A stretch of DNA of 64,000 nucleotides, taken from NCBI GenBank assembly GCA_019118935.1, contig DWXY01000023.1:11356-75355 (forward strand). The letters run 5' to 3'. This DNA is from Candidatus Oscillibacter pullicola. GTDB taxonomy: Bacteria; Bacillota; Clostridia; Oscillospirales; Oscillospiraceae. This document shows, piece by piece, positions 1 through 64,000 of the stretch. The translations under genes and the position numbers were made by a program. The notes under the pieces were generated by a model that saw only the letters and a program-made list of their open reading frames with translations, did not search any database and was not told the origin of the DNA. Positions within the stretch are counted from its first letter, which is position 1, and every line of letters begins with the position of its first letter.

Positions 1-21
1 TCAGCGGCTTCTTTGGCTCGC

Positions 22-702
22 TCATTGTCCCGCCCCCTTCCGGATGATGTCCAGCAGCGCCGCCTCGCTCTGGGCGAAGTCCAGGTCCGTGGTGTCCAGC
101 AGCACCGCGTCCTCCGCCTGCCGCAGGGGCGCGGCGGAGCGGTGGGTGTCGTTCCAGTCCCGCTCCTGGATGGAGCGGAGGATGGCCTCATAGGGCTCCG
201 GAGTCCCCCGCTGCTCCAGCTCCAGCATCCGCCGCCGGGCCCGCTCCTCGGCGGAGGCGGTGAGGAACACCTTCACCTCCGCGTCCGGCAGCACCACGGT
301 GCCGATGTCCCGGCCGTCCATGATGACGCTGTGCTCCCGGGCCAGCTGGCGCTGCATCTCCAGCAGATACGCCCGGACCTCCGGATAGGCGGAGACCAGG
401 GAGGCGTACCGGGACACCTCCGGCAGCCGGATCTCCTCCGTCACGTCCTCCCCGTCCAGCGCCATGTGCTGGAGGCCGTCCTCCCCGTAGGTCAGCCGGA
501 TGGAGAGGGACGGCAGCATGGCCACCACGGCGGCCTGGTCCCCCGGGTCGATGCCCCGCCGCCGGGCGGCGCAGCCGATGGTGCGGTAGATGGCCCCGGT
601 GTCCACATACAAATAGCCCAGCCGGGCGGCCGCGCTCCGGGCCAGGGTGCTCTTCCCCGCGCCGGAGGGACCGTCAATAGCAACGCGAATGGTCTTGTTC
701 AT
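22..702 (-). CDS. cmk: Cytidylate kinase
   Basis: N-terminal AIDGPSGAGKST P-loop, YVDTGAIYR and MDGRDIGTVV motifs typical of Cmk. Confidence 0.95.
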   Translation of the reverse strand: MNKTIRVAIDGPSGAGKSTLARSAAARLGYLYVDTGAIYRTIGCAARRRGIDPGDQAAVVAMLPSLSIRLTYGEDGLQHMALDGEDVTEEIRLPEVSRYASLVSAYPEVRAYLLEMQRQLAREHSVIMDGRDIGTVVLPDAEVKVFLTASAEERARRRMLELEQRGTPEPYEAILRSIQERDWNDTHRSAAPLRQAEDAVLLDTTDLDFAQSEAALLDIIRKGAGQ

Positions 703-1952
703 CTGTCCTCTTCCCTTTGTTCCGATGGGGCGTCCGCCGCGGCCATCCCCGCCGCCCGGCCGGTGGCCCAGGCGATCTGGAGGTTGAAGCCGCCGGTGTA
801 GGCGTCCACATCGATGATTTCTCCTGCAAAGTACAATCCCTTTACAAGTTTTGATTCCATGGTCTTTGGGTCGATCTCTCCCACCTTGACACCGCCGGAG
901 GTCACAATGGCGTCCGTCACCGGGCAGGGCCCCGCGATGTCCACGGAGAAGTGCTTGAGCACCTGGCCCAGCCGGTGCCGCTGCTCCCGGGTCAGGTCGT
1001 GGACCTTCTCATGGGGCGGGATCTCCGTCCGCTCCACCACCGCCGGAATCAGCTTCTGGGGCAGCAGGTCGTCCAGGGCGTTGCGGAAGTCGTGGTTGGC
1101 GTACTTCTCAAAGTCCCGCAGCAGCCGCTTGTCCAGGGCCTGGTCGTCCAGGGCGGGCTTCAGGTCGATCTCCAGCCGGTAGGTCTTCTTGTCGAAGTGC
1201 CGCATGTGGGCGGAGGCGGACAGGATCACCGGCCCGCTGAGGCCGAAGTGGGTGAACAGCAGCTCCCCGAAGTCCGTGTAGATCTTCTTTCGGTTCTCAA
1301 ACACCGTCAGTCCGATGTTCCGCAGGCTCAGGCCCTGGAGGGTCCTTCCCAGGCCGTAGTCCCGCAGGGGCACCAGGGAGCCCTGGAGGGGCGTCACCGT
1401 GTGTCCCGCCTCCCGGGCCAGCCGATGGCCCTCTCCTGTGGAGCCGGTGGCGGGGTAGCTGACGCCGCCGGTGGCCAGAACCACCGCCCCGGCGGGGTAT
1501 GTCCCCCGCTCCCCCAGGACACCTGTGACGGCGCCGGAGGCGATCTCCAGCTCCACAGCCCGGTCCCGGACCAGCCGCACCCGCAGGGCCTTCAGCCGCC
1601 GCTCCAGGGCGGCGCTGACGTCAAAGGCCCGGTCGCTGACGGGAAACACCCGGTTCCCCCGCTCGGTCTTCAGCGGCACGCCGATGGACGCAAAAAACGC
1701 CATGGCGTCCCGGCCGTCGAACCGGGAAAAGGCGCTGTACAAAAACTTGCCGTTCCGGGGCACGTTGGCCAGCAGGGTCTGCACATCGGCGTTGTTGGTG
1801 ACGTTGCACCGGCCCTTGCCGGTGATGTTCAGTTTTTTGCCCAGCCGCTCATTGGGCTCCAGCAGCGTCACGGAGGCCCCCCGCTCCGCCGCCGCGACGG
1901 CGGCCATCATGCCGGCGGCGCCGCCGCCCACCACCACGATCCGCTCACTCAT
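699..1952 (-). CDS. NAD(P)/FAD-dependent oxidoreductase, HI0933/BaiN family
   Basis: VVVGGGAAGMMAA Rossmann motif, GKKLNITGKGRCNVTN, TGGFNLQIAWATG; start taken at MSER (1952), overlapping the upstream stop. Confidence 0.9.
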   Translation of the reverse strand: MSERIVVVGGGAAGMMAAVAAAERGASVTLLEPNERLGKKLNITGKGRCNVTNNADVQTLLANVPRNGKFLYSAFSRFDGRDAMAFFASIGVPLKTERGNRVFPVSDRAFDVSAALERRLKALRVRLVRDRAVELEIASGAVTGVLGERGTYPAGAVVLATGGVSYPATGSTGEGHRLAREAGHTVTPLQGSLVPLRDYGLGRTLQGLSLRNIGLTVFENRKKIYTDFGELLFTHFGLSGPVILSASAHMRHFDKKTYRLEIDLKPALDDQALDKRLLRDFEKYANHDFRNALDDLLPQKLIPAVVERTEIPPHEKVHDLTREQRHRLGQVLKHFSVDIAGPCPVTDAIVTSGGVKVGEIDPKTMESKLVKGLYFAGEIIDVDAYTGGFNLQIAWATGRAAGMAAADAPSEQREEDR

Positions 1953-2811
1953 CGTCCATCTTCCCAAACACGCCGTACTTGTTCCAGATGTCCTCCAGGT
2001 CCGCGAAGGTGCGGGACACGTCCGTGCCCATCCGGCGCCCCACCGCGATCAGCAGGGCGTTGATAAGGGACAGCGGCGCCACCATGGAGTCCACAAAGGA
2101 GATCATCTCGCTGGGGGCCAGCAGGGCCGCCTCCGCCATCTGGTAGACCGGGGACAGCTCGTTGTCCGTGATGGCCACGATGGTGGCCCCCCGGTCCTGG
2201 GCGAACTGGACGGTGTTCATGGTGACCTTGGAGTACCGGGGGAAGCTGATGGCCACCATCACATCCCCGGGGCCGATCCGCAGCAGCTGCTCGAAGATCT
2301 CTCCGGCGGCGTTGGACTGCACCAGCGTCACGTTCTCCGACAGCAGGTGGAGATAGAAGTTCAGATACCCCGCCACAAAAGAGGAGGTCCGGACCCCCAG
2401 GATGTACAGATGCCGGGCACCCAGGATCAGGTCCACCACCTTGCTGAACTCCGCCCGGTCCGCCTCTTCCGCCACCATCCGCAGCTTGTCCATGTCGGAC
2501 TGGATCACAGCGGACAGCACGTCCTGTCCGCCGAACAGGTTGTCCGCCGCCTGGATGCGCTGGGTGGAGGTCAGGCGGCTGCGGATCATCTCCTGCAGCG
2601 CCCGCTGCATGCTGGGATAGCCGTCGTACCCCAGCTCCGAAGCGAACCGCACCACTGTGGACTCGCTGACGCCGGAGAGCTTCCCCAGCTTACTGGCAGT
2701 CATGAAGGCGGCCTTGTCGTAATTCTGCAGGATGTAGTCGGCGATCCGCTTCTGTCCCTTGGAAAAGGTGGACATGTTGCGTTCGATGGTATGTAGGATG
2801 CTCTTAGCCAC
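1945..2811 (-). CDS. MurR/RpiR family transcriptional regulator (HTH + SIS)
   Basis: FSKGQKRIADYIL...VSESTVVRFASELGYDGY HTH and a C-terminal SIS domain (ISFPRYS, AITD). Confidence 0.92.
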   Translation of the reverse strand: MAKSILHTIERNMSTFSKGQKRIADYILQNYDKAAFMTASKLGKLSGVSESTVVRFASELGYDGYPSMQRALQEMIRSRLTSTQRIQAADNLFGGQDVLSAVIQSDMDKLRMVAEEADRAEFSKVVDLILGARHLYILGVRTSSFVAGYLNFYLHLLSENVTLVQSNAAGEIFEQLLRIGPGDVMVAISFPRYSKVTMNTVQFAQDRGATIVAITDNELSPVYQMAEAALLAPSEMISFVDSMVAPLSLINALLIAVGRRMGTDVSRTFADLEDIWNKYGVFGKMDDE

Positions 2812-2964
2812 TGCTGTTTCCTCCGTCGGCCGCCCGCAGGGGGCCGTTCTTGATCTTGTCCGGCAGCTCCGCTGGCCCGCCGGACGTTCCGCGGTCTATT
2901 GTAGCACAGTTTTTTCAAAATTCAAACCGCTTTGCGGGATTTTTCCGTCTCCCTGCCGGAATGG

Positions 2965-2996
2965 AAAAGGCGCCGCCCCATCCAGGGCGGCGCCTT
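2965..2996 (-). terminator. Intrinsic terminator after rluB
   Basis: AAGGCGCCGCCC / GGGCGGCGCCTT stem followed by a T-run on the minus strand. Confidence 0.65.
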
Positions 2997-3007
2997 CCGC
3001 TTCCCAG

Positions 3008-3718
3008 TCAGGGGGCGGCTCCCAGTGCCCCCGCCTCGTCCTGTGTCAAATACCGCCACTTTCCCGGCGGCAGGTCGCCCAGCTCCAGGGCTCCCTCCCG
3101 AACCCGGCGCAGCCGCTTCACCGTCAGGCCGCACTGGGCGCACATCCGGCGGACCTGCCGGTTCTTCCCCTCGTGGATGGTCACTGCCAGCACCGCCGTT
3201 CCGGGCGTCTCCCGCAGCACCTCCACCCGGGCGGGGCGGATGGGCTCCCCCTCCAGGTCTGTGACGGCCGCCAGCCGGGCCGCCGCACCGGCCACCGGTC
3301 CGAACACGGAGACGTGATACGTCTTTTCCACCTCGTGCTTCGGGTGCAGCAGGTGCTGGGCCCAGGCACCGTCGTTGGTCAGCAGCAGCAGGCCCTCGGA
3401 ATCCAGGTCCAGCCGTCCCACGGGATAGACCCGGGTCCCGCAGTCCGCCACCAGCTCCGCCACTGTCTTCCGCCCCCGCTCGTCCGAGAGGGTGGAGACA
3501 TAGCCCCGGGGCTTGTTCAGCAGGATGTACACGGCCTCCGCCCGGGGCGCCAGGGGACGGCCGTCCACCAGGATCTCGTCCCGGTCCGGGTCCGCACGCT
3601 GGCCCAGCCGGGCGGTCTGGCCGTTCACCGTCACCCTTCCGGCGGTGAGATATGTCTCTGCCGTCCGCCGGGAGCACACCCCCGCGGCGGACAGCAGCTT
3701 CTGCAGTCGTTCTTCCAT
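3008..3718 (-). CDS. rluB: 23S rRNA pseudouridine synthase (RluB/RsuA family)
   Basis: S4 domain ERLQKLLSAAGVCSRR, LLNKPRGY, catalytic VGRLDLDSEGLLLLTNDG, EGKNRQVRRM. Confidence 0.9.
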   Translation of the reverse strand: MEERLQKLLSAAGVCSRRTAETYLTAGRVTVNGQTARLGQRADPDRDEILVDGRPLAPRAEAVYILLNKPRGYVSTLSDERGRKTVAELVADCGTRVYPVGRLDLDSEGLLLLTNDGAWAQHLLHPKHEVEKTYHVSVFGPVAGAAARLAAVTDLEGEPIRPARVEVLRETPGTAVLAVTIHEGKNRQVRRMCAQCGLTVKRLRRVREGALELGDLPPGKWRYLTQDEAGALGAAP

Positions 3719-3730
3719 GTTGTCCTCTCT

Positions 3731-4831
3731 CTATCCCGGCAGCCCCTGCTTCAGGATGCTCAGGGCGCTCTCCATCCGGGGCGCCACGTCGGCGCCGTAC
3801 AGCAGCGCCACCCGGCCCACCTCCCGGCCATTGACCGAGAACACCGCCTCCCCGGCCCGCCGGCCAGCCCGGATGGGGGCCCGCAGAGGCCCGTCCAGCT
3901 CCACGTCCATCTCCAGGGACTCCCCCTCCGCCAGCGGCCAGGCGAAGCTGTCCGCCGCCACCAGGGGCACCGCGGCGCTCATGCCGTTTTCCACCTGGGC
4001 CCGCTGGATCGTCTGGCCCAGAGAGGCTCCCAGCTTGGCGGGATAGGTGGAAAAGCCGTAGTCATACAGGGCCGCGTGGTCCGCCCAGTCGTTGCCGTCC
4101 TGGAGGGTCACCGCCACCAGCCGCTGACCCGCCCGCTCCACACAGCTCACCAGCGTCCGGCCTGCCGCCATGGTATAGCCGGTCTTCAGGCCGATGCACC
4201 CCTCCACCTGGTTCAGCAGCTTGTTGTGGTTGGTCATGGTCCGCCCGCCGATGGTGACGCTGCGGGTGGAGGCCATCCGCACCAGGGTCTCATTCTCCAC
4301 CGCCGCGCAGGCAAGGCGCGCCATGTCCCGGGCCGTGGAGTAATGGTCCTCATGGTCCAGCCCGTTGGGGTTGGCGAAGGAAGAGTGCTCCATGCCGATC
4401 TCCCGGGCCGTTGCATTCATCAGCTTTGCAAAGTCCTCCTGGCTGCCGCTGATGTGCTCGGCAATGGCCACGGCCGCATCGTTGCCGGAGCAGAGCAGCA
4501 ATCCGTACAGCAGTGTCTCCAGCGTCAGCTTCTCCCCCACCTTCAAATACATAGAGGAGCCCTCCGTATACGCCGCCTCCCGGGAGACGGTGACCACATC
4601 GTTCAGGTCCCCCTCCCGGATAGCCACCAGGGCCGTCAGGATCTTGGTGGTGCTGGCAATCAGCATTTTCGCGTCGGCGTTCTGCTCATACAGCACCCGG
4701 CCGCTGTCCACGTCCATCAAAATGGCGGAGGAGGCAGACGTACTGACCGCGTGTGCCTGACAAGGGAAAAAGCTAGACAGGGCCGCCAGAGCGATCCCCA
4801 AAGCGGCAAGCCGCCGGAGCAGGGTTTGCAA
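3731..4831 (-). CDS. dacB: D-alanyl-D-alanine carboxypeptidase (PBP5*/DacB-like)
   Basis: Signal peptide, SxxK (ASTTK), SGN and KTG motifs; adjacent to ytfJ/scpAB as in spore-forming Firmicutes; TTG start with GAGGTG RBS. Confidence 0.85.
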   Translation of the reverse strand: MQTLLRRLAALGIALAALSSFFPCQAHAVSTSASSAILMDVDSGRVLYEQNADAKMLIASTTKILTALVAIREGDLNDVVTVSREAAYTEGSSMYLKVGEKLTLETLLYGLLLCSGNDAAVAIAEHISGSQEDFAKLMNATAREIGMEHSSFANPNGLDHEDHYSTARDMARLACAAVENETLVRMASTRSVTIGGRTMTNHNKLLNQVEGCIGLKTGYTMAAGRTLVSCVERAGQRLVAVTLQDGNDWADHAALYDYGFSTYPAKLGASLGQTIQRAQVENGMSAAVPLVAADSFAWPLAEGESLEMDVELDGPLRAPIRAGRRAGEAVFSVNGREVGRVALLYGADVAPRMESALSILKQGLPG

Positions 4832-4873
4832 ATGCCATCACCTCATTTGTTTGGTGATGGTAGTATACCCCGT

Positions 4874-5281
4874 TCAGACGGGTTCTTTTTCTTCCTTCTT
4901 GTCGAAATATTTTTCCACTTTGTCCACCAGATCCGGCATCATCTCCACCACCCGGTCCAGCGTGGTCATGGGCGGCATCGCCACCGGCAGCACCCGGGTC
5001 GTTCCCTCCCGGATCACCAGGAACGCCACAGGCTCGATCTTCACACCTGCGCCGCTGCCGCCGCCGAAGTCCTTGGGCTGAACTTTGCCGTAGTCGGCGC
5101 CGCCGCAGCCGAAGCCCATGCTGACCCGGGAAATGGGGATCAGAGTCACGCCGTCGGGCGTGGTGATGGGCTGGCCCACGATGGTGTTGGTGTCCGCCAT
5201 CTCCCGGATCTTGTCCATCGTGGAGCGCATCAAATCGCTGAGGGGTCTCTTCTTGTCCATTGTCTCGTCCATGGATGCCAT
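4874..5281 (-). CDS. ytfJ: GerW/YtfJ family sporulation protein
   Basis: DTNTIVGQPI, LIPISRVSMGFGCGG, FGGGSGAGVKIEPVAFLV. Confidence 0.88.
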   Translation of the reverse strand: MASMDETMDKKRPLSDLMRSTMDKIREMADTNTIVGQPITTPDGVTLIPISRVSMGFGCGGADYGKVQPKDFGGGSGAGVKIEPVAFLVIREGTTRVLPVAMPPMTTLDRVVEMMPDLVDKVEKYFDKKEEKEPV

Positions 5282-5290
5282 CCTTTCTCG

Positions 5291-5971
5291 TCACGCGGCG
5301 GGGTGTTCCGCCGCCTTGTTGTCTGCTGCCTTGGATGCGGGCGGCGTCCGCCGCCGCTTCATGAACCGCCGGAGCCAGCCGATGGCCGGGACCGCCAGCT
5401 GCGTCCCTACGGCGATCAGCGTCCCCAGCCGGATGGAGATGCCCAGCTCTCCCTCCGCCCGGGTCTCCTGCGCGTCAAAATCAATTCCGAGGTGAATCCC
5501 GGGATCCCGGATCACCACCAGCTGCTCCAGAGCCGGCATCCCGGTCCAGACCAGGGCGTGGAGTCCGCCGTACAGCTCCGCGGCCGCCGCCGGGTCCTCC
5601 GCCCCGCCCAGGGTGACGGACAGGCGCAGCGGGTCCACGCGGATGCTCCGCCGGGTGCGGCGCAGGGCCTTTTGGGCGGCGGGCCACAGCGTCCTTGCGG
5701 CGTCCTGAAGATCTTCCAGTTTGGGCTTCGGGATTTTTTTCACCGCCTCTGCCAGGTCCTTCGGCTCCTTTTTAGGCTTTCCCGTTTTTTTGGTTTCCTG
5801 CGGCGTTTTTTTGGTCTCTTTGGACGGTGCCAGCCGGACCCGGAAGAGGCCGATCGTCAGATCCGCCGCGGCCTGCTCCCCTCCGAAGGACACATACAGC
5901 CCCAGCCGCAGCCGCCATAAGAAAATCGCAAGAGCCAGCAGCACCGCCAGCGTGATCCAAAGTCCCAGCAA
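5291..5971 (-). CDS. DUF2953 (YtfI-like) membrane-anchored protein
   Basis: N-terminal TM, DPAAAAELYG motif, position directly upstream of ytfJ. Confidence 0.7.
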   Translation of the reverse strand: MLGLWITLAVLLALAIFLWRLRLGLYVSFGGEQAAADLTIGLFRVRLAPSKETKKTPQETKKTGKPKKEPKDLAEAVKKIPKPKLEDLQDAARTLWPAAQKALRRTRRSIRVDPLRLSVTLGGAEDPAAAAELYGGLHALVWTGMPALEQLVVIRDPGIHLGIDFDAQETRAEGELGISIRLGTLIAVGTQLAVPAIGWLRRFMKRRRTPPASKAADNKAAEHPAA

Positions 5972-6009
5972 CGTCCATCACCTCCTGACCGCTCCGCCGG
6001 AGCGGATTC

Positions 6010-6663
6010 TCAAGGCGCCTCTTCCTCCATGGCGCCGGCCGTCTCCGGCGTGTCGGCTCCGGTGATCTCTGCCGTGTCCGCCGGGTCCACGATCTGTCCG
6101 TCCTCGCCGATCCGCATCTGCCCCTCGCCGCCAAGGTCCGGCAGCTCCGGCAGGTCATCCAGGCTGGTCAGATGGAAGGCCCGGAGAAACTGTTTGGTGG
6201 TCCGGTACAGGCGGGGCCTTCCGGGCACCTGCAGGCGGCCGCACTCCTCGATCAGTTTCCGGTCCAGCAGCAGGCCGATGGTGTAGGCGCTGTCCACCCC
6301 CCGGATCTGATCCACATAGGCCCGGGTGGTGGGCTGGTAGTAGGCAATGATGGTCAGCACCTCCAGCGCCGGCTGGCTGAGCTTGGCAGGCTTGCGGATC
6401 TCAAAAGCCTTCCGGATCACATCCGCATAGTCCGGCGCGGAACACAGCTGCCAGGTGTCCTCCATGTGCAGCAGGCGGATGCCCCGGCGCTCGTAGGCGT
6501 AATAGTCCATCAGCTTCTGGAGCACCTGCTCCACCGTGGGGCGGTCCATCTCCAGGGCCACGCAGATCCGGTCGGTCTGCACCGGCTCCCCGGAGGCAAA
6601 CAGGATGCCCTCCACCGCCGATTCGATCTCTTTCATCTCCATCTTGGAATGGTCCTCTCTCAC
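6010..6663 (-). CDS. scpB: SMC-Scp complex subunit ScpB
   Basis: LSQPALEVLTIIAYYQPTTRAYVDQIRGV, GRPRLYRTTKQFL. Confidence 0.95.
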   Translation of the reverse strand: MREDHSKMEMKEIESAVEGILFASGEPVQTDRICVALEMDRPTVEQVLQKLMDYYAYERRGIRLLHMEDTWQLCSAPDYADVIRKAFEIRKPAKLSQPALEVLTIIAYYQPTTRAYVDQIRGVDSAYTIGLLLDRKLIEECGRLQVPGRPRLYRTTKQFLRAFHLTSLDDLPELPDLGGEGQMRIGEDGQIVDPADTAEITGADTPETAGAMEEEAP

Positions 6664-7445
6664 AGTTTCAGATCCTGGGGCAGCTCCCGCTCCTGCCGGA
6701 CAGTGCAGTCCGTCTCACTCCCCGCCAGATGCAGGATGCGGGCCCGGCACAGCTCCAGCACCGCCAGGAAGGTGGCCACCACCTCGCTGCGGCTGCGGCT
6801 GCCCCGGAACAGCAGCAAAAACCGGGTGACGCCGTGGGTCTTCAGCCGCTGCAGAATCTCCCGGGCCTTGCTCTCCACGGGATAGGGCTCGTGCTGGACG
6901 ATGTCCTGGAAGGCGGACCGGGGCGGCGGCAGGGAGCGCTCCGCCCGGCTCTGGATCTCGGCCATGGCCAGGACCAGGTCCGCCGGTGTCTGGTCGTACT
7001 CGTAGATCTTCCCCCGCTTCACCGGCTCCGGCGGGCGGGTGAGGATGTTCCGGCCGAACTCCCCCATGGGCTCCAGCCGGGCGGCCATGGATTTCACCCT
7101 GGCGTAATTCTCGTTGCGCTTCCGCTCCTCCAGAGAGGCGATCAGGGCGTCCATCTCGCTCTGGGCCTCCTCATCTTCAATGGAGAGGAGCATCCGGGTC
7201 TTGATGTACACCAGTTGGGAGGCCATGGTGACGAACTCGCTGGCCACCTCCAGGTCCATCTCCTGCCGCCGGGCCAGCCACGCCATGTACTGGTCGCAGA
7301 TCAGGGAGATGGAGATGTCCTGGATCTCCATTTTGTTCTTGCCCAGCAGATATAGGATCAGGTCCAGAGGGCCCTCAAAGTCCTGCATCTCCTCCTCGGA
7401 TTTGCTGCGGACCACCTTTTCCAGCTTGAATACGGGGTTTTGCAA
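6660..7445 (-). CDS. scpA: Segregation/condensation protein ScpA
   Basis: FEGPLDLILYLL, EFVTMASQLVYIKTRMLL, VVATFLAVLEL; TTG start at 7445 follows a GAGGTG RBS. Confidence 0.93.
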   Translation of the reverse strand: MQNPVFKLEKVVRSKSEEEMQDFEGPLDLILYLLGKNKMEIQDISISLICDQYMAWLARRQEMDLEVASEFVTMASQLVYIKTRMLLSIEDEEAQSEMDALIASLEERKRNENYARVKSMAARLEPMGEFGRNILTRPPEPVKRGKIYEYDQTPADLVLAMAEIQSRAERSLPPPRSAFQDIVQHEPYPVESKAREILQRLKTHGVTRFLLLFRGSRSRSEVVATFLAVLELCRARILHLAGSETDCTVRQERELPQDLKL

Positions 7446-7455
7446 ACCGTTCACC

Positions 7456-8118
7456 TCAACCAAAGATCAGGGACAACAGGGCGCTGTATATGCCCAGGAT
7501 GCCCCGGGAGATCAAACTGCTGCCGATGCCCACAAAGGACAATACCAACAGCACGACAATGCCGTACCGCTCATACCGCATCAGCGTGATGTACTGCCGG
7601 TCCGGCAGAAACGCCGCCAGCACCTTGGACCCGTCCAGCGGCGGGATGGGGATCAAATTGAACAGCCCCAGGCCGATGGACAGAGGCGCCAGCGTGTACA
7701 GGCAGAAGCTGAACACCACGTCCATCGCCACGGAATAAGGTGCGTAAAGGTAAATCACCTTACTGATCAGCATTGCCAAAACCGCCAGCACAAAGTTGGA
7801 GGCGGGCCCCGCCAGGGCGGTCAATGCCATGCCCTGCTTAGGCTTTCGGAAATACCGGGGATCCACCGGCACCGGCTTGGCCCAGCCGAACCCTGCCACA
7901 AACATCATCAGCAGGCCGATCCAGTCGATGTGCCGCAGGGGATTCAAACTCAGACGGTGCATGGATTTGGCCGTGGGGTCCCCAAGAGCCAGGGCCGCCA
8001 GGCCGTGGCAGGTCTCGTGGACCGTCAGGCAGAGAAAAATCGCGGCCACCCGCAGCACCGCGTCCAGCAGTGAAGTCAGGTCCAGCGCGGAAAGCAATCC
8101 CTGTAAATAGTGCAGCAT
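7456..8118 (-). CDS. Site-2 protease family (M50) membrane metalloprotease
   Basis: HExxH (VHETCHG), GWAKPVP, ALAGPASN and FNLIPIPPLDGSK motifs. Confidence 0.9.
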   Translation of the reverse strand: MLHYLQGLLSALDLTSLLDAVLRVAAIFLCLTVHETCHGLAALALGDPTAKSMHRLSLNPLRHIDWIGLLMMFVAGFGWAKPVPVDPRYFRKPKQGMALTALAGPASNFVLAVLAMLISKVIYLYAPYSVAMDVVFSFCLYTLAPLSIGLGLFNLIPIPPLDGSKVLAAFLPDRQYITLMRYERYGIVVLLVLSFVGIGSSLISRGILGIYSALLSLIFG

Positions 8119-8220
8119 GTTCGTCTCCCTGTGATGATAACCCAAAAGATAGGAGTATTATACCAGTTTTCCCCCCGCAATACAAGGAAAATCACCGGAA
8201 TTCAAAGGGCTTTCGGGCGG

Positions 8221-8254
8221 AAACAAGCGGAGCGGGTGCTTTCGCACCCGCTCC
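8221..8254 (-). terminator. Intrinsic terminator of rpsB-tsf
   Basis: GGAGCGGGTGC-TTTC-GCACCCGCTCC perfect stem just after the tsf stop. Confidence 0.7.
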
Positions 8255-8274
8255 TGATTCAGCCGGCTTAATAA

Positions 8275-9192
8275 TCAGCCCTTCACCATGGAGGCGATCT
8301 CCTCAGCGAAGTTCTCCTGCTTCTTCTCGATGCCCTCGCCCTTCTCAAAGCGGATGGCGTCCTTGAAGGTCACCTTTCCGCCTGCGGCCTTGGCGGCGGA
8401 GGCGATATACTGCTCCACGCTCATGGAGTTGTCCTTCACGAACTCCTGCTGCAGCAGGCAGTTCTCGGAGTAGAACTTGTTCAGCTTGCCCATGACGATC
8501 TTCTCCCGCACGGCCTCGGGCTTGGAGGCCATCTTGGGATCGTTCTCCATCTGGACCATCATGATCTTCTTCTCCTCGTCCAGAACGTCCTGGCCCACCT
8601 GGGACTTGTCCCAGAAGCGGGGGTTCAGAGCGGCAATCTGCATGGCCACGTCCTTGCCGATCTCCTCCACCTTCTCGGCGGGCAGGTCGGACTCCAGGTT
8701 CACCAGCACGCCGATCTTGCCGCCGGCGTGCACATAGGGCACGGAGACGTTCTCGGCGAAGCGGGCGAAGCGGCGGATCTTGATGTTCTCGCCGATCACC
8801 AGCACCATCTCCTGCTGCTGCTGGGTGACGGTCAGGTCGGTGCCGGCGTACTTGCACTCCATCAGCGCATCCAGGTCAGCGGGAGCCTCCTTGGCCACAG
8901 TAGCGGCCACGCCCTTGACGAAGTCCACGAACTTCTCGTTCTTGCCCACGAAGTCGGTCTCGGCGTTGACCTCGACCACCACGCCCACGCCGTCGATAAC
9001 GGCGGCATAGGCCATGCCCTCGGCGGCAATGCGGCCGGCCTTCTTGGCGGAGGCGGCCATGCCCTTCTCGCGCAGCCACTCCACGGCCTTGTCCATATCG
9101 CCGTCGGAGGCGGTCAGCGCCTTCTTGCAATCCATCATGCCCACGCCGGTCATCTCGCGCAGGTTCTTTACATCAGCTGCGGTAAAAGCCAT
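8275..9192 (-). CDS. tsf: Elongation factor Ts
   Basis: VKNLREMTGVGMMDCKKAL, EVNAETDFV; GGAGG RBS before MAFT. Confidence 0.97.
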   Translation of the reverse strand: MAFTAADVKNLREMTGVGMMDCKKALTASDGDMDKAVEWLREKGMAASAKKAGRIAAEGMAYAAVIDGVGVVVEVNAETDFVGKNEKFVDFVKGVAATVAKEAPADLDALMECKYAGTDLTVTQQQQEMVLVIGENIKIRRFARFAENVSVPYVHAGGKIGVLVNLESDLPAEKVEEIGKDVAMQIAALNPRFWDKSQVGQDVLDEEKKIMMVQMENDPKMASKPEAVREKIVMGKLNKFYSENCLLQQEFVKDNSMSVEQYIASAAKAAGGKVTFKDAIRFEKGEGIEKKQENFAEEIASMVKG

Positions 9193-9243
9193 TTTGAATT
9201 CCTCCAAACAGTTTTGGTATATACGCGCAAATGCGGGCGCAGA

Positions 9244-9984
9244 TTACTCGGCGTCGGCAGCAGCCTCTTCAGCGGCGGCCTCAGCGGTCTGCTCACCCTG
9301 CTTGCCCTCCAGCACGGCGTTGGCCATGATGGAAGAGATCAGCTTGATGGCGCGGATGGCGTCGTCGTTGCCGGGGATCACGTAGTCGATCTCATCGGGG
9401 TCGCAGTTGGTATCGGCGATGGCCACCACGGGGATGCCCAGCTTGTGGGCCTCGGCGATGGCGTTGCGCTCCTTGCGGGTGTCCACGATGAACAGGGCGC
9501 CGGGCAGCTTCTTCATTTCCTTCACGCCGCCCAGGTACTTCTCCAGCTTGGCGATCTCGCCCAGGTGCTTCATGACTTCCTTCTTGGGCAGCATGTCGAA
9601 GGTGCCGTCCTCCTGCATGGTCTTCAGCTGGTTCAGCCGGTCCACGCGGGTGCGCATGGTCTTGAAGTTGGTCATCATGCCGCCCAGCCACCGGGCATTC
9701 ACATAGAACTGGCCGCAGCGGGTGGCCTCCTCGCGGATGGCCTCCTGCGCCTGCTTCTTGGTGCCCACGAACAGCAGGGACTGGCCGCTCTCAGACAGCT
9801 GACGGACGAAGTTATAGGCCTCCTCCAGCTTGCGGACGGTCTTCTGCAGGTCCACGATATAGATGCCGTTGCGCTCCGTGTAGATGTAGGGAGCCATCTT
9901 GGGGTTCCAACGGCGGGTCTGGTGACCGAAGTGGACGCCCGCCTCCAGCAGGGCCTTCATGGATACGACGCTAGAATTTGCCAT
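9244..9984 (-). CDS. rpsB: 30S ribosomal protein S2
   Basis: [30 protein letters not shown]; true start is MANSS at 9984 (the 969-aa ORF is an in-frame upstream extension). Confidence 0.97.
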
Positions 9985-9994
9985 AGTTGTGTGT

Positions 9995-10100
9995 TCCTCC
10001 AATTTCAATTTAGTTGGTCCTCCGGCGGCTTCATCCCCCCTGCCAACCCGGCCGTTTTTGGCCCTGGGCACAGACAGAAAGTCGACGCGCCGTGCGGAAT
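9995..10100 (-). ncRNA. rpsB 5' leader (t44/S2 autogenous-control RNA-like)
   Basis: Minus-strand CACGGCGCGTCGAC...GTGCCC...GGGATG...GGAGG pattern resembles the conserved rpsB leader and lies between the promoter and rpsB; recognised by eye only. Confidence 0.55.
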
Positions 10101-10108
10101 GCTGAAAT

Positions 10109-10137
10109 ATAGTATCACAATCCGGTGTACAATGCAA
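10109..10137 (-). promoter_or_regulatory. sigma-A promoter of rpsB-tsf
   Basis: TTGCAT-N17-TACTAT with an extended TG. Confidence 0.7.
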
Positions 10138-10305
10138 GTATTTTTTCCCAAAAGCCGTGTAAAATTCCGGTATCTCTCTGAATTTGTTTGGTTTTTGCGG
10201 GCTGTCCCCCATTTGCTGTTGTGCCGCACTTGTCTGTCTGCTATAATGACCATAATCCGTTTTCCAGTTCATATTAAGATACGGCAGATCAGAAAGGAGC
10301 AATGG

Positions 10306-12132
10306 ATGGACACTGAAAAGCAGAAATCGTCCCCGGATGGAACAGTTCCGGTCCGAAAGGCACTGCAGGTCCTGACGGCGGAGGACGTGGCGGCCCTGGA
10401 GGAACTGTGCGGAGACGTCTCCGGCTACTTTTACAAAATGCTGGACTACATGGACCAGCGGGTCCGGGACGGTGTGCGCCAGGGGGAGTTCACGGAGGAG
10501 CAGGCCCGGGCCGACCTGGACCTGGCCCTGTGGTACGCCTATGCCTGCAACAATATCGGCGAGTACGACTACTATTACAAGGCCGCCCAGTGGATGCCAG
10601 CCTCGGAGATGGCGGCAGCGGCGGCCAAGAGCGGCATCTGGTACTACCGTTACGCCTGCGCCCTGATGTACTGCGGCTGGCTGGAGGAGGCCCGGCATTA
10701 CGCGGAGGCCGGCGTGGCCCTGGACCCGGAGTATCCCTGGGGCTGGCTGGAGACCGGCAAGCTCCGGGCCCACTTCGGCGATGCGTCCGGCGCTCTGGAG
10801 GCGGTGGACCGAGGGCTGGCGCTGGTGCCCGGGGACTACGAGTTCACCACCCTCCGCCGGGAGATTCAGGAGGGCCGGACTCTGGAGGAGATGGAGTTCC
10901 ACTGGATCGACCCGGCGTGTGACGCGGTCCTGCAGGCCGGCGGAGACGAAAACGAGGCGGAAAAGCGGCTGTCCATCGCCGGGATCTGCTGCGACCGGGA
11001 GAATCTCGCCGCCATTAAGGCCGCCCTCTCCCCCACGGAGTGGGAGGCGGACGCCCCCTACTGCACCTTCCAGATCCCCTATCAGGGAGGCAGCCTCACC
11101 GGCCGGTTCTTCCTGAATGAGGCGGCGCTGTCCAAGGTGCCGCTCCCCTGGGTGCGGGAGCTGGTGCGGCGGCTGCCGGAGCTGGACCGCCGGGGCAGGA
11201 CCTTTCTGTCCGCCCAGGCGGGACTGGGGACGGAGGACCTGGCCCTCCAGTGGTTCGCGGTCCAGCCGGACCGGGTGCTGCGGCTGTGCTACGGCCGGGA
11301 ACAGGAGCAGCAGATCGTCCTCTTTGACGAAGGCTTCTCCCTGTGCAAGGAACATCAGCCCGCCCTGGCCAGGCCGGAGGGCGGCGCCTTCCTGGCCTTT
11401 GTCCTGCTGGAAGCGCCCGCCTGGGACCCGGACCAGTTCCGCCGGGATCTGCGGGACCTGTACGGCATCCCCTGCCTCACAGAGGCGGAGGAATCCGAAG
11501 ACGGCGGCAGCACCCTGACCTTTGAGGTCAGCGGAATGCTGGCGGCGGTGTGCCTGTACCCATTCCCCGTGCCCCACGGCGAGGCGGAGGAAAACGCCGC
11601 CCACAACTACCTGTGGCCGGAGGCGGTGGAATCTGCCGCCCGCCACCGGGGCCAGCTGCTGGTGACCGTCCTGCCCCGGGAGCAGTCCGCCCGGGAGGCG
11701 GCCATGCTCCAGGTGAAGCTGGTGTGCACCGCCTGCCGCCAGCGCGGCGCGCTGGGCGTCTACGCCAACGGCACCGTGTACCAGCCGGAGTTCTATCTCA
11801 ACGCGGCCCAGCCCATGGAGGACGGGGAGCTGCCCCTGCTGGATCTGGTGTGGATGGGGCTCTACCGCCGGGAAGCGGGCCTGTGCGGCTACACCGACGG
11901 CCTTGCGGCCTTCGGCAAGGAGGAGATGGAGGTGCTGGACACCCAGGCCGCCCCCGGCGACCTGCACAGCTTCCTGCTGGATCTGACCAGCTACGTATTG
12001 GAGGAAGACATCACCTTCCACGACGGGGAGACCATCGGCTTTACCGAGGGGCAGTACCTGCCCATCTCCCGCAGCGCCGGTGTCTGGCACGACGGCATGA
12101 CGCTGAAGATCAGCTATCCGGAGGAGCCGTGA
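10306..12132 (+). CDS. TPR-repeat plus DUF4261-like domain protein (608 aa)
   Basis: AGAAAGGAG RBS; N-terminal TPR-like helices ([21 protein letters not shown]); C-terminus [34 protein letters not shown] resembles DUF4261. Confidence 0.7.
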
Positions 12133-12150
12133 CCGCTCCGCCGGCATACG

Positions 12151-12186
12151 CAAATGCCCCCGCGGCTTTCACCGCGGGGGCATTTG
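12151..12186. terminator. Bidirectional terminator between convergent genes
   Basis: CAAATGCCCCCGCGG-CTTTCA-CCGCGGGGGCATTTG 15-bp perfect stem. Confidence 0.75.
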
Positions 12187-12471
12187 TCAGCAGCGTTTGC
12201 GCCGCTTCCGCTCCAGGCGGGGATCCCGCCGCTGAAAGGGCTTGTCGATGAGGATGATGTCGTCTCCGATCCGCTGGATGCACTCCCAGGGGATGTAGAA
12301 CTCCTCCCCCCTGCCGAACAGGCCGAAAAAGCGGCCCGGGCCGTAGACAATGATGGCCACCACCTGCCCCTCCGGCACCCGCACGTCCAGGTCTGACACG
12401 TAGCCCAGGCGGCAGCCGTCGCAGACGTTGATGACCTCCTTGCACCGGAAATCCCGGATCCTGCACTGCAC
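12187..12471 (-). CDS. ylmC: YlmC/YmxH family sporulation PRC-barrel protein
   Basis: CKEVINVCDGCRLGYVSDL, IPWECIQRIGDDIILI; GTG start after a GGGGTG RBS. Confidence 0.88.
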   Translation of the reverse strand: MQCRIRDFRCKEVINVCDGCRLGYVSDLDVRVPEGQVVAIIVYGPGRFFGLFGRGEEFYIPWECIQRIGDDIILIDKPFQRRDPRLERKRRKRC

Positions 12472-12561
12472 CGCGCTCACCCCCTGCCCTGAGACTATGC
12501 GGCGGACGGAATGTCCCAACACTGTTTTGTGCAGACGGGCGGAAAGCGACAAAAGCTTCCA

Positions 12562-12590
12562 GTATAGGAAAAAAGCCCTCCGGCCATACT
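12562..12590 (+). promoter_or_regulatory. sigma-F/sigma-G-type forespore promoter of sigG
   Basis: GTATA-N15-GGCCATACT matches the B. subtilis sigma-F consensus GYATA-N15-GGnnAnAHT. Confidence 0.75.
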
Positions 12591-12627
12591 GAACTCATGA
12601 AGTTTCAGGGTTTGAGGGGGCACAGCC

Positions 12628-13398
12628 ATGCAGGGCAAGGTGGAGATCGCAGGCGTCAACACGGCAAAGCTGAAGGTCTTGAAAAACGAGGAGACCATGG
12701 AGCTCCTGCGCCGCACCAAGGCCGGGGACCAGGAGGCCCGCCGGGAGCTGATCGAGGGAAATCTGCGGCTGGTGCTCTCCGTCATCCAGCGCTTCGCCGG
12801 CCGGGGCGAGAACGCCGACGACCTGTTTCAAGTGGGCTGCGTGGGGCTCATCAAGGCCATCGACAACTTTGACATCAATCAGCCGGTGCGGTTTTCCACC
12901 TACGGCGTGCCCATGATTATCGGCGAGATCCGCCGGTATCTCCGGGACAACAGCGCCATCCGGGTGTCCCGCTCCATGCGGGACACGGCCTACAAGGTCC
13001 TGCAGGTCCGGGACAAGTACCTGGCGGAAAACCAGCGGGAGCCCACAGTGGAGCAGATCGCCCAGGAACTGGGTATCCCCCGGGAGGAAGTGGTCTTCGC
13101 CATGGACGCCATCGTGGACCCGGTGTCGCTGTACGAGCCGGTTTACTCCGACGGCGGCGACGCCATCTGCGTCATGGACCAGGTCAGCGACACCCGGAAC
13201 ACCGACGAGGCCTGGACGGACCGCATCGCCCTGAAGGAGGCCATGAAGCGGCTGGACGACCGGGAGCGGCGCATCCTCTCCCTGCGGTTCTACGAGGGAA
13301 AGACCCAGATGGAGGTCAGCGCGGAGGTGGGCATCTCCCAGGCCCAGGTCAGCCGGCTGGAGAAGGGCGCCATCAACACCATCAAGAAAAATATATGA
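12628..13398 (+). CDS. sigG: RNA polymerase sporulation sigma factor G
   Basis: KVEIAGVNTAKLKVLKNEE N-terminus characteristic of SigG; DDLFQVGCVGLIKAIDNF, QAQVSRLEK. Confidence 0.93.
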   Translation: MQGKVEIAGVNTAKLKVLKNEETMELLRRTKAGDQEARRELIEGNLRLVLSVIQRFAGRGENADDLFQVGCVGLIKAIDNFDINQPVRFSTYGVPMIIGEIRRYLRDNSAIRVSRSMRDTAYKVLQVRDKYLAENQREPTVEQIAQELGIPREEVVFAMDAIVDPVSLYEPVYSDGGDAICVMDQVSDTRNTDEAWTDRIALKEAMKRLDDRERRILSLRFYEGKTQMEVSAEVGISQAQVSRLEKGAINTIKKNI

Positions 13399-13402
13399 GC
13401 AG

Positions 13403-13426
13403 GCGGGGCCGGGAAACCGGCCCCGC
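13403..13426. terminator. Hairpin terminator after sigG
   Basis: GCGGGGCCGG-GAAA-CCGGCCCCGC between convergent genes. Confidence 0.65.
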
Positions 13427-13433
13427 TGTCTGC

Positions 13434-15065
13434 TTACGTCTCTGAGGCTTCTGTCGTCTCCATCGGTGAGATCCCGGTAAAGAAGTTCCCGCCATCCGAC
13501 AAAGTGAACGTCTCGGACAGGTCCGCGGCGCTCTGGCCGGCTTCTCCGCCGCCGGGGCCGCGGCCGCCTGCGGGCGGTTCCGCGCCGTCAGGTGTGGTCT
13601 CCCCATCCGCCGGGCGCTCCGGGTGGTCCGCCGGGGCCTCTCCGCCAGCGTTCTCCGGCGCCTCGCCCTCCGGGCGCTGGGGGCGCTCTCCCTCCGGAGG
13701 CATCCCGCCCTCCGGCGCCTGCCGGGGATCGAAGTCCGCGGGGGGCTCCCCACCGTCCATGGGCCGTCCGCCGCCGGGGCCGCCCATGCCGTCGGACGCG
13801 CTGCCGGCCAGCTGGGTGTCTCCCTGCCACAGGGTGTAGTCCCCTGCCGTCAGGTCCGGGGAGGACACCACCAGGCAGGTGAAGTCGTTTACCGGCGTCC
13901 AGGTGCCCACGGTCTCCCCGTCGGCGTTTTGCAGGGTATAGGTCTGGCCGCCGCTCTGCCGGGATGCGAAGGAGAACACCACATAGTTCTGGGCCCCGCC
14001 GTCGATTTGGTCATACATATTGCCGGAGGCCGTTACCGTGCCGCCGTTGATGGTGATGCCCATGGTGGCGTCGATGCCCGCGTCCCCGCTGCCGGAGCAG
14101 GCCGCGGCGGTGACAGCGCCGCCGTTGATCACCAGCCAGCCGTTGGAGTCGATGCCGTCGCCTTCGCCGGTCTCGCCGGTGACCTGGATGTTCACGGAGC
14201 CGCCGTTGACGGTGGTGACGGATACGTTGTCCTCATTGGTGTTGATGCCGTCATTGCCGGAGGTGATGTTGATGGTGCCGCCGTTGATGGTGAGGTGCAG
14301 CTCCGTGTCCAGCCCCTCGTTGTCGGCGGTGATGTTCAGCACACCGGTGCCGGCCTCTCCCCCGTCCACATTCATGGACATCTTAGAGTAGAAGGCGCCG
14401 TCGTATTTGTGGAGCTTGTCGCTGTCCTCCACGGTTGTGCCGTCCTCGCTGAGCACCACGCTGTCCGGGTCGTAGATCCGGGCCACATAGGAGCCGGTGA
14501 CGTTGTTGATGGTGCCGTCGGCGATGAGGACATTGGCACCGGCGGCGGAGGTGTCCACGGTCTCCGAGGCGGTGTCCTCGTCCGCGCTGCCGCACTCATA
14601 GACGTTGTAGAAAATCACCGCCGGGGCCACGGTACAGGTGATGTCCACGCCGTTCAGGATCAGCGTCACCACCGCCGCCGGGTCCTCCTCCGCATCCTCC
14701 CCCAGGTCCACGGCGATCTGCCCTGCGGACAGGGTGCCGCTGAGGGCGTAGGTGCCGGGTTGTGTGATGTGGACCACCGTGTGGGCCTCCGCCTCTTCGG
14801 CGGTGTGCTCGTCGGCTTCCGTGCCCTCGCCGTAGGTGAAGTCGCGGCCGGATTCATAGCAGACAATGTCATGGGCCGTGTAGACGGCGGCCGTCTCGTC
14901 CGCGGAGACCGCCTCCCCGTCCACAGTAATGCCGTCGTCCGAGAGGACGATGGAAACAGTATCCGGGAATTCCTGCGCGGCCGTCTCGCGGCCCTGCGCG
15001 CCGCAGCCGGAGAGTGCGGCCGCAGCCACCGCCAGCCCCAGGAAGAGAGAAGCAATTCGTTTCAT
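13434..15065 (-). CDS. Carbohydrate-binding domain lipoprotein (DUF4353/Cthe_2159-like beta-helix)
   Basis: Lipobox LSGC, ITQPGTYALSG, repeated ITINGG/GDGIDSNG strands, G/P/E-rich C-terminal tail. Confidence 0.75.
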   Translation of the reverse strand: MKRIASLFLGLAVAAAALSGCGAQGRETAAQEFPDTVSIVLSDDGITVDGEAVSADETAAVYTAHDIVCYESGRDFTYGEGTEADEHTAEEAEAHTVVHITQPGTYALSGTLSAGQIAVDLGEDAEEDPAAVVTLILNGVDITCTVAPAVIFYNVYECGSADEDTASETVDTSAAGANVLIADGTINNVTGSYVARIYDPDSVVLSEDGTTVEDSDKLHKYDGAFYSKMSMNVDGGEAGTGVLNITADNEGLDTELHLTINGGTINITSGNDGINTNEDNVSVTTVNGGSVNIQVTGETGEGDGIDSNGWLVINGGAVTAAACSGSGDAGIDATMGITINGGTVTASGNMYDQIDGGAQNYVVFSFASRQSGGQTYTLQNADGETVGTWTPVNDFTCLVVSSPDLTAGDYTLWQGDTQLAGSASDGMGGPGGGRPMDGGEPPADFDPRQAPEGGMPPEGERPQRPEGEAPENAGGEAPADHPERPADGETTPDGAEPPAGGRGPGGGEAGQSAADLSETFTLSDGGNFFTGISPMETTEASET

Positions 15066-15208
15066 CGCAGCAAATCCTTTCCGTCAAGATGGAGGCAGTC
15101 TATCATGGATTTCTGAATTTTCGCTGAAAAAAGAACGAAAAAAATTGACCTTTTCACAGGTTCGGAGTAAGCTGAAAGCAAGTGATCAAAAACGAGGAGA
15201 CCGCACAC

Positions 15209-15619
15209 ATGGACTACAAAAAGCTCAGAGACACCCGGAACAGCTCCAACCCCTTCGCCCGGCGGCTGGGGATCTTTGTGGAGGAGATCGGCCCCGGCTA
15301 CGCCCGGGCGGTAAAGGACATCACGGCGGAGGACGCCAACCCCGTGGGGGTTGCCCACGGGGGCTGCTACTTCTCCCTGGCAGACACGGCCTGCGGCTCC
15401 GCCATGGCCTCCCACGGATATTACGCCGTGACGGTGAACGCCTCCTACAACTTCCTCCGCAGCGCCAAGCTGGGGGACCATCTGGTGGCGGAGGCCCGGG
15501 AGACCAAGCCCGGCCGGACCCTCTGCTTTTACGAGGTGGAGATCCGGGACCAGGCGGGGACGCTGCTGGGGAACGGGTCCCTCACCTTCTACAAGCTGGA
15601 CCGGGAGATCCCGCTGTGA
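15209..15619 (+). CDS. PaaI family thioesterase
   Basis: NPVGVAHGGCYFSLADTACG hotdog motif; GAGGAG RBS. Confidence 0.9.
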   Translation: MDYKKLRDTRNSSNPFARRLGIFVEEIGPGYARAVKDITAEDANPVGVAHGGCYFSLADTACGSAMASHGYYAVTVNASYNFLRSAKLGDHLVAEARETKPGRTLCFYEVEIRDQAGTLLGNGSLTFYKLDREIPL

Positions 15620-15623
15620 GAAG

Positions 15624-15665
15624 AGCAGACAAAAAGACCGCCTTTCGGCGGTCTTTTTGTCTGCT
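15624..15665. terminator. Bidirectional terminator
   Basis: 19-bp perfect stem AGCAGACAAAAAGACCGCC-TTTC-GGCGGTCTTTTTGTCTGCT between the thioesterase and glnS. Confidence 0.85.
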
Positions 15666-17362
15666 TATTTCTTGAAGCTGTCCTTCAGGCTCACGGAGCG
15701 GTTGAACACCAGATGGCCGGGCTTGGAGTCCTTGCTGTCCAGGCAGAAGTAGCCCAGGCGCATGAACTGGAAGCTGGCGGGAGCCGCGGCATCCGCCAGA
15801 GACGGCTCCACCTTGCAGCCGGTGAGGACCTCCAGGGAGTTGGGGTTCAGGCACTCCAGGAAGTTCTTGTCGGCGGCGTCCGGGTCCGCGTCGGTGAACA
15901 GGTTGTCGTAGAGGCGCACCTCCGCGTCGATAGCGGTGGCGGCGTCCACCCAGTGGATGGTGGCGCCCTTCACCTTCCGGCCGTCGGCGGGGTCGCCGCC
16001 CCGGCTCTCCGGGTCATACTCCGCCAGCACCTCCGTGACATTGCCGTTGTCGTCCTTCACGCAGCCGGTGCAGCGGATGAGATAGGCCCCTTTCAGGCGG
16101 CACTCCGGGCCGTTGGGGTAGAGCCGCTTGTACTTGGGCACCGGGATCTCCAGAAAGTCGTCGGACTCGATCCAGAGGTTGCGGGAGAAGGCGATCTCCC
16201 GGGTGCCGGCGGCGGGGTCCAGGGGGTTGTTCTCCACGGTGACGGTCTCGCTTTTCCCCTCCGGATAGTTGGTGATGGTCAGCTTGATGGGCCGGATCAC
16301 CGCCATGGTCCGCTGGGCGGTCTCGTTCAGGTCCTCCCGCAGGCAGTGCTCCAGGAAGCCGTACTCCACCACGTTGGCGGACTTGGCCACGCCGATCCGC
16401 TCGCAGAAGTTCCGGATGGACCGGGGGGTGTAGCCCCGGCGGCGCAGGCCGCAGAGGGTGGGCATCCGGGGATCGTCCCAGCCGGAGACCCGGCCCTCCT
16501 CCACCAGCTTGCGGAGCTTGCGCTTGGAGAGCACCGTGTGGTCGATGCCCAGGCGGGCGAACTCGATCTGCCGGGGATGACTGGGCAGGTCGCAGTGCTC
16601 CACCACCCAATTGTACAGGGGGCGGTGGTTCTCAAACTCCAGGGAGCACAGGGAATGGGTGATGCCCTCCAGGGCGTCCTGGATGGGGTGGGCGAAGTCG
16701 TACATGGGATAGATGCACCACTTGTTCCCCTGCCGGTGGTGGGGCAGATAGTTGATCCGGTAGAGCACCGGGTCCCGCATATTGAAGTTGCCGCTCTCCA
16801 GGTCGATCTTGGCCCGCAGGGTGTACTTGCCCTCCGGGAACTCGCCGTTCTTCATCCGCTCGAACAGGTCCAGGCTCTCCTCGATGGGCCGGTCCCGCCA
16901 GGGGGAGCGGGCGGGGGTGGTGGTGTCGCCCCGGTACTCCTTGAACTGCTCCGGCGTCAGCTCGCAGACGTAGGCCAGGCCCTTTTTGATGAGGCCCACC
17001 GCCTGGCGGTAGTCCTCCTCAAAGTAATCCGAGCCGTAGAAGAACCGGTCGCCCCAGTCAAAGCCCAGCCAGTGGATGTCCTCCTTGATGGCGTCCACGA
17101 ATTCCTCGTCCTCTTTGGTGGGGTTCGTGTCGTCCATCCGCAGGTTGCACAGGCCGCCGAATTTCTCCGCCGTGCCGAAGTCGATGGTCAGCGCCTTGCA
17201 GTGCCCGATGTGCAGGTAGCCGTTAGGCTCCGGCGGGAACCGGGTGTGGACGGTCATCCCCTCGAACTGGCCGCCGGGGCCGATGTCCTCCTCAATGAAA
17301 GCGTGGATAAAGTTCCGGCTCTCCGGCGCCTCGTCCTGCGTCAGCTTGATATCCTCTGCCAT
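15665..17362 (-). CDS. glnS: Glutamine--tRNA ligase
   Basis: RFPPEPNGYLHIGHCK (HIGH), LSKRKL, DDPRMPTLCGLRRRG, FQFMRLGYFC. Confidence 0.96.
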   Translation of the reverse strand: MAEDIKLTQDEAPESRNFIHAFIEEDIGPGGQFEGMTVHTRFPPEPNGYLHIGHCKALTIDFGTAEKFGGLCNLRMDDTNPTKEDEEFVDAIKEDIHWLGFDWGDRFFYGSDYFEEDYRQAVGLIKKGLAYVCELTPEQFKEYRGDTTTPARSPWRDRPIEESLDLFERMKNGEFPEGKYTLRAKIDLESGNFNMRDPVLYRINYLPHHRQGNKWCIYPMYDFAHPIQDALEGITHSLCSLEFENHRPLYNWVVEHCDLPSHPRQIEFARLGIDHTVLSKRKLRKLVEEGRVSGWDDPRMPTLCGLRRRGYTPRSIRNFCERIGVAKSANVVEYGFLEHCLREDLNETAQRTMAVIRPIKLTITNYPEGKSETVTVENNPLDPAAGTREIAFSRNLWIESDDFLEIPVPKYKRLYPNGPECRLKGAYLIRCTGCVKDDNGNVTEVLAEYDPESRGGDPADGRKVKGATIHWVDAATAIDAEVRLYDNLFTDADPDAADKNFLECLNPNSLEVLTGCKVEPSLADAAAPASFQFMRLGYFCLDSKDSKPGHLVFNRSVSLKDSFKK

Positions 17363-17423
17363 GCGCTGTCATTCCTCCCTCTCGCGCAGTGTGTCGTTGG
17401 TATGCGTACACGTTAGGATATTT

Positions 17424-17452
17424 ATTATACAAAATCTGACTGGGAAATGCAA
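17424..17452 (-). promoter_or_regulatory. sigma-A promoter of glnS
   Basis: TTGCAT-N17-TATAAT. Confidence 0.75.
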
Positions 17453-17718
17453 TACGTTGTTTTGGACGGCCATTGGCAGCATGCGGACAGCAAAGAATGA
17501 TCTGTATGCGGGAATATGTCAAAAGCTATCACACATTCACAAAACGGAGATTGACCCGTCCCCAATGCGGCAAAACCGAGATGTGCCGGCACCGCATCAT
17601 AAGACCGACCTGACGCGGGCAGCGCCTTTGACGAACCGGCAGGACAGTTGCGTTCTTCCGCCGGATCTGGTACGATACGAAAAAGGGCCGGCGTCTCCGG
17701 CGGAAAGAGAGCGTCTGT

Positions 17719-18468
17719 ATGGAACCGGGATTCATCGACCTGACGGCGGAAAACATCGCCGATCAGCACCTGTGCTGCATCATCCGCAGCAAAAAGCCCC
17801 ACCCCGGCGTGGAAGCCAAGCGCCGGTGGCTGGCGGACCGGCTGCCGGAGGGGCACATCTTCCGGAAGCTGGATGTCAAGGAAAAAGTCTTTATCGAGTA
17901 CGCCCCTTTGGAGACGGCCTGGGTCCCCGTGGAGGGGGACAACTACCTGTACCTCTACTGTCTCTGGGTCGCCGGTGCATACAAGGGAAAGGGGTACGGC
18001 CGGGCGCTGATGGAGCACTGCCTGGCGGATGCCCGGGACCGGGGAAAATCCGGCGTCTGCATGCTGGGGGCGGAGAAACAGAAGGCCTGGCTCTCCGACC
18101 AGTCCTTCGCCCGGAGGTACGGCTTTGAGACGGCGGATGAGACGGACTACGGCTACACCCTGCTGGCCCGATCCTTCGACGGCACCCTCCCCCGCTTCAC
18201 GGACCGGTCCAGGGCGGGGACCATCGAGGAAAAGGAGCTGACGGTCTATTACAGTGACCAGTGCCCCTATGCGGCCAACAGCTTGGAGATCGTCCGGCAG
18301 GTGTGTGGAGAGGCCGGGGCGCCGTATTCTCTGGTGCCTGTGGACACATTGGAGAAGGCCAAGGCCCTTCCCTGCGTGTTCAACAACTACGCCGTGTTTT
18401 ACGGCGGTGCCTTCCAGACGGTGAACCTGCTGGACGCCGCTTCTCTGCGGCGGCTGCTGAAGCGGTGA
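17719..18468 (+). CDS. GNAT acetyltransferase with YoaP domain
   Basis: HLCCII, FIEYAPLETAW, CLWVAGAYKGKGYG, QCPY, PCVFNNYAVFY. Confidence 0.85.
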   Translation: MEPGFIDLTAENIADQHLCCIIRSKKPHPGVEAKRRWLADRLPEGHIFRKLDVKEKVFIEYAPLETAWVPVEGDNYLYLYCLWVAGAYKGKGYGRALMEHCLADARDRGKSGVCMLGAEKQKAWLSDQSFARRYGFETADETDYGYTLLARSFDGTLPRFTDRSRAGTIEEKELTVYYSDQCPYAANSLEIVRQVCGEAGAPYSLVPVDTLEKAKALPCVFNNYAVFYGGAFQTVNLLDAASLRRLLKR

Positions 18469-18566
18469 AACCGCCCTTTTCCGCCGCCGCAACCGATTGT
18501 TGCCGGATAGTTGGTAGTCAAAGGAGCTGGATTCTGGTAACATAAAGGCTGAAAGGAGGTGGGGCC

Positions 18567-19325
18567 ATGACTACGCTGGGTCAGCGGATCAAGGAACACC
18601 GCCGGCGGGCAGGCATGTCCCAGGAGGCTCTGGCCCGCCGGATGGATGTCAGCCGCCAGGCGGTCACCAAATGGGAGTCCGGCCAGAGCGCCCCCAGCAC
18701 GGAGAACCTCTTCCGCCTGGCGGAGCTCTTTGGCACCACGGTGGACCTGCTGCTCCCATCGGAGGGGGCGGACGTCCCTGCGGCGGAGGCACCTCCACCA
18801 CCGTGCTCCTGGAGCCGCTGGCGCCCCCGGGTCCTGGCGGCTCTGGCGGTGACCGCGGGGTATCTTGTCTTTTACCTGCTGGGCCGCATCCTCTGGTGCC
18901 CCCTGGAGGGCAGCTCCCTGCTGGGCTGGCTGCTGTGGGAGCGGCCCAGCGGCGGCGAGAGCTATCTCTACGGCTGGCTCCTCAGCAGCGGTCTCTTCTG
19001 GTGGGCCATGGCCCTCTCCGCCCTGACGGCGCTGCTGGGGCGGTACCGGCTCTCCTGCACCACCTGCGCCTATTTTCTCATCGGATTTTTGATGGGGCTG
19101 GTTCTGGGGCCCCACCTGGCGGGAGCGGCCATGGGACACGGCCACTACGGCTGGGCCTTCTGGGGCTGCATCTATCTGCTTTCCCTCCCCATGGGGCTGC
19201 TGGCGGAACGGGCGGGACGGAAGGGCGTGACGCGCGCTTCCCGCCGGGGGCGGCTGCTGGCGGCGGGACTGGTCCTGTGCCCGCTCCTGTCCGCCGTTCT
19301 GGTGGCGCTGGCAAAGGCGCCCTGA
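18567..19325 (+). CDS. XRE-family HTH regulator fused to a multi-TM domain
   Basis: LGQRIKEHRRRAGMSQEALA...SRQAVTKWESGQSAP, then several hydrophobic segments; AAAGGAGG RBS. Confidence 0.85.
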   Translation: MTTLGQRIKEHRRRAGMSQEALARRMDVSRQAVTKWESGQSAPSTENLFRLAELFGTTVDLLLPSEGADVPAAEAPPPPCSWSRWRPRVLAALAVTAGYLVFYLLGRILWCPLEGSSLLGWLLWERPSGGESYLYGWLLSSGLFWWAMALSALTALLGRYRLSCTTCAYFLIGFLMGLVLGPHLAGAAMGHGHYGWAFWGCIYLLSLPMGLLAERAGRKGVTRASRRGRLLAAGLVLCPLLSAVLVALAKAP

Positions 19326-19337
19326 AATTCGCAAAAA

Positions 19338-19384
19338 GAGTCCGGAGAGAATGCACACCCTGCGTTCTCTCCGGACTCCTTTTT
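19338..19384. terminator. Bidirectional terminator
   Basis: GAGTCCGGAGAGAA...TTCTCTCCGGACTC stem with A/T runs on both sides. Confidence 0.7.
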
Positions 19385-19400
19385 GTGGCCGGACTGCACG

Positions 19401-19649
19401 CTACTCCAGCAGCCAGTCCTCCACCACATCCCGCGCCGCGACGGGCGTCACGCTCCCCCGCATCAGCTTGGACAGCAGTGACAGGATCCCAGACTGCGAG
19501 GCGGTGATCCCCGGGATCTCCGTCCGCTCCCCGCCGCTCTCCACGCGGATGCCGTAGCACTCCCAGAGGGCGTCACGCTCCTCCACCAGCAGAAAGTAGT
19601 CCACCGGTACGCCGCGGCACGGCCTTCTCCCTACCAGGAAGGCCCGCAC
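19401..19649 (-). CDS. DUF6514-like small protein
   Basis: AAGGAGG RBS + GTG; YGIRVE...GITAS...L...SVTPV...DVVEDW resembles DUF6514 (from memory). Confidence 0.65.
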   Translation of the reverse strand: MRAFLVGRRPCRGVPVDYFLLVEERDALWECYGIRVESGGERTEIPGITASQSGILSLLSKLMRGSVTPVAARDVVEDWLLE

Positions 19650-19692
19650 CTCGATTTCCTCCTTCTGTCTGTTGTCACACACGGACGAAAAA

Positions 19693-19736
19693 ATTGTAGC
19701 ACCGCCGTTTTGGGGAATGCCGTCGAACCCTGTCGA
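19693..19736 (-). promoter_or_regulatory. Promoter with tandem Spo0A boxes
   Basis: Extended -10 TGcTACAAT; 0A boxes CGTCGAA (19720-19726) and TGTCGAA (19730-19736) in place of a -35. Confidence 0.6.
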
Positions 19737-19759
19737 ACGCCCGGCTTCCCCCGGCTTTT

Positions 19760-20359
19760 TTACAGGGCTCCCTCCGCCCAGGAGAGGAACTCCTCCCGGC
19801 CATACAACAGGTTCAGCGCCTCCAGCATGCCGTTTGGCGTCAGGTGCTCCGGCAGGTCCATCCGCTTCAGCAGGGCCCGGCGCTTCGCGGCGCTGTCGGT
19901 TCCGCCGGTGAGGCCCAGGGCGAACAGGTCCGCCTTGGTGATGGGGTCTTTCCGGCGTTCTCCCACAGTCTCTTCGTCGGCGAAGGTGGCGCCCGCCCGG
20001 CGCAGGGCCTCCAGCAGCACAGCGGGCTTCATGCCCTCCACTCCCAGCTTGCCCTCTTTGCCGGGGGTCCGCTTGCGGCGCTCCTTGCCCGGGATGTCCG
20101 GGATATATGCCTGCTTCACCCGGTTCCGGGGGAGGGCACCCTTCAGATAGTTCCGGATGACGAACCCCGCCCCGTCGCTGTCCGTCAGCACGATGAGTCC
20201 CCGCTGTTCCGCCAGGCGGCGGAGAAAGGCCAGCTTCTCCCGGTCGTTGAACACGGCGAAGCCCCCCAGTGTGATGATGGTAGCGTCCACCACCTGACTG
20301 AGGGCGTTTTTGTCGTAGCGGCCCTCTACCACGATGACCTCTCGGATCGTTTTCTTCAT
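19760..20359 (-). CDS. rnmV: Ribonuclease M5 (toprim + DUF4093)
   Basis: IVVEGRYD, IVLTDSDGAGFVIR, EGKLGVEG. Confidence 0.9.
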   Translation of the reverse strand: MKKTIREVIVVEGRYDKNALSQVVDATIITLGGFAVFNDREKLAFLRRLAEQRGLIVLTDSDGAGFVIRNYLKGALPRNRVKQAYIPDIPGKERRKRTPGKEGKLGVEGMKPAVLLEALRRAGATFADEETVGERRKDPITKADLFALGLTGGTDSAAKRRALLKRMDLPEHLTPNGMLEALNLLYGREEFLSWAEGAL

Positions 20360-21411
20360 CGCCGCTGCGCCCCCAGACGCACCAGCAGCAGCTTCAGCTC
20401 ACCTACGGCGTCCACGCCCTTCTCGCTCTTCATCCGCCGGTCCAGCACCTGGCACATCTGCACCGCGTCGGCGCACCAGGCGGCGGTGGTCTTTTTGGCG
20501 GCGGAGAGCAGGAGCTTGGCCGGGTAGTCGCTCTTCATCTCCCACAGCTCCATGAGCCAGTACTTGTCCTTGCCGCTGTCAATGGCCATCCGGGCGGTAT
20601 AGATGCGCCGGAGCTGGTTGCCCAAAGCCGCCAGGATCATGATGGGCTCCGTCTGCATTTTCAGCAGGTCCCCCAGGATGCGGGCCGCCCCGTCGTAATT
20701 CCCCTGGAGCACCGCGTCGGACAGGCGGAACACCTCCGCCGACAGCACCGGGTCCGCCACGGCGTCGATGTCCTTCTGGGTGATGGCCCTGCCCTTGGCA
20801 TAGGCGCCGATCTTTGCGATCTCCGGCACCAGACCCGTCATCAGGCCGCCGCAGGTGAAGATCAGGTACTCCGCCGTCTGGCGGTCGATCTCCTTCCCCA
20901 GGGCCTTGAACCGCCGGGCGATCCACACCACCAGGTCGCTGTTGTCCGCCGGGCGGAACTCCACTGCCTCCACATGGTCGGTGACGGCCTTGTACAGCTT
21001 CTTCATAGTGCGGTTGGGCTTGTATTCCACCGTGTCGTAGAGGAACACCACGCAGCAGTAGGGCGGCACATCCTCCAAGAAGGCGATCAGCTTTTCCCGC
21101 TGCTCCTCGTTCAGCTTGAACAGGTCGAAGTCCGACACCACGATCAGCGTCCGCTCCGCCATCATGGGCATGGCCTCCGCCGTCTCCGCCAGGGTCTGGA
21201 CCGTCAGGTCCTTCCCCTCCAGGGTGTGGTAGTTGAACTCCTCGAACCCGGCGGGGACCAGCTTCTTCCGCAGCTCTTTGAGATAGTACTCCCGGAGATA
21301 CGTCTCCTCCCCGTAGAAGATGTAGGCGTTTCCCGCCGTTCCCGCGGCCAGGTCGTTTTTCAGTTTCTGAAAGGCCTCGTTGGCCTTGGATGTCTTTTTC
21401 GCGTATGCCAT
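20356..21411 (-). CDS. holA: DNA polymerase III subunit delta
   Basis: YIFYGEETYL, AEAMPMMAERTLIVV; located downstream of comEC as usual. Confidence 0.92.
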   Translation of the reverse strand: MAYAKKTSKANEAFQKLKNDLAAGTAGNAYIFYGEETYLREYYLKELRKKLVPAGFEEFNYHTLEGKDLTVQTLAETAEAMPMMAERTLIVVSDFDLFKLNEEQREKLIAFLEDVPPYCCVVFLYDTVEYKPNRTMKKLYKAVTDHVEAVEFRPADNSDLVVWIARRFKALGKEIDRQTAEYLIFTCGGLMTGLVPEIAKIGAYAKGRAITQKDIDAVADPVLSAEVFRLSDAVLQGNYDGAARILGDLLKMQTEPIMILAALGNQLRRIYTARMAIDSGKDKYWLMELWEMKSDYPAKLLLSAAKKTTAAWCADAVQMCQVLDRRMKSEKGVDAVGELKLLLVRLGAQRR

Positions 21412-21420
21412 GGTGTCTCC

Positions 21421-23670
21421 TCAATTCACAGATAGATGGACGGTGCCCTGCTTGTCCGTCCGGTAGATCTCCACATCCGCCAGCACCAGGCGGCGGAGGG
21501 CGTCCTCTGTGGGGTGGCCGTAACTGTTGTCCCCCACGCTGATGATGCCTGTCTCCGGCGTCACGGCCTCCAGCAGCTCCTCCGAGGTGGAGGATTTGGA
21601 GCCGTGGTGGCCCACCACCAGGGCCTCGATGTCGGGCAGGTCATGGTCGGCGATCAGCTGCCGCTCCGCGGCCATGTTCCGGTCCCCGGTAATCAGCAGG
21701 TCGTAGTCGCCATAGGTGCACAGGACGGCCAGCCCCTGTTCGTTGTCGCCCTCCACGTCTCCCGGCGGGTAGATGGTGAGGCTGCTCTCCCCCAGGGTGT
21801 AAACCGTCTCCGCCTCCACGTATTGAATGTCCACGCCGTGGTTCCGGGCGGCCAGCTCCACCCGGAACCGCGCCCCTGCATCGTCGGACACGTCCGGCAG
21901 GAGCAGAGTGTCCACCCGCGCTCTCGCCAGCAGCTCCGCCACGCCGGAGATGTGATCGTAGTCATAGTGGGTCAGAATCAGATAGTCCAGCGTCCCACAG
22001 CCCATGGTGGCCAGGTGGTCCGCCGCGATGCCGCCGGCATCGTACCAGCTGTTGCGGCTGCCGCAGTCCACCAGGGCAAATTTCCCGCCGGAGGTCAGCA
22101 GCACGCTCTCCCCCTGCCCCACGTCCAGCACATAGGCGTCCAGGCCGCCCCGGGTGTAGTGGGGCGCGCCCAGCCGCACCGTCGCCGCCAGGGACACCGC
22201 CGCCAGCACACCGGCCACGGCGTACTTCCGCCTGGCCTTGGGCCGCAGGAAAAAGGCCGCGGCGAAGAGGACATACAGAAATACCAGCCAGTATTTCAGG
22301 TACGGGTTGGTGAAGTACAGGGCGTGGTGGGGGATGGACGCCAGAACCCCGGATATCCAGAGAATATACCGGGTCAGCAAAGCCGGCACGAAGCCGATCA
22401 CCGCCCCCAGGGGCATCCAGAGGAAGCTCACCAGCACCGCCCCAAGCCCCAGCATGAACACAAGGCTGGAGGCCGTCAGGCACAGCAGGTTGCTCACCGG
22501 AGAGATCAGCACCAGCGACCCGAAGTAGACGGCGCACAAAGGCACCGTGAACGCCATGGCCCCCACAGTGGCCGACAGGCTGGCGGCCAGGAAGCGGCAG
22601 ACCTTCCCTCTCGGCTTCTCCCCCAGCAGCAGGTCCTGGACCTTCGGCGTCAGCCAGAGAAGCCCCGCCATGGCCCCGAAGGACAGCTGCAGGCTGATGG
22701 AGGCCGCTGCGAAGGGGTTCGCCAGCAGGATCAAAAACAGGGCGGCAGACAGCGTGGTGGGCGGGTCGCTGTCCCGCTGAAACAGGGGCGCCGCCAGCAC
22801 GAACACCACCATGATGCAGGCCCGGACCACCGAGGGACTGGCCCCGGTCAGCAGCGTATAGAACATCAGGACGGGCAGCGCCAGCGCCGCCGCCAGACGG
22901 TGCCGGTGCCGTCCCGTGAACAGCAGGATCAGCGTCATCAGAAAGCCGCAGTGCATCCCGGACACCGCCAGGATGTGGCTGAGTCCCGCCTCCGACAGGT
23001 CGGACCGGGCTTCTTCCGACAATCCGGACGTGTCCCCGGTGAGGATGGCACCGAGGAACGCCGCCTCATCCCCGTCAAACAGCGCCGTCACCCGGTCCTG
23101 CATGGCCCGGGCCGCCCGGGCGGGCCACCACCGGGGCGAGCCGGCGGATCCCTCGCCGTAGACGGCCTCGTCTCCCCGCTGGTAGGCCAGCAGGAACACC
23201 CCCTGGGAGGTGAAGTTGGTAATGGTATCCTCCCGAAGTCGGGCGGAATCCTGAAATTTGACCTGGGCTGTCACCGTCTGGCCCGGCTCCAGGTCCAGCA
23301 GGTCCGCCCCGCCGTAGTAGACCACCTTGCCCAGGGGAAAACCCTCCAGCTTCACTGTCACCTTGGCGCCGTAGTCCGTGGGGACGGCGTACTCCAAAAG
23401 AGTCATGGAAGCGGTGCCCTCGCTGCCGGACAGGGCCGCAAGAGGCGCCCGCACAGCATAGCTGTACAGCCAGTTCCACCCCAGGGCCAGCGCCAGCCCC
23501 GTGCCCGCCAGCAGCACCCGCTTCCGCCAAAGTCCAGGCAGCAGCAGGGCGAGACAGGCCGCAGCAAAGAAAACTGCCGCCAGGGGCAGGAGAATCCTCT
23601 CCGGCAGCAGATACTGGGCCAGATAGATCCCCAGTGCGAAGGACGCGGTGAACGCGGCCAGCTTGCGCAT
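21421..23670 (-). CDS. comEC: DNA internalization competence protein ComEC/Rec2
   Basis: GLSHILAVSGMH, TGASPSVVRA, beta-lactamase-fold DVGQG, THYDYDH, GHHGS, YGHP. Confidence 0.93.
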   Translation of the reverse strand: MRKLAAFTASFALGIYLAQYLLPERILLPLAAVFFAAACLALLLPGLWRKRVLLAGTGLALALGWNWLYSYAVRAPLAALSGSEGTASMTLLEYAVPTDYGAKVTVKLEGFPLGKVVYYGGADLLDLEPGQTVTAQVKFQDSARLREDTITNFTSQGVFLLAYQRGDEAVYGEGSAGSPRWWPARAARAMQDRVTALFDGDEAAFLGAILTGDTSGLSEEARSDLSEAGLSHILAVSGMHCGFLMTLILLFTGRHRHRLAAALALPVLMFYTLLTGASPSVVRACIMVVFVLAAPLFQRDSDPPTTLSAALFLILLANPFAAASISLQLSFGAMAGLLWLTPKVQDLLLGEKPRGKVCRFLAASLSATVGAMAFTVPLCAVYFGSLVLISPVSNLLCLTASSLVFMLGLGAVLVSFLWMPLGAVIGFVPALLTRYILWISGVLASIPHHALYFTNPYLKYWLVFLYVLFAAAFFLRPKARRKYAVAGVLAAVSLAATVRLGAPHYTRGGLDAYVLDVGQGESVLLTSGGKFALVDCGSRNSWYDAGGIAADHLATMGCGTLDYLILTHYDYDHISGVAELLARARVDTLLLPDVSDDAGARFRVELAARNHGVDIQYVEAETVYTLGESSLTIYPPGDVEGDNEQGLAVLCTYGDYDLLITGDRNMAAERQLIADHDLPDIEALVVGHHGSKSSTSEELLEAVTPETGIISVGDNSYGHPTEDALRRLVLADVEIYRTDKQGTVHLSVN

Positions 23671-24066
23671 GGTCTCTCCTCTTTTCCATCCTGCCAAACA
23701 TCTGGTCCAGCGGCTGCCCCAGAACAGCGGGCAGACTGCAAAGGGCCGCAATTCCGCTCTCTCCGCTGGTTCCGTGCATAGGCCGCCGGGATCTCCGGCA
23801 CCCGCGCCGTTTTGCCCCGTGTCAGCCCTTTGGCTGGACGCGCTTTCTCCAAATGACTTGCTTCCCCGCCTCGTCCCCAGCCTATCACAGCTGTTTGGAA
23901 AAATGGGGAAAGGAAACCATTTGGGTCCATTATACCGGGAACCGGCGGGAAATACCAGCCCTTTTTCCGCAAATCGCGCCCCCGCTCTTGACGGCTCTTT
24001 CCTCCCGGCGTAAGATAGCAGTAATCAGTGGAAACCCTTCCACGAAAAAAGAGAGGAGCGCTGACC

Positions 24067-25530
24067 ATGAAACGCATTCTGACCATACTGGCCGCGACCT
24101 TGCTGCTGACTGCGGCAATGGCCGGGACCGCCTCCGCCTCTTCCTACGACTCCGTTGCGGAGGAGCTGTCCGCCATCGGCGTGTTCCGGGGCACCGCCGG
24201 CGGCTTTGAGCTGGACCGCGCCCCTACCCGTTCCGAGGCCGCCATCATGCTGGTGCGGCTCTACGGCGCCGAGGACGAGGCCAAAGCCGCCTATGAGGCG
24301 GGCGAGATCTCCATGCCCTTCACCGACGTGAGCGACACCGCCGCCCCCTCCGTCGCCTGGCTGTACAGCCAGGGCATCACCAACGGCACCTCCGCCACCA
24401 CTTTCGGCGCCTCCAGTCCGTGCAGTGCGAAGATGTACTGCGCCTTCCTGCTGCGGGCCCTGGGCTATGAGGACGGCGTGGACTTCCTGTACGCGGACAC
24501 GCTGGACTTCGCCATGCTCCACGGCCTGTTCAACCTCTCCATGCTGGACGCCGCCCCTTTCCTGCGGGACGATCTGGCTGCCGTCACCTACCAGGCCCTG
24601 GGCGCTGATCTCAAGGACGGCAGCACCTATCTGCTGGCCAGCCTGGTGGAGAGCGGCGCCATCGACGCCGACGCCGCCCGGCCCATTACCGAGAAAATCG
24701 AGTCCTACCGGGCCCTGACCGCCGCCAGCCAGGCCTCCTCCACCGGCATCGACGCGGACTATACCATGAACATGGGGATGGACATTGCCGTTGACGGCTC
24801 TGATGGGACCGAGACCATCCACGAGACCATGTCCGTGGCCGTCTCCGGAGACGGCCGCATCCAGATGATTCTGAAGGACCCGCTCCAGCTGGCCATTTCC
24901 ATGAACATGAACATGGAATCCAACACGGCGGGCGCCGGCCCCGATGTGACCGTGCAGGATCAAGTCTCTGTCCAGGAGTGGATGCAGGACGGCTGGGTCT
25001 ATGTCCAGGAGGAGATGGACGGAACGACCGACCGGTACAAATATCCGGTGGGCGACATGGACGGGTTCGCGGAGTTCTATCAGGAGATGCTGCAGATCAG
25101 CGGCCAGATGAACAACATGATGCTGCCCATGATCGACTCCATCGACGTCTCCCGCACGGGCTCCCGCACCGTATACACCATGAAGATGGACGACAGCCTG
25201 AACAGCCTTCTGGAGGATCTGCTGACGGCCCTGCAGGAAGAGCTGGCCGCCATGGAGAGCCCGGTGGACCTCACCGCGGATCTGCAGAGCTGCACATACG
25301 TCTACACCGTCGGTTCCGACGGAGAGCTGGAATCCTGCACTGCGGACATCGACCTGGATCTGGCGCTGGGCCTGCCCGTCACGGAGACCGAAAATGCGCA
25401 GATCACCGCCAAGCTCCAGATGGATATGCAGATGGATGTCAACGCCACCGGCGATGATGTGCGCATCTCTTACCCCAGCTTCTCCAACTTTGAGGACCTG
25501 ACCCCGGTCCTCTCCGGCGGTGAGCTGTAA
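24067..25530 (+). CDS. S-layer homology (SLH) domain surface protein
   Basis: Signal peptide; SLH repeats (LDRAPTRSEAAIML, FTDV...VAWLYSQGITNGTSATTFG); beta-rich C-terminal domain. Confidence 0.8.
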   Translation: MKRILTILAATLLLTAAMAGTASASSYDSVAEELSAIGVFRGTAGGFELDRAPTRSEAAIMLVRLYGAEDEAKAAYEAGEISMPFTDVSDTAAPSVAWLYSQGITNGTSATTFGASSPCSAKMYCAFLLRALGYEDGVDFLYADTLDFAMLHGLFNLSMLDAAPFLRDDLAAVTYQALGADLKDGSTYLLASLVESGAIDADAARPITEKIESYRALTAASQASSTGIDADYTMNMGMDIAVDGSDGTETIHETMSVAVSGDGRIQMILKDPLQLAISMNMNMESNTAGAGPDVTVQDQVSVQEWMQDGWVYVQEEMDGTTDRYKYPVGDMDGFAEFYQEMLQISGQMNNMMLPMIDSIDVSRTGSRTVYTMKMDDSLNSLLEDLLTALQEELAAMESPVDLTADLQSCTYVYTVGSDGELESCTADIDLDLALGLPVTETENAQITAKLQMDMQMDVNATGDDVRISYPSFSNFEDLTPVLSGGEL

Positions 25531-25548
25531 TCTCCTTTCCCAATCAAT

Positions 25549-25585
25549 AAGAGAGCGCCGCGAGCTTTGCTCGCGGCGCTCTCTT
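25549..25585 (+). terminator. Intrinsic terminator
   Basis: AAGAGAGCGCCGCGAGC-TTT-GCTCGCGGCGCTCTCTT perfect stem. Confidence 0.8.
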
Positions 25586-25673
25586 GTGTTCCAACGGATG
25601 GGGGCAGGAGGCAAATCAGGAAATTGAAATCATTTTCGCCACGACAGTGACAGCCCGCTCCCCCTCGAAGGCC

Positions 25674-25752
25674 GCATCAGCCCGGAGGCCACGTCATGTC
25701 TCTGCCGCTCAGTACGTGGAAGTGCAGGTGAAATACGCTCTGCCCCGCCTGC
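25674..25752 (-). repeat. Duplicated 3' end of the HIT gene (direct repeat of 25893-25971)
   Basis: 79 bp, 78/79 identical; encodes [24 protein letters not shown] without a start. Confidence 0.95.
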
Positions 25753-25892
25753 ATTCCCCACCGGGCCGAGCCCGGCGGGGACCCCGGATAAAACTTGAGC
25801 GGGCAGGCATAGCCCGCCCGCTCCAAGGTTTTGCTTCGCAAAACGCTTGCACGCGCGCTCGCGCGCGGCCCCGCTGGGGCCGTGGCTCCCAG
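25753..25892 (-). mobile_element. Short multi-hairpin non-coding element E1 (putative non-autonomous mobile element)
   Basis: Several hairpins; homologous to 37710-37865; lies between 79-bp direct repeats; mobility is inferred. Confidence 0.65.
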
Positions 25893-25895
25893 GCA

Positions 25896-26234
25896 TCAGC
25901 CCGGAGGCCACGTCATGTCTCTGCCGCTCAGTACGTGGAAGTGCAGGTGAAATACGCTCTGTCCCGCCTGCTCGCCGATGTTGGAGACCACCCGGTAGCT
26001 GTCCAGGCCCTTTTCCTTTGTCAGCTTGGCAATGACCTCAAAGATGTGAGCCACCACCATGCTGTTGTCCGCGGTGATCTCGGACACAGAGCCGATATGG
26101 GCCTTGGGCACCACCAGAAAGTGGGTGGGCGCCTGTGGATCAATGTCATTGAAGGCGTAGCACACGTCGTCCTCGTAGACCTTGCTGCTGGGAATCTCCC
26201 CGGCGATGATCTTGCAGAATAGGCAATCGGACAT
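25896..26234 (-). CDS. hinT: Histidine triad nucleotide-binding protein (HIT family)
   Basis: DCLFCKII, DIDPQAPTHFLVVPK, HLHFH triad; AAAGGAGG RBS. Confidence 0.95.
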   Translation of the reverse strand: MSDCLFCKIIAGEIPSSKVYEDDVCYAFNDIDPQAPTHFLVVPKAHIGSVSEITADNSMVVAHIFEVIAKLTKEKGLDSYRVVSNIGEQAGQSVFHLHFHVLSGRDMTWPPG

Positions 26235-26236
26235 TT

Positions 26237-26431
26237 TCAAACCTCCTTTGATGTGATCGGTATAAATTGATGATAAACGGGATCGTAGCGATAGTCAACC
26301 CCCGCCAGTGTTTCCCGCAAGGACTGCTCGTCCGCGTTCAGGGACGCACACAGGTCTTCCAGGTCCGCATATTGGTCCCGGAGACGGGCGTTGATGAAGC
26401 TCAGAAGGATGTACGGGTCCTTAGGCAGCAT
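26237..26431 (-). CDS. DUF4250 family small protein
   Basis: MLPKDPYILLSFINARLRDQYADLEDLC pattern. Confidence 0.8.
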   Translation of the reverse strand: MLPKDPYILLSFINARLRDQYADLEDLCASLNADEQSLRETLAGVDYRYDPVYHQFIPITSKEV

Positions 26432-26491
26432 GGCAGTCCTCCCTTTTTCTGTAAAGGAAAATTGCTTGTAATATTCTAAAAGCAAAGAGTT

Positions 26492-26836
26492 TTACCGCAC
26501 CGGTGTGTAGTTGATGGATGCTTCCTCCTCTGTGGCCTCCAGCTTGAAGATCACGGGGCGGAGCCCATCGTTGCAGGAGCAGATGGCCACGCCGGGCTTG
26601 CGGATCCAGTCTCCGTAGTAGAACAGGCCCTCCCCCGCCCCGTGGGCCAGGGCAAACACATACTGGTAGATGGCCTTCCAGGCCTCGTCGCACAGGCCCT
26701 CCGGCTTGGCGTAGTCGGCGTAGAACACCCGGCCCTCCCGCAGCATGGGGCAGGGACCCAGGCCCTCGGCACCGTACTCCGCCGCCAGCTCTTTGTCCAG
26801 GGTGGTTTTCAAGACGGTGATCTTGACTTTTTTCAT
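26492..26836 (-). CDS. TIGR04076 family protein
   Basis: KPEGLCDEAWKAI...CNDGLRPVIFKLE. Confidence 0.8.
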   Translation of the reverse strand: MKKVKITVLKTTLDKELAAEYGAEGLGPCPMLREGRVFYADYAKPEGLCDEAWKAIYQYVFALAHGAGEGLFYYGDWIRKPGVAICSCNDGLRPVIFKLEATEEEASINYTPVR

Positions 26837-26854
26837 GGGGTGTCCTCCTTTGGG

Positions 26855-27472
26855 TCACGATTCCTTCTTCATCCGGAACTCAACAGGTTCAAACGTAAAC
26901 AGGGGCTTGCGTTGCTGCACCTTTCTCCCCTTAGGCTTCTCCAGTCCCAGTGTGTCGTAATACTCGTCGGAGAACTTCAGAACCGACGGGGCAAAGGCCG
27001 CCTGGAGTTCCTTCACCCGCCGGAACGGGTCCCGGGGCTGGATGTGGAACGTCTCCGCCAGCAGCGCCAGGGACGCGTCCCGTCTCTTGAAGTCCTCCTC
27101 ACAGCCCAGCCAGGTGTTGGCATCGTTGTCCGCCAGGAGCTTCCGGAACCGGGCCTCATCCATCAGGAAAATCTGGGCCAGGGGGCTGGTGCCTTTGCAG
27201 TAGAGTACATGGGACAAGAACTCCCGGAAGTCCGCTCCCACCGGCAGGACAAAGGTGCCCTCCCCCGCCAGCTCCGGCTCCACGCAGTACACTCCCTCGT
27301 CCCCCGGCAGGAGGACGAAGTGGGTCCCGCAGCTGCCCCATCCAATGATCTCGGCGTTCTCCGGAGTACAAAAGTACCGCACCGGATCCGCGCCGGTCCC
27401 CGGCTCCAGCTCCAGCAGGGAGAAGTCCAGAGGCAGGCTGAAAAAGGTCTGGATGCCCTTACGAGTTGACAT
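26855..27472 (-). CDS. Hypothetical protein (205 aa; possibly SUKH/SMI1-like)
   Basis: GAAAGGAG RBS before MSTRK; YFCTP...IIGW..GTHF pattern; the upstream part of the 360-aa ORF is read through repeats. Confidence 0.6.
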   Translation of the reverse strand: MSTRKGIQTFFSLPLDFSLLELEPGTGADPVRYFCTPENAEIIGWGSCGTHFVLLPGDEGVYCVEPELAGEGTFVLPVGADFREFLSHVLYCKGTSPLAQIFLMDEARFRKLLADNDANTWLGCEEDFKRRDASLALLAETFHIQPRDPFRRVKELQAAFAPSVLKFSDEYYDTLGLEKPKGRKVQQRKPLFTFEPVEFRMKKES

Positions 27473-27524
27473 AATTTTTCTCCTTTCGGGGCGGGTCTCC
27501 CCGCAGGGGGCTGTTCCCACGGGG

Positions 27525-27676
27525 TGCGCCCCCATTCTCTTTTTGGTTGCGCCAAAAAGAGAATGCGCCGCGCCCGGAGGAAGAGAAAAAGCGCTTTGGC
27601 GCGCTCCGGTGCAGTGGCCCTCCGCGCGACGGGGGTCGGCGGATCGGTGCCTGCTCCGATTTTGCCTGGCCTTCGG
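27525..27676 (+). repeat. Palindromic interspersed repeat copy E3
   Basis: Hairpin CATTCTCTTTTTGG-TTGCG-CCAAAAAGAGAATG plus blocks shared with the reverse complement of 28021-28178. Confidence 0.8.
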
Positions 27677-27812
27677 GCACGCTATAATCTTCTGCCAGGT
27701 CGGTACTGCCGTCCCGTGGCGGATGGTGCTGGCCTCGTCGGGGTGGTCATCGCATTGACCGGCTTCACTTTTCGCTGCCGCTGGCCCGGTGGTTGATGAA
27801 AGCCTCCGCAAA

Positions 27813-27838
27813 GGGCCGATGAGGGCATCGGCCCCTAC
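27813..27838 (-). repeat. GTAG-type REP sequence
   Basis: Minus strand GTAG-GGGCCGATG-CCCT-CATCGGCCC: tetranucleotide plus a perfect 9-bp hairpin. Confidence 0.7.
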
Positions 27839-28020
27839 GGGGACACGGAAGGCTTTCGGTCTTGTTTGATACAAGCTGCTACGACCTCCAGTGCAACGCG
27901 TAGCGAAGCGGAACGCGCGGAAAGAGAAGCTGGTCAAATGCGTTCTTGCAACCCGTTGCCCTCCGCACCCGCGCCGCGGGAATCAGCGTACAAGTCTGTA
28001 CTGCACCCCGCCGCGCCCGT

Positions 28021-28178
28021 CGGAACGCCATCGCAAATCCGCAGGCACCATCTCACGCCGACCCCCGTACAGCGCGGAGGCACGAAGGTGCCGGAGCGCG
28101 ACTAAAGCGTTTTTTCTCTTTGGACCGTGCACGGCCCGTTTCTCTTTTGGCAAGGCCAAAAGAGAAATGGGGGGTGCA
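28021..28178 (-). repeat. Palindromic interspersed repeat copy E4 (inverted relative to E3)
   Basis: Reverse complement shares AAGAGAAAAA-CGCTTT, CGCGCTCCGG, CCTCCGCGC, ACGGGGGTCGGCG and GGTGCCTGC with E3. Confidence 0.8.
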
Positions 28179-28225
28179 TTGGGACAAGCCGGCAATCCGG
28201 CGGATTCCCCGTCCAATGGGACGTC

Positions 28226-30889
<2,664 letters not shown>

Positions 30890-30938
30890 AAAATTTCTTC
30901 CTCCTAAAATGTGTATGATTGGATGATGTCGTATACGG

Positions 30939-31142
30939 TTATTTCTCTTCCGCCAGGACCAGTTTGGCGAAGTCCTCCAGGGAGTCGCCGGGGCGGTCCT
31001 CCGGGTGGTCCAGCAGGTTGAAAAAGCAGTTGGGGACCTCCCGCAGCCGGAGGTTTTTCTGGATGCAGGGCGCGCAGCCCTGGTCGTGCTTGGTGGGGTG
31101 CAGCGGGCAGTTCAGATTGCCGCAGGTGCAGAAGGAAGGCAT
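30939..31142 (-). CDS. Small Cys-rich protein (DUF6485-like)
   Basis: CTCGNLNCPLHP...CAPCIQKNL...PNCFF; AGGAG RBS. Confidence 0.7.
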   Translation of the reverse strand: MPSFCTCGNLNCPLHPTKHDQGCAPCIQKNLRLREVPNCFFNLLDHPEDRPGDSLEDFAKLVLAEEK

Positions 31143-31161
31143 CTGGTTTTCTCCTTTTCTC

Positions 31162-31944
31162 TCATGGCTCTGTCAAAATCTCCCCCCGGGAGAACAGGGC
31201 CGCGTATCCGGCCAGCCGGACGCGGTCACCCATTCGGCGGCAGTACAGGGTGCCGCCCCGGGGCGAGGCCTGACAGGCCGTCAGCTGGTCCTTTCTCAGC
31301 CGCTCTGCCCAGTAGGGCACGATGTGGCAGTGGCCGGAGCCGCAGACCGGGTCCTCGTCCACCCGGAGCTTGGGGGCGAAGGAGCGGGACACGCAGTCAA
31401 ATTCCCCCTCCCCCGGCGCCGTTACATGGAGCAGCAGGCCCGGCAGATCCAGCGCTTTTCCCAGGTCCGGCCGCAGGGCGGTAACATCCTCTGCCCGGTC
31501 CAGGATGCACAGCAGATCCCGGCCCAGCCAGGCCTCCCGGGGGCGTCGGCCCAGGACGGCGGCCATGTCCTCTGTCACCTCCGTAGGTGCCAGCGCATAA
31601 GCTGGGAAGTCCATGGCCAGGAGACTTCCCTCCCGGGTGACGGTGAGGGGCCCGCTGAGACTCTGGAACGTCACCTGCTCCGCCGCCGGGTCCACAAACT
31701 GGAAGTACACATAGGCGGAGGCCAGAGTGGCGTGACCGCACAGGTCGATCTCCCCGCCGGGGGTGAACCAGCGGATGTGGAGGCCGTCCGCCTCCTGCAC
31801 CACAAAGGCCGTCTCGGAGAGGTTGTTCTCCATGGCGATCCGGCGCATCAGGGCGTCCTCCGGCCAGCGGTCCGGAAAGCACACCGCCGCCGGATTTCCG
31901 GCAAAGACCTCCTCTGTGAAGGCATCCACGATATACTGTCTCAT
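31162..31944 (-). CDS. PhzF family isomerase/epimerase
   Basis: VDAFTEEVFAGNPAAV, ENNLSETAF, LCGHATLA, EDPVCGSGHC. Confidence 0.93.
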   Translation of the reverse strand: MRQYIVDAFTEEVFAGNPAAVCFPDRWPEDALMRRIAMENNLSETAFVVQEADGLHIRWFTPGGEIDLCGHATLASAYVYFQFVDPAAEQVTFQSLSGPLTVTREGSLLAMDFPAYALAPTEVTEDMAAVLGRRPREAWLGRDLLCILDRAEDVTALRPDLGKALDLPGLLLHVTAPGEGEFDCVSRSFAPKLRVDEDPVCGSGHCHIVPYWAERLRKDQLTACQASPRGGTLYCRRMGDRVRLAGYAALFSRGEILTEP

Positions 31945-31969
31945 GTGAGCTCCTCCTGTCTGGTCAAAG

Positions 31970-32190
31970 AAAAACCGCCCCTGACGCACGTCAGGGGCGG
32001 AAGGACTTCCACGGTACCACCCTGATCTGTCCCATGGGGACATCTCATGTCATCCGCTAACGGGGATGGGCCGTCCCGCTCACCGCGGGCCGCTCCAAAG
32101 TGGCTGCTCCGCGGCGTGGGCAAGGGGCTCGCACCGTCTCCCCTCTCGCTTGGCCGGTCTCGCGAAGCTGGCTTTGTCATAGCTTTTCGC
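31970..32190 (-). ncRNA. T-box riboswitch, Ala (GCC specifier)
   Basis: T-box AGGGTGGTACCGTGG (32009-32023); terminator stem 31975-32000 + T-run; stem I CAAAG/CTTTG closing a GAGCA-GCC-A specifier loop (GCC at 32102-32104). Confidence 0.88.
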
Positions 32191-32207
32191 TGTTTTCAGA
32201 CACAATT

Positions 32208-32235
32208 ATTATAAACGTTTCTGCCCGGTTGTCAA
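32208..32235 (-). promoter_or_regulatory. sigma-A promoter of the Ala T-box operon
   Basis: TTGACA-N16-TATAAT. Confidence 0.85.
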
Positions 32236-32243
32236 CGGGGAAA

Positions 32244-32435
32244 TCACAGGTTTTTTCCCTTGTCTCCGGAAATCCCCGGAACCTGCTTCCCTGTCAGAAT
32301 GCACACGCCGTCCGCCACACACTTGCCGCATCCGATGCAGCTGGTAGGTCCGCTCTTCCGGCCATACGCTGCCCAGCAGTAAAAGCCCGTGCCCGCCAGG
32401 ATGATCCCTGCCGCCAGAATCTCGTGCCACGCCAT
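32244..32435 (-). CDS. Small membrane protein with a Cys-rich tail (FeoB-associated-like)
   Basis: One TM then CIGCGKC...C; AAGGGGG RBS. Confidence 0.5.
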   Translation of the reverse strand: MAWHEILAAGIILAGTGFYCWAAYGRKSGPTSCIGCGKCVADGVCILTGKQVPGISGDKGKNL

Positions 32436-32462
32436 GTTGCAGTCCCCCTTTTTGTTTTTAGC

Positions 32463-32909
32463 CTACCACACAAAGGGGGTACTTGTCTGTGGCAGCTGCA
32501 ACAGCCGCAGGCCCAGCAGCGGCAGCAGCTCCGCCGCAGGAGCCGGAAGTTCCGGCAGGGGAAATTCCTGGGGTTCCACCACGCCGCCGCCCGGCCGGGG
32601 CAGCTGCCGCTGGACGCACAGGACCGGCTCCGCCAGGCTGGACAGGGTGAGACTGTCCCTGGGGGACAGGCCGTAGGTGACCACCGTCTCCGCCGTGATG
32701 CGCTCCAGCGGCACCGTGCAGTCCCCCGGCACCAGCAGCACCCGGCACAGGGCCGCCGTATCCCCCAGCTCCCCGCACCCCCGGCGGGTCAGGACCAGCA
32801 GGGGCCAATACTGTTCCGCCAGCGCCTCTGCCCGCTCCGCCCCCAGGACGCCGGGCGGCAGCAGCTTTCTCCACACCGGGGGACAGTGGAAGATAACTCC
32901 CTCCATCAA
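32463..32909 (-). CDS. Conserved hypothetical protein
   Basis: GGAGGTG RBS; VVTYGLSPRDSLTLSS...LCVQR...VEPQEF segment resembles clostridial Mur-ligase-like fragments. Confidence 0.6.
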   Translation of the reverse strand: MMEGVIFHCPPVWRKLLPPGVLGAERAEALAEQYWPLLVLTRRGCGELGDTAALCRVLLVPGDCTVPLERITAETVVTYGLSPRDSLTLSSLAEPVLCVQRQLPRPGGGVVEPQEFPLPELPAPAAELLPLLGLRLLQLPQTSTPFVW

Positions 32910-33025
32910 AACACCTCCCGGCTAGTGTCTGCGGGAGGTGGGATTCCATGCAAAAAAATTTGCTCGTCATTTTGCCCCTGCCGTGCTATACTGGAACGTG
33001 AGATTTTGGAAACGGGGTGATCTCC

Positions 33026-33559
33026 TTGCATTTCTGGGCCCATCTGCGGACCGTGAACCGCCACCGGGCACTGGTGCGGAAGTACTGCTTCCGCCTGGGG
33101 CTGTACTGGCAGGGCCTGACCCATGACCTGTCCAAATACGCCCCGGTGGAGTTCTTCGCGGGGGTGAAATATTTCCAGGGGGATCACAGCCCAAACGACG
33201 CCCAGCGGAAGGCCCACGGGTACAGCGCCTCCTGGCTCCACCACAAGGGCCGCAACCGCCACCACTTTGAGTACTGGACGGATTACAGCCCCACCGGCGA
33301 GGGGATCGTGGGGGTGGAGATGCCGAAAAAATACGTGGCGGAGATGTTCTGCGACCGGCTGGCCGCCAGCAAGGTCTACCGCGGGAAGGACTTCGATCCC
33401 GGTGACCCTTACAAGTTCTATCTCCGGGGCAAGGACCGGCGGCTGCTGATCCACCCGGCCACCGCCGCCCTCCTGGAGACCATGCTTTTAAAGCTGCGGG
33501 ATGAGGGCGAGGACGCGGTATTTGATTACATCCGGCGGGAGATCCTGGGAAACCCCTAG
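33026..33559 (+). CDS. DUF5662 family (HD-like) protein
   Basis: HDLSKY, WLHHKGRNRHHFEYW, EMFCDRLAASK. Confidence 0.8.
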   Translation: MHFWAHLRTVNRHRALVRKYCFRLGLYWQGLTHDLSKYAPVEFFAGVKYFQGDHSPNDAQRKAHGYSASWLHHKGRNRHHFEYWTDYSPTGEGIVGVEMPKKYVAEMFCDRLAASKVYRGKDFDPGDPYKFYLRGKDRRLLIHPATAALLETMLLKLRDEGEDAVFDYIRREILGNP

Positions 33560-34743
33560 GGTCTCCCGCTGTTTTTCCGGTCCAGCACCCGCTCCAGGAA
33601 GTCCGCCGCGGCTCCGGCGCCGCCGGCGGCCCGGAAGCTCTCCGCCACCCGGGCGGCGTTTTCCCGGAACCGGGGCTCCCCCAGAACGGTCTCCAACGCC
33701 CGCCGGATGGCGGTCGGCGTCTCCCGGCGCAAGCGCACCCCTAGGCCCAGCGATTCCATCCGGTCCGCCACAGCGGCCTCCTCCCCCTGCTGGGGAAAGA
33801 GGATGGCCGGCACCTGGCAGAAGACGGCCTCGTTGGCGCTGTTCATGCCGCAGTGGGTGAGAAAGGCGTCCGCCTCCGCCAACACCGCCAACTGGTCCAC
33901 CCGGCGCTCCACCCGGAAGTTGCCGGGGGCTGGCCCCAGGGCCGCCGGATCCGTGGCCTCCCCCACAGAGAGGACCACATCCAACGCCTGCCCTCCCAGA
34001 GCCTGGAAGCAGTCCCGGTAAAAGCCGGGCCGCCGGTGCATCACTGTGCCCAGGGAGATGTAGACCAGCGGGCAGTCCCGCCTTCGATTCCGGGGCGGCA
34101 GCTGCGGCAGCGAGGGCCCCACAAAGGCGAACCGGTCTCCAAAGGTCTCCGCCATGGGCTGGAACAGCCGGGAGGTGTAGACGATGGTATCGGTGTCCGC
34201 CCGGTTCTCCAGCAGCTGCCGCAGGTCCTCCGCCGGATAGCCCCGCTGCCGCAGGCGGGCCATGTCCCGCCGGATGCGGCCCAGGCCCAGGGCCATCCGG
34301 GCGGTCTCCGCCAGCCCCGGCCGCATCAGGGCGGCGGTCTGATTGTTGAAAGCAAAGGTAGTGGTGGAGCAGACCCAGGGCAGCTTCAGCTTCCAGGCGA
34401 AGAGCTTGCCCCACAGGCAGACGGAGTCCACTGCAAGAAGGTCCGGCCGCCATGCCTCCAGCTCCCGGCACACCGGCGTCTCCATAGCCAGGGCAGTGTC
34501 CGTCAGCATGCCCACCATGGAGGCGAAGTCCCGGCCCACCCGCCGGTCCAGATCCGGCGGCGGAGGTGGCATGAACTCGTCGCACAGGCGAACCTCCGCC
34601 CCCGCCGCCTCCAGTTTTTCCCGGAAGGGGGCGAAGGTGTAGTAGCGTACCTGATGACCCCGGGCCGTCAGGGCCCGCACCACCTCCACCGTTGGATTGG
34701 TGTGGCCCCAGGCGGGGATGCAGAACCAGACGATCCGGCTCAC
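33556..34743 (-). CDS. MGT-family (macrolide/xenobiotic) glycosyltransferase
   Basis: IPAWGHTNPT, VYISLGT, VDQLAVLAEADAFLTHCGMNSANEAV (UDPGT signature). Confidence 0.9.
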   Translation of the reverse strand: MSRIVWFCIPAWGHTNPTVEVVRALTARGHQVRYYTFAPFREKLEAAGAEVRLCDEFMPPPPPDLDRRVGRDFASMVGMLTDTALAMETPVCRELEAWRPDLLAVDSVCLWGKLFAWKLKLPWVCSTTTFAFNNQTAALMRPGLAETARMALGLGRIRRDMARLRQRGYPAEDLRQLLENRADTDTIVYTSRLFQPMAETFGDRFAFVGPSLPQLPPRNRRRDCPLVYISLGTVMHRRPGFYRDCFQALGGQALDVVLSVGEATDPAALGPAPGNFRVERRVDQLAVLAEADAFLTHCGMNSANEAVFCQVPAILFPQQGEEAAVADRMESLGLGVRLRRETPTAIRRALETVLGEPRFRENAARVAESFRAAGGAGAAADFLERVLDRKNSGRP

Positions 34744-34952
34744 GGCTCCTCCTCCCAATTCAAAAAGCCCTCCAGCTGCTGGAACAGTACCTCGTCCTTG
34801 GTGAGGGCTATGCCCCGCTGTTCGTCCGCCAGCACCAGCAGGGTGTCCCCCGGCCGGATGTTCAGAAGGTCCCGGGCTCCCTTCGGAATGACGATCTGGC
34901 CCTTCTCCCCCACCCGGGCGGTGGCGGCGAATTTTCCCTTCGGCGGCTTCAT
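34740..34952 (-). CDS. AbrB/MazE/SpoVT family DNA-binding protein
   Basis: ARVGEKGQIVIPKGARDLLNIRPGDTLLV; AAGGAGG RBS; stop overlaps the next start (GTGA). Confidence 0.88.
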   Translation of the reverse strand: MKPPKGKFAATARVGEKGQIVIPKGARDLLNIRPGDTLLVLADEQRGIALTKDEVLFQQLEGFLNWEEEP

Positions 34953-34981
34953 GGCAAGCGCCTCCTTCTGTTTTCTTTAAG

Positions 34982-35038
34982 AGTATGAAAAGTTATATTT
35001 TTCATACTTTGTATACCATGCGGCGCGGCGTCTGTCAA
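34982..35038 (-). promoter_or_regulatory. sigma-A promoter plus 10-bp inverted-repeat operator
   Basis: TTGACA-N17-TATACA (35038-35010); AGTATGAAAA-N7-TTTTCATACT (34982-35008) at the transcription start. Confidence 0.7.
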
Positions 35039-35069
35039 GGAGAACCTTTCCTGCGTTGGTGTACCTCTC

Positions 35070-35420
35070 TCATCCGTCCTGCTCCTGACGCTCCGCGCCT
35101 TCGGCGGCCAGCAGGACCGCGGCGGCCGGGGCGGCGGCGGTCTCCGGCACTCCCAGCGTTTCCAGCTGCCGGCGGGCCTGACAGAGCCGCAGGGCCCATT
35201 CCAGCCCCTCCGGCGTCAGCGCCAGATCCCGCCGGTCCCGCTCCAGCCACCCCCGCTGCCGCAGCAGCGCCGCGGCCCGGGACACGCTGGGCTTGGAGCA
35301 GCTCAGCCACCGGACCACGTCCCTCTGGAACACCATCCGCTGTCCGCCCCGGGAGAGGCGGCAGATGGCCTGGAGGTACTTCCCCTGGGAGGCGGTGGGC
35401 GCCCCCTTCTCCGGCCTCAC
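35070..35420 (-). CDS. DtxR/MntR-like winged-HTH protein (N-terminal domain only)
   Basis: KYLQAICRL...DVVRWLSCSKPSVSRAAALL...LTPEG; lacks a full metal-binding domain. Confidence 0.6.
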   Translation of the reverse strand: MRPEKGAPTASQGKYLQAICRLSRGGQRMVFQRDVVRWLSCSKPSVSRAAALLRQRGWLERDRRDLALTPEGLEWALRLCQARRQLETLGVPETAAAPAAAVLLAAEGAERQEQDG

Positions 35421-36028
35421 CGGACGCCCCAGGCCACAAAGGCCCGGCCTCCCGCCTGCCGCCAGGTGATCTGATGAAAGGCCTGCCCCAGCAGGTCCGT
35501 GATCTCCCGGCGGGAGTAAATTTTGACGTCCCCTTCCCGGCTCCAGCGGAGGAAGGGGTTCATCACCAGCCGCCCCGGCAGGGGCAGCCAGATGTCCCCC
35601 AGCAGAAAGACCCCGCCGAACTCCAGCACCCGGCTCACCTCCGCGATCACCGCCGCCGGGTTTGGGTAGTGGTGGAAGGAGTCACAGCAGTAGACCACGT
35701 CAAAACTGCGGTCCGGAAAGGGCAGATGCTCACTGTCCCCCTGGACCAGGTTTGCCCGGTCCCCCAGGCGGGCCCTGGCCTGGGCCAGCATCCCCTCCGA
35801 CAGGTCCAGCCCCGTCACCCGGCGGTGCGCATCCTCGGAAAGTACCTGCGCCATCAGCGCCCCGGTGCCGCAGCCAAGATCCAGTACCCGGTCTCCCCAG
35901 GCATGGATGATCTCCTGGAGCAGATAGGGGTACAGCGCCCGGGCATGGCTGCCCTGGATGGCAGTGTCATAGGTGGCGGCCTGCTGGTCAAAGGCTGCGC
36001 GGGACTGTTGCTTCTTATCTGGTTCCAT
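35417..36028 (-). CDS. Class I SAM-dependent methyltransferase
   Basis: VLDLGCGTG, GLDLSEGML, GDSEHLPFPDRSFD, FHHYPNP. Confidence 0.9.
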   Translation of the reverse strand: MEPDKKQQSRAAFDQQAATYDTAIQGSHARALYPYLLQEIIHAWGDRVLDLGCGTGALMAQVLSEDAHRRVTGLDLSEGMLAQARARLGDRANLVQGDSEHLPFPDRSFDVVYCCDSFHHYPNPAAVIAEVSRVLEFGGVFLLGDIWLPLPGRLVMNPFLRWSREGDVKIYSRREITDLLGQAFHQITWRQAGGRAFVAWGVR

Positions 36029-36097
36029 TGTCGTTCCTCCTTTATTGAACTTTGTTCATTCGTATGGTGAAAGCTGCGCCCGGCGCGGGCCGGGCGG

Positions 36098-36673
36098 CTA
36101 TCTCTGCTGTTCCGCCTCCAGCAGCAGGTCGATGTAGTGGCGGACGCGGTCCAGCGTCTCCTGCCGGGGCGTCTCACTGGCGCTGAGCAGGGGGATCTGG
36201 CCGTAGGTGACAAAGGCGATCAGCGTCTCCGGGTCCCGGAAGCGGCGGCCGGAGCGGCGTTCCTCCTGGTCCAGCGCCTCCCGCAGCAAGGGCGCCATCC
36301 GCTGGCAGAGCCGCAGGGACAGCTGCTGGTGGAAGTCCTCGTTCCCCGCCCGGTGGAAGAAGCCGTGGTAGCGGAAGGCATCCTCCCCCCGCATGGTCTG
36401 GTACAGCCGGTCCAGCTTTTGGGACAGGGGCAGCGTCTCCTCCTGCAAGGTGCGGCGGATCAAGCCGCAGCACTCCTCCACATAGGCTTCCATGGCCTCC
36501 TGAAACAGCTTCTGCTTGGAGTCGAAGTACCGGTAGCACAGACCGGCCACCACGCCGCAGGCCTGGGCGATGTCCCGCATGGAGGTCTCCTCGTACCCCT
36601 TCTCCGTGAACAGCCGCATGGCCGTCTCCAGAATCTCCTGCCGCCGGACCTCCGGGGCTTTCGATATGCGCAT
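36098..36673 (-). CDS. TetR/AcrR family regulator
   Basis: RRQEILETAMRLFTEKGYEETSMRDIAQACGVVAGLCYRYFDSK. Confidence 0.92.
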   Translation of the reverse strand: MRISKAPEVRRQEILETAMRLFTEKGYEETSMRDIAQACGVVAGLCYRYFDSKQKLFQEAMEAYVEECCGLIRRTLQEETLPLSQKLDRLYQTMRGEDAFRYHGFFHRAGNEDFHQQLSLRLCQRMAPLLREALDQEERRSGRRFRDPETLIAFVTYGQIPLLSASETPRQETLDRVRHYIDLLLEAEQQR

Positions 36674-36698
36674 GGACCTCTCCCCCTCTCTGGCAGAG

Positions 36699-36748
36699 AG
36701 CATAGCACACCGGTGAACAAAAGTCAATGATTTTTGTTCACCGGTGTG
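36699..36748 (-). promoter_or_regulatory. TetR promoter and 17-bp perfect inverted-repeat operator
   Basis: TTGACT-N17-TATGCT; CACACCGGTGAACAAAA-N9-TTTTGTTCACCGGTGTG straddling the -35. Confidence 0.8.
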
Positions 36749-36763
36749 TGGATCAGCAGATGT

Positions 36764-37576
36764 TCACTTGATATGGGCGCCGAGGCTGGCAAACAGGTCC
36801 AGCAGGGGCTCCCACAGGTCCGGGTGGTGCTCCAGCAGGAAGGATCGGACCTCCGGGGCCGACAGGCCGTCCCCCCACAGCAGCACGTGGCTGCCGGAGG
36901 CGAACTCTCCCACGGCAGTGGGCGCCACGGCGGAGACCGCCACGGCGATTTTCGCAGCGATGGCCGCCACGCCGCCGGTGTAGACCCCCACGGCGCTGAC
37001 GCCCAGGGCCAGATACCCCAGGGCCGCCACGCCGAAGGCCCCCAGTCCGGCGGCCACGATACCCAGGGACAGCAGGCCCATGCCCACCACGCCGAAGGTG
37101 AACAGGCCCACTCCCACAATACCGATGGCCACTACGCCCACGGCGGCGTTGCCGATGGCGATGATGCCCCTGGCAACATTGTCTTTGGAGAAGGTCGCGT
37201 TCCGGACGAAGCCGAACCGGATAGACACCAGGGGCAGGCCGAAGATCCGGGTCTTGCTGTCATAGCGGTAGACTTTGCCCTTCACGTAGCGGGTCAGCTC
37301 GTCCACCTTTTTCTCCAGCCGGTCCGCCTGCCGGGCGGACAGATCGTCTCCCCCACGCTCCGCTTCCTCCGGCGAATCCAGCCGGTCCTTTACCAGATAG
37401 TCCACCGACACATCAAACAATTCTGACAAGGAGATCAGCTTCACAAGCTCTGGCATGGCTGTTCCGGACTCCCATTTACTGACGGACTGGCGGGTGACCC
37501 CCAGCCGGTCCGCCAGCTGCTCCTGGCTCATGCCGGACTTGCGGCGGAGGTCCGTCAGCTTCTCGGAAAATGTCAT
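36764..37576 (-). CDS. XRE-family HTH regulator with a Gly-rich membrane domain
   Basis: FSEKLTDLRRKSGMSQEQLA...TRQSVSKWESG; RIFGLPLVSI...ARGIIAIG Gly/Ala-rich TM repeats. Confidence 0.85.
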   Translation of the reverse strand: MTFSEKLTDLRRKSGMSQEQLADRLGVTRQSVSKWESGTAMPELVKLISLSELFDVSVDYLVKDRLDSPEEAERGGDDLSARQADRLEKKVDELTRYVKGKVYRYDSKTRIFGLPLVSIRFGFVRNATFSKDNVARGIIAIGNAAVGVVAIGIVGVGLFTFGVVGMGLLSLGIVAAGLGAFGVAALGYLALGVSAVGVYTGGVAAIAAKIAVAVSAVAPTAVGEFASGSHVLLWGDGLSAPEVRSFLLEHHPDLWEPLLDLFASLGAHIK

Positions 37577-37657
37577 CTGCAAAACACTCGCTTTCTCGTT
37601 TGGATGGCCCCATGATAAGCCACCCACCGCGCACCTGACAAGAACGCGGTGGGTGGA

Positions 37658-37709
37658 ACTTTGTCAACCGGAGGTTGCACCCATTGAGGCGCAATGGATT
37701 GACGGTTTT
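37658..37709 (+). repeat. Direct repeat A (pairs with 37866-37917)
   Basis: ACTTTGYCAACCGGAGGTTGCACCCATTGAGGCGCAATGGAT core 41/42 identical, 48/52 when extended. Confidence 0.9.
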
Positions 37710-37865
37710 GGAAGCCCTTCCCCGGCGGGCCAGCGGTCCGCCCGCCGCTTTTGCGGCGTACAAGTGTTTTGCCGCTGGCGGCGAAACCTTGAGGAGGCCG
37801 GGCTTTGCCTGGCCGACTAAAATCAAATCCGGGGTCCCCGCCGCGCCATCTTGGCGCGGCGGGGC
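37710..37865 (+). mobile_element. Short multi-hairpin non-coding element E2 (same family as E1)
   Basis: Shares GG(G/A)AGCC, GT(G/A)CAAG(C/T)GTTTTGC, AAACCTTG, CGGGCT(A/T)TGCCTG and ATCCGGGGTCCCCGCCG...GGGG with E1; flanked by direct repeats; mobility is inferred. Confidence 0.65.
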
Positions 37866-37922
37866 ACTTTGCCAACCGGAGGTTGCACCCATTGAGGCGC
37901 AATGGATCGGCAGTTTTAGCCT

Positions 37923-38933
37923 TTACCAGATCCCCAGCAGGTGCTGGACTCCCAGGCTGACCAGGGCGATGGCCACCCAGCAGCAGAAGCCCATAAAGAT
38001 GGGCTTGGCACCGCTTTTTACCAGCTTCACGATGTCGGTGTTCAGGCCGATGGCCGCCATGGCCATGACGATGAAGAACTTGCTGGCGTTTTTCAAGAAG
38101 CCCGTGACCGCTCCGGGAATAGGCAGCACCGTGGTGATGATGGAGGCAATCAAAAACAGCAGCACGAACCAGGGGAAGATCTTCTTGATGTCCACCTGTG
38201 CGCCGCCCTGCTTCCCCTCCCGGCGGGTCCGCAGCAGGGCCAGCACCAGGGTGATGGGGATGATGGCCAGGGTCCGGGTCATCTTCACGATGGCGGCAGT
38301 GTCCAGGGTGTTGGCGCCGGGGTGCATCCCGTCCCAGGCGGCAGCCGCCGCGGTGACGGAGGAGGTGTCGTTCACCGCGGTGCCGGCAAAGAGGCCGAAG
38401 CCCTCGTTGGAGAGGCCCAGCACACCTCCCAGGGTGGGGAAGATCAGCGCCGCGATGACGTTGAACAGGAAGATCACAGAGATGGCCTGGGCGATCTCCT
38501 CGTCATCCGCGCCGATCACCGGGGCGGTAGCGGCGATGGCGCTGCCGCCGCAGATAGAGGAGCCCACGCCGATGAGGGTGGAGATGTTGGCGTCCATGCG
38601 CAGGGCCTTGTAGAGCACAAAGGCCACGATCAGGCTGGTGGCGATGGTGGAGACGATGATGGGCAGGGACTGCCCGCCCACCTGGAGGACGCTGCCCAAG
38701 TTCATGCCGAAGCCCAGCAGCACCACCGCCAGCTGCAAAATCTTCTTGGAGGTGTAGGTGATGCCGGACTTGGCTGCCTTCTGGTCTTTCCAGAACAGGG
38801 CGATCACCATGCCGATCAGGATGGCGAACACCGGGCCGCCCACCACCTCGAACCGCTGCCCCAGCAGCCAGGCGGGCACGGCGATCACCAGACAGATCAG
38901 GATGCCCAGGGCGTTTTTTCTGACAAATTCCAT
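37923..38933 (-). CDS. YeiH family putative sulfate exporter membrane protein
   Basis: [33 protein letters not shown]. Confidence 0.9.
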
Positions 38934-39041
38934 GATACGATTCCTTTCTCTCTTAACAGTCGGTGTTGTATCATATCATGCCGTTCAGCATTTGTCAAAA
39001 AAATCCGGGGCGGCATTTGCCGCCCCGGACATTCCAGATTT

Positions 39042-40133
39042 TTAGAAAAGGGGAATCTCTGTGCCTCCCCACAGCAGGTACGACACCTGGGCCAGGTCCA
39101 GCGGTATCCAAAAGGTGCCGGAGCAGACCTGGAGTCCATCTTCCTCCCCGGAGAAACTGTCGTTGACTGACACCTCTGTGCCGTCCCGCAGCACCGCTGA
39201 CAGCGGTGCGCCTGGAGTGATCGTCACCTCCATAGCGGTGGTATCTCCATCCTCGTCCACGCCTACAACGGCAGGCGGCTCCTCCCAGGCCGCCTGCTCC
39301 TCCTCACGGGCGGCCTGGGCGGTATCAGGGGGAATCCGGTAGCTCCACCGAGCCCCCAGTGGGGACAGTTCCAGAGTTTCCAGGACGACAGAGCCCCAGG
39401 GAGTCTCCGTGGTGACGCCCGCAACATCCAGGGTCATCACGCTCTCCTCCCCCATGCCCTCCGAGATCGGGAAGGTAAACTCTCCGGTAAAGAGCGGCGT
39501 GTAGGTACCATCCGTTGCCCACATCCAGAGGCCCGGAATGTGAACCGTCAGACCGGTCAGATCTCCGTCAGCCAATACCTCCACCACTACGGTGATTTTG
39601 TTGTCTGTGGGATCACTGTCCTCCAGGCAGGTCAAATCTAGGGAGTAGGTTAAATTCTCCACACGCCGCCCCTCCGCTGTTTCCAGGCACGCCCAATTTT
39701 TCGGATCGTCAAAACTGGATAAACTGTACAGCCAGTCCTCTCCCTGGGTTGGCAGGACGGTCCCCTCCGGGGCCTCCACCTCCAGCATCAGGTAGAACAC
39801 GCCATCTGTGCCGAAGGCGGCCTGGGGCGTCATCACAGCGCCATTGGAGGAGACCGCCCCCGGCAGATCGCCGCTGAGGGTGTCCACCACCGCCTGCTCC
39901 GCCGGGTCCAGCCCGCCGAAGTAGCGGTCCCACAGAGAGGCTGTGACAGCCGCCGCCGTGCCCACCAGCAGCACTGCCGCCAGCACCGCTGCCGTCCCCC
40001 GTTTCATCCAGAAGCTCCGGCGCCGGACCGCCGGTCCGGCCTGCTCCGCCATCAGGGCGTCCGTCAGGGCGGACTTCCCCGCTTCCGTGAACTGTACCCG
40101 GTCCAACTCACTCTGATAAGCATTCCTGTCCAT
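39042..40133 (-). CDS. Anti-sigma factor, DUF4179-like
   Basis: Short cytoplasmic N-terminus, single TM (AAVLAAVLLVGTAAAV), acidic extracellular domain; overlaps the ECF sigma stop. Confidence 0.75.
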   Translation of the reverse strand: MDRNAYQSELDRVQFTEAGKSALTDALMAEQAGPAVRRRSFWMKRGTAAVLAAVLLVGTAAAVTASLWDRYFGGLDPAEQAVVDTLSGDLPGAVSSNGAVMTPQAAFGTDGVFYLMLEVEAPEGTVLPTQGEDWLYSLSSFDDPKNWACLETAEGRRVENLTYSLDLTCLEDSDPTDNKITVVVEVLADGDLTGLTVHIPGLWMWATDGTYTPLFTGEFTFPISEGMGEESVMTLDVAGVTTETPWGSVVLETLELSPLGARWSYRIPPDTAQAAREEEQAAWEEPPAVVGVDEDGDTTAMEVTITPGAPLSAVLRDGTEVSVNDSFSGEEDGLQVCSGTFWIPLDLAQVSYLLWGGTEIPLF

Positions 40134-40620
40134 AAGCGCCTCCCAGCATGTTCCGCAATTTTGCCTTACCCCGGTAGAGATACGTGCTGACCTGGCTGGC
40201 CGTGCAGCCCATCAGCGCCCCGATCTCCGCTGGCTCATATCCTTCGTAATACCGCAGGTACACCGCCTGCCGGTACTTCTCCGGCAGGGCCTGCACCGCC
40301 GCCAGCACGGGGCTCTCCCCCGGCTCCGGCAGGTGGACCGCCGCGCGGGCCGCCGCCTCCAACGGCAGGCGCCGCCGGACCCAGGCGGATTTCTTCCAGT
40401 CCTTGCAGCAGTTGACGGCCACCCGGACCACCCAGGCCCGCTCCAGCCGCTCCTCCGCAAAGCGGCGGGGACTGGTCAGCAGCTTCAAAAGCACCGTCTG
40501 ACAGATGTCCTGGGCGTCGTGGACGCTGCCCGTCCAGGTCCAGGCGATCCTCAGCACGGTGTCCGACCACTGCTCTACCAGCTTCTCCGCCTCCTGGCGG
40601 GTATATGTGATTGCTTCCGT
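40108..40620 (-). CDS. ECF RNA polymerase sigma factor (start codon atypical, see findings)
   Basis: DAQDICQTVLLKL, AWVVRVAVNCCKD, LPEKYRQAVYLRYYEGY...EIGALMG. Confidence 0.85.
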   Translation of the reverse strand, partial: TEAITYTRQEAEKLVEQWSDTVLRIAWTWTGSVHDAQDICQTVLLKLLTSPRRFAEERLERAWVVRVAVNCCKDWKKSAWVRRRLPLEAAARAAVHLPEPGESPVLAAVQALPEKYRQAVYLRYYEGYEPAEIGALMGCTASQVSTYLYRGKAKLRNMLGGAYGQECLSE

Positions 40621-40742
40621 ACGATCAACTCCTTTGCCGGCGCCGTTCTGCTGATAAAACGAATGAGGGGGCCGCCATCTGGCAGGACAGGCAGAAAAAA
40701 TCCGCCGGGCCGAAGCCCGGCGGATGGGTGCGCTGTGAAAAG

Positions 40743-41969
40743 TTACTGCACCACGGCCTTGTGGTAGACCTTCTTGCCCTTCTTGATGATGACGCCGTCG
40801 CCCGCGAAGTCCGCCTGGTCAAAGGCGGCGTCGATGCTCTCCACCTTCTTGTCGTTCACCGTGACGCCGCCCTGCTGGATCAGGCGGCGGGCCTCGCCGT
40901 TGGAGGCGCAGAGGCCGCAGCCCACCAGCAGCTTCATGACGCCGATGGCGCCGTTTTCAAACTGGGCGGCGGTCAGGGTGGTGGTGGGCATGTGGGCGCT
41001 GTCGCCACCGCCGCCGAACAGGGCCCGGGCGGCCTCCTGGGCCTTCTCCGCCTCGGCCTCGCCGTGGACCAGCTTGGTCAGCTCGTAGGCCAGAATCTCC
41101 TTGGCGGTGTTCAGCTGGCTGCCCTGCCAGGTGTCCATCTCGTCGATCTGCTCCAGGGGCAGGAAGGTCAGCATCCGGATGCACTTGAGGACGTCCGCGT
41201 CCCCCACGTTCCGCCAGTACTGGTAGAAGTCGTAGGGAGAGGTCTTGTTGGGATCCAGCCACACGGCGCCGCTGGCGGTCTTGCCCATCTTCTTGCCCTC
41301 GGAGTTCATCAGCAGGGTGATGGTCATGGCATAGGCGTCCTTGCCCAGCTTCCGGCGGATCAGCTCCGTGCCGGCCAGCATGTTGCTCCACTGGTCGTCG
41401 CCGCCGAACTGCATGTTGCAGCCCACGGTCTGGAACATGTGGTAGAAGTCATAGGCCTGCATGATCATATAGTTGAACTCCAGGAAGCTGAGGCCCTTTT
41501 CCATCCGCTGCTTGTAGCACTCGGCCCGCAGCATGTTGTTGACGGAGAAGCAGGCGCCCACCTCCCGCAGCAGCTCGATATAGTTCAGCTTCAGCAGCCA
41601 GTCGGCGTTGTTCAGCATCAGGGCCTTGCCCTCGCCGAACTCGATGAACCGCTCCATCTGCTTCTTGAAGCAGTCGCAGTTGTGCTGGATGGTCTCCGGC
41701 GTCATCATGGAGCGCATGTCCGTCCGGCCGGAGGGGTCGCCGATATAGCCGGTGCCGCCGCCGATCAGGGCGATGGGCCGGTTGCCCGCCATCTGCAGCC
41801 GCTTCATCAGGCACAGGGCCATGAAGTGGCCCACGTGCAGGCTGTCCGCCGTGGGGTCAAAGCCGATATAGAACGTGGCCTTGCCGTTGTTCACCAGCTC
41901 CCGGATCTCCTCCTCGTCCGTTACTTGGGCAATCAGGCCCCGGGCCTTCAGTTCCTCGTAGATCTGCAT
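40743..41969 (-). CDS. tyrS: Tyrosine--tRNA ligase
   Basis: YIGFDPTADSLHVGH, QFGGDDQWSN, KMGKT, C-terminal S4 domain. Confidence 0.97.
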   Translation of the reverse strand: MQIYEELKARGLIAQVTDEEEIRELVNNGKATFYIGFDPTADSLHVGHFMALCLMKRLQMAGNRPIALIGGGTGYIGDPSGRTDMRSMMTPETIQHNCDCFKKQMERFIEFGEGKALMLNNADWLLKLNYIELLREVGACFSVNNMLRAECYKQRMEKGLSFLEFNYMIMQAYDFYHMFQTVGCNMQFGGDDQWSNMLAGTELIRRKLGKDAYAMTITLLMNSEGKKMGKTASGAVWLDPNKTSPYDFYQYWRNVGDADVLKCIRMLTFLPLEQIDEMDTWQGSQLNTAKEILAYELTKLVHGEAEAEKAQEAARALFGGGGDSAHMPTTTLTAAQFENGAIGVMKLLVGCGLCASNGEARRLIQQGGVTVNDKKVESIDAAFDQADFAGDGVIIKKGKKVYHKAVVQ

Positions 41970-42014
41970 GATTTGTCTCTCCTTTTGTCCATGTTCAAAT
42001 TCTGGGACAGGTAT

Positions 42015-42285
42015 GAAAAAACGCCCTCTGTCCCCCAGGGGACAGAGGGCGAGAAGGTCTCGCGGTACCACCTCTGTTCGCGCCGTCCTCGCGGGCGGAC
42101 GCCTCGGGCCGTGCGGACACACGGCGGCGCTGTAACGGGCGCTCCCGGAGCACGCCTACTGGGCCGAAGGCCGTTTGGGTGCCAGCTCCGCGGTGTATTC
42201 GCCGGGCTCCGCCCGCCTCTTTCCACCAGACCAGAGGCTCTCTTGGGGGCGGTCTTCCCGGGTACTGCTCCACTTCATCACTGTA
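42015..42285 (-). ncRNA. T-box riboswitch, Tyr (UAC specifier)
   Basis: GAA-TAC specifier (TAC at 42195-42197); AGAGGTGGTACCGCG T-box; terminator stem 42022-42051 + T-run. Confidence 0.92.
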
Positions 42286-42291
42286 AGAGGT

Positions 42292-42320
42292 ATTCTAGCC
42301 GATTTTTCACAGCTTGTCAA
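42292..42320 (-). promoter_or_regulatory. sigma-A promoter of tyrS
   Basis: TTGACA-N17-TAGAAT. Confidence 0.8.
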
Positions 42321-42591
42321 CGGGTGGACGACCTTTCTTTTTGCGGAAAAAATCGTATACGCCCTTCTGGCAGTCGTCCTCGTCCGCCTGTTCCAGCATC
42401 CCGTGGAGACGGCTCTCCGCCTCCTGAAGCGGGGCGCAGGCGCAGGGTGTCCGCCGCAGGATCTTCAGGACCTCATACATCTCGCCGCTGAGCCGCAGAT
42501 AGAGGTACTTGTACCGGATGTTCTCCTCCGCTTTCTCCTTATAGAATTCCGCTTCCCGCCTGTATGCCTCCGCCGTTTCCAGGTCGTCCAT
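42307..42591 (-). CDS. Hypothetical protein (94 aa)
   Basis: AAGGAGG RBS + ATG; helical and charged; no recognised family. Confidence 0.55.
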   Translation of the reverse strand: MDDLETAEAYRREAEFYKEKAEENIRYKYLYLRLSGEMYEVLKILRRTPCACAPLQEAESRLHGMLEQADEDDCQKGVYDFFRKKKGRPPVDKL

Positions 42592-42697
42592 TCTGGCACC
42601 TCCTTAAAATTTTGTGTCTATATTCTAGTACGCTTTTTACATAGTAACTCGTTTTGTACTTAAAATCAACTTATATTCTACTGAAATGGAGTTTACT

Positions 42698-42883
42698 ATG
42701 AAAAAGCCACGGGACAGTCATCTTGGATTTCGCATGGATAAGGAGACACATGACAAGCTGTTTTATATCGCGGAATATGAAGGACGAACAGGCAGCGGGC
42801 AGATTCTGTACCTGATCCGCCGCTGTATCACGGAGTTCGAGCAGGTCCACGGCAAAATCAATCTGGAGGACCCCCGGGACTGA
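42698..42883 (+). CDS. Small ribbon-helix-helix (Arc/TraY-like) DNA-binding protein
   Basis: HLGFRMDKETHDKLFYIAEYEGRT...LIRRCI beta-alpha-alpha pattern. Confidence 0.7.
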   Translation: MKKPRDSHLGFRMDKETHDKLFYIAEYEGRTGSGQILYLIRRCITEFEQVHGKINLEDPRD

Positions 42884-42990
42884 CGAAGCCCTCCTCTCTC
42901 CGTCCGGCGCGGTTTTCTGCGGCGGGCTTGATTTTCGCGCCTGCGGCCGCTATGATAGGATACAGATATTTTTCAGAAGCGAGGTGCCCT

Positions 42991-43779
42991 ATGCCCCAAG
43001 AGCCCAGACAGCGGGACGGCTGCCGATTCACCGCACAAAACATCACAGAGGCCCAGGAGAAGAACCCCTTTGCCAAGATCTCCGACATCGTCTATGAACT
43101 GCTGGAGAAGGCCATCTTCTCCTCCGCCATCCCGCCGGGGAGCAAGCTGAACATCTCCAAGCTGGCGGAGCAGATGGGAGTCAGCACCTCCCCGGTGACC
43201 CGGGCGGTGGAGCGGCTGGAGGAAAACGGCCTGGTGACCGCCGTCCGCAGCAGCGACAGCAAATACCGCAGCTACTTCGTCTTTGATCTCAGCGGCGAGT
43301 CCCTGGAGGACCTGTTCGTGGCCCGGCGAGCCATCGAAGGGGAGGCGGCCTTCCTCTGCGCCCAGAAGCGGACCCTCATCGACCTGCCCAGGCTCCAAAA
43401 GCTGGCGGACCAGTTCCAGACCGCCTGGCAGGACTTCGCCCAGGATCTGGACTCCGCCCCCACCGTCTCCGAGCGGGCCAAGATCGACCTGGAGTTCCAC
43501 CACCAGCTGGTGCTGACCACGGAGAACAAATATCTGATCGACATGTTCGAGACCTTGCAGGGCACCCTTCACTACCTGTCCATCCGCTCCTGCGAGTTCG
43601 TGGCCACGGAGCGGAAAAAGGACAACCTGATCGTCATGGGCTCCCAGCACGTGGCCATCTGCTCCGCCATCGGCCTGGGGCTGCCGGAGCTGGCCCGCTC
43701 CGCCATGGAGCGACACATCGACTTCTGCTGCAACCGCTGTCTCATCAACCGCACCTTCCACGCCGCCGGCTCCCGCTGA
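42991..43779 (+). CDS. GntR (FadR-type) transcriptional regulator
   Basis: IPPGSKLNISKLAEQMGVSTSPVTRAVERLEENGLV; FCD domain with FHHQLV...H. Confidence 0.9.
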   Translation: MPQEPRQRDGCRFTAQNITEAQEKNPFAKISDIVYELLEKAIFSSAIPPGSKLNISKLAEQMGVSTSPVTRAVERLEENGLVTAVRSSDSKYRSYFVFDLSGESLEDLFVARRAIEGEAAFLCAQKRTLIDLPRLQKLADQFQTAWQDFAQDLDSAPTVSERAKIDLEFHHQLVLTTENKYLIDMFETLQGTLHYLSIRSCEFVATERKKDNLIVMGSQHVAICSAIGLGLPELARSAMERHIDFCCNRCLINRTFHAAGSR

Positions 43780-43795
43780 CGGCAGAACGAGAAAG

Positions 43796-43824
43796 CCCCC
43801 AAGGCTGTCCGCCTTGGGGGTTTC
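43796..43824. terminator. Terminator between convergent gntR and PFOR
   Basis: CCCCCAAGG...CCTTGGGGG stem. Confidence 0.6.
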
Positions 43825-43854
43825 CCGTTTATAGGAGTGTGGATTTCAGCAAAT

Positions 43855-46800
43855 TCAGTTCTGGGCTGCCAGCTTCTCGTAGTGGGCGTACCGGGCGGCG
43901 CACTGCTCCTCCGCCTCGGCGAAGAGCTGCTCGGCGATCTGGGGGAAGGTGCGGGTCAGGCCGGAGAACCGGACCTCGCCCATCATGAACTCCCGCAGCT
44001 TGCCGTTGGGGGCCTTGCTGTCCAGCTGGAAGGGGTTCTTCCCCTCCGCCGCCAGCTCGGGGCTGTAGCGGAACAGCGGCCAGTAGCCGCACTCCACCGC
44101 CAGCTTCTGCTCCGCCTGGCTCACCTTCATGCTCTTGGCGATGCCGTGGTTGATGCAGGGGGCGTAGGCGATGATCAGGGACGGGCCCTTGTGGGCCTCG
44201 GCCTCCTTCAGGGCCTTCACCACGTGGGCGGGGTTGGCGCCCATGGACACCTGGGCCACATACACATGGCCGTAGTTCATGGCGATCATGCCCAGGTCCT
44301 TCTTGGGGGTCTTTTTGCCGCTGGCGGCGAACTGGGCCACCGCGCCGATGGGCGTGGCCTTGGAGGCCTGGCCGCCGGTGTTGGCGTACAGCTCGTTGTC
44401 CACCACCAGGATGTTCACGTCGATGCCGGAGGCCAGCACGTGGTCCAATCCGCCGTAGCCGATGTCATAGGCCCAGCCGTCGCCGCCGTACATCCACATG
44501 GTCTTTTTCACCAGCTGGTCGGCGTTGTCCCGCAGGAACTTCACGTCGGCGTTGGAATCGGAGGTGTTGTTCAGGGCGGCGATCAGGGCGTCGGACACGG
44601 CCCGGGTCTTGTCGCCGTCGTCTCCGTCCTGCAGCCAGCTCTCCAGGGCGGCCTTCAGGGCAGCGTCGGAGGTGGTGTCCAGGGCGGCCTTGGCGTGGGT
44701 CTTGACCTGGGTGCGCTGCTGGTCCACGGACAGGCACATGCCCAGGGAGTACTCGGCGTTGTTCTCAAACAGGGAGTTGGACAGGGCCGGGCCGTGGCCG
44801 GCGGAGTCCTTTACCATGGGGATGGAGGGCACGGACAGGAACATGGCCTGGGCGCAGCCGGTGGCGTTGGCGATGTACATCCGCTCGCCGAACAGCTGGG
44901 TCATCAGCTTCATGTAAGGGGTCTCGCCGCAGCCGGCGCAGGCGCCGGAGAACTCCATCAGTGGCCGCTGGAACTGGCTGCCCCGGACGGTGAACTTGTC
45001 CAGGGGGTTGGCCTTTTCAGACAGGGACAGGCAGTGATCCCAGTTGTCCTGCTCCGGCATCTGGGACTCCAGGGGCTTCATCACCAGGGCCTTCTCCTTG
45101 GCGAGGCACACGTCGGCGCAGCTGCCGCAGCCCTGGCAGTCCAGGGGATCCACCTGGATGCGGAAGGTGTAGTTCTCCATTCCCTTGCCGTTGGCCTTAC
45201 GGGTGACGCAGCCGGCGGGAGCCTGCTCCGCCTCCTCCCGGGTGAACAGGAAGGGCCGGACGGCGGCGTGGGGGCACACCAGAGCGCACTGATTGCAGCC
45301 GATGCAGTTGTCCGGCAGCCACTGGGGCACATCCACGGCGATGCCGCGCTTTTCATACTTGGAGGTCTCCACCTCCGTCACGCCGTCCGCCAGGGGCAGG
45401 AACTTGCTGACGGGGATCTTGTCGCCGGCCTGGGCGTTGACGGGGATCAGCACGTCCCGGACGTAGTCCGGCACATTGGCTGTCTCGGTCTGCTCCAGGG
45501 GCTCGTCGGGCAGGTCCTTCCAGCTGTCGGGGACTTGGATCTCCTCCACGGACTGGAGGCCCCGGTCCACGGCGGCGTAGTTCATGTTCAGGACCTTGTC
45601 GCCCTTCTTGAAGTAGCTGTGGGTGATGGCGTCCTTCATGTACTGGACGGCTTCGTCCACCGGCAGCACGCCGGAGAGCTTGAAGAACGCCGCCTGGAGG
45701 ACCGTGTTGGTCCGGTTGCCCAGCCCCAGCTCCTGGGCGATGGACACGGCGTCGATGGTATAGAACTTCACGTGGTTCCGGGCCAGGGTCCGCTTCACGC
45801 GGTTGGGCAGATTCCGCTCCAGCTCCTCCCCCTTCCACAGGGTGTTCAACAGGAAGGTGCCGCCGGGCTTCACCTCGTGGACGATGTCGTAGGAGTGGAT
45901 GTAGCTCTGCTTGTGGCAGGCCACGAAGTCCGCCTGGGTGACGTAGTAGGCGGAGCGGATGGGCTCCTTGCCGAAGCGCAGGTGGCTCTTGGTGACACCG
46001 CCGGACTTCTTGGAGTCATACTCGAAATACGCCTGGACGTACTGGGGCGTGTTGTCGCCGATGATCTTGATGGAGTTCTTGTTGGCGCCCACGGTGCCGT
46101 CGGAGCCCAGGCCCCAGAACTTGCACTCGATGGTGGAGCCGCCGGCGGTGCTGATGTTCTCCCCCACGTCCAGAGAGCGGTGGGTCACATCGTCCACGAT
46201 GCCCACGGTGAAGTGGTTCTTCTGCTCCCCGGCCATGTTGTCGTACACGGCCACCATCTGGGCGGGGGTGGTGTCCTTGGAGCTGAGGCCGTACCGGCCG
46301 GCCAGCACCTTGATCCCACCCCGCCCGGCTTCCGCCAGGGCGGTGCACACGTCCTCATACAGGGGCTCGCCGATGGCGCCGGGCTCCTTGGTCCGGTCCA
46401 GGACGGAGATGGTCTTGACGGTCTCCGGCAGCTTGGAGAGGAAGTGGGACACGGAGAAGGGCCGGTACAGGTGGACCTGGATCATGCCCACCTTCTGGCC
46501 CTGGGCGTTCAGGTAGTCGATGACCTCCCCCAGAGTGCCGCAGACGCTGCCCATGGCGATGACCACCCGGTCCGCGTCCGGCGCGCCGTAGTAGTTGAAC
46601 AGCTGGTAGTCCCGGCCCGTCAGGTCGCTGATGGCCTTCATGTACTCCTCCACGATGGCGGGCAGGCGGTCATAGGCGCCGTTGCAGGCCTCCCGGTGCT
46701 GGAAGAAGGTGTCCGGGTTCTGGACGGTGTTGCGGACGGTGGGATGCTCGCTGTTCAGGGCACGGGCCTTGAAGCGGCGGACGGCGTCCCAGTCCACCAG

Positions 46801-47382
46801 GCGGCTCATGTCGTCGTAGTCCAGTACCTCGATCTTCTGGATCTCGTGAGAGGTGCGGAAGCCCTCGAAGAAGTGCTGGAAGGGGATGCTGCCCTTGATG
46901 GCGGCGAGATGGGCCACGGCGCCCAGGTCCATGCACTCCTGCACGCTGGAGGAGGCCAGCTGGGCGAAGCCCGTCTGGCGGCAGCCCATGACGTCGGAGT
47001 GGTCGCCGAAGATGGACAGGCCGTGGGTGGACACCGTCCGGGCGGAGACGTGCATGACGCCGGGCAGCATGGAGCCCGCGATCCGGTACATGGGCGGGAT
47101 CATCAGCAGCAGGCCCTGGGAGGCGGTGTAGGTGGTGGCCAGGGAGCCGGTCTCCAACGCGCCGTGCATGGCGCCGCAGGCGCCGGACTCGGCCTGGAGC
47201 TCCATCAGCTTCACCGGCTGGCCGAAGATGTTCTTCATGCCGGCGGCGGCCCACTCATCCACGTGGTCCGCCATGGGGCTGGAGGGCGTGATGGGGTAGA
47301 TCGTCGCGACTTCCGTGAACGCATAGGAGATATAGGCGGCTGCCTCGTTGCCGTCCATGGTCTTGAATTTCTTGAGGCTCAT
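43855..47382 (-). CDS. nifJ: Pyruvate:ferredoxin (flavodoxin) oxidoreductase
   Basis: MDGNEAAA, YPITPSSPM, GLGSDGTVGANK, two CxxCxxC ferredoxin motifs, ACAGCGETPY, GGDGWAYDIG. Confidence 0.96.
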   Translation of the reverse strand: MSLKKFKTMDGNEAAAYISYAFTEVATIYPITPSSPMADHVDEWAAAGMKNIFGQPVKLMELQAESGACGAMHGALETGSLATTYTASQGLLLMIPPMYRIAGSMLPGVMHVSARTVSTHGLSIFGDHSDVMGCRQTGFAQLASSSVQECMDLGAVAHLAAIKGSIPFQHFFEGFRTSHEIQKIEVLDYDDMSRLVDWDAVRRFKARALNSEHPTVRNTVQNPDTFFQHREACNGAYDRLPAIVEEYMKAISDLTGRDYQLFNYYGAPDADRVVIAMGSVCGTLGEVIDYLNAQGQKVGMIQVHLYRPFSVSHFLSKLPETVKTISVLDRTKEPGAIGEPLYEDVCTALAEAGRGGIKVLAGRYGLSSKDTTPAQMVAVYDNMAGEQKNHFTVGIVDDVTHRSLDVGENISTAGGSTIECKFWGLGSDGTVGANKNSIKIIGDNTPQYVQAYFEYDSKKSGGVTKSHLRFGKEPIRSAYYVTQADFVACHKQSYIHSYDIVHEVKPGGTFLLNTLWKGEELERNLPNRVKRTLARNHVKFYTIDAVSIAQELGLGNRTNTVLQAAFFKLSGVLPVDEAVQYMKDAITHSYFKKGDKVLNMNYAAVDRGLQSVEEIQVPDSWKDLPDEPLEQTETANVPDYVRDVLIPVNAQAGDKIPVSKFLPLADGVTEVETSKYEKRGIAVDVPQWLPDNCIGCNQCALVCPHAAVRPFLFTREEAEQAPAGCVTRKANGKGMENYTFRIQVDPLDCQGCGSCADVCLAKEKALVMKPLESQMPEQDNWDHCLSLSEKANPLDKFTVRGSQFQRPLMEFSGACAGCGETPYMKLMTQLFGERMYIANATGCAQAMFLSVPSIPMVKDSAGHGPALSNSLFENNAEYSLGMCLSVDQQRTQVKTHAKAALDTTSDAALKAALESWLQDGDDGDKTRAVSDALIAALNNTSDSNADVKFLRDNADQLVKKTMWMYGGDGWAYDIGYGGLDHVLASGIDVNILVVDNELYANTGGQASKATPIGAVAQFAASGKKTPKKDLGMIAMNYGHVYVAQVSMGANPAHVVKALKEAEAHKGPSLIIAYAPCINHGIAKSMKVSQAEQKLAVECGYWPLFRYSPELAAEGKNPFQLDSKAPNGKLREFMMGEVRFSGLTRTFPQIAEQLFAEAEEQCAARYAHYEKLAAQN

Positions 47383-47653
47383 GCGGTTTCGCTCCTTTTT
47401 CCCGTCCCCCTGGGGAGGACAGCGTGATTTCCTTTCCTACTTTACCGCAGGGGGAAACCTCCTGTCCAAATCCATGGAATTTTTGAAAAATCCCACGGAT
47501 TTTTCACGGATGTGGACAGCAATCTCCCCGGTCTTCCGGGGAGTTTTTGTTCCCGGCCGCGCTTTTTCCACCTGGGCCGCGGCAGGCGGATTCCCACGGG
47601 CCATGCGCATTTTGAACAAAGTATCCGGCCTGAATTTTTGGGAAAAACGGCTT

Positions 47654-47683
47654 TTGAAAGCCCCCAGCCGGATTTGGTATAAT
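47654..47683 (+). promoter_or_regulatory. sigma-A promoter
   Basis: TTGAAA-N18-TATAAT with an extended TG. Confidence 0.6.
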
Positions 47684-47749
47684 AGAATTACCGTCAGGGA
47701 CCTGCCGGCGCGGCCCAAGCGGACCGCGCACCGTGGAAGGGGGAGGTAA

Positions 47750-48283
47750 ATGCCCGGCAAAAACGACTATGTCCACTATGGAGCCTACGGCGTCTGCCAG
47801 GTGGAGGACCTTCGGTCCATCCGATTCGGTCCGGACACACCGCGCCGGGAGTATTACGTGCTCCGGCCCGTGGACCAGGACGGGGCCTGCATCTACGTGC
47901 CGGCGGACAATCCCACGCTGACCGGCCGGATGCGTCCGGTCCTGTCCCGGGGCGAGGTCGACCGGCTGCTGGCCAGCGTCCGGGAGGAGCGCCTGCCCTG
48001 GGTGGAGGACCGCAGGCAGCGGCTGGACGCCTTCCGGGACATCCTGTGCCGGGGCGACGAGCGGGAGCTCCTACTGCTGGCCCGCTGTCTGTACCAGAAG
48101 TCCCTGGAGAGCGAGCGGGGCCTTGCCTCCACGGACGCACAGATCCTGAAAAAGGCGGAGTCCATGATCGCCCAGGCATTTTCCTTCTCTCTCCGCATCG
48201 GCCCGCAGCAGGTCGGCGGCTACATCCGGCGGAAGCTGGACCTGACCGCGGAATCCTGCGCGCCAGCCCGCCCAAAAGAATAG
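47750..48283 (+). CDS. CarD/CdnL-like protein
   Basis: DYVHYGAYGVCQVEDL...EYYVLRP...IYVP...MRPVLS (CarD RID-like), then a helical C-terminal domain. Confidence 0.8.
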   Translation: MPGKNDYVHYGAYGVCQVEDLRSIRFGPDTPRREYYVLRPVDQDGACIYVPADNPTLTGRMRPVLSRGEVDRLLASVREERLPWVEDRRQRLDAFRDILCRGDERELLLLARCLYQKSLESERGLASTDAQILKKAESMIAQAFSFSLRIGPQQVGGYIRRKLDLTAESCAPARPKE

Positions 48284-48296
48284 GAGGAATTTCACC

Positions 48297-48536
48297 ATGA
48301 AACGCATCAAAGAAGCGTGTCTTCTGCAGACGATCCACTTTCAGCTGAAGGAAGACCTGGAGCACGACGCCGCCGTCCAGGCGGTCCGGGCCGAGGTGGA
48401 GCACTACAAGACCCAGCTGGACCGCAGCCGCACCCGGTATCAGATCACCGAGGAGGCGGAGCAGCCCGACAGCTCCATCCTCATCCATATCAAAAAGCAG
48501 TACAACAACCACAGCTGCGGCGCGTACATGGACTGA
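48297..48536 (+). CDS. Conserved small hypothetical protein (79 aa)
   Basis: AGGAGG RBS; MKRIKEACLLQTIHF...IKKQYN. Confidence 0.75.
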   Translation: MKRIKEACLLQTIHFQLKEDLEHDAAVQAVRAEVEHYKTQLDRSRTRYQITEEAEQPDSSILIHIKKQYNNHSCGAYMD

Positions 48537-48666
48537 CCGCCGCCAGCGGCCCCGGTGCCGGGCACGTTCCCGCCGCCGGGGCCGCGCCGCATCCGCCGCC
48601 GTTTTCCGGCTTTTTCCGGCATGGTTCGGCCCGGCGCGGGGCAAGCTATGGCGGAGGTGATCTGGA

Positions 48667-48813
48667 ATGCATGATGACGACCGCAAGGTGGAGCTCCCCC
48701 GGCGGGGAAAGCAGGAGAAGCCCATCCCCAGCGTCTATCCGGTGCTGGACACCGATCTGGCCCGGGACAACGTGGAAAACGACATCCCGGCGGCAGACCT
48801 GGAGGACCTGTGA
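48667..48813 (+). CDS. Unannotated 48-aa acidic small protein
   Basis: GGAGGTG RBS 7 nt before ATG; MHDDDRKVELPRRGKQEKPIPSVYPVLDTDLARDNVENDIPAADLEDL*; below the ORF-track cutoff. Confidence 0.6.
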   Translation: MHDDDRKVELPRRGKQEKPIPSVYPVLDTDLARDNVENDIPAADLEDL

Positions 48814-48853
48814 GGACTCCACACTTCTTCCCCACAGCTGGGAGGTGAAGCGA

Positions 48854-49069
48854 ATGGCAAGCATTTCCGTCTCCCTGGACCGGAACGCGGACCGGCACGA
48901 CGTGAAGCTGCTGAAGCGGGAGCTGGATACCCTGCCGGGCGTCACCTCCGTCAGCGTCAGCAGCGGCGGACAGCTGGCGGTGGACTACGACGCCACGGGC
49001 GTCCGGCAGGCGGACATTCTGGAAAAGATCCAGGCGCTGGGCTACCGCGTCCGGCAGGAGCACGCATAA
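48854..49069 (+). CDS. HMA-fold-like small protein lacking CxxC (71 aa)
   Basis: GGAGGTG RBS; LDTLPGVTSVSVS...VDYD...ILEKIQALGY pattern of HMA domains; no Cys. Confidence 0.7.
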   Translation: MASISVSLDRNADRHDVKLLKRELDTLPGVTSVSVSSGGQLAVDYDATGVRQADILEKIQALGYRVRQEHA

Positions 49070-49071
49070 CA

Positions 49072-49110
49072 AAACCGGGAGCCGGCCAAAAAGCCGGCTC
49101 CCGGTTTGTT
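49072..49110. terminator. Bidirectional terminator
   Basis: AAACCGGGAGCCGGC...GCCGGCTCCCGGTTT 15-bp stem. Confidence 0.75.
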
Positions 49111-49754
49111 TATGTTCCGTTGGCGGACTCCCGGGGGCCTGGAAGGAACTCCTCCCCCGCCGCCTCCATGGCCAGACTCCCCGCGGAGAGCTCCGTGAGG
49201 CGGGGGACGAACTGCTCCGCTCCGCCCGCCGGGAACGCCGCCCGCAGGCGGATGTCCGCGCCGTACTCCGTGTCCCGCACCACGCCGCCGCAGGCGGTGA
49301 TCTCCAGCTTCACCCGCTCGAAGAGGGGGTATGTGCAGGGCACATCCCACAGCGTCCACAGGCTCATGGTGCTGATGCCCACGGCGTCCAGGGCGTCCTT
49401 GGCCCCCTTGGTATAGGCCCGGGTCAGTCCCCCGGCCCCCAGCAGCACGCCGCCGAAGTACCTCGTCACCACGCAGCACACGTTGGTGACGCTCTCCCGC
49501 TGGAACACGTTCAGCATGGGCTGGCCCGCCGTGCCCTGGGGCTCCCCGTCGTCGGAGTAGCGGACCACGCCGCCCTCCTGCAGCAGATAGCACCAGCAGT
49601 TGTGGCGGGCGTCGTAGTAGCGCTTCTTCATCTCCTCGATGCGCTCCCGGGCCTCCGCCTCGGTCTCCACCCGCCAGATGTGGCTGATGAAGCGGGATCG
49701 CTTCTCCGTGAACTCGCTCTCCCCGTTTTCAAAGGGCACCCGATAGGTGGTCAT
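49110..49754 (-). CDS. YigZ/IMPACT family protein
   Basis: EKRSRFIS, ARHNCWCY, SDDGEPQGTAGQPML, VTRYFGGVLLGAGGLTRAY. Confidence 0.92.
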   Translation of the reverse strand: MTTYRVPFENGESEFTEKRSRFISHIWRVETEAEARERIEEMKKRYYDARHNCWCYLLQEGGVVRYSDDGEPQGTAGQPMLNVFQRESVTNVCCVVTRYFGGVLLGAGGLTRAYTKGAKDALDAVGISTMSLWTLWDVPCTYPLFERVKLEITACGGVVRDTEYGADIRLRAAFPAGGAEQFVPRLTELSAGSLAMEAAGEEFLPGPRESANGT

Positions 49755-49780
49755 GGCCGTCCTCCCTGTCCGCTCTGCGC

Positions 49781-49999
49781 TCATTTCCATACGTCCCGCC
49801 GGTCCGTCCGGCCCGCCAGGTAGTCCATGGATACGCCGAAGTGGTCCGCCAGGGCGCTGAAAATCTCCAGTCCCGGCAGGCCCTCATCATTTTCGATCCG
49901 CTGATAGTGGCGGTCTCCCATGCCGACAGCTTGGGCGACTTGCAGTTGTGTCTCTCTGCGCTCTTTCCGGAGCGCTTTTAATCTGCTTCCTATTTTCAT
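49781..49999 (-). CDS. XRE-family repressor (72 aa)
   Basis: RLKALRKERRETQLQVAQAVGM...YQRIEN...LADHFGVSMDYLAGRTD; AAGGAGG RBS. Confidence 0.88.
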   Translation of the reverse strand: MKIGSRLKALRKERRETQLQVAQAVGMGDRHYQRIENDEGLPGLEIFSALADHFGVSMDYLAGRTDRRDVWK

Positions 50000-50008
50000 A
50001 GATCCTCC

Positions 50009-50059
50009 TTGACACGCCAGATCAGGTGTGATATGATCGAAATACACCTGATCTGGCGT
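50009..50059 (+). promoter_or_regulatory. Promoter with a 16-bp inverted-repeat operator pair
   Basis: TTGACA-N17-TATGAT (50009-50037); ACGCCAGATCAGGTGT (50014-50029) and its perfect reverse complement (50044-50059). Confidence 0.82.
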
Positions 50060-50084
50060 ATTTCGGGAAGGGGGAAACACGGAA

Positions 50085-50348
50085 ATGTCTGATTTTATGA
50101 AATGGCTCTATCCCCGGTACATCCGCCCCTACGTGGAGGCGGCGCCCCGGGAAGACTATGAACTGTGGTTCTCCCTTCTGGACGGGGAGCTGCGCGCGGC
50201 GGAGCGGGAGGATCTGGACCGGGTCCTGGAATTCACCGCCATCCACGCCTTCCTGCTGGGCCTGCGCACCGGGGCGGGCCTGGGGGCGCTCATTCCACAA
50301 GGAACGGCGCCATCTGCCCCAGGACCTTCGGCGTGCACACCGCCGTGA
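50085..50348 (+). CDS. Small hypothetical protein divergent from the XRE repressor
   Basis: AAGGGGG RBS; MSDFMKWLYPRYIRPY...HAFLLGLRTG; 3' end overlaps the hflX end. Confidence 0.65.
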   Translation: MSDFMKWLYPRYIRPYVEAAPREDYELWFSLLDGELRAAEREDLDRVLEFTAIHAFLLGLRTGAGLGALIPQGTAPSAPGPSACTPP

Positions 50349-51561
50349 CGGCGATGGTCTCCCCGTACTCCACGTTCTCCACCTTGGCCTCCCGGTACAG
50401 CTGGTCCAGCAGGCCCCCCTTGTCGTAGGGGATGTGCAGCACACAGCGGCGGCTGCCGCTGTCCAGCCGCGATGCGATCATCTCCAGCAGCTTGTCCACG
50501 CCCTCGCCGGTCCTGGCGGAGATGGAGCAGATGTCCTCTCCATGGGGCATGATCTCCCCGGCGGGCAGCCGGTCGGACTTGTTGAACACGTCGATCCGGG
50601 GCAGCTCTCCGGCTCCCAGCTCCCGGATCAGGTTCTCCACCACCGCCGCCTGCTGCTGCCACTCCGGGTTGGATACGTCGATGACGTGGAGCAGCAGATC
50701 CGCGTACTCCAGCTCCTCCAGGGTGGCCTTGAAGGCCTCCACCAGCTGATGGGGCAGCTTGCGGATGAAGCCCACCGTGTCGGAGATCACCACGTCCAGC
50801 GTGTCGCTGACGGTCAGCAGCCGGCTGGTGGTGTCCAGGGTGTCGAACAGCCGGTTGTTGGCGGGGATTCCCGCCCCGGTCAGGTGGTTCAGCAGCGTGG
50901 ACTTGCCCGCGTTGGTGTAGCCCACGATGGCCACCACCGGGATTTCGTTTTTCTGCCGCCGCTGCCGCTGGGTGGCCCGCACCCGGCGGACCTCCTCCAA
51001 ATCATCCCGGAGCTTGTCGATCTTCCGGCGGATGTGGCGGCGGTCCGTCTCCAGCTGGGTCTCTCCGGGGCCCTTGGAGCCGATGGGCCCCTTGCCGCTG
51101 GTGCCCGCCTGCCGCTCCAGATGGGTCCACATGCCCGTGAGCCGGGGCAGCAGGTACTGGTACTGGGCCAGCTCCACCTGGAGGCGGCCCTCCTTCGTCT
51201 TTGCCCGCTGGGCGAAGATGTCCAGGATCAATCCGCACCGGTCCAACACCTGGACCCCCAGCAGCTCCGTCAGCACCCGCATCTGGGAGGGGGACAGATC
51301 GTTGTCGAAGATCACCATGGTGGCGCCGGTGTTCTCGCAGTAGAGCTGCACCTCCGCCACCTTGCCCTCGCCGATAAAGGTCCGGGGGTCCGGGGACGGC
51401 CGGTTCTGCAGCACCATCCCCACAGTCTCGCCGCCGGCGGTCTCCACCAGGGCGGAGAGTTCCTCCATGGTGTCCTCATCGGCGTTTTCCTCTTTTTTCA
51501 GCACTGGGGAGTTCAGTCCCACCAGCACCACTTTGTCTCGTACTTCCTGTGTCTCTGCCAT
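50290..51561 (-). CDS. hflX: GTPase HflX
   Basis: LILDIFAQRA..EGRLQVELAQ, GPGETQLETDRR, VGYTNAGKSTL, DTVGFI. Confidence 0.97.
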   Translation of the reverse strand: MAETQEVRDKVVLVGLNSPVLKKEENADEDTMEELSALVETAGGETVGMVLQNRPSPDPRTFIGEGKVAEVQLYCENTGATMVIFDNDLSPSQMRVLTELLGVQVLDRCGLILDIFAQRAKTKEGRLQVELAQYQYLLPRLTGMWTHLERQAGTSGKGPIGSKGPGETQLETDRRHIRRKIDKLRDDLEEVRRVRATQRQRRQKNEIPVVAIVGYTNAGKSTLLNHLTGAGIPANNRLFDTLDTTSRLLTVSDTLDVVISDTVGFIRKLPHQLVEAFKATLEELEYADLLLHVIDVSNPEWQQQAAVVENLIRELGAGELPRIDVFNKSDRLPAGEIMPHGEDICSISARTGEGVDKLLEMIASRLDSGSRRCVLHIPYDKGGLLDQLYREAKVENVEYGETIAVTAVCTPKVLGQMAPFLVE

Positions 51562-51570
51562 GCAAACTCC

Positions 51571-52083
51571 TTATTTTTGATAGGCCTCCACGACCTGGCC
51601 CACATAGATCCGGTGCCAGCCGCCCTGTCCCGGCGTGTAGAAGGGCAGGATCTCCCCCTCCCCCAGCACGCAGGCGGGGTCCATGTCCTGGGCGTACAGC
51701 TTCCGGCACACCAGGGCCCACTCCGCCTCGTCAAAGAAGGGGGCGTCCCCGGCACCCCAGCGGACTGTCAGGCCGCACGCTTTCACCTTGTCCACGTCCC
51801 GGCCGCTCTTGCTGCCGCAGAGGGCGGTCACTTTTTTGGCCTCCTCCGGCAGGATGGAGACGGTGAAGTAGTCGTGGGACTCCATAAATTGATAGGTATA
51901 GCGCTCGGGCCGCACGTAGACTGTGCAGACCGGCAGGTTCCACAGCCGGCCCAGCTGGCACCAGCCGATGGTCATGGTGTTCAAGCCGGTCTTGTCTCCG
52001 GCGGTCAGCAGCGGGGGCTGCCGCCCGAAGACGTGCAGGATCTCCGGCGTCAAACGCTCCAACTCCACAGGATGCAGCTTCAT
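51571..52083 (-). CDS. Flavin reductase family protein
   Basis: LLTAG...NTMTIGW, VYVRPERYT, CGSKSGRDVDK, WHRIYVGQV. Confidence 0.88.
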   Translation of the reverse strand: MKLHPVELERLTPEILHVFGRQPPLLTAGDKTGLNTMTIGWCQLGRLWNLPVCTVYVRPERYTYQFMESHDYFTVSILPEEAKKVTALCGSKSGRDVDKVKACGLTVRWGAGDAPFFDEAEWALVCRKLYAQDMDPACVLGEGEILPFYTPGQGGWHRIYVGQVVEAYQK

Positions 52084-52193
52084 GCAAACGCTCCTTCCGC
52101 TCCATTGATACCAACAGTATATGCGCTTTTGCCGGAAAAGTAAATGAAAAAAGGGCCTGCCCAACCGGCAGACCCTTTTGTGACGTGTCAGAC

Positions 52194-52397
52194 TTACTTG
52201 TCCAGACCGAACTTCTTGTTGAACTTGGCCACGCGTCCGCCGGTATCCACCAGCTTCTGCTTGCCCGTGAAGAAGGGGTGACACTTCGAGCAGACTTCCA
52301 CCTTGATATCCTTCTTGGTAGAACCTGTCTCAATCACATTACCGCAGGCGCAAGTAATCGTAGTCTGCTGATAATTGGGATGGATTCCTTCCTTCAT
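52194..52397 (-). CDS. rpmE: 50S ribosomal protein L31 (Zn-binding type)
   Basis: [13 protein letters not shown]...[19 protein letters not shown]. Confidence 0.97.
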
Positions 52398-52465
52398 TGC
52401 TCTCGTTCACCTCTTTCTGATCCAGACTACCTCGCCGGAGCTTTCACCCCATAAAGGCGTTAATT

Positions 52466-52494
52466 AGTGTATCACACGGGCGTCAAGATTGCAA
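52466..52494 (-). promoter_or_regulatory. sigma-A promoter of rpmE
   Basis: TTGCAA-N17-TACACT. Confidence 0.7.
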
Positions 52495-52523
52495 GACCTT
52501 TTTTCATTTTTCCGGAGATTTTT

Positions 52524-53582
52524 TCAGGAGGGGCGGAACTGCTCCACCCACTCCGGCGTACAGTCCGCAAACCAGTCCTGGTGTCCGGGTCCTCCGGGTC
52601 ATAGAGCCGGTCCGTCAGGGCCTGGAACGCATCGCACTGGGTATCTGTCAGAACGTGGACGGCGATGCCGTCCTCTTTCTGCCACCGCTCCAGGAGCTCC
52701 GCCTCCTGCTCCCGGTTCCGGAGCCGCTGGTCCGCCATGGCCTCCCGGGCACAGCGGTCCACCGCCTCCCGCAGGTCCGTGGAGAGGGACTCGTACAGAT
52801 CGCCGTTCATGGTGAGGATGGCGGGCTCGTAAAAGGCCGGGAAGATGGTCACGTCCGTCTGGACCGTCTGGTAGCCCGCCGCGTCCGCCTCCGCCAGGGT
52901 GCTCTCCTGGCCGTCATAGTATCCCGCAGACAAAGGCGTCATCACATCTAAAAAACTGGAGGGGTAGAGTTCCGCTCCCCAGCACTCCACATACGCCATG
53001 GCCACTTCCAGCATTCCAGCCGTACGGATTTTAAGTCCCTCCAAATCCTCCGGGGCGGTCACCGGCCGGTCGGCGGTCAGATACCGGAAGCCCAGCTCCC
53101 CGTATCCCAGGCCCCGGAGGCCCATCTCTTCCAGGACGCCGTTCAAGGCCTCCCCGCCGGTGTCGTCCAGGACCTCCGCCGCCGTCTCGGCGTCCGGGAA
53201 CAGGAAGGGCATGGTCACGGAGAAAAGCGGTCTGCCCATCTCTCCGCCGCTGTCATAGGAACCGTAGATCAAACTGCTGTCCAGATAAAAGTCCGTGACC
53301 CCAGCCACGGTCTGCTCCAGAGATTCCACCTGGCCGACGGCCGCCGGCTGGACCTCCACCGCTACGGCGCCCTCCGTGGCGTCGGACAGGGCCGCCGCGA
53401 AGGCCTGGGCCGCGGCCCAGCAGGTGGAGTCCTCCGGCTGGCCCACTGTCAGGGTCCAGGTGGTTTCGGCATTCTCCGGAACCGGCGGCTCCTCCGGAAT
53501 CTCCTCTGGTGTTCCGCCGGTGCAGCCGGCCAGGGCCAGGGCCGCCAGGACGGCGGCGGTCAGCGTTTTGCGTCTGCCTCAT
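52524..53582 (-). pseudogene. TRAP transporter substrate-binding lipoprotein (DctP-like) with apparent frameshifts
   Basis: GFRYLT..RPVTAPEDLEGLKIRT and YYDGQES DctP motifs; the RBS-linked ATG at 53582 is 1 nt out of frame with the lipoprotein signal KTLTAAVLAALALAGC; a second probable shift near 52580. Confidence 0.6.
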
Positions 53583-53583
53583 T

Positions 53584-54003
53584 TCAGTTCCCTCCTTCTG
53601 ATGTCTCCAGCGCCCGCCCCAGGTCCGCCAGATACCGGGCCTGCTGGCGGCGGAGATAGCCCTTGGCAAAGAGCCGCATCCAGGGCTTTTTCACGGTGAC
53701 GGTCTCCGTAAAGGTGACCCGGGTGCCCCCTCCCTCCGGGCGAAATTCCCCGGTCCACCGGCCGGTCAGGTTGGCGTTGTCCACGTCAAAGGCCCAGCGG
53801 GAGGTCGGGCGGCGGTCCGTGACGGTGAAATGGGTGGGAAAGCCGGTTTTGTCGTACTCCGTAAAGGCGTCCTCACCGATGTGGTCCAGGCGGCTCAGAT
53901 CGCTGCGCCACTGCCAGCGGTCCAGGTCCGTCACCACCGCCCACACCCGCTCCGGCGAATAAGGCATCAGGGCCGTGGCCGTGCTGACGATTTCCCTTCC
54001 CAT
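53584..54003 (-). CDS. SRPBCC (polyketide cyclase-like) family protein
   Basis: PERVWAVVTDL..WRSD, GRWTGEFRPEGGGTRVTFTE. Confidence 0.82.
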   Translation of the reverse strand: MGREIVSTATALMPYSPERVWAVVTDLDRWQWRSDLSRLDHIGEDAFTEYDKTGFPTHFTVTDRRPTSRWAFDVDNANLTGRWTGEFRPEGGGTRVTFTETVTVKKPWMRLFAKGYLRRQQARYLADLGRALETSEGGN

Positions 54004-54016
54004 ACGATCTCCTCCC

Positions 54017-57000
54017 TCAAATCTCCACGGTCTCCCCCGCCGCCAGGAAGTACAGGGCCCGCCGGGTGACAGGCCGTTCCAGCACCCGCTCCAGGGCCCG
54101 GCTGTATGCCTCCAGCTGGGGGCGGTAGTGCTCCGCCCGCTGCCGGACCTCCGGCGCCGTGAACACGTGGTCCGTCTTGAAGTCCACCACGGTCAGGCCG
54201 TCTGCCGTCTTGAAGCAGCAGTCCACCACGCCCTGGAGGAGGATTTCCTCCCCCGCCGCGGCGGCGGGATCGTACTCCCGGGCATCCATCAGCAGGGTGA
54301 AGCGATACTCCCGCAGGACGTGTTTGCTCCGGCGGATCTCCTCCGCCAGTGGAGAGCGGAGGAACCGCTCCAGGGGTGCGGTCTCCACGGCCGCGGCCTG
54401 CTGGTCCGTCAGCAGGCTCCGCTGGTGGAGCGTCTTGATCTGCCCTGCCACGTCGAAGTCGGAGAAATTCAAATACTGCAGCACCAGGTGGGTGGCAGTG
54501 CCCCGCTCCGCCGGGGTCAGGCCCTGCCGCTCCCGCCGGAAATTCGGCTGGCTCAGGGGGCGGAGGTACGGCGTGTGGGCGGCATGCTCGGCGATCTCCT
54601 GATCCACCTGGCGGCCCTTCAGCTGGGTGGCCGTCACCTTGGCGGGCAGGGCCGTCTCCTGCTGGTAGGGGTAGACAAAGGACAGCAGATCCGGGTCAAA
54701 GGGGGCGGTCTCACCCGCCGCCTCCGCCGTCGCCTGGGGCCGGACGGGCCGGTCCCGGTAGTCCTCGCTGTCATGGAGAAACACTTGCCAGGAGCTGTCC
54801 TCTCCGACATACAGCTGGTCGATCTCTGTCTCCGCCATGGCCCGCAGGGGCGCGGCCTCCGGCCGGCACAGCAGGGGCAGCAGGACCCAGTCCCCCAGAG
54901 TCCGGCCCTCTGCCACCGTCTCCGGCAGCACTGGACAGGCAGCCACTGCAGCCAGCTTCTGGAGCCGCCCGGGGGCGTTGTACAGGGCATCCACCAGGAT
55001 CAGCTTCTCCTTGGGCCGGGTCATAGCCACGTAGAGGATCCGCTGCTCCTCCGCCAGGTTCTCCCGCCGCAGCTTCTCCTGAATGGCCAGCCGGGCCAGG
55101 GTGGGATACTGGATTTTCCGCTCCAGGTCGATGCACTTGGGCCCCAGGCCCATGGACGGGTGCACCAGTACCGGCGTGTCGAAGTCCTGCCGGGAGAAGG
55201 CGTGGTCCAGGTCCGCCAGGATGACGATGGGGAACTCCAGGCCCTTGGACTTGTGGATGCTCATGAGCCGCACGCCGGCGGCCTCCGCCGGGCCCCGGGT
55301 GGCCGGGGCCTGGTCCTGCTCCAGCAGGCGGCGCAGCTGAGTGACGAAGGCGAAGAGGCCCCGGTATCCATTGCTCTCAAACTTCTCCGCATGCTGGCTC
55401 AGGGCGATGAGATTCTCCCGCCGGGCCGCGCCGTCATCCATGGCGCCGAAGACCCCCAGCACGTTCAGCCGGTTGTAGATGTGCCAGACAAACCGGTGGA
55501 CGCTCATATCCCGGCTGGCAAGCCGCAGCTCCGATAGGGTGGCCAGGAAGGCTTGGCAGTCCTCCCCCCCGTCGGCGGCCACCGCGTCGTAGTAGTCCCC
55601 CGTGGGGGAGGCGGAGCGGACCTCCGCCAGCCGGTCCGCCGTGAAGCCGAACAGGGGCGACCGGAGGACGGAGATCAGCGGCACGTCCTGCCGGGGATTG
55701 TCCACGATCTCCAGCAGGGACAGCATGACGGAGATCTCCATGGTGTGGAAGAAGTCCCCGCTCTCCTGGAAGGAGCAGGGGATGTCCCGCTCCGCCAATG
55801 CCGCCGCGAAGGCGGCGGACCGGCTGCCGGGGGAGCGCATCAGGATCACGATGTCCTCCGGCCGGCAGGGGCGCAGGGTGCCGTCCCCCTCAGTGACGGG
55901 GTAGCCCCCGTCCAGCAGCTGCCGGATGCGCGCCGCCACGAACCGGGCCTCAGCGGTGACCTTCTTCACCGGCCTGTCGTTCTCCCCCGACTTCTGGTGG
56001 GCGGAGATGAGATGGAACTCCGTCTGGCAGTCCGTCCGCTCCGGGTAGTATTCCGCCCCAAAGTGGAGGGCCTCGTCCTCGCCGTAGTCCATTTCCCCCA
56101 TCTCCACAGACAAAATGTTGGAGAAGATGAAGTTGGTGCTCTCCAAAATCTCCCGCCGGGAGCGGAAGTTGCGGGACAGCAGGATCTTCCGCTCCTCCCC
56201 GTCTGCGGCCTCCTGCCAGGGCTTGAAGCGGTTGTATTTTCCCAGGAAAATGGTGGGATCCGCCAGGCGGAACCGGTAGATGCTCTGCTTCACGTCCCCC
56301 ACAGTGAAAATGTTCTGCCCGTTTTTGGACACCGCCTGGAAGATGGCGTTCTGGATCTCATTGGTGTCCTGGTACTCGTCCACCAGGATCTCCCGGTACC
56401 GGGCCGCCACCTGCTCCCCCAGTTCCGTGGGGGCGCCGTCGGGGCCCACCAGCAGACCCAGGGCCAGGTGCTCCTGGTCGGAGAAGTCGGCAGCGTTCAG
56501 CCGCAGCTTCTCCTGCCGGTACCGCTCCGCAAAGTCCTCCGTCAGCTCCAGCAGGGCCACCATGGCCGGAGCTACGGCCCGCAGGTCCTCCATGGCCTCC
56601 TCCCCGGAGACGGACAGCAGGCCCGCCAGCTTCTTCTCCTCCGCCTTGCACCGCTCCCACACCTGCTTCAGCGCGGCGATGCCCGGCTCGTCCTTCCGCC
56701 CCCTGGGGGTGGACAGCCGTGGGAAGGCGATGGCCGCCTCCGCCTGCCGGGCCGTCTCCCAGGTCTGGACCTCCGCCAGGGCGTCAAAAGCTACGGACAC
56801 CTGGAGGAACTTCTCCCCGTACCCCCGGTACAAAGTCTCGTCCCCCTCGGTCCGGGCGGAGGCGGACCGGAGCAGGGCCCCCCAGTGGGCCCCCTTCCGG
56901 CGGATGGAGGCCAGCAGCTCGGCGGCGTAGGGGGTGTCGTCAAAGCCGCCGGTCCAGCCGCCCCAGACGGTCCGGTTCTCCGCCAGCCACCCGGCCGGGT

Positions 57001-57577
57001 CCGCGTGGCTCTGGACCTTGTCGTACAGCTCCAGCACCAGGGCGGCCAGGCGGCTGTCGTCCCGCCCGGCCCCCAGGGTGTCTGCCAGCAGGGCACGGCC
57101 CTCGTCCAGCTGGTCATAGAAATCCTCCAGGGTCCGGGCCAGCACCCGCTGGCGGATCAGCTGGGCTTCATTGTCATCCAGCACCCGGAAGTCCGGAGTC
57201 AGGGCCCGGCTGTCCCCCTCCCGGGCCAGCAGGTGGGTGTTCTCCCGCAGCAGCGACGTGCAGAAGGCGTCCACGGTCTTGATGTCCGCCTGATACACCC
57301 GCAGCAGCTGCCGCCGGAGCTGCTGGTCCCCCGGCGTCTGGCCCAGCCGCTTGGAGAGTTCGGAGGCGATCTTGCTCCGCAGCTCCGCCGCGGCGGCCTT
57401 GGTGTAGGTGATGATCAGGAAGTCGTCGATGTTGCACCGCTCCTCCGTCACGTAGCGGAAGAGCCGGTCCACCAGCACCTTCGTCTTGCCGGAGCCGGCG
57501 GCGGCGGAAACCAGCAGGCTGCCTCCCCGGTTTTCCACCACCGCCTGCTGCTGGGGGGTCAGGGTCAGTTTTGCCAT
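54017..57577 (-). CDS. addA: ATP-dependent helicase/nuclease subunit A
   Basis: SAAAGSGKT, ILVDEYQD, VGDVKQSIYRFR, SIHKSKGLEF, RILYVAMTR, QGVVDC/VVDFKTD nuclease. Confidence 0.96.
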   Translation of the reverse strand: MAKLTLTPQQQAVVENRGGSLLVSAAAGSGKTKVLVDRLFRYVTEERCNIDDFLIITYTKAAAAELRSKIASELSKRLGQTPGDQQLRRQLLRVYQADIKTVDAFCTSLLRENTHLLAREGDSRALTPDFRVLDDNEAQLIRQRVLARTLEDFYDQLDEGRALLADTLGAGRDDSRLAALVLELYDKVQSHADPAGWLAENRTVWGGWTGGFDDTPYAAELLASIRRKGAHWGALLRSASARTEGDETLYRGYGEKFLQVSVAFDALAEVQTWETARQAEAAIAFPRLSTPRGRKDEPGIAALKQVWERCKAEEKKLAGLLSVSGEEAMEDLRAVAPAMVALLELTEDFAERYRQEKLRLNAADFSDQEHLALGLLVGPDGAPTELGEQVAARYREILVDEYQDTNEIQNAIFQAVSKNGQNIFTVGDVKQSIYRFRLADPTIFLGKYNRFKPWQEAADGEERKILLSRNFRSRREILESTNFIFSNILSVEMGEMDYGEDEALHFGAEYYPERTDCQTEFHLISAHQKSGENDRPVKKVTAEARFVAARIRQLLDGGYPVTEGDGTLRPCRPEDIVILMRSPGSRSAAFAAALAERDIPCSFQESGDFFHTMEISVMLSLLEIVDNPRQDVPLISVLRSPLFGFTADRLAEVRSASPTGDYYDAVAADGGEDCQAFLATLSELRLASRDMSVHRFVWHIYNRLNVLGVFGAMDDGAARRENLIALSQHAEKFESNGYRGLFAFVTQLRRLLEQDQAPATRGPAEAAGVRLMSIHKSKGLEFPIVILADLDHAFSRQDFDTPVLVHPSMGLGPKCIDLERKIQYPTLARLAIQEKLRRENLAEEQRILYVAMTRPKEKLILVDALYNAPGRLQKLAAVAACPVLPETVAEGRTLGDWVLLPLLCRPEAAPLRAMAETEIDQLYVGEDSSWQVFLHDSEDYRDRPVRPQATAEAAGETAPFDPDLLSFVYPYQQETALPAKVTATQLKGRQVDQEIAEHAAHTPYLRPLSQPNFRRERQGLTPAERGTATHLVLQYLNFSDFDVAGQIKTLHQRSLLTDQQAAAVETAPLERFLRSPLAEEIRRSKHVLREYRFTLLMDAREYDPAAAAGEEILLQGVVDCCFKTADGLTVVDFKTDHVFTAPEVRQRAEHYRPQLEAYSRALERVLERPVTRRALYFLAAGETVEI

Positions 57578-57578
57578 G

Positions 57579-60500
57579 TTACCGTCCGCCTCCTTCCTCG
57601 GTCTCCTCCTCCACCTGGCGCCAGAAGTCCTCCGGCTTCACCGGCAGGATGTAGTGCAGGTGATCGCCGTCCCGCCCGTCCTGGAAGTGGCAGGCGTCGG
57701 CCCAGTCGCAGTATTTGCAGAAGCTGTCGTCCTCATTGTGGCAGCAGGGGTCCGCGTCGATGTTGCCGTCCCGGACCTCCCGGGCGATCTGGTGGAGCAT
57801 CTGCTCCACATACTGCCCCAGCCGCCCCAGCTGGTCGGCGGAGGCCAGGGCGCCGGACACGTCCCCCTCCCGGCCCACCCGCACCGGCAGGAATCGGGGG
57901 CTTTGCAGGGCCTCGTGCTCCATGGCCCGGAGCACCTCCGGTTCAGAGAGCAGCAGGCCTGTCCGGCGCAGCTCCTTCTCCCGTTGGCTCTGGAGCTGCT
58001 CCGGCGTGATGTTCCGCTCGGCGGAGAGGATCTCGTCCCGGGCAGGGAGATACAGCACCCCGGCGGGCTCGATATCCATGCCGAAGCGCTGCCTTCCCTC
58101 CTTTTGCAAAGCGAACAGGTACAGCAGCATCTGGATGTCCAGTCCCATCCGGACGGCGGCCAGGTCAAAGGCCTTTCGGCCGGACTTGTAGTCCACCACC
58201 CGGAGATACAGCTTGTTGTCCTTCACCCAGCCGTCCACCCGGTCCACCTTGCCGCCGATCCGCAGCTCTGCGTCCGGCTCGCTGACCGTCACCGCCGGCA
58301 GCTCTCCGCGGTCGCCGAAGGAAAGCTCGAAGGCCAGGGGCACAAAGTCGGAGCAGCGCATCTCCTCCGCGATCTGGTCCACCACCGCGTAGGCGGTGTT
58401 CCGCAGCCGGGCGAAGAGGTACCGGAACCGGGCGTTCCGGCCCTCCAGATTTTGGAGCACCTCCGCCGCGTACCGGTCGATGTACCGCCGCACCAGGGCG
58501 TGGAGGTCCTCCTCTTCCACCGCGGCGAAGCCGCCCCGGTCCAGCACGTCCTTTGTGACGTGCTCCAGCAGGTAGTGGAGGAAGGTGCCGATCTGGGGGG
58601 CATCAAAGGCCGCCGCCCGGCGGGCCTTGGCCTTCAGGCCGTACTCCATGAAGTAGGCGAAGTGGCAGCTCCGCAGCCGCTCCATCCGGGAGGCAGACAT
58701 GGAGATCCGCTCCCCGTACAGCGCCTGCACCGCGCTCCGGGAGAGGCGTCCCCGCTTCAGGGCCGCCGCCCGCTCCATGGCCGCCAATGGGGGAGCCAGA
58801 GCTTCGTCAGCCGCGAAGTGCCGCCACAGGGGACCCCCTGGGACAGTCCCCGCGGTCTCCAAGGCGGGGATCATCGCTGTAAGGCGGTAAGCCTTGTCAG
58901 GTTCCTCGCGTTCGACACGCAGCTCCGGAAACAGCGTCAGCAGGCGGTCCACCACAAAGGCAGGGCGCAGCTCCGCACCGGACACGTCCGCCGTGGGATA
59001 GCTGACCACCAGTCCCGCCCGGGGCTGGACCAGAGCGGCGTAGAGGTTCTGGAGCTCAATGCCCATCTGTTCCATGCCGCTGGGCGCCAGGCGGATGCCC
59101 CGCAGGGCCAGTTCCTCCCGGTCATCGTCGTTGAGAATGCCGCCGCTCTGACCCACAGCGGGCAGCACATGGTCATTGGCCCCCAGCAGGAACAGGTAGG
59201 CATCCGTGTGACGGTCGTTCCGGGTGATCTCCGTGACGGACACCTGGTCCAGGGACACGGGGATGGTGCCCACGCTGTACTGGGAGGCCACCTGCCGCAG
59301 CAGGCGGCTGAATTCGTCGGTCTCCATGGGCTCGTCTCCCAGGATCTCCACGAACTGGTCCAGGATGGCGCAGAGGATCTCCCACAGCTGGGCGGTCTCC
59401 TCCGCGTCCTGGAGGCGCCCCGCGTCTGCCTGGAGGCGCATCTGTTCCTCCAGCGCGTTCTGGAGATTCAGACGCTCCAGGAAACTGTAAAGAGCATTTA
59501 CTTTCTCCCCGGCTGTAACGCCGGCTTTCAGCCCCTCATACAGCTCCGCAAGGGGCGAGCGCACCCGGCGGCGCAGATCGTTCACCCGGTCCAGACGGGC
59601 CTGGCGGCGGTCGTCCCAAGGGGCGCCGTAACCGTCCGGATTGTCGGTCCAGTTCACATCCCGGAGCCACATCTTCCCATGGATCTCCCAGGTGAGAACG
59701 TAGTTTTCCAGCTCATCGCACTCCTCCGGCGTCAGGCCCGCCAGGCCGGTCTTCAGGCAGCGGAACATGTCCTCGTACTCAAAGCCGTTTTCCAGAGCGG
59801 AGAGGACGCCGGTGATGAGACTCCACACGGGCTTTTCCAGCATGCTGCTCCGGCGGCTCAGATAGGCGGGAATGCCGTACCGCTCGAATACCGTCTCGAT
59901 GGTGCCCTCGTAGTCGGCCATGTTCCGGGCGGCCACGATGATGTCCCGGTAGCGGCACTTCCCCGCCGCCACCAGGCGGCGGATATCCGCCGCCGTCTGC
60001 TCCACCTCGGAAAAGGCGGTGTCCGCCTCCCGGACCCGGATGGCAGAACTGTCTCCCTGGTAAGGCTCTCCCTCTCCAAAGAAGTGATGCTCCAGATATC
60101 CCAGGGCGGAGTCGTCGGCGCTGGTGAGCGTCCGGACCTCCCAGGGGCAGCCCGCCTGGTCCGCCAGCCTCGTCAGCTGGTCCCGGGTGCGGAGAGAGAC
60201 CTGAAACATCTCCTCGGCGCTGTCCGGCTCCCCCAGCAGCGTCACCGTCAGAGACCTGGCCTGCCGCAGCAGAATCTCCAGCACCCGCCGCTCTTGGGTG
60301 TTGAAGTAGGTGAAGCCGTCCAGAAACACGTCCTTGCCGAAAGCGTAGCAGGAGGACTCCAGTGCCTCGCAGAGCTTGGTCATCCGGTCCCGGGCGTCAA
60401 AGCCGGGGCGGTACAGCCGGGACTCATAGGCGCCATACAGCAGACTCAAATCCAGCAGCTTGTCTCGGGTGGCCCCCTGGATTTCCCGGGCCTGGCTCTC

Positions 60501-60905
60501 CAGCAGCTCCGGAGATACGTCGTAGCAGCGCAGCTCGTCGAAGAGATCCAGCAGTTGCTGCAAAAACGACGCCTTCTGAGAGGGGCGGCGGTACACCTTC
60601 AGCAAGGGGGCCACCTCTCCCAGGGCCTTCTGCAGGGTCAACAGCTTGCCGCCGGCATCCAGAGTCACCTGGGCGGCGCCGCCGGTGATGGTCAGCACCC
60701 GGTCGCACAGGCGGCGGAAGCTGAGGACCTCCGCATGGCGGCTGGCAGTGTCTCCGCAGGCCCGGCACAGATCTACCTCCGCCTGGTGGGAGGCGTGCTC
60801 CGGCACCAGCAGGATCTGCCGGCTGGAATCCCCCAGTTCTCCGATCCGGCGGAGCACCTGTTCCGATTTTCCCGTTTTGGCCCGGCCCATCAGGATCGTC
60901 AGCAT
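57579..60905 (-). CDS. addB: ATP-dependent helicase/nuclease subunit B
   Basis: GRAKTGKS, SASRMERLRSCHFAYF, GKVDRVD, VVDYKSG, C-terminal Fe-S cysteines. Confidence 0.94.
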   Translation of the reverse strand: MLTILMGRAKTGKSEQVLRRIGELGDSSRQILLVPEHASHQAEVDLCRACGDTASRHAEVLSFRRLCDRVLTITGGAAQVTLDAGGKLLTLQKALGEVAPLLKVYRRPSQKASFLQQLLDLFDELRCYDVSPELLESQAREIQGATRDKLLDLSLLYGAYESRLYRPGFDARDRMTKLCEALESSCYAFGKDVFLDGFTYFNTQERRVLEILLRQARSLTVTLLGEPDSAEEMFQVSLRTRDQLTRLADQAGCPWEVRTLTSADDSALGYLEHHFFGEGEPYQGDSSAIRVREADTAFSEVEQTAADIRRLVAAGKCRYRDIIVAARNMADYEGTIETVFERYGIPAYLSRRSSMLEKPVWSLITGVLSALENGFEYEDMFRCLKTGLAGLTPEECDELENYVLTWEIHGKMWLRDVNWTDNPDGYGAPWDDRRQARLDRVNDLRRRVRSPLAELYEGLKAGVTAGEKVNALYSFLERLNLQNALEEQMRLQADAGRLQDAEETAQLWEILCAILDQFVEILGDEPMETDEFSRLLRQVASQYSVGTIPVSLDQVSVTEITRNDRHTDAYLFLLGANDHVLPAVGQSGGILNDDDREELALRGIRLAPSGMEQMGIELQNLYAALVQPRAGLVVSYPTADVSGAELRPAFVVDRLLTLFPELRVEREEPDKAYRLTAMIPALETAGTVPGGPLWRHFAADEALAPPLAAMERAAALKRGRLSRSAVQALYGERISMSASRMERLRSCHFAYFMEYGLKAKARRAAAFDAPQIGTFLHYLLEHVTKDVLDRGGFAAVEEEDLHALVRRYIDRYAAEVLQNLEGRNARFRYLFARLRNTAYAVVDQIAEEMRCSDFVPLAFELSFGDRGELPAVTVSEPDAELRIGGKVDRVDGWVKDNKLYLRVVDYKSGRKAFDLAAVRMGLDIQMLLYLFALQKEGRQRFGMDIEPAGVLYLPARDEILSAERNITPEQLQSQREKELRRTGLLLSEPEVLRAMEHEALQSPRFLPVRVGREGDVSGALASADQLGRLGQYVEQMLHQIAREVRDGNIDADPCCHNEDDSFCKYCDWADACHFQDGRDGDHLHYILPVKPEDFWRQVEEETEEGGGR

Positions 60906-61003
60906 GGCGGGACCTCCTTTGCGCAATTTCAAAATTCATTGTAGCATATCCCGTCGATTCGTGCTATCCTGTTTCTTGAAGATTTTCCAAGGAGGACTGA
61001 CCC

Positions 61004-61621
61004 ATGCACATTCCCCAAGGCCCTACCGCCGCCCTGGCGCTGGAGCCCTTTGACGATGCCCTGGCCACTGCCCTCCGGCCATCGCCGGACTACGACGTGG
61101 GCCGTTGGCTGTACGTCCCCAACCACTATTCGGAATACCGGTATATCCTGGGCACTCGGGGCCGGAAGCCCCTGATCTGCATGGGCATCAACCCCTCCAC
61201 CGCCGCGCCGGACGCCCTGGATCCCACCCTCCAGTCCGCCCAGCGGATCGCGCTTTCCAACGGGTACGACAGCTTTTTGATGTTCAACGTCTACGCCCAG
61301 CGGGCCACCCGGCCCGATGATATGGAGCGGTCCTGCAACCCGGTGCTCCATGCGGAGAACCGGAAGGCCTTCCGGTATCTCCTCTCCCTGTCCCCGACCC
61401 CCGCCCTGTGGGCCGCCTGGGGGAACATCATCGAAAAGCGAGGGTATCTGATGGACTGTATGCGGGACTTTGCCGCCGACGCCAGCGCCGCCGGAGCAGA
61501 GTGGTTCACCGCCGGCCCCCTGCTGAAATCCGGCCACCCCCACCACCCCCTGTATCTCAAGGGGGACACGAAGCTGCTGGACTTCGACATCGGCAGATAT
61601 CTGCGGGACCGGGCAACCTGA
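61004..61621 (+). CDS. DUF1643 domain-containing protein
   Basis: ICMGINPSTAAP...DPT, MFNVYAQRATRP, WAAWG, GHPHHPLY. Confidence 0.85.
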   Translation: MHIPQGPTAALALEPFDDALATALRPSPDYDVGRWLYVPNHYSEYRYILGTRGRKPLICMGINPSTAAPDALDPTLQSAQRIALSNGYDSFLMFNVYAQRATRPDDMERSCNPVLHAENRKAFRYLLSLSPTPALWAAWGNIIEKRGYLMDCMRDFAADASAAGAEWFTAGPLLKSGHPHHPLYLKGDTKLLDFDIGRYLRDRAT

Positions 61622-61638
61622 ACCGCTGCGGGACACAA

Positions 61639-61675
61639 AGCAGGCCGCCCCCATTGGGGGCGGCCTGCTGTTTTT
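61639..61675. terminator. Terminator between convergent genes
   Basis: AGCAGGCCGCCCCC-ATT-GGGGGCGGCCTGCT + T-run. Confidence 0.75.
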
Positions 61676-61680
61676 CTGTG

Positions 61681-62523
61681 TCACAGCCACTTTTTCTTCT
61701 TGAAGTAGATCACCAGCGCCGCCACGATCCCCACGCTCACCAGGATCACCGCCGGGTAGCCGTATTTCCACTGGAGCTCCGGCATATTGGCGAAGTTCAT
61801 CCCGTACCAGCCCGCCAGCAGGGTCAGGGGCAGGAACACCGCCGTCACCACGGTGAAGATCTTCATCAGGTCGTTCTGCTGGATGGACAGCTGGGACTGA
61901 TAAGCCTCCCGCAGCTGGGCCACGGACTCCCGCAGGGACTGGACCGCGTTCAGATACCGCTCCATCCGATTGCCCAGGTTGGCGAAGCGGCGTGTGTTCT
62001 GCTTGCCCAGCAGGCCGTTGTCGTTCTCCGCCAGCTCGTCGAAGATGGAGTCCAGCTGCTCGTAGTACCGCTTCAGCCGCAGCAGCTCCTGCCGCCAAGT
62101 GATGATCCGGTCCAGATACGCCTCGTGGGCGCCGGTGAGCACCTCCGTCTCTCCGTCGCTGATGGCCGCCTCCAGCCGGTCCAGGTGGGCCATATCCCCC
62201 CTCAGCAGCCGGACGAAGAAGCGATGGAGCACCTGCTCGTTGGGCAGCGCCTCTTCCTCCGGCACCAACAGGGCCGCCTGGGCGGCGGCCTCCGCCGCGT
62301 CGTCCTCGCAGAAGGCGAACAGGTCCTCCCGGTCCAGATACAGCAGCATCTGGGAGGCCGTGGTCCGCTCACTGCGCACGTCGTACCAGTCAAAGGCGAT
62401 CAGATCGAAGTCCTCAAAGCCCTCAAACGCTTCGATCTGCCCCTCGTGGATGTAGTCCAGCACCTTGGCGTCCATATAGGGCTCCATCTCCCGGATGCGG
62501 GACATGGGCAGTACCTTTCGCAT
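61681..62523 (-). CDS. CorA family divalent-cation transporter
   Basis: NDLMKIFTVVTAVFLPLTLLAGWYGMNFANMPEL (GMN signature). Confidence 0.9.
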   Translation of the reverse strand: MRKVLPMSRIREMEPYMDAKVLDYIHEGQIEAFEGFEDFDLIAFDWYDVRSERTTASQMLLYLDREDLFAFCEDDAAEAAAQAALLVPEEEALPNEQVLHRFFVRLLRGDMAHLDRLEAAISDGETEVLTGAHEAYLDRIITWRQELLRLKRYYEQLDSIFDELAENDNGLLGKQNTRRFANLGNRMERYLNAVQSLRESVAQLREAYQSQLSIQQNDLMKIFTVVTAVFLPLTLLAGWYGMNFANMPELQWKYGYPAVILVSVGIVAALVIYFKKKKWL

Positions 62524-62547
62524 GGCGGTCTCTCTCCTCTCAGTCTC

Positions 62548-63138
62548 TCACAGGTTTTCCAGGCCGCTGTCCTTTGGCGGCAGGCCATCATAGAGTCCGG
62601 CGCACTTCCACAGGGAGGACAGGAATCGAATGATGACCGCCACAAGGGCCAGTGCTACAAACAGCAACAGTGCGCTGATAAGCAGTACTTCCGATGTTAT
62701 GAGCAGGAGCGATCTGAAAAGCAAAAAAATCCCCACCGAGACAATCTGTGCGATCACCAGCACCAACCAGTCCCGACGGACAGCACGGCCGTTCAGGTCC
62801 GCGCCCCGGTTCTCCTCTATTTCCAAAATGGCCTGGATCACATTCCAGGAAATATATAGGGAAACCCCCAAAGCAACCGTGTCCAGGAGCATATCCAGCC
62901 AGGTTTCCCCGGTGATGCCCAGCAGCTCCCCCACCCACAGAATGCCCGTGTAAATAGCCATGGCTACCGAAATAGGCTGGAGCTTCCGGAATTGTCCACT
63001 CTCCCCCGCCAGCGTCCCCGCCGCCTGATACAGCAGGATATAGCCAACAAAGTCCGGTATCAAGTTCAGCCCGAATCCGTTGATGGTCAGATTGAAGTTC
63101 AAGTACACGAAAAAGAAGCCCCAAAAGATCTTCTTCAC
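62548..63138 (-). CDS. Hypothetical multi-TM membrane protein
   Basis: MKKIFWGFFFVYLNFNL...LIPDFVGYILL; several TM segments; coupled to the upstream XRE gene. Confidence 0.75.
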   Translation of the reverse strand: MKKIFWGFFFVYLNFNLTINGFGLNLIPDFVGYILLYQAAGTLAGESGQFRKLQPISVAMAIYTGILWVGELLGITGETWLDMLLDTVALGVSLYISWNVIQAILEIEENRGADLNGRAVRRDWLVLVIAQIVSVGIFLLFRSLLLITSEVLLISALLLFVALALVAVIIRFLSSLWKCAGLYDGLPPKDSGLENL

Positions 63139-63701
63139 GGCTTTTTCTCCTCCATTCTCTTTCGCACGTACCGCTTGCCGAAATACAGCACCAGCACCCC
63201 CGCCGCGATCTTCACGGCGGCGTACAGGGCCGGGAACAGCAGCACACCTGCCGGGAACACGTCAAACAAATTCACTCCGCCCATCTCTGCCATATTCCAG
63301 CCGAACAGGCCCGTGAATCCGCCCAGCATCCCCCGGTACGCCAGGTAGAACAGCAGCAGCCGCGCCAGGTCCAGCGCGCCCCAGGCGATCAGCACCCACC
63401 CCAGCAGGTACCACTTCCGCCTGGCAAAGGCCAGAAACCGCTCCACCCAGTCCTGCCGCTCCCGGGGCGGCTGCTTCTCCTCCGGCTCCGCCTGCGCCGG
63501 CTGGGGACGGAGCAGATAGTCTGTTGTCACACCGAAAATATCCGCCAGGGCCACCACTTTGTCCGTCTCCGGCATGGTCTCGTCCCGCTCCCAGCGGCTG
63601 ACGGCCTGCCGGCTCACCTGCAGGCGTTCGGCCAGCGCGTCCTGGCTCATACCGGATCTCTGCCGGAGGGATTGCAGCTTCTCTCCGAATGTCATAGGCA
63701 T
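63135..63701 (-). CDS. XRE-family HTH regulator with a TM domain
   Basis: FGEKLQSLRQRSGMSQDALAERLQVSRQAVSRWERDETMP, then TM helices. Confidence 0.88.
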   Translation of the reverse strand: MPMTFGEKLQSLRQRSGMSQDALAERLQVSRQAVSRWERDETMPETDKVVALADIFGVTTDYLLRPQPAQAEPEEKQPPRERQDWVERFLAFARRKWYLLGWVLIAWGALDLARLLLFYLAYRGMLGGFTGLFGWNMAEMGGVNLFDVFPAGVLLFPALYAAVKIAAGVLVLYFGKRYVRKRMEEKKP

Positions 63702-63894
63702 TCTCCCTTCTCTTGGATGCCTTCAGCTTATCAGACCGCCCGGTTGCATACCAGCAACCAAGCATGGAAGTTCCGCAATCTCAGATTGCCTTCCTCTTCA
63801 ACATACCACAACAGGGCTCCCCGCGCAACGGCTCCGGCCCATATTGCAGGAAAAAGCCGGGGCACCGGACGTCTCCGCATCCAGGCGCCCCGGC

Positions 63895-63999
63895 CTACCG
63901 GGCGGGCTCCAGCACAATGGGCAGGTCCACGATCTCCAGTCCCCGGCGCATGGCGTACTCCACCGTGTACCGGGTGCCGCCGGGAGACCCGTCAAAGGC
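63895..63999 (-). CDS. C-terminal fragment of a DUF1273/YpsA (SLOG)-like protein, truncated by the window end
   Basis: Frame not in the ORF track: AFDGSPGGTRYTVEYAMRRGLEIVDLPIVLEPAR*; followed by a hairpin + T-run. Confidence 0.6.
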   Translation of the reverse strand, partial: AFDGSPGGTRYTVEYAMRRGLEIVDLPIVLEPAR

Positions 64000-64000
64000 G

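Follow-up and report, generated by a model that had tools for sequence, protein, structure and literature searches.

The hinT gene lies on the minus strand at 25896..26234 of the window, by which we mean the whole 64,000-nucleotide stretch of DNA analysed, and its ATG-started form (26234..25896) encodes a HIT-family protein of 112 aa, assigned from the list of open reading frames and by Pfam (HIT/DcpS_C). It is neighboured by comEC, genes for an SLH protein and a DUF4250 protein, and alaS, and exactly this hinT protein was found on 24+ contigs, with the Pfam families PF01230/PF11969. The 3' end of the gene is present in two copies, which flank a hairpin element of 140 nt. The first copy (DR1; 25893..25971, minus strand) is contiguous with the gene body and comprises the last 24 hinT codons, the TGA stop (25896-25898) and TGC, leaving the target gene intact. 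The distal copy (DR2; 25674..25752, minus strand), which again holds the last 24 codons, the stop and 3 more nt, is a non-functional duplicate of the hinT end that leads into native downstream sequence, as became clear by comparison with an empty allele in which 25893-type sequence is joined straight to 25673. Comparison of both copies confirmed the first-pass annotation in that they are identical at 78/79 positions and that their lone mismatch (C at 25743 vs T at 25962 on the plus strand) is synonymous, reading GGG vs GGA (Gly) on the coding strand; identity is lost abruptly at both sides of the 79 nt. The arrangement supports an insertion of 140 nt of foreign sequence, accompanied by duplication of a 79-nt target.

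On the hinT-sense strand, the insert (25753-25892) folds into five hairpins at -108.5 kcal/mol (z -4.6) compared with -92.5 kcal/mol (z -3.1) for the opposite strand, i.e., the sense strand folds better, and the earlier description of the sequence between the copies as non-coding and rich in hairpins holds. Read on the minus strand in gene direction, it begins with a guide-like 5' segment x' (GCCTGGGAGCC; 25884..25894), which starts directly after the stop codon and pairs weakly with the start of DR2, forming a closing stem P1 of about 5-6 bp. A second pairing, between the overlapping CTGGGAGCCACG (25881-25892) and the end of DR1, places the stop codon in a hairpin loop. Further downstream follow the variable hairpin P1a (GGCCCC-AGC-GGGGCC; 25867..25881), P2 (helix 1; GCGCGC-GAG-CGCGCG; 25852..25866), whose sequence differs among copies with covarying pairs (compensatory changes in 3/3 pairs), and P3 (helix 2; CAAGCGTTTTGC-GAA-GCAAAACCTTG; 25824..25849), whose stem sequence is conserved family-wide, being 99.5% paired and nearly invariant. 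P4 (helix 3; GAGCGGGCGGGC-TAT-GCCTGCCCGCTC; 25797..25823) shows compensatory changes in 5/6 pairs and is followed at hinT by a T-run (TTTTAT) in a terminator-like manner, whereas a T-run behind P4 or P5 is lacking in most members of the family. A linker ending in the conserved single-stranded motif ATCCGGGGY (25781..25796) leads to the terminal hairpin P5 (helix 4; CCCCGCCGGGC-TCG-GCCCGGTGGGG; 25756..25780), which carries a conserved G·U pair on the minus strand, and the 3-nt spacer AAT (25753..25755) separates P5 from DR2. The covariance-model match to this element covers 25756-25873 with 94.5 bits. The hinT unit of 219 nt is a multiple of 3 and open in frame; read-through coding was rejected, since other units of 208, 221 and 263 nt are not multiples of 3.

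Contigs carrying hinT with 0, 1 and 2 units all exist, with gaps between hinT and the next gene of 146, 365-366, 524 and 584 nt, the 524-nt gap (L007) containing, besides one unit, a duplicated stretch of low quality. The contigs L002, L004, L006 and L007 hold one or more complete units, and L008-L010 break inside the second repeat. The empty allele that the first-pass annotation had predicted (...GGGCTGATGC|GGCCTTCGAGG) was found in L001, L003 and L005. Across 3.3 and 3.1 kb of flank, L001 is 100% and 99.97% identical to the window, i.e., a near-identical background exists with and without the insert. Such empty alleles may stem from deletion between the repeats or, less likely, represent a collapsed assembly cycle in short-k assemblies.

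The same annotation had raised the question of whether the duplication is an assembly artefact, which would be conceivable as the 79-nt repeat exceeds common assembly k-mers and three contigs break inside it. We give this explanation practically no credence: the structure recurs in five further metagenome contigs, which come from separate samples and were built by two assemblers (SPAdes, MEGAHIT; one is a k=141 MEGAHIT contig), and one base differs between the two copies. In Logan unitigs from four DNA runs, one unitig of 210 nt covers the element and reaches into both repeats, and a 69-nt repeat unitig has about 2-3x the depth of this element-spanning unitig; the 48 listed runs consist of k=31 Logan contigs, which are too short to span the 79-nt repeat. 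In addition, contigs from two metatranscriptomes run without interruption from hinT across the element and its joints to the second copy, these RNA contigs being free of strand information.

The insert at hinT belongs to an element family of gut Oscillospiraceae and their phages that is undescribed. Scans revealed homologous elements of about 125-160 nt at >20 further sites, hosted e.g., by Flavonifractor, Pseudoflavonifractor, Oscillibacter, and phages; the loci found comprise 10 from genomes, 19 family-bearing ones from metagenomes (of 29 pattern matches, those without repeats being mostly chance) and 9 from viral collections. Long flanking repeats occur on nearly all copies, L060, L054, L059 and L043 being without. 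The targets are functionally unrelated and include hinT, leuS, ileS, mutL, fhs, terL, era, tsf and others. In the phages, the element is absent from 79/80 related terL genes, which speaks for the insert-bearing terL as the derived state. The orientation of the element equals that of the upstream gene at 15/15 gene-end sites; the copy at 37.7 kb of the window (W37k) and L028 do not lie at co-directional gene ends. In the family alignment, 96.2% of cells are paired and compensatory changes occur in 12 pairs, a level reached by 0/500 shuffles, and G·U is found in 26 cells vs A·C in 2. The hairpins P2-P5 are thus kept by compensatory changes, and their G·U pairs function only on the gene-sense strand. 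Sequence conservation across the family is found in P3 and the motif CCGGGGYCCCC.

The copy at 37.7 kb lies on the plus strand and consists of a first repeat of 52 nt (37658..37709; 48/52 identical to the second), an element of 156 nt (37710..37865) recognised by the covariance model (core 37737-37864, 95.5 bits) and the second repeat (37866..37917). It is located between two minus-strand genes and consequently antisense to its neighbours, and its second repeat ends 5 nt from the stop of a convergent PF03601 gene (37923-38933, minus strand). An empty allele was searched for at this site and not found. A further covariance-model match in the window (31882-32000) was weak and discarded as just a terminator hairpin.

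The duplicated end of a gene is the classic footprint of integrase-mediated insertion, and the first-pass annotation had accordingly considered a scar of att-type integration. In this reading, the 140 nt would be the remnant of a site-specific integrative element (an attL/attR scar, CIME-like) whose interior was lost. This is contradicted by the family: the homologous elements reside at >20 different, unrelated genes with another repeat sequence and length each time, which indicates that the repeat is made from the target at every site and not carried as an att site. Moreover, the previous observation that neither integrase nor cargo accompanies the hinT insert was borne out, and a large integrative element, which the annotation had named as an alternative source, occurs at the hinT site in none of the relatives, where only 0-, 1- and 2-unit alleles exist (L007 with its extra stretch). 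We therefore regard an integration scar as very improbable.

Inspection of the joints revealed two different rules. The 5' joint lies 0-2 nt past an in-frame stop codon (TGA, TAG or TAA) at 12/15 gene-end sites, the offsets from the stop being -21, -2, 0 (8 sites), +1 (2), +2 (2), +12 and +76; the exceptions are L067 (21 nt before the native stop), L057 (+12) and L014 (+76). Consistently, long co-directional open reading frames terminate at the end of the first repeat. The 3' joint corresponds to a position 32-116 nt upstream within the coding sequence, so that this stretch is present twice: the element is followed by a copy of the last 32-116 nt of the upstream gene, which differs in length and sequence from site to site. 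A common motif was found at neither joint.

The position of the 3' joint is marked by complementarity, as the element carries, near its 5' end, a segment of 11-19 nt whose complement straddles this position on the coding strand, with a median reach of about 5 nt upstream of it and about 8 nt into the duplicated stretch. When elements were aligned to their own targets, complementarity scored 20.9 vs 10.3 (sd 2.3) for mismatched element/target pairs (permutation p<5e-6), with within-locus controls at 10.6 and 11.6, and a simpler, exact-match test of the closing stem gave p<1e-5. These exact-match and alignment permutation tests replaced an energy-based duplex test of the 5' region against the repeat ends, which was dropped as it was too noisy in GC-rich sequence. 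The match is perfect over 19 nt in L069, and one compensatory change between L069 and L044 preserves the pairing of the 5' segment. In the inserted state, this segment and the beginning of the second repeat make up the closing stem. The rule is obeyed weakly by the hinT copy, the 37.7-kb copy and L014. At hinT, the coding-strand segment GGCGAGCAGGC (25966..25976, minus strand), read by eye across the upstream edge of DR1, is complementary to the 5' segment of the element apart from a central GA/GA mismatch; in the aligner tests the complementarity is at background (score 10), and the orthologue L019 pairs at 9/11 positions.

Several further explanations of the joints were tried and rejected. 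A second guide for the stop joint is not apparent, since the element scored 12.0 vs 12.2 against the junction of stop and downstream sequence, i.e., at background for both complementarity and similarity. A target motif TRA combined with selection does not account for the stop joint, as the non-stop joints are all without a preceding TRA. In the loop of P4 (AUUCAYU, 7 nt), an anticodon-like UCA could have read the stop codon, but the loop type does not follow the type of stop codon across sites. Snap-back copying beyond the complementary segment is likewise not seen, the following bases mismatching the complement of the pre-repeat sequence except weakly at hinT.

Variable duplications are also known from DNA transposons: the repeats of IS1549 and IS1634 measure 8-514 bp and differ from copy to copy (PMC2266710). 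The family could hence be a MITE-type derivative mobilised by a DDE transposase with widely staggered target cuts, and the repeat lengths of 32-116 nt fall within this range, although they vary site by site and are not fixed as expected for a MITE. Against such an origin, which we consider improbable, conserved terminal inverted repeats are found among none of the copies; the 5' 15-60 nt of the elements differ at every site and are unrelated between sites, their sole inverted match being the local target. Furthermore, a transposase or autonomous IS lies beside no copy in about 450 kb of fetched loci, and the shared gene orientation, the strand-specific G·U pairs and the binding of the 5' joint to the reading frame likewise speak against it.

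Searches for known families and partner enzymes gave a similar picture. The covariance models of Rfam 15 (E<=1) matched the element neither in the window region nor at 7 loci, which includes domain V/VI of group II introns and the IS605-related RNA families, and ARAGORN placed no tRNA or tmRNA on it. In the literature searched, we found no description of such an element. A mobilising enzyme was not found near the copies: clustering of nearby open reading frames gave a sole cross-site cluster, which was rejected as a partner gene because it comprises paralogous aminoacyl-tRNA synthetases that are themselves targets, and the clusters near phage copies are structural genes. The genes called within about 3 kb on either side of hinT include neither a reverse transcriptase nor avd.

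Once in place, the elements appear to persist. The same element was also found at the hinT position of another species (L019, L048) and is 90% identical there, and each site has its own element lineage common to several species; a pair of near-identical copies at different sites was not seen. Within one genome, the two repeats share 95-99% of their sequence at hinT and other sites, and the same repeats differ by 10-25% between species, which points to concerted evolution or repeated re-insertion. The previous conclusion that the near identity of the copies reflects a recent event is consequently unsafe, as the hinT-site element also occurs in another species and the repeats may evolve in concert or stem from repeated re-insertion.

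Such long persistence at orthologous sites, with compensatory changes and a continuing structural constraint, would also fit an RNA that benefits the host. The element could then be a 3'-UTR module, e.g., one linking translation to mRNA stability or termination, that has spread rarely and whose mobility is ancient and incidental; the flanking repeats would be retained for their use to the RNA, as the second repeat contributes its beginning to the closing stem. In line with this, the element is co-transcribed with hinT, its 5' segment can pair with either the coding sequence or the second repeat and abuts the stop codon like an attenuator-like switch, and in L019 and L048 the second repeat alone has a G to A substitution that improves pairing with the 5' segment. 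Yet the stem needs just the first 6-12 nt of the second repeat, whereas 32-116 nt are duplicated. The unrelated functions of the targets, the polymorphic presence within one species, the 79/80 related phages lacking the element and the copies with perfect repeats at non-stop positions (54/54 in L067) argue in the same direction. We consider this explanation rather unlikely.

We consider it somewhat more probable than otherwise that the 79-bp repeat arose as a target-site duplication upon entry of a 140-nt structured element into the 3' end of hinT, and that the family represents a target-pairing mobile element. Its mobility is deduced from the distribution of the copies. The element would be non-autonomous and act as RNA, or as that single strand, choosing its target in a guide-like manner by base pairing of the 5' segment. 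Its 3' end would be joined within the guide:target duplex and its 5' end where the translated reading frame ends, by an enzyme presumably supplied in trans. The position of the 5' joint at the end of the reading frame suggests a step linked to mRNA or the ribosome, which in turn would imply a reverse-transcribed intermediate. Afterwards, gene conversion could keep the repeats alike, and recombination between them could yield the empty and two-unit alleles. The complementary segment may be a guide that existed before insertion or may be made from the target at insertion, and the data fit either.

More tentatively, and with less confidence than an even chance would warrant, the family might be a SINE-like, RNA-guided and re-programmable element of bacteria and phages that homes to the 3' ends of genes, for which the 5' segment sets one joint and the end of translation the other, with translated mRNA as target and a product that re-enters DNA via reverse transcription and recombination with the gene end. 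If the 5' segment directs insertion, about 140 nt would suffice as a compact, re-programmable means of placement downstream of a chosen gene that is left intact, and the family would be a kind of mobile element so far undescribed in bacteria. We know of no earlier case in which an insertion point is defined by the reading frame rather than by DNA sequence, and with one joint tied to the stop codon, a connection between translation and genome change becomes directly testable. On a more modest reading, abundant gut bacteria have here a new family of structured RNAs, located in the 3' UTRs of such housekeeping genes as hinT, leuS, ileS, mutL, tsf and era. One type of assembly break and of length polymorphism at the ends of genes is explained by it as well.

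Among known systems, IS1634 and IS1549 likewise produce variable direct repeats of tens to hundreds of bp (PMC2266710). These are elements of 1.5-2 kb with a DDE transposase and terminal inverted repeats, however, whereas the element described here has 140 nt and none of these ends or this enzyme, and it differs further by its fixed orientation to genes and its target-complementary segment. MITEs of prokaryotes and terminator-like repeats (REP/BIME, RUP, SPRITE, Correia) are small, non-coding, rich in hairpins, multi-copy, often located 3' of genes and co-transcribed (PMC10969869). The present family is like them in all these traits. MITEs are characterised by terminal inverted repeats shared across a family and by short duplications of fixed length, and REP-type repeats cause no duplication; to our knowledge, target-complementary sequence or abutment to a stop codon has been reported for none of these elements. 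Integrative elements in gene 3' ends and CIMEs also duplicate the gene end and so keep the gene intact, but there the repeat is an att site that the element brings along and that does not vary among members, unlike the repeats here, which are made from each target.

Diversity-generating retroelements offer a further parallel, in that a gene 3' end is copied beside a structured RNA measuring about 140 nt, with hairpins behind the end of the target gene. They feature a nearby reverse transcriptase, and their repeat differences are confined to adenines of the template copy. In our case, the element lies between the repeats, empty alleles exist, and the differences between repeats (G/A, C/T and others) are not adenine-specific. 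In eukaryotes, target-primed reverse transcription by the SINE/LINE pair mobilises a non-autonomous structured RNA in trans and leaves duplications of variable length; the duplications here are longer and one joint follows a stop codon, and we know of no such target-primed system in bacteria. For elements of the IS200/IS605 group (PATE), subterminal hairpins, a strand-specific structure and pairing of guide and target would be expected; the family has hairpins, strand asymmetry and target complementarity, but gave no match to an IS605-related RNA family. Its long duplications and lack of a common joint motif contrast with the insertion of such elements, which proceeds with no duplication and next to a fixed motif of 4-5 nt. 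Group II introns (EBS/IBS), the guides of IS200/IS605 and the bridge RNA of IS110 belong to systems with a self-encoded enzyme whose insertion produces no long duplication. As in these systems, an internal stretch of the element is complementary to the target around a joint, so that mutation could re-program its specificity, with the difference that pairing in the present family marks one of the two joints.

The minus-strand hinT gene (26234..25896; 112 aa from ATG; Pfam HIT/DcpS_C) ends within a direct repeat, whose gene-internal copy DR1 (25893-25971, minus) comprises the final 24 codons, TGA and TGC, and is separated from the distal copy DR2 (25674-25752, minus) by a 140-nt element in hinT sense (25753-25892, minus). 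Re-comparison of both stretches bore out the first-pass annotation, which had described a 79-bp duplication with 78/79 identical positions and one synonymous GGG/GGA difference: DR2 and DR1 differ by that one base (GGA against GGG), and similarity stops sharply at both edges. Between the copies, where at least four hairpins had been noted, folding predicted five on the hinT-sense strand (-108.5 kcal/mol, z -4.6), the opposite strand folding more poorly (-92.5 kcal/mol, z -3.1).

A protein identical to this HinT is encoded by at least 24 metagenome contigs; comparison of the region 3' of the stop among them revealed an empty, a one-unit and a two-unit form, a unit being the element plus one repeat. 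The empty allele, which the annotation had predicted, reads as foretold (...GGGCTGATGC joined directly to GGCCTTCGAGG) in contigs L001, L003 and L005, with the limit that an "empty" contig assembled from k-mers <79 could represent a collapsed cycle. L001 matches the flanks of the window at 100% over 3.3 kb and 99.97% over 3.1 kb, lacks a 219-nt block and retains the window's second element at 37.7 kb. The one-unit form of the window recurs in L004 and L006, and also in L008-L010, which break within DR2; in L007 the native downstream region is partly duplicated 3' of the hinT element (900-1250), in sequence of low quality and rich in G/C homopolymers, which is probably an assembly error. The two-unit form was found in L002, a k=141 MEGAHIT contig with the layout 79-140-79-140-79 (3340-3924), whose two elements differ at ~8 positions; either two insertions or an unequal crossing-over of diverged alleles could have produced it. 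In Logan unitigs of four chicken-gut DNA runs, a 210-nt unitig crosses the hinT element, and the repeat unitig reaches ~2-3x its depth. That the duplication itself is an assembly artefact is contradicted by independent assemblies showing the same structure.

A BLAST search of the element against the window revealed a relative at ~37.7 kb (37710-37865, core 37737-37864, plus strand), with flanking 52-nt direct repeats of its own (37658-37709 and 37866-37917, plus; 48/52 identical) and partly covered by RNA contigs. Scans for the conserved-core pattern gave 10 loci in species-representative genomes and 29 matches in metagenomes, 19 of which are family members, and a P3-only pattern gave 17 loci in a viral collection, nine of them holding members according to a covariance model built from 21 element cores. 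Over the whole 64 kb, this model gave 95.5 and 94.5 bits for the two copies in the window and recognized no others, and at several loci it found additional, more diverged copies ~1-3 kb from known ones, which suggests a copy density of the order of one per 30 kb. Carriers include Flavonifractor, Pseudoflavonifractor, Ca. Galloscillospira, Ca. Oscillibacter and other Oscillospiraceae. Nearly all copies are flanked by direct repeats of 32-116 nt, which are unlike from site to site; this site-specificity contradicts an att-type scar, the integration footprint that had been considered for the duplicated gene end. In unitigs of the Logan runs X1, X2 and X25, the 31 nt of the hinT element's P3 hairpin (25824-25854) recur exactly, between other P2/P4 flanks, marking another, mosaic family member in the community.

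On the gene-sense strand, a variable 5' region of 15-60 nt, at times with an extra hairpin P1a, precedes P2 (variable sequence, covarying pairs), P3 (CAAGYGTTTTGC-loop-GCAAAACCTTG, conserved in sequence), P4 (covarying; loop ATTCAYT or CTNTG), a single-stranded ATCCGGGGY linker and P5 (CCCCGCCNNNC-loop-GNNNGGYGGGG), which a spacer of 0-5 nt separates from the second repeat. Across the element alignment, the proportion of paired cells is 96.2%, and both partners have changed in 12 of 30 pairs; none of 500 shuffles matched any measure, and slid controls dropped to 40-55% paired. G·U was counted in 26 cells, one P5 pair showing it in 14 of 21 copies, and A·C, which a structure on the opposite strand would require, in only two; the structure therefore operates in gene sense, either as RNA or as that single DNA strand. 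Contigs of two chicken-gut metatranscriptomes, in themselves directionless, link hinT without a break to the element and to the first 40-50 nt of DR2, at a depth at least that of hinT and with coverage absent further 3'. Comparison with Rfam, tRNA and tmRNA models gave no match.

Fifteen independent sites lie at gene ends, where a long ORF, always co-directional with the element (15/15), terminates together with repeat 1; the genes are hinT, ileS, leuS, fhs, ilvN, two microcompartment genes, mutL, nifU/iscU, terL, tsf, era, an ABC permease, a phage portal-like gene and one of no assigned identity. In one microcompartment operon (L017, 1414-1535 and 2403-2530; L035, 7428-7549 and 8417-8543), each of two successive genes has its own element and repeat past the stop codon. 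The insertion point, defined by comparing the repeat-1/element joint with the repeat-2/native-downstream joint and counted from the final stop-codon base, has an offset of 0 at eight sites and of +1 and +2 at two sites each, both of these being expected from a chance match of the next base or two; single sites show -2 (L069, TTTT/AG vs native TTTT/GA), -21, +12 and +76. TGA, TAG and TAA are all represented. Exceptions to the co-directional gene ends are the second window copy, located between and antisense to two minus-strand genes, for a PF03601 membrane protein and an HTH_3 regulator, and L028/L034, at the 5' end of an antisense gene. Neither a common sequence motif nor a common hairpin emerged when the 5' joints were compared across sites, and the element holds nothing complementary or similar to the stop-codon junction, arguing against a motif or a second guide as cause of this joint. 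Selection alone likewise did not account for it, as it would allow any place beyond the stop and young copies are already biased. A DDE-type MITE with widely staggered cuts, as in IS1634/IS1549, would fit the repeat lengths (8-514 bp in these elements; PMC2266710), but is improbable, since conserved inverted ends are absent and the orientation rule, the strand-specific structure and the tie to the reading frame would stay unexplained.

The other joint is related to the variable 5' region of the element, where 11-19 nt, located 0-15 nt past the stop codon (32 nt in L028), show complementarity to the coding strand where repeat 1 begins, typically from ~-5 to ~+8. Examples are L017 (GGCGCAGGCGGCGTG with target CACGCCGCCTGCGCC, 15 nt), L031 (GGCCCTTGACGAC with GTCGTCAAGGGCC, 13 nt), L037 (GATCGTGTTCTTTT with AAAAGAACACGATC, 14 nt) and L069 (GCGTGATCGTGTTCTTTTT with AAAAAGAACACGATCACGC, 19 nt, perfect). 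Over 12 independent sites, the self alignment score was 20.9 compared to 10.3 (sd 2.3) with the targets of other sites, and none of 200,000 permutations attained the self score; control windows elsewhere in the same loci scored 10.6 and 11.6. After insertion, repeat 2 contributes its initial 6-12 nt to a closing stem P1, paired with that half of the segment which matches the duplicated side (independent test, p<1e-5). The hinT copy of the window obeys this rule weakly (GCCTGgGAGCC vs GGCGAGCAGGC, background-level score), and its orthologue in L019 pairs better, a repeat-2-specific substitution lengthening the stem. In the predicted fold of the hinT copy, the same 5' bases can also pair with the end of repeat 1, so that a hairpin loop holds the stop codon.

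Between species, copies that occupy the same site are mutual closest relatives (identity 0.90 for hinT in the window and L019, 0.75-0.95 at other sites), with only 0.65-0.75 and some mosaicism between different sites, so that each site has its own old element lineage. Repeats are 95-99% identical within a genome and differ by 10-25% between species, and lineage-specific variants are common to both repeats, pointing to gene conversion between them or to repeated loss and re-insertion; the near identity of the hinT repeats, read earlier as suggesting a recent event, does not date it. A host 3'-UTR RNA retained for function would account for the long persistence and the covariation and may hold additionally; it leaves unexplained the duplication of entire gene ends at unrelated genes, the polymorphism and the perfect-repeat copies at odd positions. 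Among terL relatives in IMG/VR (n=80), only the query locus carries the element, and the related phage L067 has a copy at a different gene with a perfect 54/54 repeat; presence in phages is clearly a derived state.

Members without repeats occur in phage intergenic regions (L060, 4894-5018 and 8595-8719; L054, 4533-4662), immediately followed by the ribosome-binding site and start of the next gene, which in L054 looks like a small terminase subunit. Two adjoining relatives at L043 550-884 (and L039 13927-14043) have a different 3' module and lack flanking repeats; each is followed by its own strong intrinsic terminator, and five clustered tRNA genes lie beside them. They may represent stand-alone small-RNA genes akin to the mobile copies. 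An unrelated conserved motif of soil metagenomes (L026, L036, L038; TTGTTACACAGAATTCACATTGGCGAAACACGTGTAAAACCTTGAC...) ends in CCGGGGYCCCCGCC plus a hairpin, as does the element's 3' module, and scores only 27-33 bits by the covariance model. Elsewhere in the window, the ~750-nt gap from alaS to the next gene, identical in length across all related contigs, holds two inverted modules of ~110 nt (27533-27641 and 28000-28178; 75-94% complementary), each with a hairpin CATTCTCTTTTTGG/CCAAAAAGAGAATG; the ~650 nt that they bound (27533-28178) may constitute a further non-coding insert. At 13545-14526, degenerate periodic repeats of 78-81 nt (GTGCCGCCGTTGATG...) lie within a long ORF, which probably encodes a repeat-containing protein.

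The family consists of small, strand-specific, structured and co-transcribed elements that have inserted at many unrelated genes, duplicating each time the stretch between two target positions, one inside the possible duplex of 5' segment and target and the other at the end of the reading frame. We infer a non-autonomous mobile element recognizing its target by base pairing, the complementary segment being either a pre-existing guide or copied from the target in the course of insertion. The fairly constant position of the 3' joint (median ~5 bp from the element-proximal duplex end) suggests that the folded body sets its 3' end on the paired target strand. As the other joint tracks in-frame stop codons of all three types within 0-2 nt and, to our knowledge, the reading frame is read by translation alone, we think that the target is translated mRNA and that the product, once reverse-transcribed, regains the chromosome by recombining with the gene end. 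In one coherent but hypothetical scheme, the element would be guided to the paired site, with cleavage and joining there, followed by ribosome-linked cleavage at the stop codon, in donor and target transcripts alike, end-joining to a unit-length RNA, cDNA synthesis and Campbell-type recombination, from which tandem units would also result.

The element departs in defining features from MITEs, integrative elements, DGRs, group II introns and IS605-type elements, and full-text literature searches found no description of it; on these grounds we provisionally rate it as outside the known kinds. Its proposed target choice by pairing is somewhat akin to that of group II introns, IS605 guides and IS110 bridge RNAs; its variable duplications are reminiscent of SINEs and its genomic habit of REP or SPRITE-type repeats.

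Follow-up and report, generated by a model that had tools for sequence, protein, structure and literature searches.

A large, apparently undescribed family of structured RNA-like repeats flanked by long host-sequence duplications in Oscillospiraceae

Two structured elements in the window and their family

The window analysed here, a stretch of 64,000 nucleotides from Candidatus Oscillibacter pullicola, carries two short related sequences, E1 and E2, each lying between two copies of a local host sequence. What are these elements, and how did they come to lie between the copies? They had been described in a first-pass annotation as candidate structured mobile elements sharing ordered blocks. Their coordinates, strands and shared blocks were verified, and the two sequences align with 78% identity. 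As that annotation had claimed, no credible ORF was found inside E1 or E2. The annotated part of the window, including the surroundings of both elements, consists of housekeeping genes. The features are listed below, T1 and T2 being the upstream and downstream copies of the direct repeat and hp1 to hp5 the hairpins.

25753-25892, minus strand: element E1, read from the sequence; covariance model score 89.8 bits
25882-25892, 25867-25881, 25852-25866 and 25824-25849, minus strand: E1 leader, hp1, hp2 and hp3
25797-25823, 25781-25796 and 25756-25780, minus strand: E1 hp4, single-stranded joiner and terminal hp5, then AAT
25893-25971, minus strand: E1 upstream repeat copy T1 (repeat search and translation)
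25674-25752, minus strand: E1 downstream repeat copy T2 (repeat search)
25896-26234, minus strand: HIT-family (histidine triad) gene, 3' end duplicated (Pfam HIT/DcpS_C)
37710-37865, plus strand: element E2, read from the sequence; covariance model score 83.5 bits
37710-37723, 37724-37742, 37743-37758 and 37761-37791, plus strand: E2 leader, hp1, hp2 and hp3
37796-37814, 37815-37835 and 37836-37864, plus strand: E2 hp4, joiner and hp5
37658-37709, plus strand: E2 upstream repeat copy T1, intergenic (repeat search)
37866-37917, plus strand: E2 downstream repeat copy T2 (repeat search)

E1 is located in sense orientation in the 3' UTR of the HIT-family gene. Its T1 contains the last 25 codons of this gene, the stop codon and 3 nt, and is the functional gene end, while T2 is a non-functional duplicate. 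The two copies (79 nt) differ by a single synonymous mismatch, GGA in T1 being GGG in T2. The T1 of E2 is found in the 3' UTR of a minus-strand gene encoding a PF03601 membrane protein, and its T2 ends 5 nt short of the reverse-complement stop codon of that gene (37923-37925). This repeat spans 52 nt, with one mismatch within the first 42 nt followed by a diverged 10-nt tail, and can be extended to 64 nt through weaker similarity. The unequal host-sequence repeats noted at first reading were thus recovered, at 79 nt for E1 and 52 nt for E2.

E1 and E2 have a common fold of five hairpins. Compared with shuffled sequences, the sense strands gave z scores of -5.7 (E1) and -6.8 (E2), whereas the antisense strands folded less well (-4.1 and -4.2). 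In the family as a whole, the core is about 120-160 nt long and comprises an optional hp1, hp2, a near-invariant hp3 (CAAGYGUUUUGC...GCAAAACCUUG), hp4 with a conserved loop, a single-stranded AAAUCCGGGGU joiner and a terminal hp5 made of CCCC, a variable stem and GGGG. Covariation, earlier drawn from two sequences, was confirmed with 75 distinct homologues: paired cells amounted to 96.3%, both sides had changed in 344 cells versus 111 in shuffles, and the covariation score was 0.38 versus about 0.05 in slid controls. In 40 of the 75 copies, the base of hp5 holds a G-U pair, which is compatible with the sense strand only. The family is kept under selection for structure.

A motif scan, with the direct repeats left out of the pattern, detected the core in 58 species-level Oscillospiraceae genomes. 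The hosts are gut bacteria, with Flavonifractor, Intestinimonas, Oscillibacter, Dysosmobacter and relatives among them. The covariance model yielded 79 copies at about 40 loci, with up to three per 8 kb, which bears out the suspected structured, ORF-less, multi-copy family. A match to a known family would have spoken against novelty; the whole window gave none in Rfam 15 at gathering thresholds, and at permissive E-values the best scores (RsmW, HDV, M23) were 15-19 bits against thresholds of 41-70, which is chance level. No description of this repeat family was found in the literature. Scanning plasmids and IMG/VR viral contigs gave no family match, and a phage collection gave only two short partial matches covering 26-39% of E1. 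E1 and E2 are therefore members of a large family of structured RNA-like repeats in Oscillospiraceae, apparently undescribed.

On unstranded metatranscriptome contigs, depth over the element was at least equal to that over the host gene, and it reached 119 for another family member. The elements are transcribed with the host gene and accumulate as RNA.

The footprint at the insertion loci

Locus-specific direct repeats, here 33-120 nt long, flank 58 of the 62 testable copies, so that the duplications proposed from E1 and E2 recur across the family. Because the repeats were no part of the search pattern, yet nearly all testable copies carry their own, the flanking is more than chance. The repeated sequence, termed T, is the host's own DNA, and its length varies by locus between 28 and 120 nt (median about 62). 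One edge of the element is sharp and the other ragged: T2 begins 0-3 nt past the final GGGG of the ...CCCC-stem-GGGG(C) terminus, i.e., at the foot of hp5, while the 5' ends differ among loci.

Most copies carry, immediately 5' of the core, a segment of 7-17 nt whose reverse complement is found in the host DNA at T's upstream edge. An exact antisense run of at least 8 nt, at a fixed position, was found in 48% of copies versus 1.8% of mismatched controls. This segment fits the T1 context better than the T2 context at 20 loci, the reverse being true at 5, and it reaches up to 5 nt past the edge of the direct repeat (checked by eye at locus L002). It could base-pair with the beginning of T in either copy, thereby closing the fold. 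Neither E1 nor E2 contains a convincing antisense segment, their runs of 5 nt being at chance level.

The other junction falls at the stop codon of the host gene, or at a start codon or Shine-Dalgarno site. About two thirds of copies combine a stop-codon junction with sense orientation, and the element is usually co-oriented with the upstream gene. Apart from a weak A|G preference, no motif is common to the reconstructed targets. Three of these features had not figured in the first-pass annotation: the sharp 3' edge, the inverted "guide" segment and the ORF-end junction.

Age of the copies and evolution of the repeats

Identity between copies at different loci is only 60-77%. Orthologous copies reach 85-100%; they are conserved across species, with compensatory changes, and more so than the synonymous sites flanking them. 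No near-identical pair of copies at different loci, which would have been a direct sign of current mobility, was seen. Differences between T1 and T2 are synonymous in 88% of cases: the downstream copy changes like coding DNA and evolves in concert with T1. Recent insertion is rejected by the identities within and between loci, and the coding-like, concerted evolution of T2 likewise rejects the view of the repeats as decaying target duplications. Taken together, these identities and the behaviour of T2 indicate that the elements are old and structure-conserved.

Empty orthologous sites, which the mobile-element proposal called for, were found at three loci. The empty allele of the E1 locus (L059) holds the T sequence once, and the locus is occupied, with compensatory changes, in a relative about 6% diverged (L075). 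Given this occupancy, empty alleles probably arose when recombination between the repeats removed the element. Copy number varies among alleles (0, 1 or 2), tandem arrays also occur, and some loci are occupied in one genus and empty in another. The present copies are old and mostly vertically inherited, with units gained and lost by recombination between repeats.

Candidate origins of the family

The reading that we favour, at a probability of about 0.45 and hence a little short of even odds, is that of a non-autonomous structured-RNA element that spread by duplicative, probably RNA-templated insertion. The RNA of the element would template the insertion, with the antisense segment selecting or marking the target. 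The first base of T would be where the defined RNA 3' end is joined or copied, and DNA synthesis primed downstream would copy T again, before or after a template switch. Such a process would resemble target-primed reverse transcription. Since no reverse transcriptase, transposase or nuclease was tied to the family, the annotated genes of the window being housekeeping genes, mobilisation in trans is something that we infer. The antisense run beyond the repeat edge is not expected under a simple "copy the primer" model, and the RNA-templated model gives no explanation for junctions at ORF ends.

A bolder version, which we hold to be unlikely, is an RNA-guided bacterial retroelement similar to SINEs. 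Its antisense segment would pair with the target, its 3' end might be self-cleaved at GGGG(C), and a host or partner reverse transcriptase would act by target-primed synthesis and template switching, writing the long direct and short inverted target copies. An exact 3' end, a variable 5' side and a target duplication of variable length are all seen here. Like eukaryotic SINEs and non-LTR retrotransposons, the family is non-autonomous, structured and transcribed from host promoters; unlike SINEs, it has no A-tail and carries a 5' segment complementary to the target. Among non-LTR retrotransposons, R2 has a ribozyme that pairs with its flank, and R9 makes a duplication of 126 bp. We know of no SINE-like target-primed reverse transcription system in bacteria. 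As for ribozymes, the HDV-like candidate was rejected (score 15.4 bits, threshold 50, E = 7.7), and no hammerhead core is present in the element.

The repeats could also owe nothing to a transposition enzyme. Unit DNA (T plus element), as minicircles excised between repeats or as linear DNA taken up, may spread between strains and species and recombine into the conserved coding segment; such Campbell-type integration automatically leaves the element between two copies of the gene end. The almost exclusively synonymous T1/T2 differences fit this account, as do stop codons swapped between T1 and T2 with their position kept, the tandem arrays and the 0/1/2-copy alleles. The two tails in group B, which encode RLVK* (T1) and KLVK* (T2), differ at about 40% of their nucleotides, as if they were two alleles of one gene. 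A different Shine-Dalgarno site is provided by the sequence adjoining T1 at the antisense loci L012 and L046; similarity ends exactly at ORF ends, as between diverged orthologous loci; and the internal T copies of L060 carry window-type strain alleles, not the alleles of its own T1. Homologous recombination covers spread at a single locus, however, not the same core at about 40 unrelated loci, and it leaves unexplained the constant 3' junction at the hp5 foot and the inverted target-edge copy. The linker adjoining T1 also differs strongly among species sharing a locus, which argues against recent import. As the origin of the family, we find it rather unlikely. The same dispersal of one core requires a copying process and makes it highly improbable that the elements are a never-mobile 3' UTR RNA module of the host, acting in cis on mRNA stability or as a translation-linked switch, with independent local duplications. 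Structure is indeed conserved in each copy, orthologues outlast flanking synonymous sites, the element is co-transcribed and abundant, and the antisense segment could pair with a coding region traversed by ribosomes. Nevertheless, the footprint (direct repeat, inverted segment, sharp edge) is identical from locus to locus, which points to a single mechanism of origin, and certain loci are filled in only one of two genera. Function and past mobility are not mutually exclusive; a cis-acting RNA competes only as "never mobile".

DNA-based transposition accounts for other parts of the footprint. IS1634/IS1549-type elements reportedly create long direct repeats of variable length, from tens to hundreds of bp, and a MITE moved by such a DDE transposase would share with our family long target duplications differing from site to site, the lack of an ORF and a dispersed multi-copy distribution. 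IS1634 and IS1549 themselves measure 1.5-2 kb and have a transposase and terminal inverted repeats. The first-pass annotation had reported no such termini, and none exist family-wide here: the 5' ends vary, the 3' end is ...GGGG(C), and the only inverted pairing joins the 5' segment to host DNA and differs from locus to locus. Repeats of 28-120 nt likewise contradict the fixed short duplication (2-10 bp) of a classical MITE. One sharp and one ragged end, the inverted target-edge copy, the strong orientation bias relative to host genes and a conserved RNA-like fold with sense-strand G-U pairs, needless for a double-stranded DNA substrate, also set the family apart. With no transposase seen in the window or near copies, we judge this origin very unlikely. 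Equally hard to credit is a single-stranded DNA element of an HUH enzyme (RAYT, IS200/IS605 TnpA or IS91-type Rep), for which the hairpins would be recognition sites and the repeats products of unusual resolution at a replication fork. GC-rich hairpins (hp1, hp5) at or near both ends, strand-specific structure, and high copy number just after genes, where such hairpins can stabilise upstream mRNA, recall REP/BIME and IS200/IS605-derived elements. To our knowledge, bacterial HUH elements, including those derived from IS200/IS605, insert beside a fixed tetranucleotide without target duplication, whereas our reconstructed targets show no fixed tetra- or pentanucleotide and the copies have direct repeats. 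REPs are palindromes of about 35 nt that bear a conserved GTAG head and lack flanking duplications, unlike a 120-160 nt multi-hairpin core with direct repeats, and the invariant hp3 and joiner lack a counterpart in HUH elements. Variable-length target duplications are made by the eukaryotic HUH transposon Replitron-1 (PMC10288648). No HUH gene was found, and the HUH/RAYT-type mechanism suggested at first reading gained no specific support.

Three further systems share single traits with the family. Retron non-coding RNAs (a1/a2 inverted repeats, msr-msd) are multi-hairpin with a closing helix that varies by copy, but they are single-copy and lie beside their own reverse transcriptase; here the closing helix uses host sequence, copies occupy about 40 unrelated loci, and no reverse transcriptase adjoins E1 or E2. 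In diversity-generating retroelements, the 3' end of a gene, as far as its stop codon, recurs shortly downstream beside a structured RNA. This candidate was rejected, as mismatches between T1 and T2 (132 in total) are mostly transitions in both directions and not adenine-specific, only about 15 involving A in T2; moreover, no reverse transcriptase or Avd gene lies near E1 or E2, and the host genes serve housekeeping functions. Integrative elements that restore gene ends (tRNA/tmRNA 3' ends, dusA 5' end) also leave functional and displaced copies with coding-like differences, and sometimes supply new translation signals. They are kilobase islands that carry an integrase and use one specific target, as opposed to a 140-nt core with about 40 targets. 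None of the bacterial mobile elements or RNA families known so far matches the footprint.

If upheld, these results describe a conserved, abundant and highly expressed structured RNA family overlooked in a major group of gut bacteria. Its three-part footprint (long duplication, short inverted target-edge copy, exact 3' end) is the product of no known bacterial transposition pathway, and hence points to some unknown process by which DNA or RNA is copied into genomes. If this process is RNA-guided, as it may be, it would be of interest for genome engineering. Should the SINE-like reading be true, this family would be the first in bacteria to consist of target-primed, non-intron retrotransposons, and might also represent a new ribozyme class. 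In practice, the repeats break short-read assemblies at element loci, and duplicated gene ends will appear in the output of gene callers. For evolutionary genetics, the family offers "dead" duplicated gene ends that evolve like coding DNA across species.

Two copies of a family dispersed in Oscillospiraceae

E1 and E2 belong to a family of dispersed, conserved, transcribed and structured elements with a constant three-part footprint. Their coordinates and strands, and the ordered sequence blocks common to both, are those described in the first-pass annotation. A full, unfiltered covariance-model scan found exactly two copies in the window (E1, 89.8 bits; E2, 83.5 bits), and the rest of the window scored below 17 bits.

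Elements and adjoining features in the window
25549-25585: perfect 17-bp inverted repeat (AAGAGAGCGCCGCGAGC / GCTCGCGGCGCTCTCTT) between the convergent HIT-side region and a 487-aa SLH-like gene
25674-25752 and 25893-25971: direct repeat of E1, 79 nt, 1 mismatch
25753-25892, minus strand: element E1
25896-26234, minus strand: HIT-family gene, followed by E1 in sense orientation
37620-37657: GC-rich hairpin (CCACCCACCGCG...CGCGGTGGGTGG) immediately 5' of the first repeat copy of E2
37658-37709 and 37866-37917: direct repeat of E2, 52 nt, 1 mismatch in the first 42 nt, weaker similarity out to 64 nt
37710-37865, plus strand: element E2

The inverted repeat at 25549-25585 is probably a shared bidirectional terminator. 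The hairpin at 37620-37657 resembles the terminal hairpin of the element itself in form and position, and E2 may have been targeted to the foot of a terminator hairpin already in place. No mobilising enzyme was identified; the annotated parts of the window hold housekeeping genes (e.g., alaS, comEC, holA, glnS, rpsB, tsf and tyrS).

One genome per species was scanned with a pattern drawn from the conserved core only (TTTTGC..AAACCTTG..CCGGGGTCCCC), direct repeats being left out of the search. Results showed 58 loci (L0xx handles below denote loci or contigs compared with the window), nearly all from Oscillospiraceae by record title, including Flavonifractor, Pseudoflavonifractor, Intestinimonas, Oscillibacter, Dysosmobacter and many uncultured genera. 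Two element-bearing bins are labelled Coriobacteriaceae and Anaerovibrio (contigs L011, UQSV01000096.1, and L058, CAVJBM010000147.1). We suspect binning errors and not a broader host range, because L011 is almost identical to an Oscillospiraceae-type locus, L044. A covariance model built on 41 of the 58 loci detected 79 copies in the scanned DNA, with a maximum of three per 8 kb (L037). E1 and E2 represent a minority sub-type with the loop GGGCUWUGCCUG, for which a metagenome scan returned two loci only.

The element had been proposed as a new family, and no Rfam 15 family matched it at gathering or permissive thresholds; a weak HDV-ribozyme match was noise. A full-text literature search found no description of the family. 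A phage or plasmid origin was rejected: IMG/VR viral contigs and plasmids gave no match, and a phage collection gave two trivial partial ones (MT838853.1 and MT838705.1), covering 26-39% of E1. The latter are unannotated contigs of ~5 kb from human faeces, titled "Bacteriophage sp.", and may be misassigned bacterial fragments.

A conserved and transcribed RNA structure

The predicted sense fold of both E1 and E2 is a multiloop holding four hairpins followed by a terminal hairpin (hp1 to hp5). Their minimum free energies, -93.9 and -102.3 kcal/mol, correspond to z-scores of -5.7 and -6.8; the antisense strands fold more weakly (z-scores -4.1 and -4.2). In a model-guided alignment of 75 distinct copies, paired cells reached 96.3%, a value inflated by the fitting of the alignment to the model. 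Changes on both sides were seen in 21 of the 32 base pairs, affecting 344 cells against 111 after shuffling, and none of 500 shuffles reached 344. The covariation score fell from 0.38 to ~0.05 once the 3' partner was slid; a plain MAFFT alignment already gave 0.265 versus 0.109.

Covariation is free in hp2, in hp4 and higher up in hp5. There is hardly any variation in hp3, at the CCCC/GGGG foot of hp5 or in the CCGGGGU motif of the joiner, the single-stranded stretch between hp4 and hp5; this near-invariance points to a catalytic core or to contacts, either with a protein or tertiary. In 40 of the 75 copies, G-U is the pair directly above the hp5 base; on the opposite strand it would be a C-A mismatch, and the sense strand is therefore the structured one. 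Most copies carry GAATTC in the hp4 loop (GGAAUUCACUUCC; alignment A4, columns 97-105 and 117-128 for hp4 loop and joiner), and the downstream joiner frequently contains GUGAA or AUGAA, complementary to UUCAC or UUCAU of that loop. A loop-joiner pseudoknot pairing UUCAC with GUGAA, spotted by eye in a subset of copies, could thus form.

In four chicken-gut metatranscriptomes, a 249-nt RNA contig spans all of E1 together with parts of the two copies of T, the duplicated host segment, which we call T1 upstream (the functional gene end at E1) and T2 downstream. Its depth is at least that of the HIT gene (78 versus 27 in X27) and falls to zero over the 100 nt beyond T2; RNA contig depth is also zero between the 25549-25585 inverted repeat and T2. 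E2 is covered by RNA contigs as well, and another family member reached a depth of 119. These contigs, strandless and broken at repeats, show abundant RNA, but neither its ends nor its direction.

A three-part footprint at gene ends

The locus-specific, length-variable flanking repeats reported for E1 and E2 proved general: among 62 copies not too close to the end of a contig, 58 carry a direct repeat of their own, of 33-120 nt. The unit of repeat plus element mostly measures 200-245 nt, and tandem repeat-element-repeat-element-repeat arrays occur at nine loci (L005, L012, L016, L020, L022, L029, L042, L046 and L058). Writing the host site as A-T-B, where A and B are the host DNA before and after T, a filled site reads A-T1-(linker)-g-core-T2-B. 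The 3' junction is exact, T2 starting 0-3 nt past the last GGGG of hp5, and the 5' side is ragged, with a linker of 0-90 nt and an optional hp1. Just 5' of the core, most copies have a short antisense segment, g, whose reverse complement matches the start of T. Its position is constant, and an exact run of at least 8 nt was found in 48% of copies versus 1.8% of mismatched locus pairs. The match is closer to the T1 context in 20 loci and to T2 in 5, and can extend into A, past the upstream repeat edge (16 nt in L002, by eye; 17 nt in L045 and L050). Segment g therefore reproduces, in inverted orientation, the uninterrupted gene sequence across the repeat edge. In E1 and E2, g matches at chance level only; by eye, the E1 leader pairs instead with the end of T1. 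No autonomous partner was found beside odd copies (L039).

ORF ends mark the T1/linker junction. With a co-oriented upstream gene, the junction comes exactly behind the stop codon in about 20 loci and within a few nt of it in about 20 more. Across the sense-oriented loci (e.g., L026, L033, L054 and window positions 25893-25898), an upstream repeat ending at the stop codon or a few nt past it is much commoner than random duplication boundaries would give. Next to a gene of opposite orientation, the junction lies just outside that gene's Shine-Dalgarno site or start codon. At two antisense loci, L012 (~3900-4260) and L046 (~6100-6500), the repeat edge is exactly at the start codon, and the element-side linker supplies a new Shine-Dalgarno sequence, correctly spaced for the functional copy of the gene. 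A longer duplication with a decayed 3' UTR part, the linker being a decayed copy of B, is not supported as a general explanation of the stop-codon junction: in most loci the linker has no detectable homology to post-T2 sequence (z-score above 2 only in L018, L048 and L038).

The repeats themselves evolve like coding DNA. Among the loci tallied, T1 and T2 differ within genomes by 79 synonymous and 11 non-synonymous codons; between species the counts are 67 and 9 for T2 and 87 and 3 for T1, against a roughly estimated neutral expectation for T2 of ~56% non-synonymous differences. The T2 stop codon is kept in place, with TAA/TGA/TAG swaps. RNA splicing with T2 as the true exon cannot be the cause, because the antisense element of L012 shows the same pattern (8 synonymous versus 1-2 non-synonymous differences). 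Nucleotide-level freezing of T2 was also rejected, as its between-species rate is close to that of T1 and changes fall mainly at third codon positions. Species-specific variants common to T1 and T2 occur in patches, which indicates gene conversion. We infer that T2 is constrained indirectly, through ongoing recombination between it and either the functional copy or empty alleles, which would expose damaging variants to selection. Mismatches between T1 and T2 in 41 loci are asymmetric (A/T in T1 with G/C in T2 in 63 cases, the reverse in 36), possibly through GC-biased conversion of the idle T2 or through selection on the functional T1. On the spectrum of these mismatches, a DGR was rejected.

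Occupied and empty sites, and the origin of the footprint

The empty orthologous sites that the first-pass annotation proposed to look for exist at the E1, truB-like and L046 loci. At the first of these, contigs encoding an identical HIT protein present three forms.

Forms of the E1 locus (E and E', element copies)
Empty, A-T-B: L059, L061 and L063; exactly one T
Single, A-T-E-T-B: the window, L062 and L064
Double, A-T-E'-T-E-T-B: L060; assembled with k = 141

The empty contigs L061 and L063 have SPAdes-style names, and an assembler could in principle have skipped the repeat loop; empty sites in other genera are not exposed to this artefact. The truB-like locus is filled twice in L012 and empty in L033, L044 and L055, and the L046 locus is empty in L024. 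In the two-copy allele L060 (3340-3700), the gene-proximal copy differs from the second at ~5% of positions and has lost the invariant GGGGUCCCC, reading GGGGCCCCC; this degenerate version is the sole copy in L065. At ~1030-1180 of the latter contig, ~160 nt of G/C-rich, low-complexity sequence also repeat a piece of the downstream flank, probably an assembly chimera.

E1 is not a recent arrival. A relative with a HIT gene ~6% diverged (L075) carries the same insertion, with compensatory changes in hp5 and hp2 and lineage-specific synonymous variants common to its T1 and T2. The empty E1 alleles are therefore probably losses through recombination between the repeats. Orthologous copies are 85-100% identical, their cores often better conserved than adjoining coding DNA, and tandem copies 80-100% (most at least 93%; L005, 80%). 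Copies at different loci share 60-77%, even within one genome; the small part of each genome sampled contained no two near-identical copies at different loci, and nothing thus points to a recent burst.

A single generative process may have written the footprint. The element's sense RNA, or a single strand, would serve as template, its defined 3' end would be set at the first base of T, T would be copied twice, and g would select the site. Target-primed, template-switching synthesis would be the simplest scheme to yield together the precise 3' end, the variation on the 5' side and the long duplication of variable length. We give such a target-primed, RNA- or single-strand-templated origin, taken as a whole, a probability of about 45%, and hold any specific step to be much less probable. 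Spread of the units by homologous recombination could account for much of the coding-like behaviour of the repeats and for the boundary at ORF ends, but it leaves the colonisation of new loci unaccounted for. A MITE of IS1634-like type also competes with the target-primed origin, as do an HUH single-strand element, which the first-pass annotation had suggested alongside reverse transcription, and a host RNA that was never mobile. IS1634-type insertions have long repeats, as this family does, and eukaryotic target-primed retroelements have the footprint in common with it; among the systems compared, the likeness is confined to these two. By their defining tests, MITEs, REP/BIME, IS200/IS605 derivatives, DGRs, retrons and every Rfam family do not include it. 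That the family is categorically new, namely an RNA-guided bacterial retroelement, appears improbable, and we file it under small non-autonomous interspersed elements and structured RNA repeats.

Follow-up and report, generated by a model that had tools for sequence, protein, structure and literature searches.

Introduction

MITEs usually carry target-site duplications of 2–14 bp, far shorter than the repeats considered here. Integrative elements at the 3′ ends of genes and tRNA genes are bounded by a repeat that runs from inside the gene to its end; they leave the gene intact, form tandem copies and can be lost precisely. REP/BIME, REPIN, BOX, RUP and Correia sequences are short, GC-rich, hairpin-forming, non-coding and intergenic, and are co-transcribed with their neighbours. 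To our knowledge, repeats of the REP/BIME type are accompanied by no duplication or by one of a few base pairs, and have neither gene-end copies nor an inverted copy of the junction. Scaffold-plus-guide layouts are found in group II introns (EBS/IBS), TnpB omega-RNA and the IS110 bridge RNA, and we know of no guide-bearing mobile RNA system that leaves a long direct repeat. Casposons have terminal inverted repeats, genes for Cas1 and a polymerase, and a duplication of fixed length (about 15 bp), and CRISPR arrays duplicate one repeat unit.

Casposons have been described at the 3′ ends of aEF-2 and tRNA genes, beside a palindromic feature and in tandem copies separated only by the duplication, and their integration duplicates the whole target unit (PMC9939771). 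Long direct repeats of variable length accompany IS1634 and IS1549, which are related to IS4, and no model was proposed for them (PMC2266710).

The window (the whole stretch of DNA analysed, 64,000 nt) contains two related elements, E1 and E2, of which E2 lies upstream of a gene for an XRE-type regulator. The reading favoured here, with modest confidence, is that E2 is a family copy inserted with duplication of its target by an enzyme acting in trans, that its repeats then recombine, and that the XRE gene is little affected.

A repeat-flanked element upstream of an XRE regulator gene

The spacer between a yeiH-like gene and the XRE gene, both on the minus strand, measures 346 nt in the window and has the following features.

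36764–37576, minus strand: gene for an XRE-type HTH regulator with a C-terminal membrane region (270 aa; HTH_3/HTH_19/HTH_31)
37612–37641, minus strand: promoter-like site of the XRE gene, TTGTCA (−35, 37641–37636), 18-nt spacer, TATCAT (−10, 37617–37612)
37620–37656, minus strand: 12-bp inverted repeat CCACCCACCGCG-N13-CGCGGTGGGTGG bracketing the −35 (repeat search, ortholog alignment)
37658–37709, minus strand: copy A of the repeat (inner, D), running directly into the native XRE promoter
37710–37865, minus strand: element E2, 156 nt (covariance-model match, alignment with E1)
37866–37917, minus strand: copy B of the repeat (outer, U), on the upstream side of E2 in element orientation
37923–38933, minus strand: gene for a yeiH-like membrane protein (336 aa; PF03601; ORF list, Pfam on the identical gene in L001)

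The initial annotation had placed direct repeats on either side of E2, between yeiH and the XRE gene, and this holds: 37658–37709 and 37866–37917 match at 48 of 52 positions (41 of the first 42), and the mismatches are T/C, C/T, G/A and G/A. A repeat search extends the pair to 64 nt at 86% identity (37646–37709 and 37854–37917, spacing 208). An exact 35-nt core (37665–37699 = 37873–37907) occurs twice in the window against zero occurrences expected from 100 shuffles. Both palindromes lie within the duplicated segment, as had likewise been claimed, one of each per repeat copy: CAACC-TCC-GGTTG at 37665–37677 and 37873–37885, and CCATTG-CGCCT-CAATGG at 37681–37697 and 37889–37905. The stop codon of the yeiH-like gene is 5 nt upstream of copy B. 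Read support, raised as a check in the same annotation, is given by Logan unitigs from many chicken-gut runs that span both E2 junctions. The identical 346-nt spacer is present in six independently assembled ENA contigs from different samples, which rules out an assembly artefact.

E2 itself is built from a series of hairpins, listed here in element orientation.

37836–37864, minus strand: hairpin H1
37827–37839, minus strand: conserved motif GGGGACCCCGGAT
37796–37814, minus strand: hairpin H2
37761–37791, minus strand: hairpin H3 (CAAGGTTT..AAAACACTTG)
37743–37758, minus strand: hairpin H4
37724–37742, minus strand: hairpin H5
37710–37723, minus strand: tail GGGGAAGGGCTTCC

A covariance model built from 27 relatives places E2 at 37741–37867 on the minus strand (87 bits, E-value 4e-21). 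Only E1 and E2 score strongly with this model in the 64-kb window. The sister copy lies at a gene for a HIT protein.

25674–25752, plus strand: outer repeat of E1 (79 nt), which duplicates the final 76 nt of the HIT gene and 3 further nt
25753–25892, plus strand: element E1, 140 nt, antisense to the HIT gene (covariance-model match 25753–25870, 93.5 bits)
25893–25971, plus strand: inner repeat of E1 (79 nt), forming the authentic 3′ end of the HIT gene (25896–26234, minus strand)

The two 79-nt repeats are identical at 78 of 79 positions and have no relation to the E2 repeat. The elements themselves agree at 107 of 161 aligned columns, yet their folds are similar. They have the blocks CGGCGGGGACCCCGGAT, CAGGCAWAGCCCG, CAAGGTTT and GCAAAACRCTTGYACGC in common, with GC-rich hairpins of differing sequence in between. 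Their ends (CCCCRCC... and ...GGCTYCC) are not inverted repeats of each other.

Orthologous loci and the empty site

That the repeats came with an inserted element, as the initial annotation had proposed, is confirmed by about forty loci of other species whose XRE orthologs are 53–89% identical: no element motif was found upstream of the XRE ortholog in any of them. The comparison covered 46 ortholog loci by motif search, 12 by direct reading and 16 distinct upstream sequences by alignment. Of the 46 loci searched, 27 have a single recognisable repeat-like copy, roughly 122 to 130 nt upstream of the ATG, and the conserved motif occurs once, at the same position, in all 16 aligned sequences. 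Copy A occupies the position of this single copy. Close relatives have a spacer of about 138 nt, compared with 346 nt here, and in L050, the locus with the closest spacer, the empty site reads ...GGTTGACAAAGTT|CCACCCGCCGCG..., a junction that is also given as ...AAAAAACGTCAATCCATTGCGCCTCAATGGGTGCAACCTCCGGTTGACAAAGTT|CCACCCGCCGCG.... Because related loci lack the element and most of them have one recognisable repeat, 208 nt (E2 plus one repeat) were added at this locus. Judged from these alignments, the 52-base repeat is shown to be a target duplication accompanying the element.

The initial annotation had also looked to an empty allele. Its counterpart in other species is the shorter spacer, whereas within this species only sequencing depth and one low-coverage contig hint at it. 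Exact-protein look-ups yielded no assembled empty E2 allele in this species; the six assemblies with an identical XRE protein are all filled. Logan contigs were compared for 24 DNA-type runs. Relative to its flanks, the interior of E2 has a depth of 0.47–0.5 in X3 and X17, but of about 1 in X16, which suggests that about half of the population lacks E2 in the X3 and X17 samples. E1 is at full depth in X3, which argues against a simple coverage bias caused by GC content or hairpins. One contig of X35, at 5x, joins 37664 to 37873 and thus skips 208 nt; the E2 interior is equally deep in that run.

A family of elements in Oscillospiraceae

E is a family of 120–170-nt, GC-rich, non-coding elements at gene boundaries in gut bacteria of the Oscillospiraceae. 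From 5′ to 3′, its members consist of H1 (CCCCAY...RTGGGG), the invariant ACCCCGGAT, H2, a bulged H3 (CAAGGTTTTGC...GCAAAACRCTTG) and H4, often followed by H5, and then a variable tail. A scan of one genome per bacterial species with a two-block pattern gave 45 loci, nearly all from Oscillospiraceae; one match in Acidobacteriaceae was dismissed as chance. More than 40 Oscillospiraceae genomes contain E, and the carriers include Flavonifractor, Pseudoflavonifractor, Oscillibacter, Intestinimonas, Lawsonibacter, Dysosmobacter, 'Galloscillospira' and others. H1, H2 and H3 are the consensus hairpins in an alignment of 27 distinct copies, with compensatory changes at 15 of 28 predicted pairs; H4 and often H5 are visible by eye outside them. 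The covariance model derived from this alignment finds 64 E copies in the scanned loci. The infB-rbfA junction is occupied in at least six genomes, among them that of a cultured isolate, across genera and with diverged hairpins.

The family appears to be undescribed. At gathering thresholds, Rfam gave no match in the whole window, and in E-value mode the best match to E2 and to L014 reached 19 bits against a threshold of 41. In the literature searched, no paper has the motif GGGGACCCCGGAT, and nothing matching E came up among work on MITEs or long duplications in Clostridia. Viral contigs of IMG/VR contain no E match. In annotated collections, E is present in two unannotated 'Bacteriophage sp.' fragments and one Vescimonas replicon, and Vescimonas fastidiosa MM35, a cultured strain with a complete genome, carries a copy without any annotation. 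Further carriers in culture are Lawsonibacter faecis NSJ-52, Intestinimonas aquisgranensis CLA-AA-H199, Flavonifractor sp. An306, Pseudoflavonifractor capillosus An386a and strain CCNA10.

An element of about 150 nt has no room for an ORF. When the ORFs of at least 120 aa from 44 loci were all compared with one another, no protein family was shared beside different targets, which indicates that E is non-autonomous. Contigs of chicken-gut metatranscriptomes cover E1 and E2, and other family members are present at high depth; in one metatranscriptome run, X25, the depth of E1 is about three times that of the HIT coding region. Logan RNA contigs have no direction, and counts of G-U versus A-C favour neither strand as the one transcribed.

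Target repeats and gene ends

Direct repeats flank 36 of 38 E copies but only 1.8% of 979 random positions, when the 200 nt upstream of H1 are compared with the 400 nt downstream of H3 at an alignment score of at least 40. Their length is 36–154 nt, with a start-to-start spacing of mostly 195–270 nt. This frequency bears on the trivial explanation of the pair around E2, a chance tandem duplication or a mis-assembly without any element. Repeats can confuse short-read assemblers, and Logan unitigs do break at the 35-nt core, but this is all that speaks for such an explanation. Given the control positions, the agreement of the six assemblies and the absence of expected chance matches to the core, its probability is virtually negligible.

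The architecture is the same throughout the family: target copy, E, target copy, gene. The outer copy ends at the foot of H1, which always abuts its gene-internal end, and the inner copy runs on into the real gene. In most targets the gene is on the opposite strand, so that the inner copy opens with the reverse complement of a stop codon. In 11 copies, which represent 8 different genes, the stop codon and the start of the inner repeat coincide exactly; in 22 the repeat starts within −10 to +3 nt of the stop codon. E is co-oriented with the gene in L013 (truB) and L018, where the repeat comprises the ribosome-binding site or the start codon, together with about 16 codons. Usually, then, the repeat either starts inside a housekeeping gene and ends at its stop codon, or starts at the ribosome-binding site and takes in roughly 16 codons, so that the gene stays whole.

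At least 14 distinct targets, each with a matching repeat, are known. They include infB, tsf and genes in the neighbourhoods of tpiA/pgk/eno, ftsY/smc, uvrA and gap. The window has one such target in unoccupied form.

8293–9192, minus strand: tsf gene (EF-Ts), with an E target at its 3′ end that is unoccupied here

The corresponding tsf 3′ end is occupied in locus L022 of a Flavonifractor MAG. Some lineages have, to the left of the inner copy, a 'spacer' of 30–60 nt that is unrelated to the downstream sequence of the host; that of L022 includes a terminator. Tandem arrays of repeats and elements are found in L005, L012, L013, L036, L046 and L049.

For annotators and assemblers of gut Clostridia, these features have practical weight: repeats of 35–120 nt break contigs at housekeeping genes, and the number of units varies even within a species (0, 1 or 2). 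Since they are in coding register with the gene, the 'orphan' gene-end fragments beside E are not scraps of decaying pseudogenes.

Copy-number variation and evolution of the outer repeat

Contigs with an identical HIT protein have E1 alleles with zero, one or two tandem units. The gap between the HIT gene and the next gene is 146 nt when empty (L107, L110), 365 nt with one unit (the window) and 584 nt with two (L109). The empty allele, ...CCGGGCTGATGC|GGCCTTCGAGG..., is a precise absence of E1 and one repeat, and the two tandem elements of L109 differ at six or more sites. As L107, empty for E1, comes from a scaffold that carries E2, the two elements vary independently. These alleles show that the flanking repeats act as a substrate for recombination, leading to loss and amplification.

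A neutral orphan copy is expected to accumulate changes at every codon position and to outpace the gene in doing so. In 13 coding loci, outer and inner repeats differ at 54 sites in total, of which 3 are first, 4 second and 47 third codon positions; the two repeats encode identical peptides in 11 of these loci. Outer copies of different species differ almost only synonymously, share lineage-specific amino-acid changes with their own gene and are about as diverged as the genes themselves. No crossover gradient is seen along the repeats, whose mismatches are evenly spread. The third-position bias rules out a single duplication followed by neutral decay for the older copies, and means that the two copies keep exchanging sequence or that the outer copy is under selection.

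Three options follow. Repeats may exchange frequently, with selection acting once outer sequence enters the gene, which fits the alleles with zero, one and two units. The element-borne copy may have been taken from a functional allele. Finally, the outer copy may be translated, for which no route is apparent.

An inverted copy of the junction

Just before the inner repeat, the tail of E contains a reverse-complement copy of 10–19 nt of the target in 26 of 38 copies (each case p ≤ 0.005 against shuffled tails); GAAGGCAAAAAGAAAATG in L021 and GATGGGCCTTGAAAAGCCC in L009 are two such segments. The segment typically pairs with 6–19 nt of the repeat end and usually with 1–6 nt of gene sequence beyond it, and often begins 0–6 nt after the stop codon. 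It is absent from E1 and E2. At tsf, it is missing from the unoccupied 3′ untranslated region of the window and present at the occupied locus L022. RNA splicing of the segment in the manner of an intron was rejected, as the polarity of E is opposite in the cases at gene 3′ ends and at gene 5′ ends.

The segment could be a guide. It is rather doubtful, though conceivable, that E is a nucleic-acid-guided mobile module in which the inverted junction copy serves as guide, as RNA or single-stranded DNA. A separately encoded recombinase, nuclease or reverse transcriptase would then place E and the gene-end copy precisely at gene boundaries, leaving the gene unbroken, and E1 and E2, which have no guide, would be products of untargeted or older events; all of this is offered equally tentatively. 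Should a guide-dependent enzyme exist, it would be a candidate tool for insertion at gene boundaries.

The segment could also serve the host. E may be a cis-acting module of RNA or DNA structure, selected at operon junctions as a stabiliser of message 3′ ends or as a sensor of translation, in which the inverted segment after the stop codon would pair with the coding or the outer copy depending on ribosome traffic. The recurrence of E at the same junctions across genera with compensatory hairpin changes (infB-rbfA and others), the abundance of its RNA in metatranscriptomes and the position of the segment so close to the stop codon agree with such a role, and the diverged hairpins at infB-rbfA could indeed reflect retained function rather than mobility. 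Nevertheless, the elements are antisense at duplicated 3′ ends and co-oriented at 5′ ends (L013, L018), and this opposite polarity weakens a purely regulatory RNA. Within one species E1 varies in presence and copy number, E1 and E2 have no inverted segment, Rfam gives no match, and the G-U and A-C counts do not point to a strand. A host module is, on this evidence, unlikely.

Mechanisms of insertion

Under the favoured reading, in which E2 is an inserted copy with a duplicated target, the first insertion would be carried out in trans by a separately encoded enzyme, because E has neither coding capacity nor a conserved neighbouring gene. This enzyme would join E to a pair of breaks, one on each strand and separated by tens of nucleotides; the interval between them would become duplicated on fill-in. 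As a model, such staggered breaks with fill-in would reproduce the structures of E1 and E2 and, with the inverted segment taken as the right end of E, those of the other copies too. The model leaves unexplained the target-matching right end and the frequent position of the outer break at a stop codon. Random breaks are insufficient to account for an outer repeat boundary on the stop codon in 8 different genes, and plain staggered cutting yields no inverted copy of the junction such as those of the 26 copies. No new insertion event was observed, and no associated enzyme was identified.

The initial event could instead be the integration of a unit that already carries a target copy. In this account, which is possible though clearly not the first choice, the mobile unit is E plus ONE target copy, comparable to attP, and integrates beside the homologous resident sequence by recombination that is either site-specific or guided by the inverted junction copy. 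The repeats would then resemble attL and attR rather than a gap-repair duplication, and the element-borne copy would supply, or exchange with, the gene end and so be kept functional. A repeat that spans gene interior to gene end is what gene-end-targeting integrases produce, and the nearly exclusive synonymous differences between outer and inner copies, with shared lineage-specific amino-acid changes, would be a natural result. The foreign 30–60-nt spacers left of the inner copy (with a terminator in L022), the tandem units, the precise empty alleles and the inverted junction copies in 26 of 38 tails, which include 3–6 nt beyond the repeat, are also consistent with it. However, no integrase or recombinase gene is associated with E, each of at least 14 targets would need a captured segment by a capture mechanism that is not known, and E1 and E2 lack the inverted copy.

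Consequences for the XRE gene

Upstream of the XRE gene, the promoter-like site matches at 10 of 12 positions, where 0.1 such sites are expected in shuffled sequence, and is conserved in orthologs. The 12-bp inverted repeat around its −35 is conserved with compensatory changes in distant orthologs, and the E2 unit was inserted exactly at the upstream edge of this repeat. Neither the inverted repeat nor the −35 and −10 are duplicated; all lie intact downstream of copy A. The duplicated part contains the palindrome CAACC-N3-4-GGTTGACA, which is conserved in the 16 orthologous upstream regions; this palindrome, CAACC-N3-4-GGTTG, is fused to a TTGACA that is invariant in orthologs. Copy B reads TTGGCA where every ortholog has TTGACA.

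On sequence grounds, the duplicated palindrome may be a binding site; as a candidate operator, the 12-bp inverted repeat that brackets the −35 is at least its equal. The initial annotation had credited the XRE gene with two candidate operators. Of this proposal, the conservation and duplication of the palindrome stand, whereas the extra copy is mutated and the stronger candidate is single. Its further suggestion of altered yeiH termination is not upheld, as no terminator-like site was found within E2.

A second operator for the XRE repressor 208 bp upstream, acting by looping, or a change in yeiH termination is quite improbable. An invariant CAACC-N3-GGTTG fused to TTGACA within the duplicated part, and an E2 that is fixed and invariant in sequence in six assemblies, speak for it. 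Against this, the invariant hexamer is altered in the upstream copy, the 12-bp inverted repeat at the −35 was left out of the duplication, E2 has no terminator-like site, and the tie between palindrome and XRE protein is itself drawn from sequence. With the native promoter region intact and the added upstream copy partial and mutated, the XRE gene is expected to be little changed. The effect of E2 on the neighbouring regulator is probably small, and the consequence of the insertion for the XRE gene itself probably minor.

Comparison with known systems

IS1634 and IS1549 encode a transposase and have terminal inverted repeats, whereas E is 120–170 nt long, contains no ORF and has no clear terminal inverted repeats. 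Unlike these insertion sequences, E also has co-varying hairpins, a strict orientation to its target and a preference for gene boundaries. Derivation as a MITE from a DDE insertion sequence would agree with the target duplications (36 of 38 copies, 36–154 nt), which are in the range of IS1634. E differs from such a MITE in that terminal inverted repeats are lacking, with only H1 and H5 resembling each other in other copies, and in that the copies are not near-identical and decaying: 15 of 28 pairs show compensatory change, and E1 and E2 fold alike with 107 of 161 columns identical. No insertion sequence with ends matching E was found in the 8-kb flanks.

E resembles integrative elements in its repeats from gene interior to gene end, its intact genes, its tandem copies and its precise loss, and in 11 copies (8 genes) the repeat reaches exactly to the stop codon. 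It differs from an integrase-mediated element in having no ORF, no shared neighbour family and no single att specificity, with at least 14 targets. Like casposons, E2 lies directly beside a palindrome. It differs from casposons and other Cas1-type systems in its repeats of 36–154 nt, its lack of terminal inverted repeats and of a recurrent neighbour gene, and in having no known tie to Cas1.

The short, GC-rich, hairpin-forming, non-coding, intergenic and co-transcribed character of REP/BIME, REPIN, BOX, RUP and Correia sequences is shared by E. Its 120–170 nt with four to five hairpins, its single-stranded motifs and its long flanking repeats set it apart from the REP/BIME/REPIN class. The likeness to guide-bearing mobile RNAs lies in a target-complementary segment of 10–19 nt at the 3′ end of a scaffold of about 150 nt (26 of 38). 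In contrast to those RNAs, E has no ribozyme, reverse transcriptase, TnpB or IS110 gene nearby and no Rfam match. A diversity-generating retroelement was rejected because mismatches are not specific to adenine, with those in coding sequence being synonymous and of all kinds, and no reverse transcriptase recurs.

E is best classed as a non-autonomous insertion element that departs from each of the compared systems in a defining feature. If this is true, it is a non-autonomous bacterial element with a set of three properties that no described family is known to combine: target duplications, from tens of nucleotides up to about 150 nt, that leave gene ends intact even where the gene is essential (among others infB, tsf and truB), scaffold hairpins kept by compensatory change, and an inverted copy of the junction in most copies.

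Allelic Variation at E1 and Upstream of yeiH

The number of E1 units, the element copies beside the HIT gene, varies within the species, where zero, one and two tandem units occur as alleles (window 25674-25971; compared loci L107-L116). The HIT protein is identical in front of all of these alleles, and in the empty allele the element and one 79-nt repeat are precisely missing.

Variation is also found upstream of yeiH, where two genes form a pair:

39042-40133, minus strand: 363-aa gene, upstream of yeiH
about 40108-40557, minus strand: sigma-70 family gene, upstream of yeiH, paired with the 363-aa gene

This pair (39042-40557) is present in the window and at two compared loci (L117 and L118); four others (L119-L122) lack it and carry a tyrosyl-tRNA synthetase gene immediately before yeiH. 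The pair is a separate insertion/deletion polymorphism of the species.

Target Sites, Relatives and Other Repeats

The element family also has an unoccupied target in the window, at the 3' end (8230-8340) of one gene:

8293-9192, minus strand: tsf (EF-Ts)

The same tsf site is filled by an element in a Flavonifractor MAG (L022:2220-2470). A weak covariance-model match (20 bits, E 0.003) lies in an intergenic, hairpin-rich region at 27496-27581 (plus strand), which may be either a decayed member of the element's kin or simply GC-rich hairpins.

Direct repeats occur within coding sequence as well. In the membrane region of the XRE gene (37002-37175), imperfect repeats of 45-60 nt with 60-75% identity give the regulator's C-terminal half repeated membrane segments rich in small residues. 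The coding sequence at 14038-14526 likewise contains imperfect repeats, about 78-81 nt long with units GTGCCGCCGTTGATGG..., and its product is apparently a repeat-domain protein.

Family Copies in Other Genomes and in RNA

Metatranscriptome contigs of other family copies reach depths of 119 and 14 in sequencing runs X24 and X26, indicating that members other than E1 and E2 (the copy between yeiH and the XRE gene) are abundant in chicken-gut RNA. These contigs match window 25824-25856 only in the conserved block of the third hairpin, H3. In the public MAG MGYG-HGUT-02595, GCTCTTCCGATCT adjoins the outer repeat on its upstream side, at the end of the compared stretch of contig GUT_GENOME153166_36 (L040:1-13), and looks like residual Illumina adapter in the public assembly.

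The infB/rbfA junction of Vescimonas fastidiosa MM35, which is in culture and has been completely sequenced, holds an element (L106:1296-1650; NZ_AP023416.1, about 426.6 kb) over which RefSeq has no annotation. This copy is accompanied by an outer repeat, an inverted junction segment (a reverse-complement copy of the target across the insertion point), a 30-nt spacer and an inner repeat, and MM35 is a handy carrier of the element for experimental work.
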